Assembly (NCBI RefSeq): GCF_009834535.1
Contig: NC_045714.1
Location: 14,942,001 to 15,006,000, forward strand
Reading direction: 5' to 3'
Length of the DNA: 64,000 bases
Source of the DNA: Camelus ferus
Lineage: Eukaryota
This document shows positions 1 to 64,000 of the stretch, one piece after another. Each line of letters starts with the position of its first letter. The first letter of the stretch is position 1. The position numbers and the translations under genes were made by a program. Under the pieces are notes generated by a model. It was not told where the DNA came from. It worked only from the letters and a program-made list of their open reading frames with translations, and searched no databases.

Positions 1-106
1 AGGATCCAGAGAAGAGGAGTGGAAAAATTCAGATGCACATGACACCCAGTTCCAGTTTGGGAAGGAAGCTTTCACCGGAGCTTTGGGGCAGCAGCCGCCC
101 AAGCCG

Positions 107-126
107 GGCGCTGTCCTTTCAGCACC
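107..126. promoter_or_regulatory. Non-canonical RE1/NRSE with both half-sites rearranged
   Basis: GGCGCTGTCC (reverse complement of GGACAGCGCC) at 107-116, directly followed by TTCAGCACC at 118-126. Confidence 0.35.
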
Positions 127-2244
127 ATCGGCACCGCGCACGCTCCCCTGAAACTTCCGAGCCAGATACCCTCTTCTTTTGCCCTCTCCCCGTGGCCTCC
201 TCCTCCTGGCGCACGTCACTGGTTACACTAAGTAGCCAGAATGGAATGCTGAGCTGACAAAACTGATGTTGGCCACTGTCACATCAGAGGACAGCTCGGG
301 GTCTCACAAATCCCCTCCCCAAGTATTACTGTGCATTCTTTTCCCATGGGGAGCTCACCCCGCAGGGCTGTGACCCTGCCTCTCCTGTCCTGGCTCCCCT
401 GCCTTTGTGTGCCTCTCACCCACCATCATGTCCCCCCGAGCCTGTCACAGACAGGGCCCACGATGTAGTCCGGGGATGTCACAGCTGCTGTTGGCAGAGG
501 CCATCGGGAAATATACCTGGATTATCCCATCTTTGGGGAAACTACAATGGTGACCCTCCCCATGATGGTGAAGCTGAGACAGTGGGCTCAGCACCTCCTG
601 GGAACCCACTTCTCCACAAGGCCGGTGGCTCGTGTCTCTAGTTCCACACACTCAACCTTGGACGGTGGGGCCAGAAGGGAAGACATCAGAGCAGAGGGGA
701 GTCAGTGGGGAAGAAGCCAACTTCCACCGGCTGCCCATCCTGGCCAAGGGCCATCAGCTGAGAGGGCGTGCAGGCCACTCTGGTGGAGGGGGAGGCGGCT
801 CCAGCACCTTGCTGCGGGGGCCCTTTAGGCACAGCCCCATGGGATGCTCTGTTGAGACCCTGCAGTCACAAAGAAGATCCTTACACCCCACTCATGGCCA
901 GTGACCACATGGACACGGGGGACCAACACTGAAAACAGCGTCTTCCGTCCCATCCCCTCCCCGCTTCCTCCCAGCAGGGAAGGAGCAAGCTCCTTCTCTA
1001 GTCATGGTGCCTTCAGAAAAGCAGACGACCCCACAGCACCCAGAGAGAAAGCTCCACCAGACAGAGAAGCAAGGCTTAATTTGGGGAAATGAGAAGAGCC
1101 AGGTTCTCAGTCGTGTAACCTGGGTCAGGGCTGCTGTTGCCCTAGCCCTGTGGTTTGGGCAGCAAGAAGTGCCTACTCAGACAGAAAGTCCCGGCCCTCC
1201 CTGCCAAGGAATTTTCCATTATTAGGGAGAAGGGCTGTACTATTTATCCAACTTATGGGGGAACAGGGAAGCGAGGAAAGTATTTAAGATATGAAGGCAC
1301 TGGTTTTTTAAATCATCTTACACTAAAGGCAATATAAATTTAGTTTATAGTTGTTTCCAAGATCAGAACTCTCAGCAAGCCCCCAGCCCCTGGCAAACCA
1401 GCTAGTTGTGTGGGAGGGTGTTTCTCGTCCACCAGTCAACACCTTGTCACCAGGAGCCCGCAGTCGCCCGGGCAGCAGAAACAGGCCAGGCAAGGGTGGC
1501 CCTGGACGTGTCTAGAGGGCAGAAATCAACTTGTAGATCCTGGACCCTCGAGGGAACCCCCAGCCTGGCGCTCTGCCTCGAGGTGCCCCCACCCCGCACC
1601 CCACTGGCCAGCTTCTAGGAGCAGGGGGTGTTTGGGAGGCTGTGCGTTTTGTCCTCATCAGTCCATGGCTTCTGTACAAGGCAACTCACCCTCCCCTTCC
1701 CACACCTCTGGGCAAGTGGGGAGTCTGCTACACTCATCCTCATTCCGTGAGAGAGAAAACAGGGCTCAGAGCTCACACATTCTGGACCTGAGGTGTGACC
1801 CAGGCCCCACTTGGGTTCTCAACTTGCCGTCCCTCCCAAGGCAAGTTGAGGACATCCACTTTCCTTGCCACAGACTCTTCACCTCTGTGATCCAGCCCTG
1901 CAACTCACAGACCACCCCGTCCTCACCCCACCTCCCTACCTCCCACCTCCCTACCCTGGGCACATGACAGCTGCAAGGACCCTCAAGCAGGAGCCTTCAC
2001 ATGTACTGTTCCCTCTGCTAAGAATGCTGTTCCCTTCACTAGCACCAGAAGTTTCCTTCACGAGCACCGGAAGGTCCCTGTGGTTCTTCTCAGGGAGGCC
2101 CTGCTTGTGGGTCTCCCCTGAGGTGGGACTCCAGCCCTCCCTCTCAGCTCCGGTTTCTCATCACAACCTGAGACTTTGTTACTTACTTTCTCTCTCCTGT
2201 TCATCCGCTACCCTGACTAGACAGGAAGCTCAAGAGGAGAGCAG

Positions 2245-2340
2245 TGCACACACTCACACCCCGTGCACTCACACCCCGTGCATATACTCACACCCGTGCA
2301 CTCACAGCCCCATGCACACACTCCCTCCCCGTGCACATGG
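2245..2340. repeat. Short tandem repeat with unit ~CACTCACACCCCGTG
   Basis: About 5-6 imperfect copies. Confidence 0.7.
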
Positions 2341-3212
2341 CCACTGGCCCAGCCCACAGAAGCTGCTCATCAACCTTCCTTGTATGAGTGAACACCGTGT
2401 TCTAGGGCTGGATGTCACTTGGAGCCTCCAGCCAGGATGCACCCTTGATGACTTGCCTTGGGCTGGTGTGGGGCAGCAGCTGCTGGGATAGACCAGGGAG
2501 GATGAGAGCCAGAGCTCAATTCCGTGGAGACAAGCTCCCCAGCAACAGAGCGGTCAGCCGCCCTGCCCACACACAGGCTGTTGGCATCTAGGCCCTGGCT
2601 GCCCGCCCACTGCCAGCCCAGGCTCGCTTGAGTGCTTGCTTGCTTGCTTGGCCAGATGTCCATTAGGCTTTGGGCAGAACAGTCCAGCCCGGGGCAGAGC
2701 CCATGGGCTGTGAAAGTCCCCCCTCCCCTCACCCCCTCACCCAGGACAAGGTCACCACACACTAAGCCAGGGAGATGGGACAGAAAGGGTGGACTCCTGT
2801 CCCAGCACACCAGGAAACATCAGCCTAGGAGGAGCTGCAGCCGTTGGCCAGCAGCAGGGGCCCTGCTGGGGTGGCCACTGAAGAACCACAGCACTGGCAA
2901 ACAGGAGCTCACCTCGCGGCAGTGCAGAAGGCCGGGGGCAGCTCCTCACTGGTCAGGCGGAGGGAGATGGTCCCACCTCATGAGGCTGCCTGGTGCTAAA
3001 TGGAGATGACCCTGTAGAGCAGCACCCAGGACAGGGCAGTGCCCAGGAAAGAGCAGGGAGACACACGGTGACCCCCGTCCCAGCTTAGAAGCCCCTGCTT
3101 CCTTGGTTTCCTGCAAACCCTCCCATGGGGGAAGACTCCCAGTTCAGACCTGCTGACACACCACCCCTGCCTCCTCCCGGTGTCTAATCACAGAGATAAG
3201 ATCCTCTTAAGC

Positions 3213-3412
3213 CAGTCACTCTCACGCGGGGCAGCTTTGTCCCCCAGGGGACATCTGTAATGTCTGGAGATATTTTGATTGATTGGTATGATGGGGGCAG
3301 GTGCTATTGGCATCTAATGGGTAGAGGCCTCCAAGAGTGCACAGGACAAGCTTCCCACCCCCACAGAGAATTCTCTCTCCCTAGATGATGAGAGTACTGA
3401 GGTTAAGACACC
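3213..3412 (+). mobile_element. MER20-like hAT-Charlie DNA transposon fossil
   Basis: CCCCCAGGGGACAT..AATGTCTGGAGATATTTT..GGCATCTAATGGGTAGAGGCC resembles the recalled MER20 consensus. Confidence 0.75.
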
Positions 3413-3764
3413 ATGATTTAGGTTAACAAGTTTTCTTTCTTAAAAGGCAAATATTTCTGATAAGTTAGCCATTCACACCTTAGTATGAAATAGTGCCAAC
3501 AAATTAATTTTCTCCTTAAAGCTCCTAAGGATACCTAAGCCAAGGGAGGAGAGCTTTCATGGGCAAGGAGGAAGGAGTCTGGGGTGTTGGGAAGGAGAGC
3601 AACTCCCCCCACTCCAGGAAGGGCTTTGGGTGGCAAGTATCTGCCAAGTGGCAACAGGATAGCTCCTCAATGGAGTTCAACAAAGTAATCCTAGGTTTTC
3701 CATATTGCTATTTTCTAGCCTGATGACGTCTACCTTTACACCATCACAGAACAAGGAATCTCTG

Positions 3765-3945
3765 CTTCTGCTTCCCAGCTCACTGGCTTACTCTAAGTGC
3801 GTGACTGGGCCAGCTGTAAGCCTCTCTGTCCCTCCGTCCCTCAGCCTGTAAATGATGGGGTAATGCTGATAAAGATGTCACGGGAGTGTAATGACAGTGC
3901 ACAGCACCTAGAACAATGCCTGGCATGAGTAAGCGTTACATAAGC
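3765..3945 (+). mobile_element. MIR SINE fragment
   Basis: GTGACTGGGC..AGCCTCTCTGT..CTGTAAATGATGGGG..AGAACAATGCCTGGCATG MIR core. Confidence 0.65.
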
Positions 3946-4544
3946 TTCAAAGTAAAAATAAATGAATCGATTCCAGGGCCGGCTCTGAGTGATCACATTT
4001 CCAACGTGTATGTACCCCCTTCCTCGACACCGGGGCTGTGGATCCTGGGTGTCGGGAGACACACAGTAAAGGAAGGGCTGAGAGGACACCAGAGGCACCT
4101 AGTGTCCCCAGAGCCCGCCCCCACCCCAGCAGAGGCCACTGCAGCCTTCCTTCTGAGAGAGCTGGGGCACAGGCAGCAGCCCTGGTCTCACCCAGACCCC
4201 AGGCCTAAAGGTGCATGGAGCCCCCATCCAGGCCCTTCCCACTCTGAGGGGCAGGAAGTTTGCTCAGAGACCTGAGACGGAAGGGGAAATTTTACAAAAC
4301 CCCACCGTGGGATTCAGGAGCACGGCCCCACCCCTCTTCCCTCCCTCTGCCTGTCCTCCAAGTCCCCATGGCTCAGTACTGCCCCTTACTCTCTGGACAG
4401 CTGAGGCCTGGACCCCAGGACCCCAGCCGGCAATACAGGCCCAGCTTCAAACAGCAGCTGGCATGATGCTCATTGCCAGAGCCTGGGGTGGGCTCCCTGG
4501 GCCAGGGAGCTGGGACCATCAGGCACTCGGGGCTGGCACAAGCC

Positions 4545-4580
4545 CAGCCCCCAGCCCCCAGCCCCCAGCCCCCAGCCCCC
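4545..4580. repeat. (CCCCCAG)n heptamer repeat
   Basis: About 4-5 copies. Confidence 0.75.
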
Positions 4581-5249
4581 ACAGGGCTGCCAGTGTGCCT
4601 CGCAAGATGGCTTTCAGAGGCTGGGGCCACTTCGCCAAGCATCTTTAGAGACGGCCCAGAGAGTATGATCTGGTCCCTGCTCCACTGACCCTTCCAGGCC
4701 GCCCACTCTACCCAGAGTGGACACAGGACAAGCAGGGCCTGGGCACCTTCTTGCCTCCTCCTGGTCTTGGCGCCTTGCTCACTGCTGCCTCAGGCCCCCT
4801 TAGCCCATGTGCAGGCCAGGCCCTGGTGTGAGGCTGACTGGACCGCCATTCTGGTAGCGACCTTGGCTGGGCTCCCAGCTGATGAGCCCACGTTTGAGCT
4901 GTTTTTCTCCTCATGCAGTCATGGCCACCCCCAGCCCTTCTCTGCCTCCTCCCCAGCTGACCCCCACAGAGAGACACCAAGAGCAGGAAATAAAGCCAGG
5001 AAAGGAGGCAGCTCCCCCTTTCATGAGCTCCATCCCTCCACGACCCAGCCCAGCGGAGTCAGGAGCAGCCTGGACTCATACTCTGCCCAACAAGTGTGGC
5101 TGCCTGGCTGGCTTCTCCCCACATGGCTGCTGGGCCAGGAAAGCTGCCCAGTGCTGCCCTCATGCAGCCAGCCATGGGCACCCCCAGGGACGCAGTCCTG
5201 ACTCCAGGCAGCCAGCCATCAGCGCAGGTGGAGCCGAGACACAGCTGGT

Positions 5250-5520
5250 GTGTGCTCACACACACAGTCATGCTCAGGTACTCATACGTGCATGCACATG
5301 CATGCTCTCCTGAGCACGCACAAGATGCACGTGTATACACACACGCACACACACCTGCACACATCCACTGCCCCAGCTCCCAAGGACTCCGGTTCACCCC
5401 ACCATGTTCTGCCCACACTCTACACAGCCACACGCAGATGTGCACTGTTCTCGCACAGGTCTGTACGGCTGGGTACACACCCCCGGGGCACACATGTAAT
5501 CTGACACACCTACGGTCCCA
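5250..5520. repeat. Degenerate CA/TG-rich simple repeat
   Basis: CACACA/TGCACA runs. Confidence 0.6.
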
Positions 5521-7642
5521 CTCAGAGACATGCTAGGGCACCCAGGAGGAGACACACCCACAGCCACCCACAAAATGAGAAACCCTGGGGTCCCGTCACT
5601 GGAGTCTGAGGTCCCTGATCAGACACAAAACTGTCACCACCAGGGTCACCCCAACCCCTGGAGGAGGGAGGGAAGGTGCTTCCTGCCTTGAGGGAAGGGC
5701 ACTGGGAATCCTGGGGAGACAAGAGCAGGAGAGCCAACCCATTTGCCCAGCTCAGCAGGACCCTGCAGCTCCACGGACTCATTAATTTTTCAGAGGCACC
5801 CAAAGTGCAGATTGAAGTTGCCAATCCGGTCATGGCGGGTCCTGCTTTAAATTATTCACCAGACCAGCAGAGCGGGAGAGATCTGGCCCCAGGCCCCAGC
5901 TTCAGGGGCCACTCGCCCTGCCTGGGCTTGGCACCAGCTCTGTGGCTGCGGGGAGGGCAGACCCCTGGGCCCCCACGTTCTCCTTGGCAGCCCAGGCGTT
6001 CAAGCTGGGTGTGAGCACTGGTCTGTCCCCAGCTTGGGCCCCGGCCCTGAGGCTGTACCACTGCCCCCACCCCAGGGTTCACTGTCCAGGCTCTGGTGGC
6101 CCACCCCATCCACCCGCCGCCCCTGAAGCTGACGCCCCGCCCCCAGGCTCGGTGGACTCCGCCCCCTGCCCTGCTCCTCTGCCCCAGCCCGCAGTGGGAA
6201 AGCCCGCTGGACCAAAGGGAGGGCCCCCCACTCCAAACGTTTCACCGCGCCGCCTCAGCCTGGACTCCAGCGCCCGCGCTGGGAGCTGGACAGCGGCAGG
6301 GGCAGTTGGGAGGCCACTGCGCAGCGCCAGCGAGCACCTGACCGCAGCGGCTCCTTCCACCCACCACCGCTCCATCCGCGCGTGTTGGGGGGTGGGGGGA
6401 GCCTAGGCCGGAACCTGCACCCTTGCTGCCTGCACTGCCGTTCTCAAAGTTCGGTCCAGGCACCCCAGGGCCCAAGAACCTTCCAGAAGGCCCTCAAGGT
6501 CAAAGCTGTTTTCACCGCAATACCGAGGCCTGGTCTCTGTCCAGCCTGCTCTCCCTCCTACAGTGGGGTATTCGGGGCCACGTGCTGTGTGATCTTGTGC
6601 TTTATGCATTTCTGATTTTATTCCCTGGGCACAAAACACATGGCTACTACCCCAGTGGTGTTTGACACTGAGGGTTTGAGAACCGGCGCCCGGAGCGTGA
6701 AGGGCTCAGCTGTCCCACCCAGTCCTCCCCTCCCGACTGGGGCACATCTTCCCGCTGTCAGGCCCCAGGTGTGGCCAGAGCCCACCCTTCCCCATAAGCC
6801 CCTCCGGAACAGCCCAGAGACCCTGGCCTCTGCCCACACCCATCTCTGCAGGGTACTGGTGGTAGGGGAGCTCCAACCTGGAGGTCAGCGGGAAAATCCT
6901 GGGAGAAGTGCTGGGTGTGCTGCCCCCGCGTGGACACTGGGAGCTACTGCATGTCCTCACCAGCTAGGACCCAATTTCTCCTCCGCCCCGCGGACTCCAC
7001 ATTGAGAAAGGCACCAGGGGCGCAGCGAGGTACGGATCCCTACCAGGCAACAGAGTAGGAGCCTGTACCTTCCTGGGCCTGGCTTTATTACTCCATCCCC
7101 AAAGGGGCCCGAGGCGCCCAGATCCTCCTGAGACACCCCACCCTCCACCGCGGTGGGGACCTCCGTCTGCTTCAGGTTATGCTGGGCACCAGGAAACGCT
7201 TCCACTTCTGTCCTCATGCCATCTTAGGAGCCCATGAGCCTGGAAGTATTTGTGCCCCCACACCAGAAACACGCCGACCAGAGGGGCGGGCAGTGCGACC
7301 CCAGGGGCAGCCCTCTGGTGGGCAGGACAGGTTGACATTGCCCTGCCCGGGACATCTCGATGATCAGAATTTGCTCGGACCAGAGAGTGAGTAAGGGTCC
7401 CCTCAGGGACCACACAGAAGGCTTCCTTGGACCCCAGCTGGTTTCACTCTTACCTTGTCTCAGGTTGGCAAGTTTCTCTGGCTTGACCCTAATTCTAACT
7501 GGGCCAAAATGTGTCAGAACAGCTTCCTGGGGCACAGCCTGTAGGATCACACCAGGTTTCTCTCACCAGCAATGGTGGCTCAAGGAGGCCCAGGACTGCC
7601 AGGGCTCCGGAGAGCTGCAGGAGGCCCCCAGTTTCCTTGGGT

Positions 7643-7810
7643 AGGGCCACAAGATAAAACACACAGTCCACTTTGAATCTCAGGTAAGCGACAAATACTT
7701 TTTCAGTGCAAATATGGTATGGGACATATTTATATTAAAAAATTATCCACCATTTATCTGAAATCCAAATTTGACTGGGGATTGTGTCTGTGTTTGCTGA
7801 TTCAAGCTGC
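7643..7810. mobile_element. MER53-like palindromic DNA element
   Basis: AGATAAAACAC..TTTGAATCTCAGGTAA..ATGGGACATATTTATATTAAAAAATTAT..TTTATCTGAAATCCAAATTTGACTGGG. Confidence 0.65.
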
Positions 7811-8090
7811 CTTCCTTGGAGGCCTCTGTGGGTCAGCCCCGACCCTTCCCGGCTACCAGCACGACCCTGGGAAGGGCGTCCTGACCCACTTTCTGCCTGG
7901 CCAATTCAGCTGTCCTTTTCCTGGTCCTCCCCCTGCGTGCAGCCCATCCCCACTCCAAGAGGCCCGTCCCCACTTTGGGACTGGGTGGGGAGACACCAGC
8001 AGCCCCTCCATGGGCTTAACCCTAAACCACGTGTGCCCTCCTCTCCTGGCTGGCCCCTTGTTCGCCTGCACAACTCCCATCCCCACCTAG

Positions 8091-8525
8091 TGTGGTGAGT
8101 TGGTTATGCTCCCAAAGATTTCAGGCCCAACTCTGGAACCTGTGACATGTGGCAAGAAAGCGTTTTGCAGAAGTGACTAAATCAAGGGTCTTGAGATGAG
8201 ATTATCTGGGATCGGTCAGGTGGGCCCTCGGTGCCCTCATATCTGTCCTTGTAGGAGGGAGGCAGAGGAGACTTGACCCAGAGAACAGTGGCCATGGGAC
8301 CATGCAGACAGATTAGGGAGATGTGGTCACAAGCCAAGGAAACTTAGCAACCACCAGAAGCTGCAGGAGGCATGGGATGGACACTTCCCGAGAGCCAGTG
8401 CAGGGCGCGGGCCTGCCCACACTGGATCTAGTCCCAGTGCTGACTGTGGACTGAGAGTTCATTGCTGCTGTGTTAAGCTGCCAGCTTGAGGTCCATTTGC
8501 TGCTGCAGCCCCAGGGGTCTCACAC
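8091..8525 (+). mobile_element. MLT1-family (ERVL-MaLR) solo LTR
   Basis: CCCAAAGAT..TGGAACCTGTGA..TTTGCAGAAGTGACTAA..CTTGAGATG..CACAAGCCAAGGA..CCACCAGAAGCTG. Confidence 0.8.
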
Positions 8526-9331
8526 TAGGGTGCCCTGCGATTGGCCCAGTGCTCACCCTGGAGGGGAGCCTGCACCCTGCAGGCCAGCTCCTGCTGAAGG
8601 CAGACAAGTCTGCACTGTGCACTCTTTCAGGGAATCTGCTCACCCCCACCCTGAGCTCGGTCTGCAGCACCAACACCTGGCACAGTCTGGCTGTGTTCTG
8701 GCAGCAGGAGTGGCTGAGATGGGAGTGGTCCTGCCGCTCCACCCCCTACTCCCACCCCCACACCCTGTGCTCGCTGACCAAGGTCAGGGCTTGCTCTGGG
8801 GTTCCTGGGGCTGGAGTTCCTGGGTGTGCCAAGGGCCCCGTTGCGAAGCAGGATGGATAGGAAGCTGTCTCCAGCCACAAGTGACCGGCTGGCGAGGACA
8901 GTAAGACAGGGCTTCCAAGGGCGTGGGAGCTGGAAAATCCGAGGGGGGTGTGTGTGTGTGTGTATGACAATCACGCGTGGGGGAGGAGCCCTCAGCCCAT
9001 CTGTCCTTAGAGAGACCCCAAGAACACTCAACCCCCTTCTGCGGGTCCGAAGTGGCTTTGTCCTGGAAGCCCCCACAGGGGGAATGCCAAAGCCCCCTCA
9101 CCAGCTGGACTCGGGATCCAGCGCCCCACGGCCCACCCCAGGTAGCCCGGGAGGACACTGGTCAAGGCGCCGGCAGGGCTGGTGGACCCCGGGCGGGACG
9201 CCGAGCGGGGAGAGGCCAGCAGCTTGGTCGGGGACCCGGATGGGGCCCTAACAAGCACCCTCCTGCAGGACAGGCCGCCTCGCCCCACCCCACCCCCAGC
9301 AGCAGGCGCACACGGCTCCGGGGTCGCTCAG

Positions 9332-9337
9332 TTTATT
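9332..9337 (-). terminator. EEF1A2 polyadenylation signal AATAAA
   Basis: TTTATT on + strand about 260 nt past the inferred stop. Confidence 0.8.
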
Positions 9338-9592
9338 GGTAAAACGGGCACTGAGCGTGGTGAAGGCTGGACGCGGAAGCCGGGGCGGCAGGGGCGCTTT
9401 TCCTCTTAAAGAACTTCCACTGGACCTTGATGGCGAGCATCCAGTCGCTGACGGAGAGCCTCTTACAAGCGGAGGTGCAGACATGCGCCTGGAGGGGGGG
9501 CGGGNNNNNNNNNNNNNNNNNNNNNNNNNNNNNNNNNNNNNNNNNNNNNNNNNNNNNNNNNNNNNNNNNNNNNNNNNNNNNNNNNNNNNNNN

Positions 9593-16456
<6,864 letters not shown>

Positions 16457-17199
16457 TCACCCCCATCTGGAGGGACCGAGAAACACCCGGCTGGGTGAGC
16501 CCCATGACCAGTCAGGAGCCTGCTGATGAGTCACCCTGCCCTGTCCCCAGGACTTGCTGCCCCACCCGGAGTCCTGGGCCAGGACACTGCACCCGACCCC
16601 ACCCCACCCCCACCCGCAGAGCTGCCACCAAGGAGAGACGGTCAGCAGTTTCCCACTCCCCATCCCGAGCAGGGACAGCGCCATCTTCCTCTCATCCCTG
16701 CCCGGCTGGCTGGCACCAGGGGAGACAGGCTGGATCAGAGCTCAGGCACAGTGATGCGATGCCCAGATCAGGGGCCCAGAATAGCTCAGGCCCTCCCGGG
16801 ATCTGGACGGGGGCAGACAGTAGGGCGGGGGGGGGGGGTCCCTGCTCTGTCCAGAGGAGGGAGAATCTGGCCCCAACCGCCAAGCTCAGCAGACACCAGA
16901 CAGATGCCCCAGCCTGGTGGGATAAGGGGCCATCCCCTCCTCCTTCCCTCTGGTCACAGGGTCACAGCCCCTGCCCCATTCTGGAGGTTAGTGAAGAAAC
17001 CTAGGCAGACCAGGAGGGGACAGGTGGCTGGGGGCGGGAAAGAGGGCGAAAACCGTGCACCCTAGGGTGGGGACACTGGGTGGACATGCCGGCAAGGCAG
17101 GGGGCAGGGCGGCAAGGACCCCTCAGGTCTCACTGCCTCCCTCTTCCCACTCCGTCGACAGGGCACCCCCAGCGCCCACCTTTACCAGCCCCAGCGCCG

Positions 17200-17850
17200 A
17201 CGACCCTGCCCCAATCCCGCAGGGCCCCAGGTGTTCCCAAGGTCACAGCTGCAGGGCGATCGCAGCAGCCCAGGAGACCAGCCCCCGCGGCAGCTGCCGC
17301 GTAAATAAGCGCCACCCCTGTGCCCCCACCCCACGCCCGGCGACTGACCACCCGCGCCGGGTCCGGGAGTGCGAGGCCGGTGGCCGATCTCCGCGGTGAG
17401 CAGCGCAGCCTCGCCAGGCGCCGAGCCTGGCCCCTCTCTGCCCCTAGGGCCGGTCCCCAGGGAAAGGACCCTCTGCGGAAAGCTGGGCGCGGGGGCGGGG
17501 ACCCGGAGGCCCAGCGTCCTTACCCAGAGCCGAGGTCTCAGCCAGAGGGACTGGCAGCGCCGGCGCCGGCGGTTTTATCTCTCCAGGAGGGGGTCCACCT
17601 ATTGACGGAGCAGGCGCAATGCACTGCGCCCCTGCAGTACGGCAATGCGGTACCCGCGAGGGCGGGGCTGGGGGCGGGGACGCAGGGATGCAGGGATGCA
17701 GGGATGCAGGGACGGCGGCCCGAGGACGCTTGCGGGAGCGGCAGGGGCGTGAGAAGGGGATGCGGCGAGGGAGCGAGCTACAGAGGCAGAGAAGAGCCCC
17801 CGAGGAAGGGCGCGCGGGGAGAGAAACACCATCGGAGGCAGGGGAGGGGT
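17200..17850 (-). promoter_or_regulatory. EEF1A2: EEF1A2 CpG-island promoter and non-coding exon 1 (~17550-17524); exon 2 begins at 16234
   Basis: TATA-like GATAAAA at 17579-17573; pyrimidine-rich start CCCTCTGGCTGAGACCTCGG resembling the human 5' UTR; donor G|GTAAGG at 17523; GC boxes; (GCAGGGAT)4 at 17682-17713. Confidence 0.8.
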
Positions 17851-19807
17851 GGAGACCCGGAGAGGGAGACAGAGGGAGGGAGGGGCGGAGATGGAGAGAG
17901 GCACCGGGAGAGACACACAGCCAGAGGCGGAGGACAGATAAAGCAGGAGACTGAGGCACCAGGCTCAGGCACATGGAGACAGGAGCAGTGGGCCCCCGCA
18001 CAAGACAGAAAGACATTTTAATCATAAAAGGAGGCCCGCGGATGGGGCTGGTCCAGGGAGGGGGCAGGTGGGGCAGGGGAAGAACCGGTCAGGTCTGGGA
18101 GGGGGTTGCTGAGGTCGGGGGTCTGGACAGCTGTCCTGCCTGCATCTCCCAGGGCCAGGGCTGGCCCTGGATGTCCTTGGTGCCTGATTTTCAAATGGAG
18201 CTGTGTTCTGAGACTTCTACCGGAGGTGGCCTGGGGGTTCAGGCCCTCCTGGTGAGACCCCAGAATCGGCTTGTTCCCAGCACCCCTGCCTCAACGTACC
18301 TGCCGCACGGGCTCACCCCAACAGGCCCTCAAAGCCAGGTTCTCCCTATCTGCCCCATGATTTGGCCCCGAACAGGGACCTCCAGGGTCCCCTCCGCTGG
18401 CCACGTGGCCTGCGGTGCCATCAGCAGGCCCAGTCAGACCACCTCCCTCAGAGGCCCCTGGAAAGAACTGTTTTCCACCCGGGGCCCCCCTGAGTGCAGG
18501 GAATACTTTAAGTCCACCCTGAGGGCCCACCGAAGTCTTCAAGGGCTGCGCTAGTCTGCACGCATGGGCGAGGGTTCCCAGGGAAGCAGAGTTTGCCAGT
18601 GAAACAATCAGCTCCCAGACAGAGTTCCAGGCTGTGGCCCCTCGGCCTCCCTCACTCCTGGCCCTGGTGGGGTCACAGTGCCGAACCACAGCCAGTCTGT
18701 CAGAAGTGCGATGGTCACTGAGGATCCTGGTCATACCAGCGCAGTGGCCAAAACAGACTCTGAGGAGGGGAATGGGTTAGCGAAGACCAACGTTGTGGGC
18801 CTCTACCAGGGACCTCTGATCTTGTCAGTTCACCCATGACTGCATCTCCCCGTGGCCACCCCTCCTGTCTGCCTCAGATGCGGAGGACGCTTGCATCTTT
18901 GCCAGCTTTGTAACCACAGGGTCCAGGACAGGGTCAGGCAGGGTCTCAAAAAATGTGTGTTGAGTGGGTGAGAGCAGAGGCCTTGTGCCTAGCACCTTCT
19001 GATGGGCAGTGCCCAAGGAGAGCCCCAGAGATGGGACCTCCACCAGGTCAGGAGGTAAAGACGGGCCTGGGGCAGTGGCTGGGGCCGAGCAGGTCTCCCC
19101 AGCCCATGGGGAGGGTCTCTCAGGGAGGGGAGGGGCCCTCCTGCCGGACTGTCCCAGAGTCTGCCTCACAGAACAGGCAGGGAGCAGCTTGCAAGTGACC
19201 CGGCCCGTCCAAGTGCTGCTGATACCATCAAACAGGAGCCAGGAATTAAAAATAAACGCCTGCAGAGAAGGCGTGACCCGCCCCACCCTGCCCAGCTGGC
19301 CTCTATATTTACCACGTCCCCTCCTGCTGAAGGTTAGGCAGGATTTGGGAGTTGGCGTGACTGGCTGAGGCTGGGATGGGACAGACCAAGAGGGCAGGAG
19401 GCCTGGGTCCCTGTGGATGCCACCCCAACTCCCCCCGAGGGACCACCAGCTACCTGCTGCCTCAGAGGGTGTCCATCAGACACCCCCTACACAGGTCTGA
19501 GCCTCACCTCTCCACCCCCTCACCCACAGCTGACAGTTGGCAGGAATCAAACCGCAGTGGGGTGCCCGTGCCAAGGGCTAGTCTGTGCTGGGAGGCCCGG
19601 CTGCCCAGAGCAGTGGCCACTGCTGGTGGAATGCAGTGTACTCCCTCGCTGGCCCTGGCAAGGGGTCTCCAGTGGTTTCTCCAAAGGGCCTCCGTGTCCC
19701 CAGGACGTGCCCATCAGCCAGACTGCCTCCGGGGCCCCGGGAGCCCAGGCCGCTGGGCCATCTGGAGACACTCGGGCTCATGCAGGCAGTGAGACTAAGG
19801 AAGGTAT

Positions 19808-20100
19808 GATGCTAAATACTGACACACCAGCAGTGCTCACCTACTAACCGAGGCATGGCACAAGTAACTGGTCAGCAGCTCCTAACCACTGCGTCATATA
19901 AATAACTAGCAGACAGCTGCTACCACTGCGTGGTGCAAATAACTGCTAAACAGCTACTAACTATGAAGTAGCACTTAATGTCTACTAGCGACTGATTTGT
20001 ACTTAGTAATTAGTGAATAGTACTAACTTACTGCTAGTCACTAACTAGTACTGAATAACTACTAACTACTAAGCAATACCGCTTACTATGTCATGTACTG
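19808..20100. repeat. AT-rich low-complexity (CTA/TAG)-type tract
   Basis: CTACTAACTACTAAG-type words in otherwise very GC-rich sequence. Confidence 0.6.
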
Positions 20101-20319
20101 AATCGCCACAGTCACCAAGCCTTGCAAGTTCACCGAGTGCTGGGGGGTCTCCCAGGCAGCCTGAGGACCCGTGGGCCAAGAGCCAGCTGGACACAGAGAG
20201 GCAGAGCACAGGGCCCAAGGCCACAGAGCAAGGAGGCCGGGCTTGCAGCTGGCTCGGAAGGCTTGAGCCAGGCCCCTGTTACTTCTAGACGAGCCCTCCA
20301 GGGTCCCACCCGGGCTCCG

Positions 20320-20720
20320 CCCCTCCCCAAGGTCAGGCTTCGCCACCCCAGCCACAGCGGCTTTCTCCCACGTCTGAGCCAATGGTCACAGCGGCCCCAA
20401 GCAGCCCAGGGCACGGGCGGTGGAATGAGGGAGGGAGGCGCTCCAGCCAACCAGGCTAGGCAGCCTCCCAGTAGGAAGGGTGCAGGCCCCGCCCCACCTC
20501 CTTGGCCCCGCCCCGGTAGCTCCCAGGCCCAGCCGCGAGCTGTTTGGGGCAACACAGGCAGCCCCCTCTTGGCTGGACTGCGAGGGTTTCACGAGCCTGG
20601 GGAAAGAAGATCCAGCTAAAATTAACCGTTATCAAGCTGTCAGCCCTGGAAATAAACCCGCCTTCCATTGGCTACGAGTGATGTCACCGCGAGCCAGGTT
20701 AATAATAACCTGCCAATGCA
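20320..20720. promoter_or_regulatory. Candidate EEF1A2 upstream enhancer
   Basis: CCAAGGTCA (ERR/NR5A type) 20327-20335; CTAAAATTAA 20616-20625; near-palindromic GGTTAATAATAACC 20697-20710; inverted CCAAT nearby. Confidence 0.4.
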
Positions 20721-22329
20721 GAGCTTTCTACCTGTGCCGCCTTCCTGGGGGGCCTTGGCCAGCAGGTGGGGCTTGGGGGCGGAGTGTCTCAGAATGACCT
20801 CACCTCTGGCCTTGGGCCGCAGGCTGCCCTCTGACCCCTGAGCATCAGGCGCACATCCTCACGTGAGGGTCAGTCTCCCAGCCTGCCTGGGCAGCAGGAC
20901 CTCAGATGACCTCAGAGACACGTTCCCTGCCCCCAGCTCTCCAGCCCAGGGGTCTGAGCTGCCCTTGAGGCAGAAAATTAAGTGGTCTCCATGGCAAAGA
21001 AGAGCTCTTGGCTACAGAGCTTCCCTCAGAAAAGCAAGGTCACGGCCCCTAATCAGAGAAGGGGGGCTGGGCTGGGCAGGGCGGGGCCATGTGTACACCA
21101 GCTGGATCCCAAGGCCAGTCAAGGCTGCACAGCCTGCCGGCGCTGTGCTCAGTCCCTGGGCCAAATGAAATGGGGAGTTGGGGTGACTTACTGGACAATC
21201 CAGGCTCCCAAACACTCCACCCTCCCAGACACAGTGTCTGGGAGAGGTGTGAGGCCAACCTGAGTCACCTAGGGAAGGAGGCCTGGAGAGGGGCTCACAG
21301 CTCCTCAGAGAGGGGGAGGGGCTGCCTGGCCTGCCCCACCCCCACCCGCGCTGGGGCCACCTGTACCTGCAGCGCGCAGGGAACCATCACCGTGCCGAAG
21401 GAGTAGGTGGCCCCTGCGGGCTCCTCCCCAGGCCCTCACCCCACAGGAGCCCTCAGACGTCTGAGCGCAGCCCTGCTCATGACCCCAGGCCACCACCGGC
21501 TTCTAGGGAGCAGAGAGGGGGTCTGGTGGGCCGGCGCCCAGGGCCAGGGGCTCCAGCCTGGAGCTAAGGAGAAGGAGCGGCCAGGCCCCCCATTTGGTCC
21601 ATTGCAGGCTGGGAGGCCAACCAGAGATGGGGGGGCAGGGATCAGCCTCAGGGGCCAAGAAGGGACAGGCCAGCTCCTCCTGCGGCTGGATCCAGGTGCC
21701 CTGGCACCGGCACCACCCCGGAGCCCTGGAGTGGGGGAGGCGAGGCCTCAGCGCTCAGCCAGCCTCCCCACCCCCAGGTTCAAGGGTGCATCTCCAGGCA
21801 GGAGTTGCCCAGGGGAACGTGAAGCTCGTTAGCATCTCTGAGCCCGTGTTTTCTCCTCTCTGAACGGAGCTCCCCTCAATTGGGCAGTTGGGAATAACCC
21901 AGCCTGGGGAGCCCCAGAGACGCTGGGGCCTCTTGGGATGGGCTGATGCCGGAGATGGCGGGCGGGGCAAAGGATGGGAGGGGGACTGAGGGGGACAGTG
22001 CCCCAGCTTGTCCCTGAACAGACCTAGAGAAACAAGTTACAAATGGGCCCCGCCCCCAAGTCGGGAAACAGCCCCGCCCTCCTGCCCTGGAGAGCACCGC
22101 TACCTTGGCTCCTCCTGCGCAGACAGCGCGGCCTGCTTGAGCTCTGCGGGGATGGTGTGCACGGTGTGTATCCTCTGGGCGGTTTCCCTCACCTGCCATC
22201 ATGCTGACGGCTGTGCCCAGGCTGCTGCGCAGGGGAGCTGTTAGTTTATTTTTGCTGCTGGGTGGCATTCCACTTCCAGCTTGGGGCTACAGCCAATAAA
22301 GCTGCTCAGAACCTCCCTGCGTCCCACCT

Positions 22330-24400
22330 ATGTGCGTATTTCCATTTGCCGCACACACAGCTGTATGTACATCACGCCAGTCTTTCATTCACTGCCTCTT
22401 GGCTGTAAGATCCCCCTCTGATACCTGGTCGGTGACACCGAACAAAATCATGGTAAGCATTCCTTCTTTACAGCGAGCAGATCTATTTTCGCAGAGCAGG
22501 CAATGACAGGTTAATTTACAGCCAAGAGGAAACAGATAGCTGGTGTTCTTCCTCGACGAAGAGGAAATTGTCCTATTTTTTTTGCACGTCTGGTGATTTG
22601 GGGCTGCATACTGAGCATCCTGTGAAGACCCCGGGTCCCGACTCCTCCGGACTCCTTGGGAGACCGCTGGTTCACGTCCCAGTGGCTGTTTGTGCTCACG
22701 CGCTGCTGCTGACCTGGGAACCTCGAAGTGCCTCCCAGGCCCTCGACTCGGTGACACTCAGACTCCAGTCTCTGCCCCCGCAAAGCTCTCTGCGGGACTC
22801 AGCTTTAACTTTCCTCGGTCGGGCCTGGAGTAGGCGTTGCTGTAGGTTGCAGCCTTTTCTCCTAAGAAGTAAGCAAGCAGGTCTCTCCCCTCTGGCTGGG
22901 CCCGAGCGCATGGGCTGCGCGTAACACGTCGTCGTACAGTCGTACCACATTCTCGTCATCACTTTCCAGTTGATGGGCATTCGAGTCGTTTCTGCTTTTT
23001 AGCTAGGAGGGATGGTGCTGCCACGCCAGTCCTGTCCGAGCTTTCTGGGTGGGTATCTGTTCATCTTTCCTGGGTGGACATCTAGGAACAAAACTCCTGG
23101 GTCTTGTGGTGCCTGTGATCTTTCAAGAAACTGCCAGCCGGCTTCCCACAGCGGCTGCACCTTTTCACGTCCCTGGCGGCCGGGCGGGAGGGCTCCAGCA
23201 CCTCCACAGCCTCACCCGCACTCGTGACTGGTCTGTGTTTCTGATCAGAGTTCGTCTGTGAGTGTGAAGTGGTCTCTCGCTGTGGTTTGATCTGCATTTC
23301 CCTGAAGACTGACGATGCTGAGCATCGTTCCGCGCGTGTGGCCATCTGTGTACCTCCTCTGGAGAAGCGTCCGTTCGGACCCTTAGCCCGATTCTAAGTG
23401 GCTTGTTTATTCTCTCAGCGTTGAGCTTTGAGGGCTCTTTATGTCTTCCGGATACAAGTCCTTTGTCAGGTAGTTGGTTTGCAAGTATTTTCTCCCCGTC
23501 TGTGGCTTGTCTTTTTATTTACTTAACAGCCATTCATAGTACCAAAGCTTTTAATTTTGATGAAGTCCGATGCACCCACTTTTTTTCTTGCGTGGGATGA
23601 TCCACTGACACTGGCAAACCCCCAGGTTTAGGATCTACGGCTTCAAAAATTTCGCTGAGATTTTTATCAAAACTATATTAAATCTGGACATCAGTTTGGA
23701 GGGAACGGGTATCTGTTCTGCTATGTTTCCACTTACTTAGGCCTTCTTTGATTTCTTTCATTAGCAGTTAGTTCTCGGCGTACAAACCCTAGACATGTTT
23801 TGTCAGGTTTATACTTCAGTGTTCCATAGCAGAGGGTAGCCATTATAAACGGTATTTTTGAAATTTCTGCTTCTCATTGTAAATCACTAGTATGCAAGGA
23901 CACGGTTGGTTTTTGTGTGTTGACTTTGTATCCTGCTGATCTCATTTGCTCAGTCTTTTGGTGGGTTCCTTGACGACGGGCCACCAAGTTGTCTGTGAAG
24001 CGGCACAGTTTCGTTCCTCACTTTTGATCTGTGTGCTCCTATGTCTTTCTCTTGCCCCACTGTACCGCTAAGGCCTCCGGGGGGTGCTGGGTAAGCCTAG
24101 CGAGAGAGCCCCGCCCCGGGGACGGAGTCTGTCTCTCTCCCTCAAGCACACGTGGCCTTGCTCACTGGGAGCTGGCTGGTGTGAGCTCTCCACTGACGCT
24201 CTTTACAAGATCAAGGACGCCCTTTTCCCTTCCTGGCTTGCTGAGTTTTCATCACGAGTGGGTCTACCAAAGCTCATTGTCCATCATTTGACAGGCGTGC
24301 TCACGGCTGCCAGCTGGTGCATTTCCACAAGCACTGCTTTAAAGCCTTCGTCAGGTCCCCTCAGCGTCAGGGTTCGTCCCTCCAGTGCCACTTCCTGAGG
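22330..24400 (-). mobile_element. Old L1M LINE fragments (3' end and ORF2 remnant), antisense
   Basis: GTACCACATT..CCAGTTGATGGGCATT, GTGGTTTGATCTGCATTTCCCTGA..GAGCAT, TTTTAATTTTGATGAAGTCC and TTCTTTGATTTCTTTCATTAG are L1 hallmarks. Boundaries are approximate. Confidence 0.75.
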
Positions 24401-27400
24401 TTTCCCTGGTGCTTTTATGCCGAGTGATTTTAGCTCTTATCCCAAAGTTCAGTGTCTTTGAAGAATGAACACTTTGTGGTTTGCTGTACACCTTGAGCTG
24501 AATTCCAGGGCACTGAAATGCTTGTTTCTGACAGTTTTTCCAAGGTTCATATTTGCTTTTTGGAGAGGAAGTTTTTTGACCTCCTCACTCCTTCGTGCTG
24601 GGAATCTGTAGTATCTCTTACTACACGGCTCACCTTTTCCTCAAATGTATTTCTCGTATGCCTATCAGGGCTGATCTCTCTTAGCCATTGGGGACACAGT
24701 GGGTCCAAGCCTGGCTCTCACAGATTTGACTAAACCAGCAGGAAAACCGATGGGGTCATCTTTGGTGGGAACAGCGCTGCAGCTGGTGACCACACCTGAC
24801 CTCCACGGAGCACCTGCTTTGAGCTGGGCCCTGGTCTACGCATCCACACCAAGTCCCACGAGTCACGCGCGTCCTGTCTCACAGACGAGGAAACTGGGGA
24901 GTGGCGGTGGCCGGCTGCGGCTCCCCGAGGAACCCTCTGGCCACACAAAGCGACCCCCGTGATGAGCTCTCATTAAGTACTAGTCAGTAGCTTCATTTCT
25001 TCTGAGAACATTGACATCACCGACAGAGGCTCAGCTCCTGCTCGAGGGCCCAGCCTCAGCTACCACCCAGGGAGGCATCGTCTGACCCGAAGGTAGGGCG
25101 GGGCTGGACGCCATCCTGATGGGAAACATCTCTGGCCCTCCCAAGGGTTTTCCTGTCCCCACTTCCCAGGTGGCTGGAGGCTCAGGTGCTACGTCCTGAC
25201 CCCGGGCCCAGCCCTGCCCACCTTGAGCCCCAGACAAGCCTCCAAGCAGGCGGGCCACCATTCCCTCAGGGCTGGTGGAAGGGAAGGGCTGACCTCTCTC
25301 CCCCGAGCTCAGCCCGTGCCAGACCTTGTCGTTACCGCCCACTCTGAAGTAGCCCCCCTGAGGCGGGGCAGCCAGCGTGGGCAGGCGGGTTCCAGCCCAG
25401 GCCTCGGGGCTCCAGAGCCCGCCTTCCCCCAGGGCTAGAGCCACTCCTAGGGCAGCCAGCAAGACAGCGTCCCTGAGGTCAACTCAGCAACTCCGAGGAC
25501 GCCAGACGGGTGTGTGGCCACCTTGGGGTCATCCCAGACGGTCCACACACAGGCTGGGGATGGACAGAGGGAACCTGAGACCCCGAAACCCCACCCTTTT
25601 CCCCAGTCTCACCAGGACGTGCCCCCATCCCCCTCAAGACCGCTGACCCAGCTCTGGGGAGGGACTGGCAGAGCCCCCACCTTCCTAGCTTAGTACACGC
25701 AGCTTTTACATGTTCACTTAAAAAACCCTCTCTTCAGGTTGCCTGTTACTGAAGTCACCATCGGTGAGGTTGAGAGTGGGGTGGACTGGGGCAGGCTGGC
25801 CAAGCAGGCAGCTGGAAGGCGGCCTGGGGAGGTGGGAGACACACTCATCAGTGCGCCTTCAGGGGAGGTGCCCAGCCGGGAATGGTCTGCAGACGGCCCC
25901 ACTGCTGGCTCCTTTAGGGCAGGCCTTGGCCACGGAGCCGCCGTGCCCAGGGCTGCTTCCCCAGGTGGCCACGTGGGGCCTCATGCAGGTCACCCCCGAC
26001 GGCGGGCCAGCACCTGAGCTGACATGTCCCCCTACTGAGCCCTTTCCCATGTGTGGGTCATCAACACACATCCTGCATCCCAGCCTCTGTCCCAGCCTCT
26101 GCTCCCAAGACCTCAGCTTGTGACACTTGTGCAAGCAGGAGTCCCAGACGGGAAGTGGCCACAGGGGGGTCACAGCCGAGTGCCCTGCCCGCCCAGGCTC
26201 CCTGAGCGGGCCTGCCACAGGGTGACCCCAGCCTTGCCCTCAGCCCCGAGCACACGCTCACAGGCTCTGCCCAGTGCTCGCACCCAGCACACGTCCGCGC
26301 CCAGCGCAGGGTGTCACGTGGCCTCAACAGGCTAGGGGAGCCCTGCCGGCTGGAGCCAGGGGAACCGGAGTGGATAGAACAGAACTTAATTGAGGCGTGC
26401 CATGCTCTGAGCATGGAAGAGGCAGCAACTGTCCCCAGGAAGTGTCAGCTCCCGGAGGTGGAGAGGACAGCCTGAGAACTCCTCCAGGTCTCTCTCACGA
26501 GGGTCCAAAGCTTCCAGTCCACCCAGGAGGTGAGCTCTGCCCGGGGCAGGGGCAGCAGGTGGAGGGGGCTCCATGGTTTCCTGAAGAACGGAGAAGGGGT
26601 GTCAGGATCCCAGCCACCCAGCACTTCCCTTCTCCCCAGCTGACCAGGCCCGAGCCAGGCCCAGGGAGGCGCCGGGAGGCAAGGCCTGGGTCCCACGAGG
26701 AGCAGGCGCTGGGTGTGGCTGCATCAGTGTCGTCCCAGGGGCCCAGCACTGTTCATGAGCTCTGTGGGAGGAGAGGCTGCCGAGGCCCCAGGCGCAGGAC
26801 CACCAGGCTGTGAGGCCCGCATGAGTGACTAGGGTGTCACAAGCTCACCCACCCCCGGGGAGTCACTGAGACATCTCCTCTGCTCCCTGCCAGCAGAGAG
26901 GGCCTGACTTCAACCTCCCCACACCCACAGCCCAGTGCACCAGGGCTCTCTCCAGTCCCAAGCCCCTCCCAGCAGAAGCCCTGGTGGCCCTCCTGCCCTG
27001 GTCAGGGGGTGCTAAGCTGACCCTGTTCTCCAGGGCAGACCCATGTCCCTGCTCTCTGTTCAGACCCTGCCATAGGATAAGTCTGCCCCAGGGGTCCCAG
27101 CCCAACTGGGATCTCACCTCCCATATTGCTGCTCCCCACTCCCCCCAGGGTACACTGCGTCCGTCCCACGGGCCCTCAGGAATGGCACCTGCCCTCATTC
27201 CCTGAGCTGTGCCCCATCCTGAGCAACCACCAGGCCCAGGATTCTGAGCAGACCCCTCACCAAACCTTGCGTCCTGACCATATGAGCTGTCCATGGTCCT
27301 GGGCTGGCGCCTCACGCCAGCCTCTCCAGCTCCAGGCCCCGGAACCCCAGTCCTGTTGGAGGCACCAGCAAGGGGCACACCACAAGATGCCCACACACCT

Positions 27401-29929
27401 GGCTGCCAGCCACAGGGACACGGGAATCCAGGGAAGGGGCAGAGCCCTGTGGCTAAGGGTCCTTCAGAGCGAGACAAGACTGGAACATTCTTGCCAGAAT
27501 GTCCCATCCTCCTGCTGTCAATCGCACTGACCAGTCTGCCTTATCAGTGACCCCTCAGGGCCCCAGTGAGGAGGCCTGGCTACCTGCCTGTCCAGCACAC
27601 CCTCCGCCCTGCCCTTGCCCAGCTCTGAGAACTGGGTCTCAGAGTGTCTGTGCTGGCCCTGCCCCAGCGCCTCCTTGCTTGGCCCTCAGCTTAAGCCTAA
27701 CACTCCGCCTCCTGTCCCTGCTCACCAAGGAGGGGCCCTGCCCTCTGGTCTGGCCCCTCTGCCAGAAGGAGCCCCCATCTGACTCCCCAAGCCACCCCCA
27801 TGCCTCGCTGAGCTACACATACACAGAAGGTGCCTCGCCAACCCGAGCATTGAGTGAACAGCGTGGTGCACGGTCCAGGCAGGCCCAGTTTCACCCAGAG
27901 GCCCCCTTCAGTGCCCCTGCCTGGCTCTCCTGTCCTCACTACGAACCCACAAAGGCAGGTGCCGTTGGCCTCAGTGTCCTCAGCCTGGGGCACACAACTG
28001 GCACCCAACCACCCCAATCACCTTCATGAACCACAAAACATGGAACCCAATCATGCTGCAAGCCCACTGGGGGCTGCCCCTCTCTGGGGGAGGGGCCTGA
28101 TGCCCAGCATCTCGGGGGGGGGGGGGGCATAAGGGGCAGATACTCAGGCACCAGGCAATTTGTCAGCTGAGGGGAGGGCACCCTGTTGCCCATCCCAGGC
28201 AAGCGTGTGGTCAGGGGCCGGCTGAGAGCTAAGACCAGAGGGGAGAGGCCACTCCACACAGCGGGCAGCTCTATGAGGCCCCGAGAAGAGGTGACGGCTG
28301 GAGCTTGCGTGAACCCAAATGGCCAATAACCCAGCCACATGGCCCTGGTGCATCTCATCCACTACGAAGCTCAGGGTTTGGTGAGTGTACGGGGGCAGGG
28401 GAGGGCAAATGGCAAGTGGTAAGAATTAAACTTGATTTTAAATTTAAGTAAAGTCATGATCCAGAACTAATGCCCTGGAGGGGCAGGAAGCTGGCCAGGG
28501 CACAGCTATGGGTGACTCTGGGAAGCGAAGGTCTCTGGCTGTGAAGTGGGGTTGAGGTGGGAGCAGTGGGGGGCCATGTGCCTCTCCTCTGAGGTCTGGC
28601 CTCACTTGTATGGGCCACATCTCTCGCCGTGAGCACAGTTATCTTGGAGGCCCATGAAAGGCCCAGCTGGACAGGTGGCAGGGAGAGCCCCTGGAACTGT
28701 CCTTTTCCCTGTGACCAGCCAGGGTCCAGTCCGTGGGGACGCCAGGAAGAGATGGAGGACCAAAACTCACCTAGGCCAGGTAGCTCTCCTCTGAGGGTCC
28801 TCCCAGCCACGCTGCTGCCCAAGGCAGGTCACAGTTAGAAGTCAGCAGCCTTGACCCACCACCCAGACCAATAAAGGGCCACATCCAGGGGCACCCAGAT
28901 CCCTCCCCTCCTGGGGCCTTGGCTTTTTCGTCTGCTGAGTGAAAAGTCAGACTGAGGTGTGAAGTTATATAGAGCCCAGCCAAGAGGATTATGGGCTCTT
29001 CCTGGTGGCCCCCCTGAAGCCCCCACAGATCTCCCGAGACCTTCCCGACCACCAGGGCTGAGACTGCCCAGCCAGGGCCTAGCGGCAAAGAGCCAGGGAG
29101 AATGCAGGGGGACTTCTCCCCCTGCAGAGGGAGGCTGGGGCCTGGAGGAGGTTGTGTGGTGGAGGGGGAAAGCTGGTTTCCACACTGAAAAGGAAATCCT
29201 CCTCCTGACTAAGAGGCAGGGTGTGGCAGGGCCCAGCCACAACAGGGAACATTCTGGGGTTGCCCAAACCAGAGGGCCTTACCTCCAGCTACCGGAGGCT
29301 TCTCCAGACAGCAGTTCTTTACCTCATCCACTGAAATAACCCCCACCTTTGCCTGCCCTGATTTCCACTCTCCCTCCCTCCCTCCCCCACGCCCCACGAG
29401 CAGCTGGATGCAGGCTGGAGCTGAGAACTGGGAGTGGGTTCCAGAGCCCCCAGGGCTGTGAGGGGTCATGGGTGGTGGGTTCCACAGCTTCCCACCCGCG
29501 GTGAAGTCCCTGAAGGGCTGGAAAGCTCAAGGCATGCAGCCTGTTGTGGGTACCACCGTGTGCCCGCGGGGGCTCACGTCTGGTTGGAGGGCTGAGCACG
29601 CAGAAGCAAAAACCCCCAACCTGTCTTGGGTGAGAAGGGGCAGGCCCCATCCTCAGCGGAGAAGGCCAGAGCAGAGGGGCACTGCGGGGCCTCGGCCTGA
29701 AGGGCTCAGCCCAGGGCTGTGGCAGCAGCAGAAACGGACCAGAAACGCAGGGGCCATCGTCCAGCTGCTCGCCGCCCCCACAGAGCTGGAAAGGTGGGGG
29801 CAGGCTAGACCAGCTGGGGGCCAGGGCCCAAAGCAATGGCCAGAGCCCGGGAAGGGGGGGTCCAGGAGGTGGGAGGGAGACAGGCTGTGCTCTAGGACTG
29901 GGGCGAGGGTCATTTAACTACTCCAACTC

Positions 29930-30800
29930 CAGGCCACGCCAGGGTGCGCTGCCTCGGGAGCCCAGGTCTGACCAACGCCGCAGGACTGAACTTCCGCCGG
30001 CACAGGCCGGCAAGGGCCAGGCCAAGGGGGCGGAGCGGGGAGGTGCTTGGGGAGGGGAGGTGCTTGGGGAGGGGCCGAGCCGAGGCCTCGCAGGGGTCCT
30101 GGGCGGGGCCTGAACCGAGGCGGGGCCTGAGGGCCAGCTCGTCCCGCCCCCCGTGACGAGACTGCGGCGCCGCCGTATAAGGAGACGCGTCCGCGCGTGC
30201 GCGCCCCGCGCGTCTGGGTCGTGGAGCTGTAGCTCGCGGTCACTTCTGCAGATGGGCTCCGTGGCCTAGCGTCCCCGTCCCCGCCACCTGTGATCGTGCG
30301 CCGAGGCCCACGAGGGGTCGCCGCCGAGGTTAGGGGCTGGGGCGGCGCAAGGGTGGGGTCGAGCGGCCCTAATGGGCGGCGCGGGCCGGCCCGTGCGCGA
30401 CGGTGGCGGGGCGGGTCGCACGGCGGCCGAGAGGACGGAAGGGCGGGCGGGGCCGGGGCCGCGGGCGGGCAGGGGCGGCGGGCCGGGCCCGGGACGCGGA
30501 GCTAGGGGCGCGCCGGCCTCTTCCAGAGCCCCAGGCCTGCGGCCCCGCGCACAAAGCGCCTTTGTTACCCCGCGCGGCCGGTTCGGGCTGGTTGGAACCG
30601 CCCGCGCGGAGAGGGCGGGCCGGGAGTTCCCGAGCCCCGCCTCGGTTGGGTAAACAAACCCAGCCTTTGTGCCCCGCCCCGGAGCCCGCGGGGCTGAGCC
30701 TGGCGTCCCGACCGGGCGGCTCAGCCCGGGTGGGGAGCGTCCCTCTCGACGGGCAGCGGTGACCAAAGGGGCTCCCCCACGGCGCCTTTGCAGGTTTCCA
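29930..30800 (+). promoter_or_regulatory. PPDPF: PPDPF CpG-island promoter with TATA box
   Basis: TATAAGG at 30176, upstream GC boxes, dense CpG, acceptor TTTGCAG at 30793 before the ATG exon. Confidence 0.8.
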
Positions 30801-30817
30801 CCAGCCCAAGCAAGATC

Positions 30818-31534
30818 ATGGCAGCCATCCCCTCCAGCGGCTCGCTCGTGGCCACCCACGACTACTACCGGCGTAAGTAAGCCCCTTGCTCGCCCCCTCC
30901 CCAAGTCTCACCCAGCCTGTGGCGGCAGCTCCAGTGTCTTGAGAACCCTTATCTGGGTGGGGAGTGAGCTGCTAAAGATCCCTGGCACTTGCCCTGTGCT
31001 GCCAGCAAAGCCAGCATTTGGCCTGGTGGGCTGGGGGCTCAGTACCCTGCAGAGCTGACTGGGCCTCTTCTCTCCAGGCCGCCTGGGCTCCACTTCCAGT
31101 AACAGCTCCTGCGGAAGTGCGGAGTACCCTGGGGAAGCCATCCCCCACCACCCGGGTGAGTGGAGGCCCCGTTCCCATCTGTCCCCAGGGGCCCTCTGGA
31201 AGGAGCCAGCTGCAGCATCCTGACTTCACTTTGCTTCCTTCAGGTCTCCCCAAAGCCGACCTGGGACACTGGTGGGCTAGCTTCTTTTTCGGGAAGTCCA
31301 CTCTCCCATTCATGGCCACAGTGTTGGAGTCCCCAGAGCAGTGAGTCCACTTTCCTGGGGGGCAGTGAGGGGGGTGGGCAGGTGGAAGCAACCTCTGACC
31401 ACACGCTCTCCCCCAGCTCGGAATCGCCCCAGACTTCCACCAGCACGATCACCTGTGACCTGGTTCGGGAAGCCGTGGGGAAGCAGCAGCCTGGCAGCCA
31501 GCCTGGCAAAACCAACTCCAGGCCCCCGTCCTGA
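30818..31534 (+). CDS. PPDPF: Pancreatic progenitor cell differentiation and proliferation factor, 115 aa; exons 30818-30872, 31078-31155, 31244-31340, 31417-31534
   Basis: MAAIPSSGSLVATHDYYRRRLGSTSSNSS...GLPKADLGHWWASFFFGKSTLPFMATVLES...PPS*; GT-AG introns; 348 nt in frame. Confidence 0.95.
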
Positions 31535-31774
31535 GTGGCTGCCACCAGCTGCCAGGCTTCCTTCCAAGGCGCTAGGCTCATAAGAGCCCTCCCCCTCCTC
31601 TTCCCTCCCCTCCCTGAGACTAAGCAGGCTACAGCCAACAGAAACGGTTGGGTTCTTTAATATCAAAACAGCAAAACACCAAAAAGGAAGTTAAGAGAAC
31701 CGCACTCTTTGCTGTCCAAGCCACGTGAGAGCCTTCCTGACACTTAACAACCCTGTGCCTTGCACCAAGTAGAA

Positions 31775-31780
31775 AATAAA
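31775..31780 (+). terminator. PPDPF polyadenylation signal AATAAA
   Basis: Hexamer about 240 nt after the stop. Confidence 0.75.
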
Positions 31781-33402
31781 CTCTAAGCAGCCATCAGCCT
31801 GATGGTGTGTGTGAGCTGTGTGCCCTACCCGCACCCTGCCGCCCCCCGCCCTGGGAGAAGTCACCCATACCCTCAACCTTCTCACTTCCTGGGCGGTGGG
31901 GAACTGGCTTTGCTCCCTGGGCCTTCCTGGGGCCCCTCCCTAGGGGGCCACCTCCAAGGTCTGGCCCAGGTGCACATGGGGAGGCAGCTCTGGTGAGCAT
32001 GGAGCCTCGCATCTGAGAAGGGGTAGGGTGCCTTGCTATGTTGGGGAGCTGGGGAGAGCAGGCAGCCCAGGAGCTGGACAGGAGGCCTCCAGGGCAGCCA
32101 CTGAGGTCAGGGCCCTCTGACTGCACCCCTTGTCCCTGCCACTAATGCTGGGGGCTGGGCCTCTGGCTCTGGGTTCAGGAGCCCAGTGCCCCTTGGAGGA
32201 CCTTGAGGAGGCCGTCCTCAAGCTGGTTTAGGGTGGTTCATATGCCACGTCTTCCCAGGTGCCTTCTGGTAAGGGGTCACCTCTTCTTTTTCTAGCCTCT
32301 TGAAAGATGCTCTCTGGACAGGGTTCCCCAACCCTGGGGGTGTGGACCCAGGCACCCGAAACTAAGGCTGAGGGGTAGGAGGTGTAGGAGTGCCCTAGAG
32401 GGGCCCTGCCACCAGGGACAGCCCAGCTCTGGGCAAAGTCCAATTCCAGGGGCTCTGTGTATGGTGGTGAGGGTGTGGCTCATCCTCTGCTGGCCTCCTG
32501 GTGGTTGGCTGGTGGTGTCCAGCAGAGGTGGACCGGGGGAGTGGAGGGAGGCTTGGTGGGAGGTTAATGGGCTGGGCTCAGCAGGCCCTTGGAGGAGCCC
32601 ATTCTCTGACCTCCCCATCTGCACTCTGCCTCATTCGCACAGGTCCATTCCAAGGCACTTGGATGGCTAGTGGCCCCCAAAGGCTGCACCCTCTGTCCTG
32701 CTTGCCCTCAGTGTGTCCACACAGACTGCAGAGTTGGGGGTTGGGCTCCCCTGTGGTCCAAAGGCTGGTAGACAGTGATGAGCCAGGGGGAGGGGCATAC
32801 CTCCAAGGCTGGCCTGAGCCCCACCCAGTCTTTTTTGGCCACAGTGTCCAGATGAAGCCCCCAGATCCCCTGGTGGCAGCTGCTGATTGCTGAGGCAGGT
32901 GGCCAGGGACAGCCGCCTCGCACCAGGTAGCAGGCATCAGGGCTCCTGTCAATGCAGAGTGCTGGAAAGTCCATGCCCCCTCAAGTTCAGGGGTCAGGCA
33001 GGGCCAGGTGGCAGAGGGAGTGCAGCCAAAGCCTAAGTCCCCACCGTGCACAGCCAGGGAGGCTCAGTCCTGTCCTGACAGCCAGTGGGCTTCGGGTCAG
33101 GACCAGGGACAGGTCCCCTCCCTTAGGAAAGAAGGGAGGGTTCCAGAGCAGGCGTGGGCTGTGGAGGGCCTGGCACTTTCCAGAGCTGGTGTCTTGAGAG
33201 GAGTAGGTGGGAGGAAGGGGTAGTCTGAGCCCTAGACTGCACTGGGTGAGCTCCCCTGCCCCGGGACAGGGTGGGCCCAGTGCTGCCGGGGGGCCCCTAC
33301 CTGGGAGTGTCCAGTTGGTTCATTGAGCTGCAGCCTTAGCACAAATCCTCAGTAACTCAAGGTCAGCCCACACCCTTGATCCGCGGTTGCTCAGGCCCTT
33401 CC

Positions 33403-39786
<6,384 letters not shown>

Positions 39787-40455
39787 GGCTGGTACAGGGG
39801 CAGAACTGGGCCTCCTGGCCTCGCCGCCTTCACTGGCCCGGCTCAGACACCGCTGGCTAGGAGCAGCGTGTGGGCAGGGCTGACGCTGACAGGCCAGCCC
39901 GCCCCACTGGGCCACTGCCCACTTCCCTGACAAGGTGGCAGGGCTGGTCACACCTGTGCCACCAGGACAGCTTCTCCCGGGCCTCCCCAAGCACCCTCGA
40001 CTCCACCCTGAGGGCCCCAGCAGCTGCCCCCCCATCCTCCTACCCCTGGGCCAGATCAGTCTGGGTGCTCATCTTGCCTCCCTGCTGTGGGGAACCTGCC
40101 CACCAAGCAGCCACTCAGGTGTCCCTGGCCACACGGCCAGACCTGAGCACCAGGGGAGGGAGGGTGGGGTAGCTGATCAAGCCAGGGCGCTCCCTTCCCA
40201 AACCTCCCAGGGCTGCTGGGACTGAGCCAGGACACAACAACAGGCAGCTCTCAGCAGAACGGCTGCTGGAAGCCCCGGTGGGCACTGAGTCTCTTCCCAC
40301 TACCGAAGGTTCTCCAAGTGCCAGGTGCCTCCTTCTCACCCACGGAGCCTGCGCAGTCCCTGAGCCCAGCAGGGAAACTCTGCCACGACAGGAAGGCGGT
40401 GAGGACAAGGACCAGGGGAAATCACACTCTAACCCTACTTCCTGGTGCTTTCCCT

Positions 40456-40461
40456 TTTATT
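40456..40461 (-). terminator. Probable SRMS polyadenylation signal AATAAA
   Basis: TTTATT on + strand about 1.8 kb past the SRMS stop and about 0.67 kb upstream of the PTK6 ATG. Confidence 0.5.
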
Positions 40462-42286
40462 GAGACGAGACTATGGGACCACTCGCTTCACTGAAACCAA
40501 GTACAAGTATCATTTCACAAGTTTGTGAGCACACAGAGCAGCCCGCTCAGTTCTGACCAGGGAGGGGCCAGGCCCAGGGGGCAGGGACCCAGGGCTGGGC
40601 GGTGAGCTGCTCGGCTCCCCTGGGCTCCAAGGCCCCACCCTGCACGCCCACCCTTCACCGCTGCCGGGACACCTGGGCGCCGCGTCCAGGGCCTCGGCCG
40701 GATGTGCGGGGGTTTTCCCGGGGCCACACCGGGATGTGGGCCGCAGGAGGGTTCTGAGGTGGAGACCCTGGTCCCTCCCCAGGCACCACCACCAGACCTG
40801 CTTGGCTTGTGCTGAAGAGATGCCCCAGGGATGTGCCAGTGACCCCAACCCTGAGCACACCCGCCTCTCCGGTCACCGCCCAGCACAGCCCTCCGGCCAC
40901 AGTGCGCCTGCCAGCCCCGCTCCGCACATGCCACAGTTTCCAGGAAACAAAGCGGGTGAGCCCTCCAGCATGGCCGGAGCCCTGAACCTCACACCACTTT
41001 ATCTGGGAACCACCCAGAGCCCAAGGAGCCCAGCTCCACCCCTGAGGGCTGCAGACCAAGGCAGACCCCCTAGCTGCCTGCGGCCCCAAAAGGCTCAGGC
41101 CAAACCCACCTGCCCCTACTGTCTGCCTGGGTCGGGAGGACGGTGTCCCAGGCTCTGACCCACAGCCAGGCCGACTGGGGCCCTGAAGTGGCCTGTTCCT
41201 ACCTCCTACCTAGTCCTTTGGGCTGCCTCTGCCCACAGTGCCCACCCCTCCCCTCTGGGAAGGCTTCAGTCCCCGCCCTCCACTGTCTGTCTCTTGGGGA
41301 CCAAAGCCATCAGGGTGATCTGGAACCAATGTGATGTCCTGCCCAGTCCACATTTGGTGACACTCTGACGTGGCTTGAAACCAGCCCTGTGGGAAGTCGC
41401 ATCCTGGAAACTGGCTGCTTCCTTTCCTAGGGGAGCTGGTCATCACCCAGGTGCCCAGACTGACATGGCCTCTGCCCCACCCCTACCTGCACAGCCAGGC
41501 CAGCACCCAGCCCCACGCCTGAGGCACTCTGCCTCCCTGACCATTGTCCCACCCCCAGAGAACCGACCCCCAGCATAACTTAGTCACCTTCCAGTGGCCT
41601 GACCCATCCAACCCCCCTCCCCAGCCCTCTCTGCTCCAGCCCCAGGGAGATGGAAAGGGCTGTTCGTACAGCTTCTGCAGCCTCAGCCGGTTCCTGCCAA
41701 CAGCCCAGGAGTCATGCTGCCCCTGGGTCCCTGGTTCTGGGCGCAAAGATGCCCGCGGGTGGGGACCAGCTCTTCCTCCGCTGTGGTAAGCCAGCTGGGG
41801 GACCATGCCGTCAGCTCCAGCTCCTGCTGTGATCTGGGGGCTGATGCGTGTGCTGATGGCCGTGCCCAGCCTGCGCTACGTGTGGCCAGCGCCCCGAGTC
41901 TGCCAGAGAGCCCCAGCCTGCCACTTCGGTAAGGCCACAGCAGGACTTTGGAGACACTGGGAAGCCCACCTCTCACTCTTGACTCTGAGAGAGCTGAGGG
42001 GGCTCCATCTGGCCTTCTCTGCAGAGATCCTCACCCCACCAGGGACACCAGTCACATCAGGAGAGGACCCCAGCCCCTCCTCTGTCTGAGCAGGTGTCTG
42101 CATATGTCTGCCTTGCGTGCCCATGCAAGTGTCAGAGCGTGTCAGGGCGTGTGGCCCACGGCCAGAGGCTGCGCGGGCTGGCAACAGTTTTGGGGCACCA
42201 GAGACCCCTGTGTGTGTTGACCTGTCCTGTGGGTTGGGAGGCTCCTCAGCAAGGGGGTGGCCCTGGCCAGGTGTCTGGGGCCCGAG

Positions 42287-49196
<6,910 letters not shown>

Positions 49197-49639
49197 GCCC
49201 CGCGACGCTCCCGACGGGGAGACACCAGAGGGGCGGTGGGATGGCGAGCGGGCGGGGCCTCGCTGCGCGGGGCCTCAGCTTGCGCGCGGTGTAGGGGGGA
49301 CGGTCTCCCCAGGGTCTCCCGGCCAAGCGCGCAGAGCCCCCGCCCGCTCCCGGCGGTGCGCAGACCAGCGCAGGGGCCCCCAGCCCCGGACACACGACGG
49401 CCGCTCCTCTCCCCGGCCTCGAGGGTGTCTCGCGGGCAAGACTGGCCCGCGACTGCTCTGATCCGGGTGCGGCTGGGGTGGGAGCCGCCCAAGAAGCGGA
49501 GTCGAGGCGGCCTGGAAGAGGGTGTCCCAAAACCGGCGTCGGGGCGGGGCTATGGGGCGGGGCCTGGTGGGTGGGGTCTCGTGGGCTGTAAAAGGCAGAG
49601 TGGGGAAGTCCCTCTGGGGAAGGAGTCGCCAGCGTCTCG

Positions 49640-49800
49640 GCTGTGTCAAGGTCACTCTCCCGGTGTGACCTTGTAGGACAGTTCTGCAAGGTGTTTCTGG
49701 CAAAGGGTACTTGGGATCTGTGTTATTTCTTACAGCTGCAGATGAATCTACAATTATCTCAAAATGAAAGTTTAATTTTAAAAAATTAGCTGAGGAATGA
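49640..49800 (-). mobile_element. L1MC/MB-type 3' end fragment
   Basis: Minus strand TTTAAAAAATTAAACTTTCATTTTGAGATAATTGTAGATTCA..AAGAAATAACACAGATCCC. Confidence 0.5.
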
Positions 49801-50399
49801 GAAATAGGGGGAAAAAAAGAAGATGGGAGCTGGCAGAGGTCCAGGGACATGCCTGGCCCAGAGGAGGAAGGAAGGCTGCGCTGCCCCTCCACCCCCTCTC
49901 TGTGGGTGGGCTGCAGGTCTGGGGTCTTCCTCCCACTACTTTTCATTCCCTCCCCACTTTCCAGGTGCCAGGCACCCCTCGACCTTCAGACAGCACCTCC
50001 CTTTCCACATAATCCGACTCTTGCTCCTCGGACCTCTAAATAACCGTAACAACGACAGAACATAATTACTGAGTAAGCGCCCAGGGCTCTCCTTCCCAGG
50101 CCCGACCTGCGGGGGCTTCGACGCTCAGGCCTGGACCCAGAGGATAGGCTGATTGGGGCTTAGCCTCCTCCCAAGAGTGAGGTCAGTAGGAGGGACGGGG
50201 GTGCCGAGGGGAGGCTCTGCCATGGAACAGCCTGGGAGGGGAGCCCAGGCGCAGACACGCCATGCTGGAAGGGTTCCCGCCACTGATCTCCAAGTAGTTG
50301 GAGGAAGAGGCGTCCCTTGCCTTGAGGAGGCTCCCGGGTTGTGACGCCCCAGGTTCCCAGGGAAGGGAGTCAAGCCTCTGGACGGTTCCGTCCAAGCTG

Positions 50400-50800
50400 A
50401 GATCAGGAGGCGGGCCCAGGGCTGAAGATTCGGCTGGGAAGAGAGGTTCTCTCAATCGGAGTCCTGGGACCCGGGACCGCGCCGCGCGCGATCTTGCCGC
50501 AGCCCCTCCAGCCGCATGTATCCGACCCCCACGCCTTGGACTCTCCGCCCACCCTGCCTCCACCCCCGGGAGGGCGGGGCGTCACAGAGGCCGGAGATCC
50601 CCATGGCAACCGGCTGGACGCCGAGCATGCGAGGCTGGGCGCCGGTGGCTCTGCGCACAGTGGGCGGCACTGCTCGGCCCGCTCCGGGAGGCAGGGCAAG
50701 TGGGCGGGCGCGGGGAGGCTGGAGGCTCGGGGAGGCTGGGGAGGCGGGCTGGGGGTGCAGGCGGAGGTGGGCAGGCAGGCGCGAGTGGAAGTTGATTTAG
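50400..50800 (+). promoter_or_regulatory. Probable FNDC11 CpG promoter with RFX X-box-like element ATCCCCATGGCAAC (50597-50610)
   Basis: CpG-rich patch about 1.6 kb upstream of the coding exon acceptor at 52275; perfect CCATGGCAAC half of the X-box. Confidence 0.45.
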
Positions 50801-52278
50801 GGGAAGTGGGCTTGGGGTCAGGGGTATGAAGTTGGAGGCCGAGTAGAATGTAGGTCTGGGTAGGCCCGCCAGGGCAGGCAGCTTCTTCCCCAGAGTTCAC
50901 CAGCAGCCCCTAGACAGTTTTCCAACTGAGACCGCTGGCCACTGGCAAACGAACACACTTCCGTCCCGTAGCCAGATCTGGACCAAGAGTTCCCTCCAGA
51001 GGTGGCCTGAATCTGCCCCAGCCTCCGGCCACCATGGGACTTGGAGTCCTGGGTCCTAGTCTCTGTTGGCACCTCACCCTGATACCCTCTCTGCAGCACC
51101 AAGGCTGGTCTGCCTCTGCCCCAGGAAGTTCAAGGCCTGGCCTTTGCCGGTGGGGCAGGGGGGAGGGGGCAACGGAGGGTGGGGGGACCAGCTTGAGTCC
51201 CAGCCTTACTTTGCACTTAGCAGTGCAGACTGGGGCGGGTCCCTTAGCCTCTCAGCTCCCATTTGTAATTCATCCAAACTTCACGGGGTTGGGACAACAT
51301 GAGATGTCCCAAGTGAAACCACTGGGTCTGTCTCACTGAGCTTGGAAGTGGCTGGGACCTGGGACAACAGCCAGGGGTGCTGGCTCCTTCTCCGAGGAGC
51401 CCCAGCCTTGTGGCCACGGCCTGCCAGGCCTGGGGGGTGCACTGGCCCCCTCCCACTGACACTCAGAGCTGGGAACCCACGTGGGGGAGGGTGCAAAAGG
51501 AGACCCAGGCTCTGGGATCCCTGCTGGGCTCAAAGCCCTGACTGAGAGCAAGCTGCAAAGTGTCCTGGCCTCAGGCACCCGCCCTGTGAGGCAGCGTGCT
51601 GACACCTCATCACTTAGGGGCCTTTCTCCTGGAGTCAGTGAGCTCTCCAAGTTATACCCCAGGACACACCCTCAGCCATCAGGAGCTGGCACGATTACTC
51701 CTCAGAGCTGAGGCCTCGGCCAGCCTGCCCCCCGAGCTGGCCCCGTCCCCAGCTGCCTTGTCTCTGAGAGACCTTGGTCCTCTGCTTTGCACCTGCAGTG
51801 AGGCGATGGAGGGTCTGCAGGACAGTGGTGTCCCCCCTGAGGTCTGGTGCTACTCAGACAGGATCACACTGAGTCCTCTCACCTGCTCCAGAGGGGCACC
51901 GCGACCCCATCCAGATGTGGCCGCACCACTGGTCAATGGCTGGGTTCTGCACAGGCTGTTCTGGCCCCAAGCGCAGTCTCAGCCCTGCCCTATGCCATCA
52001 GAGCCAACAACCAGTAGTGTTGGCCCCTCAACGTCCACTTGCACCCAGATCTGCAGCCTGCCCGCCTGGCCCTCCAAGCAGCCTCTTTCCAGAGAGATGA
52101 GCCCTCCTCCCCCGGCCCCCCGGGGAGGGCAGAGGGCCCAGCAGTGGGAGGGGCAGTGGGCCTGAAGTCACCCACACACAAACACTGCCCCCAGCGAGCC
52201 CTCAGGTGGGTGGCAGAGGCCGGTCTGATGGTTCTAGCTCATGCCCTCCCCCCTCCCCCTTCCCCCGGCTCCCAGACC

Positions 52279-53280
52279 ATGAATTTCCAGGTGACAGGCC
52301 TGGGCCTGGACAAAATGAAGCTGGACAGCCCCCAGTCCTTCCTGGACCAGGAGGAGGCAGAGGAGGCTGAGGACAGGCAGCTGCTGGAGCCCGAGGCCTG
52401 GCGGACCTACGTGGAGCGCCGCAACGCTCTGCGCGAGTTCCTGACCTCAGACCTGAGCCCCCAGCTGCTCAAGCGCCACCACGCCCGCATGGAGCTCCTC
52501 AGAAAGTGCTCCTACTACATCGAGATCCNNNNNNNNNNNNNNNNNNNNNNNNNNNNNNNNNNNNNNNNNNNNNNNNNNNNNNNNNNNNNNNNNNNNNNNN
52601 NNNNNNNNNNNNNNNNNNNNNNNNNNNNNNNNNNNNNNNNNNNNNNNNNNNNNNNNNNNNNNNNNNNNNNNNNNNNNNNNNNNNTGGACCACGGCCGCGC
52701 TGCGCTGGACTCCCTGCTTGAGTCGCCCAACCCTCGGCCCTTCCTGGCCGGCTGGGGGCTCGTGGAGCGGCGGCTGGCGGACCTGTCGGCCGTCATGGAC
52801 AGCTTCCTGGCCATGATGGTGCCGGGGCGTCTGCACATCAAGCACCGCCTCGTGTCCGACGTTGGCGCCACCAAGATCCCGCACATCCGACTCATGTTGA
52901 GCACCAAGATGCCTGTCATGTTCGACCGCAAGGAGTCGGTGGCCTACCAGGACTGGGTCAGCCTGCGCTGGTTCGTCACCATCCAGCCAGCTGTGCCCGA
53001 GCAGTTTGAGCTGCGCTTCAAGCTGCTGGACCCACGGACACAGCAGGAGTGCCTGCAGTGCGGCATCATCCCCGTGGCCGCCTGCACCTTCGACGTCCGG
53101 AACCTGCTGCCCAACCGCTCCTACAGGTTCACCGTCAAGCGGGCCGAGAGCTACACGCTGGTGTACGAGCCCTGGCGGGACAGCCTCACCCTGCAGACCA
53201 GGCCAGGGCCCCCCGAAGGGCCTGCCCCCAGTCGGCTGGGCAAGCCAGGCCTGCCCCTGACCACACCTTCCGAGAGATGA
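52279..53280 (+). CDS. FNDC11: Fibronectin type III domain-containing protein 11 (C20orf195), single coding exon, 333 aa, partly N
   Basis: Acceptor CCCAG|ACCATG; [39 protein letters not shown]; frame maintained across the N run; AATAAA at 53301 and 53313. Confidence 0.95.
52529..52684. other. N run (156 nt) inside the FNDC11 CDS
   Basis: Seen directly. Confidence 0.99.
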
Positions 53281-53695
53281 TTTTCTGATATTTATCCACT
53301 AATAAAGAGGAGAATAAACACATGCACACAATGAGAGAGACCAACCTGCTTACACTTGAAAGGCGGCAGCAGCTGTGAGTGTCTTTCCTGACCCAACCCA
53401 GCCCACCCTCAAGCCCCAGGCCTCCAGCTCCTGCACCTTTTCCAGGGAGAGCCCCTGCCGGTCTTTCCAGAACACTGACCCCTGGAGCGAGAAGCTTCAG
53501 CCCAGCATGTGGCTGCCCTGAGGGCTCCACCCCTGGGCCCCAGCCTCTCCCACTTCTCCCCCACCCACCCCCTCCATGACCAGCTGTGGGCCCAGCACAG
53601 GCTCCGCTCTTTCCCGCCTCCTGGGCTGGGATTCCCCAAGGGAAGACAATACCCCCAGGCCCTGCCCAGGCCCCACTGGGGGCTGTCACCGCCCT

Positions 53696-54228
53696 GTTAC
53701 CACCACCCCAGTTCCACCACCCCCAGTACCACCGCCCCAGTTCCACCGCCCCCAGTACGCTGCCCCTAGTCCGCCGCCCCAGGTACACCCCACCCCCAGT
53801 TCCACCGCCCCCAGTACCTCCGCCCCAGTTACACCGCCCCCAGTACCGCCGTCCCCAGTTCCACCTCCCCCAGTACCGCGCCCCAGTACCACCGCCCCAG
53901 TCCACAGCCCCCAGTTACCTCCGCCCCAGTTCCACCGACCCCAGTACCGCCGCCCAGTTCCAACGACCCCAGTCACAAGCCCCAGTTCCACCGCCCCAGT
54001 ACCTCCGCCCCCAGTTCCCACCGACCCAGTACCGCCGCCCCAGTTCCAACGCCCCCAGGTACCCGCCGGCCGCACAGTACCACCGCCCCCAGTTTCCAAC
54101 CGCCCCCAGTACCTCCGCCCACAGTTCCACCGACCCCAGTACTACCGCCCCAGTTCCACCGCCCCCAGTTCACCACCCCAGTTCCACCGCCCCAGTTCCA
54201 CCGCCCCCAGTACCACCGCCCCCAGCTT
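53696..54228. repeat. GC-rich minisatellite with ~14-15 bp unit CCCCAGT(T/A)CCACCG, roughly 35 degenerate copies
   Basis: Read directly between the FNDC11 poly(A) signals and the HELZ2 3' end. Confidence 0.9.
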
Positions 54229-55727
54229 CACCGAAGACAGGGGGCCCATGGCCAAGAGGACATTTCTTTTAACAAAAATTAAAGTCTTATCTTCTCCCCA
54301 AAAGAAGCTGAAGTTCACTGCAAGCCCCACCCAGGGTGACGCCCACCCGGGGTGGCTGAGGTCCCAGTAAGGGAGCCTGGCCAGCTCTTGTTTGGGTGGT
54401 CCTCCCTGCAGTCTGTCAGCGCTCCCCACCAACTTCCGGCGTCCAGCCCGTGTGGTGACCTGGGGAGTCTGTCCTCATCCTCTGTGGTCGTGTCACCCCC
54501 CAGATCGGCCAGCAGCTCGCTCCCTCCCCACACACACGTCCACTTCTGGAAGGCAATGTGGCCGTTGCGTCCACGGGTCCAGGAGGGACAGCCCTGGCTG
54601 TGCCGTGTGCCCCGGCTATGGCCGAGGAGTACTGTCAGTGGGAAGAGGCCCAGAGCCACCCCCAGTACACTGATAACTAGCTTTCCGCCCCTCACCACAG
54701 ACACCATGGTGGTCACCACGACAGACCTCTGAGAAGAGAAGGTGTGGCCAGGGCGGTGTGGCCAGAAGGACAGCCCCCCCCACACTGACACGTGGCTGGT
54801 TGAGGGGCCCCCAGCTGTGCCAGGAAGGCCCAGCACCCCCCTCCCCGGCTGTGGACAGTGCACTGCAGGGTTGGAGCGGTCTTAGCCTGGGGCCCCTCCC
54901 AGGTATCTTAAGCCTCTGACACATTCATGGTGCTGCGTGCTGGCCAGGGGCTAAGCCATACTGTCACACACACTGCGGCATCACACGGCAGGACACAGAC
55001 ACAGCCTGAGGGGCAGATCCAGGTCCTCAGTGCTGCAAAGAAACGCAGACCCAGCTGGGTGGCCCTGCCCTGGGAGCAGGCCTGAAGTTGCGAGAGGGCT
55101 GCAGAGCTCGGAGTGGAGCCCCACGTCCACAAGGGGCTCGTCACCTGGTTCCCCTGCCAGGGGCCAGTCCCTGAAGGACACAGGGGTGTGGGCCTGAGTT
55201 AGACGGGGCACTGATGGCAGAGAAAAGGCCCTGTCTTCCCTCCGGGGAGGCCTCCCTGCCTTGAGTTTGGGCTGAGGACCCTGCTCCAGTAAGAGACGCT
55301 AGCTTTTGGTTTATCTGAAACTAGAGAATAAATTGAGCCCCACAGACCACACTCAGTGTAGTCAGAGACAGTCCAAGAACAGCCCCGACGGGGTTCCCGT
55401 CCTGACCCCAAACATTCCCAGTGACACTAGGACTACCCCAATCCGAGATGCTCCCTGCCACCAAGTGCCCCAGTGCAGCAGCTCCGGAGGGTGGAGCGCA
55501 GACTCGTCCCCTTTCCTCCCAAGTCTGCACACAAGGTGAGGCTGGCCTGCTCCCAGCCCGGGTGGTAACTGTGCACGGCCACGGCTGGCCCCCAGTGACC
55601 CCTGCTCAGTCTGGCAGTGACCACTGAAGGCCTGTGGGTCCTGCTGAGAGGGGCCCGCCAAGGCAGTGGCAGAAGAGGGCTCTGAACTCTCCCGTGCTGT
55701 CCTGGCAGCCTGAGGGCAGTGAGGTCT

Positions 55728-58700
55728 TCAGGGAGAGTGTGACTTCCCATAGACTTTCACCTCCGAGGCGGGGCCAGGCTCTGCTGGGCCTCACAGAGGT
55801 CCAGGAGTCAGGACCAGACCGGGCAGCAGCGCAGAAGGTGGTGGTCTCCTGCGAGGGGAAGCAGGAGTCAGAGGTAGCCCTGCCAGCAGGAGGAGCGGCC
55901 CCAGCCCTCCGTCCCTGAGCAGCTCTCACCGATGACACAGAGCCCCTCTTGGGCCCGGGCGAGGGCCACGGTCACTTGGCTGGGGTCCGCAATGACGCCC
56001 AGGGAGTTTTTCAGCCAGTTCTTGGTCGGTCACGGGTCTATGTCACTCTTGTCACAGGTGCGGACCATGCTCACTATAACATAGTGCCACTGGCTCCCTG
56101 GGAGGCGAGGCGAGTCTGGCGAAGCCCCTGCCACCCACTCACCTGACCCCTCGCGCACAGGCCTCCCACCCGGTGCCAGCCCCACCCTGAATCTTGGTGA
56201 TGGAACACACAGTCACTCGTGGAACATCTTCCTGATGCTCAAGTCTCTTGCTGATCTCCGCCACCTGGGCGTTGTAGGGCGTGAGGATGGCAATGTCCTT
56301 GGGGCCCACTGTCCCCCTCAGGGGCAGCTCTCTGGCGATGCAGACCTGAGGGACCAGGGGTGCCGGTGAAGCCAGCCCTGATGTCTGTCCCACCCTGGGC
56401 TCCCTCAGCTCCTCTGCCTCCTCCCCCAGGGAGCCCTCCCAAGCAAGGGGTACCAGGGAGGGCCCGGGGGAGGGCCGCCACCACTGCCATCTCCTCATCC
56501 TTCGCCTTGGAATCCTCACCCTCTTCATCCGTAGACAGCAGCCGGCTCTTCTCTTTGCTCTGCAAGTGGCCAAAGATGACCGAGCAGCCCTTCTCGTCAG
56601 CGTGGCCCAGGACGCTGGGCGGCCTGCCCAGGCCCTGCCAGGTCTTCAGTTCCCTTTCGTAGAACTCCCCTGAGGGGAACGCACAGCTGTGCTCATGCTG
56701 GAAGGCGAGGACAGGAGTCAGGGCCAGGCTGGCCCTCGCCCACCTTGGGCCCAAGAGCTCTGGGCACTCAGCATGTGGTACTGCACATCCCACAGGCAGG
56801 CACCCCTGAAGTACCTCTGCCACAGAGACCGGTCCAGCCCCAGCTTCTGCAGCAGCTCACTCCTGACCACAGGCCGCAGCTGCTTGTGGTCCCCTAGAAG
56901 GACCACCTGGGAGGACAGGCAGGCATGTCCTGACCCCTCGGTCAGCAGCGCCCCACCCTGGAGCTGCCCTCCTATTCCCTGCACCTCTGCACCCCCAGGG
57001 ACACATGCCTGGGCTCTCAGCTCCTGCTTTACCCACCTTCTCAGCCTGGGAGAAGTTCACCAGGGGAATGAGGGTCTCTGGCTCCGAGGCCACACCCGCC
57101 TCATCCGCAAGGATCTGACGGATGTCCAGGTCCTCAAGGCTGGAGGAGCCCTCATGCCAGCACGTGAACAGGACAGTGCGGTGCCGGTCAAGCTCGAATT
57201 TCCAAGCCTGCCCTAGGACTTTCCTGTACCTGTGGGGACACCATATGGTCACCCAGGCTGCACCCCTGCACTCTAGGCCAGGAGGCAGCCCCATGGCTTC
57301 AGCTGCTTACCAGCTGAAGATCTCCTTGGAGAAGATCTCCCCTTCCTGCAGCCGGGCACCGAGGCCCTGACGTCAGCCGCATGGGCGTTGGAAGACTGAC
57401 GGACCCGGTGGTGCAGGGCGATGCTCCTGGGGGTGGGTGGCAGTGAGAAGACCTGTGTGAAGCCGTGTTGGCCCCTGCCCGAGGCAGGGCCAGCTGGACA
57501 GCCCCCGCCCCTCGCCTCCACCCTGTATAGAACAACAGTGGAGAGGCCGCACCTGAGGGTCTGGCTGGGCCTCCCCTCCTGAGGGGTCTTCTTAGGGGGC
57601 CCCTGCTGCCCACACCCGGCACTGGGCACTCAGTGGCCTCCTCCTGCTCCCTGTGCACACGAAGGGGCTTCAGCTTTGCCCTCCTGCTCAGGAGAAGTCC
57701 TGAGGAAGCCAGGGTGTGAGTGATGGCTCCCGGACCCAACTCCCCCGGGCAGAGCCCCTCCGGCTGCCCCGGTGCGCCTGCCAGCACGCCACCGACTGGT
57801 TGGAGGGGCTGCAGCACAAGATGGGCCCCCCCCCAAGCTGGCCACTGTGGGAGCCACAGGCTGGCACCTGCTCCTCGTTTGACGTGCAAAGCCAGTAGGC
57901 AGTGTGGACACCCAGCACCGCCTTCCCAGAGCCTGTGGGCAGAGCATGGGGTGAGCAGAGCCCCCACCTGCCTGCTCGGGCAGTCCCGCAGCTCCAAGGT
58001 GGGTCCCCCTGGTGGGCCCCAGATGACCGTGAACTGCTTCTTCAGAGCCTCCCTAACGGCCTCATTCTGGCTTGGGTTCATCTTGTGATGGCCTCCAGGA
58101 ATGTCGAAGGCTGGTCACTCCAGGAAACTGCTGGGGGTCCCTGAGGAAGGAGGCAGACCTCTGAGCACTGGCCAGGGGCAGGGCTGGAGAGGTGAAGCCA
58201 AGGGCTCCCCATCCACCCACCTCTGTGGAGGGGCTGCTGGCTGGGTTGGGGGGTGGGCTGGCCCTGGGCTATGCTGATGACCCACGGGGATGCACGCTTG
58301 AGCCGACACACAGCTTCGTCTTGGCAGCTGGGGCAGGTGGGGGTGAAGATGGATACCGGACACCAGCAGGATCTTCCCGGGCAAGGAGCACTGCCCACGG
58401 GCCACCACCCCAGGAGACGGGGGTTCCCAGCCCAACCAGCCCATCCGCCAGCCTCTCCCCGGAAGCCACTCACAGGCCCCGGAGCTGCCTGGGCAGCTCG
58501 TCGTCGGTGAAGCGGCCCCAGGCCTTAGCACCTCTTCCGGAACCACACCCATGGCCACGTGCTGAAGGAAGAAGGGCACCTACTTAGTCGGCCCAGCCCT
58601 CCTTTGGGCTTCAGTCCTCCGCCAGCCCGGGTGTCACCCAGGTATGTGTGTCAGGGTCAATGTTTCGGACAGGGATGACGCAGCTGGCCGGGGGCGTGGC

Positions 58701-61700
58701 GTGGCCAGCAGCCCTTCGAGTCGGATGCACGGGTAGCAGTGGCCAAAGCTGAGGTCGATGCCTCTCTCCTGGAGGAAGGCGGGCTCCAGGCAGAAGGTGC
58801 CCTGCAGCTGCCCCTGGGGCGTCCGCTCCGCCCCGCAGGGTATGGCCACATCCTGCAAAGTCACAGGATCGTTCTCGGCCGCAGCGCGGGTGGCCGACTC
58901 CAGGCAGCAGAAGGGCTCCCACACGTGGGCATCGTCTTCCACGTCCTGGTGCCAGTCCCGACCCACCAGGGGCACACAGGGTGAGAAGCCGTCCCCTGGC
59001 TGCTCCACGTGCTCCAGGCAAAGGCTGAGGCCAGGCGCCACAGTCCACAGCTGCAGGACCGGCTCCAGGAGCCCACGCTACAGGGCGGCACTGAGCTGGA
59101 GCTGTACGTGCAGTGTATCCCCACTGCCCAGCTCCCAGGCTGCCTCCACGAAGGGGCCGCAGGTGCTCCACCTCGCCTGTCCCGGCTCCCGCTGCTGGGG
59201 CTCGAAGCTGGGCTCGCCCCTCTGTCCGCCCTCGGCTTCTTCATCAGCCTCAGCAGCTGCTGCCACAGGGTGGAGTCCACAGGCTGGACACATGGGTCAA
59301 GCGGGGTGCTGGGCAGTGGGGGGCACTGCCCACCCACCTGCGTGGAGTAAGGGCGGCGCCGCCATAGGAGCTGCAGCCGCAGCCACCTGGCCGGCCACAG
59401 GAGTGCCTGGCCGGCTGCAGGGGTGCTTGGGTGGCTGCAGGGAGCTGCAGTGCACAGGGTCGAGGTCCAGAAGGGTCTTGTGGCTGGCTGGGAAGAACAG
59501 CTTGAAGCAGGTGTCCTCCGCGGCCACCACAAAGCCCAGCTTGCTTTGCAGTTGGGTCTTGAGCCAGGCGGCCAGGTTCAGGCCACAAGCCCAGTGCTGG
59601 AAGCTCTGGGCACACCTGTACTGGCAACTGAAGTCCTGGCAGAGCTCGTCAATGTCCCCGGGCATGTAGGGGGACCCTACCTGGCCCAGTGCCAGCAGGA
59701 TCTGCCGCTGCAGCACCACATCCATGTACCTGCAAATGGGTGAGGTGGCCCAGGTGTACCTGTCCACCTGCAGCGAGTAGTGGCCATCCAGCTCCATGCC
59801 CTGGCGGCCGAAGACTGTGTGGCCTTGGGCCCTGTTCAAGTCAAGGAGGGCAGGAGCCAGGGAGGGGTGCACGTCGTCCGTGGAGATGAGATCGCCAGTT
59901 AGATGAAGCCCTGGGCGTGGGCTGCAAGCTGGAGTTACCTCTAGACGGAGACCAGGACGTGGAACTGCAGGTCTGGGGAGATGTAGGAGCTGAAGCTGCC
60001 CAGCCGGTGGTGGCAGAGGTGCAGGGACAACGGCACCCAGTCCTCGTGGTCCTGGCTCAGGGCTCTGAGCCAGCCGAAGCTGGGCTCACGCTGCACCCGC
60101 AAGGGTGTGACCCCCTTTGTACCCTCACTGTCCACCAGGAATTTGGCCACCTGGCTGTTGAACTGGACCATGTACTCCTCAACCATCATGTGGGCCACGC
60201 GGAAGCCCAGCACGCTGTCCCCGTCCAGCTGCTTGTAATGACTGTTGCCCCTGAGGCGGCGCTGGCGCAGCATGTGGGAGAAGTAGCACGCGGCTGCCAC
60301 ACAGGCGTCCACAGAGTCCAGGCAGGCTGGCAGCTTGAGGCCGGCGCCCCGGTGCCCCCTGATCACCTGCTCCACCTCTGTACAGGTCAGCTGGTGGTCA
60401 GAGCAGATCACAGCGGGTGCAAAGCACTCACTCTTGAGCTGGTTGCTGCCCTTCTCGGTCGTCAAGAAGAGGGAGACGGCTAAGTGGTCCTGGCCTGGCA
60501 GGAGGCTGGCTGGCAGCATGGACACTGCTCCTGGTCAGGGGCGTAGATGGTGGCCCCCCCCACCTGCAGGCCTCCAGGCCCAGCGCCCCCGTCCCTGGGC
60601 ATGCAGCTGGCCACATCAGCGATGTGCGTGGCCACCTCATACGTGGGGCCCCGGTCCTGGGCGCTGATGGCGCCGTCCAGGTTGCAGGTGAGCGGGTGTC
60701 CGTGGCGAAGGCCAGGAAGCTGCGGCAGCCCTCCAGGCAGCTGGGCGCCCGGCTGAGCTCAGCGTGGTGCCTGTGCAGCGCCTCGCGGACCGAGGCCGGG
60801 TGTGGGGAGGCTCCTTCAGCCTGCAGGCCAGGTCCAAGATCTGGAGACTGCTCCCAGGTGGTGGCCTCGGGCAGCACCTTCTGGAAGCCCAGTGGGTAGT
60901 AGAAGCGCTCCCGCCACAGAAGGACACACACCCAGAAGAGGCGGTGGTGCCAGGCCTCCACCGAGAGTGGCTCGTGCCCCACGCGCTGCACGCGGCCCTG
61001 CAGAAGGTGGTGGACAGGCACCTGCAGCGGGTCCTGCAGCCCAGCCACGAGGACCTTGGTGGCAGAGCCATCGATGGGGGTCATGACGCAGGGTTCCCAC
61101 TCGTCCACATGGCACACGAACGCCAGCTGGCGATGCTCCCTCTGGTGAATGCTCAGCACGCGGCCCTGGGGCCACCTGGCCCAGCCGAGCACCTGCACCA
61201 GCGCCTCGTCCCCAGGGAAGGCCATCCCGCAGTGCAGGCGGCCCTTGAGCTGGATGGGCCCAAACTTCCCGTCGTCCAGCGGGACGCTCTCACCTCCCGG
61301 AGGCTCTCCCTCAGGAAGGCGTGGCAGCAGTGCTGCTGGGGCCACTTGTGGAGAAGTTTCTGCTGTTTGGCTTCCGGCAGGTTCACATACTGCCACGCCG
61401 GCGGGGGAGACAAGGGCCGGGCGAAGCTGTCCAGCAGCCCATCCTCCTGGACGGTCACTGTCACGTCCCGGCTGTGGTCCAGGAGCTGCTGCGGGCGGGG
61501 CTCGTTGCTGCTGAGCTCCCTGTCAAAAGGCCAGAAGCCCACAGGGCCCTCGGGCTCCCTGATCTCTGGGGCTGACGGTCCTGCCACAGCGCCTCTGGGG
61601 ACCATGCCCCTGCCACATGTGCTGTGGCCCACCCCCCACTACCCCCTCCTCTGGAACAGTGTCCCTGGCATCTGCTGCCACAAACCTTTCTGTTTCTTGG

Positions 61701-64000
61701 GCCGCAGGCTGCCAGCAGCTGGCCCAGCTCTGCTTCTGGATCTGCTCCAGAGACAGGCCCTCGGGGCAGACGGCGCCGTGCTCCACACACTCACGGAGGA
61801 AGCTCCCCCAGAGCTTGCTGCAAGCCTCCAGGGAGCAGAGGGCCACAGCATCGCCCACGGCCACCACCTGGGCCTGTGTATGGGTCATGACGGTGCTGAG
61901 CACGCGGGCGTCCGTGAAGCACCCTGGGGCCGGTGCCTCCGGCTCATCAGGCTGTGGGTGGTGTGCAGTGTGCCCAGCACCACCACCCGGAAGTCTCACC
62001 TGCAAGGGGGGCAGTTACAGGGTCAGGCTGGGCCAGAAGTGGGAGGGGAAGGGAGGGGGGAGGGGAGGGGGGGGAGGGGCCCCACTTCCCCCAGCACCGA
62101 TCAACCACCTGGCAGATTCTCAAAGCTGCCCACAGACACCTGGCCCAGGTCCCGCTTCCTCAGCTCCTGCCTCATCGCTCTCACTGGAGACACACCACCA
62201 GGTCAGGTGAGGGGCCCCAGTGAGGCATAGCGTCCCCTGCCAAGGACGGGACCCTGGTTCCCAGGCCCTGGGAGGTGAGTATCTGAATATCTCAGCCTCT
62301 CAGTATGGAAGGAAAGCAGGCTGAGGAGGCCTACCAGGCCACGGGGGAGGGAGGCTTCCCCGGGAGACGGGGCTTGGGGGAAGCTGCCCTGGGCGGCAGG
62401 GTCTCACCTGGGCCCTGTGGGACACAACGCGGTGCTCCTCTGCTCCTGGTGGCCCCAGCACTGGGGCCAGGAGTTACAGACCTCCTGTACCTTCTCGACA
62501 ACCTGAAGAACCTCGGCTGCATTCAGCCAAGACGTCGTGGAGACGTCGCACTGGGGCTGCCCGCCACGCGGCAGAACTGGAGCGGGTACCACCGGGGTGG
62601 CCAGGGATCTTGCCGCTGGCCTGGATGGAGTGGCCGCTGGCTAGGGAGACGTGGTCGGAGACAAAGCGGACAACGGTCTGGGTGGAGCGGTAGTTCTTGT
62701 ACAAAATAGTGCAGCTCCTCTGGGCGACCTGGAGCGTTTGCTGCCGGTGGTGCTCGAGGAGGCGGTGCCGCAGCACGTCTGCCCCGGCGCCCGGCCACAC
62801 TGAAGAGCCGGGCGTGCCCTGCAAGTGGCTGCCCGCCAGCACCACTCGGGTGCCGGGCGCGGCGTAACGCAGGGGCGTGAGCGTCTCCCACTCCAGCATC
62901 TGGGAGGCCTGGTCAATGAGGATGTGGGAAAAGAAGCCAATGGGCACCCCGGGCTGGCGTGTCCAGGAGGTGCTGGCCAACACAATGTGGTGCCGCTCCA
63001 GCTTGGCCCAGGTCGGCAGGCGAAAGGCCTGGTGGTCCTCGGTCAGGCAGCAGTACCTCAGCGTGGCCGCGTCCGTCAGGCTGGGTGGGCAGTCCGTGTG
63101 CACCACCCAGAGGGGAGCGGCCTCAGGGTGACCGCTGCTGACGTAGGGGTGGAAATACTCCGCAGCGTAGGTGTCGGCCACCCTGTGGGGGAGAAGGGCA
63201 CAGCGCCTGTCTGCTAAAGTGCCTCCCGTGCGTCCCCCCTGCCCAGACAACAGGCAGTCCAACCCGGCAGCACAGGGGACAGACAGAGAAGCAGGAGGTC
63301 AGTGCCCGATGAGAACCAGACAGCAGCAGAGCCCTGGGGAGGGCGCAGCGTGGGCCGGGCCACCAGCGCGGCCCGAGACTGGGGTTGACCCCGAGCAGCC
63401 AGGGAGCAGCAAGACCTGGCCCCACCTCTCCGAAGGGGACCACCAGCCAGGGCCTCTGCCTGACACGGGCCCCTGGAGCCCCAGTCCCAGTAGCCAGTCA
63501 GCCCTGGGCAGAGATGGGGAGCCCCGTGCTTGAGCAGCTGTCCATCTGGGGGGAACTATGACAGGATTTTCAGAACACCCAAGTCTCGCCCCAGGAAATG
63601 CTGGGTGGGTCCAGCCACAACCCTACCCACCACTCTGCCTGGCCCATGTTCCTCTGTGGGCAGGAGACCATGCACCGGGCCTGAATCACAGGCGTCCCCT
63701 GTCCTCAGCCCGGTACTGACTGTCAGGTAGACTCTCAAATGCCTGGGACTGGCCCCAGGGGCTTCATTGCCACCCAGCCCAGCCCCCACCCTCTCCTGGA
63801 ACTAGCCCCCGAGATCTCCAGTGAACCCGGGAACCAGCCCGAGCCCCAGACCCCCAGGTCCCTCCTCTTCTCCTGAGGTGAAGGCCGGGGAGGCGGGAGA
63901 GCAGCCCAACAGCCCCAGCTCACCTGTCGGTTCGCGTACAGAGGAGCACCTTACGAGGGGCTGGCAGGCGACCTCCAGGGAGGCCATGGCCAGCGTGTAG
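55728..64000 (-). pseudogene. HELZ2: Helicase with zinc finger 2 (PRIC285), unitary pseudogene; 5' part lies beyond the window
   Basis: Collinear remnants of helicase 1 (FFSHILID, ENYR-like KNYRST), RNB (YTWATSPI.RYMDVVLQRQ) and helicase 2 (NPSQ, DEAG, GDHKQLRP, ILTPYNAQ). Stops at 59941, 59935, 59899, 59078, 58611, 58584, 58115, 56030 and 55808; many frameshifts; donor GT>GG at 58008. Confidence 0.95.

Follow-up and report, generated by a model that had tools for sequence, protein, structure and literature searches.

By homology and frameshift-aware alignment, positions 55728..64000 (minus strand) of the window, i.e., the whole 64,000-nucleotide stretch of DNA that was analysed, very probably hold the orthologous, intron-containing HELZ2 unitary pseudogene of Camelus, nearest to the Bactrian/wild camel lineage. 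The 3' ~70% of the gene is present (pig residues ~796-2866), and its 5' part lies beyond the window edge. Minus-strand ORF pieces match the Pfam families OB_HELZ2, RNB, AAA_11 and AAA_12, and tblastn with tenrec HELZ2 returned collinear HSPs for query residues 865-2898 with frame switches within contiguous DNA. The region has a G+C content of 64-67%, and no N runs occur inside 55728-64000. With a custom protein-to-genome dynamic-programming aligner that permits frameshifts, codon gaps and introns, pig HELZ2 was aligned over 1997 codons at 62.6% identity, and the protein positions of 15 introns coincided with those in rhinoceros. A 46-nt 'intron' at pig residue 1237 was rejected as a variable coding linker that is exonic in rhinoceros and is no lesion. 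The domain remnants and the synteny anchor are as follows.

61940..64000, minus strand: helicase-1 (UPF1-like) remnant, Pfam AAA_11 match on the piece 62477-63262
60690..61396, minus strand: OB-fold (OB_HELZ2) remnant, Pfam
59300..60690, minus strand: RNB exoribonuclease domain remnant, Pfam and alignment
55770..58150, minus strand: helicase-2 remnant, Pfam AAA_11 at 56721-56984 and AAA_12 at 56142-56573
52039..53280, plus strand: FNDC11 coding exon, synteny anchor, one open frame besides the masked N run 52529-52684

The FNDC11 exon is located 2.4 kb from the 3' end of HELZ2, which places the remnant at its ancestral, syntenic position; SRMS, PTK6 and EEF1A2 follow farther out on this side, and the other flank, with GMEB2, lies outside the window. 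Since the introns were kept and the position is syntenic, the remnant is not a processed (retrotransposed) pseudogene. In spot checks, residues 108-207 in an EEF1A2 exon were 100% identical to the solved eEF1A2 and the SRMS catalytic-loop exon was intact; for these exons and that of FNDC11, the spot checks agree with the claim of the preliminary description that the neighbours are without frameshift.

That description had also listed nine in-frame stops and at least 15 mostly -1 frameshifts, and both were recovered when seven intact HELZ2 proteins of mammals served as references in the frameshift-aware alignment. With two frameshift penalties for each protein, the support for a lesion is given out of 14 runs. 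All nine stops were found in the pig HELZ2 alignment, eight at exactly the coordinates named before, and the one placed at 58584 was 4 nt off, at 58580. Eight of them were backed by 12-14 of the 14 runs. As a method control, intact rhinoceros HELZ2 yielded 0 stops in 2857 codons, and frameshifts appeared only as alignment artefacts in a variable linker. The stops, with pig residue numbers, are listed here; "shared" denotes stops common to C. dromedarius and C. ferus.

59941..59943, minus strand: TAG, residue 1791, shared
59935..59937, minus strand: TAA, residue 1793, shared
59899..59901, minus strand: TAA, residue 1805, shared, 6/14 runs, frame dependent on the adjacent frameshift
59078..59080, minus strand: TAG, residue 2081, shared
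58611..58613, minus strand: TGA, residue 2244, shared
58580..58582, minus strand: TAG, residue 2255, beside a frameshift, shared
58115..58117, minus strand: TGA, residue 2375, shared
56030..56032, minus strand: TGA, residue 2806, shared
55808..55810, minus strand: TGA, residue 2853, shared with dromedary, outside the C. ferus locus

Across the 14 runs, 16-19 frameshifts were robust, mainly 1-nt deletions, covering essentially all positions named earlier. Besides one near 59215, they comprise the entries below, which are followed by two destroyed splice donors. No continuous open reading frame thus remains.

63955..63959, minus strand: 1-nt deletion near 63957, 14/14 runs
62549..62593, minus strand: two 1-nt deletions, near 62590 and 62555, each 14/14 runs
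62428..62432, minus strand: 1-nt deletion near 62430, 12/14 runs
61935..61947, minus strand: 1-nt deletion near 61940, 14/14 runs
61284..61299, minus strand: 1-nt deletion near 61295, 14/14 runs, two adjacent clusters merged
60804..60850, minus strand: 2-nt and 1-nt deletions near 60847/60816, frame back after ~10 codons, 12/14 runs
60682..60691, minus strand: 1-nt deletion near 60685 at the RNB active-site motif, 14/14 runs
60518..60527, minus strand: 1-nt deletion near 60527, 14/14 runs
59895..59913, minus strand: 1-nt deletion near 59900, 14/14 runs merged
59386..59442, minus strand: frame-shifting 20-nt tandem duplication (2.8 copies) near 59400
58675..58681, minus strand: frameshift near 58675, 14/14 runs
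58513..58586, minus strand: 2-nt deletion near 58586 and 1-nt deletion near 58516
57598..57604, minus strand: 1-nt deletion near 57600, 14/14 runs
57362..57365, minus strand: 1-nt deletion near 57362, 14/14 runs
58007..58008, minus strand: splice donor GT to GG, also in dromedary
56770..56771, minus strand: splice donor GT to CT, common to all three camels

Dromedary has one copy fewer of the 20-nt repeat, and this lesion therefore postdates the split of the camel species.

Motif comparison revealed replacements at catalytic positions as well. The two helicases no longer have intact Walker A/B motifs, and the RNB domain no longer has its catalytic aspartates intact. The earlier claim of lesions in every visible domain held. 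The Asp to Asn change at the first RNB motif position, which is the normal mammalian state (PMC10516660), was left out of the lesion tally.

62900..62914, minus strand: helicase-1 motif II DEAAQ to DQASQ, loss of the Walker B glutamate, the same in all three camels
60663..60677, minus strand: RNB LDDALS to LDGAIS, catalytic Asp to Gly, directly after a 1-nt deletion
59726..59746, minus strand: RNB TSPIRRY to TSPICRY
57919..57933, minus strand: helicase-2 Walker A GTGKT to GSGKA

In blastn, C. ferus KB016513.1 matched the window at 99.3-99.6% identity and C. dromedarius CM016645.2 at 98.8%. All nine stop codons recur in C. dromedarius without a base difference, and so do the eight of eight visible in C. 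ferus; almost every frameshift is found in these two genomes as well. The preliminary description had proposed that sister species be compared and had named an open frame in an independent assembly as a possible refutation; the two other Camelus genomes contained the same stops and most of the frameshifts, and no open frame. Four single-base differences, all insertions, are found in the window only (63882, 63489, 62302 and 58174); only one of the four lies in coding sequence, this one does not belong to the robust lesions, and they could be assembly errors. Together with the high G+C content, these insertions, absent from the other two assemblies, are what could be cited for sequencing or assembly errors in a gene that is really intact. 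The chance of this is practically negligible, and the explanation is effectively refuted already: the lesions recur in the other assemblies, the neighbouring exons are clean, and indel errors cannot yield nonsense substitutions, catalytic replacements or the elevated dN/dS described below. It is also very unlikely that the remnant is a decayed duplicate of a functional HELZ2 elsewhere in the camel genome, as it retains all introns at the ancestral place beside FNDC11 and no intact camelid protein appeared among the matches listed, although annotated Camelus genomes feed the databases. Specifically, an intact camelid HELZ2 was absent from the best 120 matches listed, whether 1.84 billion representative proteins or a 5.8-billion-sequence database were searched, and no camelid was among the full-length matches to the pig query (best 120 listed). 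Metagenome contigs, scanned twice for HELZ2 copies from host contamination, contained none, and a 322-aa camel ORF, looked up exactly in public read assemblies, had no match there and so gave no sign of transcription. The camelid proteins retrieved were fragments only, namely KAB1262810.1 (790 aa) and EPY87820.1 (1246 aa); the camel locus is annotated as four gene models, and these two proteins are annotation artefacts stitched around the lesions. The proposals made from the letters alone, namely the HELZ2 identity, the syntenic, intron-retaining, unitary state and a real loss, were borne out.

The selection analysis showed dN/dS of 0.73-0.77 for HELZ2 on the camel branch, as compared to 0.31-0.37 for rhino and 0.33-0.35 for bear. 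Between the window and dromedary, pN/pS was 0.92, i.e., the sequence has been drifting neutrally since the camel species split. This argues against continued use of the locus, be it for an interferon-inducible non-coding transcript or for a short N-terminal zinc-finger fragment, as does the state of the 5' half of the gene in the other camel genomes, where two more stops (pig residues 181 and 225) and several frameshifts occur. Such use would agree with the preservation of all introns and most splice sites, and the promoter lies beyond the window; on balance, residual use is unlikely.

The stops observed require a neutral distance of 0.04-0.06 substitutions per site; this exceeds the per-lineage divergence of the two camel species by a factor of 10-15. 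If synonymous rates are averaged over the entire 78-My branch, the stop density translates to about 15-22 My, and calibrated on the camel-camel divergence to >40 My, while dN/dS mixing gave about 35-49 My. The two dating approaches differ about two- to three-fold, with dN/dS implying more neutral time, and we attribute this mismatch to relaxation that preceded inactivation. A recent loss confined to Camelus, later than the split from llama/alpaca, instead of an old pan-camelid one would fit the estimate from the 78-My branch and the alpaca reference annotation, where HELZ2 is modelled as coding over at least 1440 codons (PMC10873959). This model may have been repaired, or else HELZ2 is less damaged in New World camelids than in camels, which makes the date uncertain. 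The camel-camel calibration and the dN/dS mixing speak against so recent a loss, as does the finding that no alpaca HELZ2 protein was present among the best 120 matches listed in either of two database searches, in which an intact protein would be expected among the highest-ranking matches; we regard a Camelus-only loss as a real possibility, albeit a doubtful one. Lesion density and dN/dS point to an age of probably tens of millions of years, and the loss predates the Camelus radiation, in line with its preliminary characterization as fairly old. Inactivation would have taken place roughly 15-45 million years ago, well ahead of that radiation.

HELZ2 is also decayed in cetaceans. Contig PGGH01342675.1 of the dolphin Pontoporia blainvillei carries a HELZ2 pseudogene with introns kept, and a second one was found in a close relative, probably a cetacean, in public read assemblies. 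Like the camel remnant, the cetacean pseudogene is unitary, intron-retaining and within Artiodactyla, but it is far more decayed, deletions reaching ~200 codons, and this loss is probably older. Camel and cetacean HELZ2 have no stop or frameshift in common; the lesions being entirely different, the losses are independent. L009/L015 was at first taken for a ruminant, but its branch lengths (shared-derived changes 6.2% vs 2.5-3.2% lineage-specific) are a better fit to another cetacean, and no ruminant pseudogene is claimed. Two further candidates were set aside: L005 and L006, seemingly a HELZ2 with ~80 in-frame stops, stem from reads after bisulfite conversion (34% G+C, with Gln opposite TAG), and L007 is a short, intact mammalian fragment and uninformative.

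Of strictly polarised amino-acid changes, the artiodactyl stem has 42, camel 249, pig 98, and rhino, bear and bat have 32-39; HELZ2 protein evolution is thus already accelerated in stem Artiodactyla, and pig HELZ2 is intact yet fast-evolving. The loss had been called lineage-specific, which holds for the event but not for the pattern, given the independent cetacean loss and the acceleration on the stem. Accelerated, probably relaxed, evolution from the stem onwards would have preceded the inactivation in camels, with a separate loss in cetaceans and retention of the gene in pigs. The ruminant status is suspect only circumstantially: tenrec, pig and camel queries returned no full-length ruminant or cetacean HELZ2 protein among the best 120 matches listed, and no study on cattle or sheep was found that names HELZ2. 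The broader proposal that HELZ2 was relaxed in the even-toed ungulate ancestor and lost at least twice (camelids and whales), possibly in ruminants too, has a slightly less than even chance of being correct.

HELZ2 is conserved from corals to humans, is interferon-induced and degrades structured RNA; it is reported to restrict several RNA viruses and acts as a PPAR coactivator in lipid metabolism. Mammalian HELZ2 (human, mouse, pig) combines two UPF1-like helicases with an RNB 3'-5' exoribonuclease and is interferon-induced; the gene is conserved across vertebrates and lost in some invertebrates, e.g., insects, and no mammalian loss was reported (PMC10516660). HELZ2 also restricts LINE-1 elements (PMC9839780). 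The camel remnant shares with the functional gene the chromosomal neighbourhood, the exon-intron layout and the domain order, but it has no open frame left, and all three enzymatic domains have had catalytic motifs replaced. A published report of the camel loss was not found. Among other interferon-pathway genes of mammals, MX1/MX2 were lost in toothed whales and IFIH1/cGAS-STING in pangolins. IFIT2 is a pseudogene in Cetacea (PMC5747502). In these cases, too, a single clade loses an antiviral gene that is conserved in others; HELZ2 differs in combining antiviral, retrotransposon-control and PPAR-coactivator roles and in its recurrent loss within one order.

Camels would no longer be able to make a full-length HELZ2 protein and, consequently, would be without this interferon-induced 3'-5' exoribonuclease/helicase. 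Caution is advised with the deposited camel proteins KAB1262810.1 and EPY87820.1, named 'Helicase with zinc finger domain 2'. The camel as a natural knockout, together with the independent one in whales, offers natural experiments on the need for HELZ2, and the loss is relevant to comparative studies of the antiviral response in camels, which are virus reservoirs. If ruminants lack HELZ2 too, livestock virology would be affected. If the proposal for the even-toed ungulates is true, pigs would be the sole artiodactyls with HELZ2, and the control of structured viral RNA and LINE-type retroelements would have shifted across a clade to which the main livestock species belong as well as camels, a reservoir of MERS coronavirus.

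The HELZ2 remnant occupies positions 55728-64000 on the minus strand of this G+C-rich mammalian DNA, and no N runs were present in this interval. Its minus-strand ORF pieces matched the Pfam domains OB_HELZ2, RNB, AAA_11 and AAA_12, and a 322-residue ORF piece, searched against the full set of 1.84 billion representative proteins, matched HELZ2 proteins exclusively. For the mapping of lesions, a purpose-written protein-to-genome aligner that permits frameshifts, codon gaps and introns was used with intact HELZ2 proteins from protein database searches as queries. Lesion robustness was assessed in 14 runs, which combined seven reference proteins with two settings of the frameshift penalty. With pig HELZ2, 1997 codons were aligned at 62.6% identity, and nine in-frame stops were found. 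Eight stops recurred in 12-14 of the 14 runs, which also yielded 16-19 robust frameshifts. The preliminary description had listed nine stops, eight of them at exactly the coordinates found here, while the ninth lies at 58580-58582 instead of 58584; essentially all of its frameshift positions were among the robust ones. Thus, the frameshift-aware alignment for which it had called, carried out with seven reference proteins, reproduced both classes of lesion. In the control, the same procedure applied to the intact rhinoceros gene revealed 0 stops in 2857 codons, and the only frameshifts were one compensating pair and one call within a variable linker.

Fifteen introns were recognized at protein positions identical to those of rhinoceros. 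Two splice donors were mutated, and a catalytic motif was replaced in all three enzymatic domains:

Mutated splice donors and catalytic motifs of HELZ2 in the window
58008, minus strand: splice donor, GT changed to GG
56771, minus strand: splice donor, GT changed to CT
Helicase 1 motif: DEAAQ changed to DQASQ
Helicase 2 motif: GTGKT changed to GSGKA
RNB nuclease motif: LDDALS changed to LDGAIS
RNB nuclease motif: TSPIRRY changed to TSPICRY

The neighboring genes had been described as clean in their coding sequence, and this was borne out in spot checks of EEF1A2, SRMS and FNDC11 exons. An EEF1A2 exon was 100% identical to solved eEF1A2, the SRMS kinase exon was intact, and the FNDC11 exon was open except for a masked N run. 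Three N runs (9505-9692, 14310-14473 and 52529-52684) lie within or beside EEF1A2 and FNDC11 coding exons. A 530-bp minisatellite with about 36 copies of CCCCAGTTCCACCGC (53698-54233; periods of 15, 29 and 57 nt) sits between FNDC11 and the HELZ2 3' end and holds long proline-rich ORFs in both strands.

Assembly errors could mimic such lesions, in which case an independent assembly should give an open HELZ2 frame. None was found, as the two other Camelus loci, from C. dromedarius (CM016645.2:618536-635352) and C. ferus (KB016513.1), carry stops too. Over 8-9 kb, the window matched the dromedary chromosome at 98.8% identity and the scaffold of the wild Bactrian camel at 99.3-99.6%; it is therefore Camelus DNA, with the Bactrian as the closest lineage among the genomes compared. 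All nine stops were present at matching reference positions in the dromedary locus, the C. ferus locus had all eight that lie within its bounds, and nearly all frameshifts were common to the window and the other camel loci. At the nucleotide level, the stop codons were identical across the three camel genomes, as were the mutated motifs and the donor at 56771; the mutated donor at 58008 was shared with dromedary, its position being a gap in the C. ferus sequence. In the 5' half of the gene, beyond the window, both other camels had more frameshifts, together with two additional stops at pig residues 181 and 225. Thus, the lesions shared by three camel genomes confirmed the loss of HELZ2 as first observed and supported its interpretation as a real loss.

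Some lesions were species-specific, as expected for a pseudogene that is still decaying; for instance, the dromedary is without the 20-nt tandem duplication seen at 59386-59442. An extra single base relative to both other camel genomes was observed at 63882, 63489, 62302 and 58174; they may stem from residual errors in the assembly or be private variants. Of the four positions, 58174 alone is coding, and the robust lesions are unaffected. The C. ferus locus showed two private changes of its own, a 13-nt insertion and a 30-nt deletion at the window equivalents of 60554 and 58031, respectively. Part of this may be assembly noise, since this locus holds 82 N.

The best match of the 322-residue ORF piece (97% identity) was a 790-residue Camelus dromedarius 'Helicase with zinc finger domain 2', which clusters with a 1246-residue Camelus ferus 'hypothetical protein'. 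In the annotations of both other camel loci, the HELZ2 pseudogene is divided into four 'protein-coding' gene models each, as is typical of gene predictors that are forced to bypass lesions. Two of these models, KAB1262810.1 and EPY87820.1, are now present in UniProt/nr as HELZ2 proteins and are, therefore, annotation artefacts.

Selection was analyzed by a three-taxon parsimony count of dN/dS with camel, rhinoceros and polar bear. The camel branch showed a dN/dS of 0.73-0.77, compared to 0.31-0.37 and 0.33-0.35 on the rhinoceros and bear branches, respectively, and pN/pS between the window and dromedary was neutral (0.92). In the reconstructed ancestral codons, a random substitution has a 2.4-3.3% chance of producing a stop, and, therefore, neutral evolution of about 0.04-0.06 substitutions per site is needed to account for the observed stops. 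This distance is 10-15 times the per-lineage divergence of the two camel species; set against the entire camel-branch synonymous distance (0.21), it amounts to about a fifth to a quarter. Under the different rates assumed, stop density gave an age between roughly 15 and more than 40 million years, and the dN/dS mixing estimate gave 35-49 million years. The loss, earlier called 'fairly old', is clearly older than the Camelus radiation and probably occurred near or before the split from llamas and alpacas. In alpaca resequencing, a heterozygous nonsense variant was reported within an annotated coding HELZ2 model (PMC10873959).

Among the best 120 full-length HELZ2 matches to the pig query, no camelid, ruminant or cetacean was found; the taxa represented included bats, carnivores, perissodactyls, pangolins, primates and rodents as well as afrotherians, marsupials, a monotreme and birds. 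When only strictly polarised amino-acid changes were counted, the artiodactyl stem, although short, had 42; pig had 98, about three times as many as rhinoceros, bear or bat (32-39), and camel had 249. Thus, given the 42 changes on the stem, acceleration had set in before either loss, in camels or in cetaceans. A full-length ruminant HELZ2 protein was not found among the database matches listed, no cattle or sheep study naming HELZ2 or PRIC285 was found in the literature, and a ten-species study including cow and sheep does not mention HELZ2 in its text on core interferon-stimulated genes. On this circumstantial basis, the loss possibly extends to ruminants.

In the Franciscana dolphin (Pontoporia blainvillei), a 4.2-kb contig (PGGH01342675.1) contained a HELZ2 remnant that has kept introns and shows eight stops, large deletions and numerous frameshifts. 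Most of these lesions were also present in contigs L009-L015 from public read assemblies (SRR4292264, SRR20997935 and others), and the branch-length pattern suggests that their source is probably another cetacean and not a ruminant. HELZ2-like sequences from two further read assemblies (L005 and L006; DRR285720 and DRR285721) had a G+C content of 34% and, opposite Gln/Arg in the alignment, about 80 in-frame TAG codons; an altered genetic code or a pseudogene was rejected, as these are bisulfite-converted read assemblies. No lesion was common to cetacean and camel HELZ2, and, where lesions lie near each other, the nucleotide events differ. Pig HELZ2 is intact across many breed assemblies and is mentioned in pig transcriptome papers. 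Given the absence of cetacean lesions from camels and the intact pig gene, the two losses are independent.

No published report of the camel loss was found in the literature searched; it may well be listed in the tables of large automated gene-loss catalogues. The main biochemical paper (PMC10516660) describes HELZ2 as conserved among vertebrates, with losses in some invertebrate lineages, e.g., insects. The camel loss adds a new case to a familiar class of events, made more valuable by the independent loss in cetaceans and by a possible extension to ruminants.
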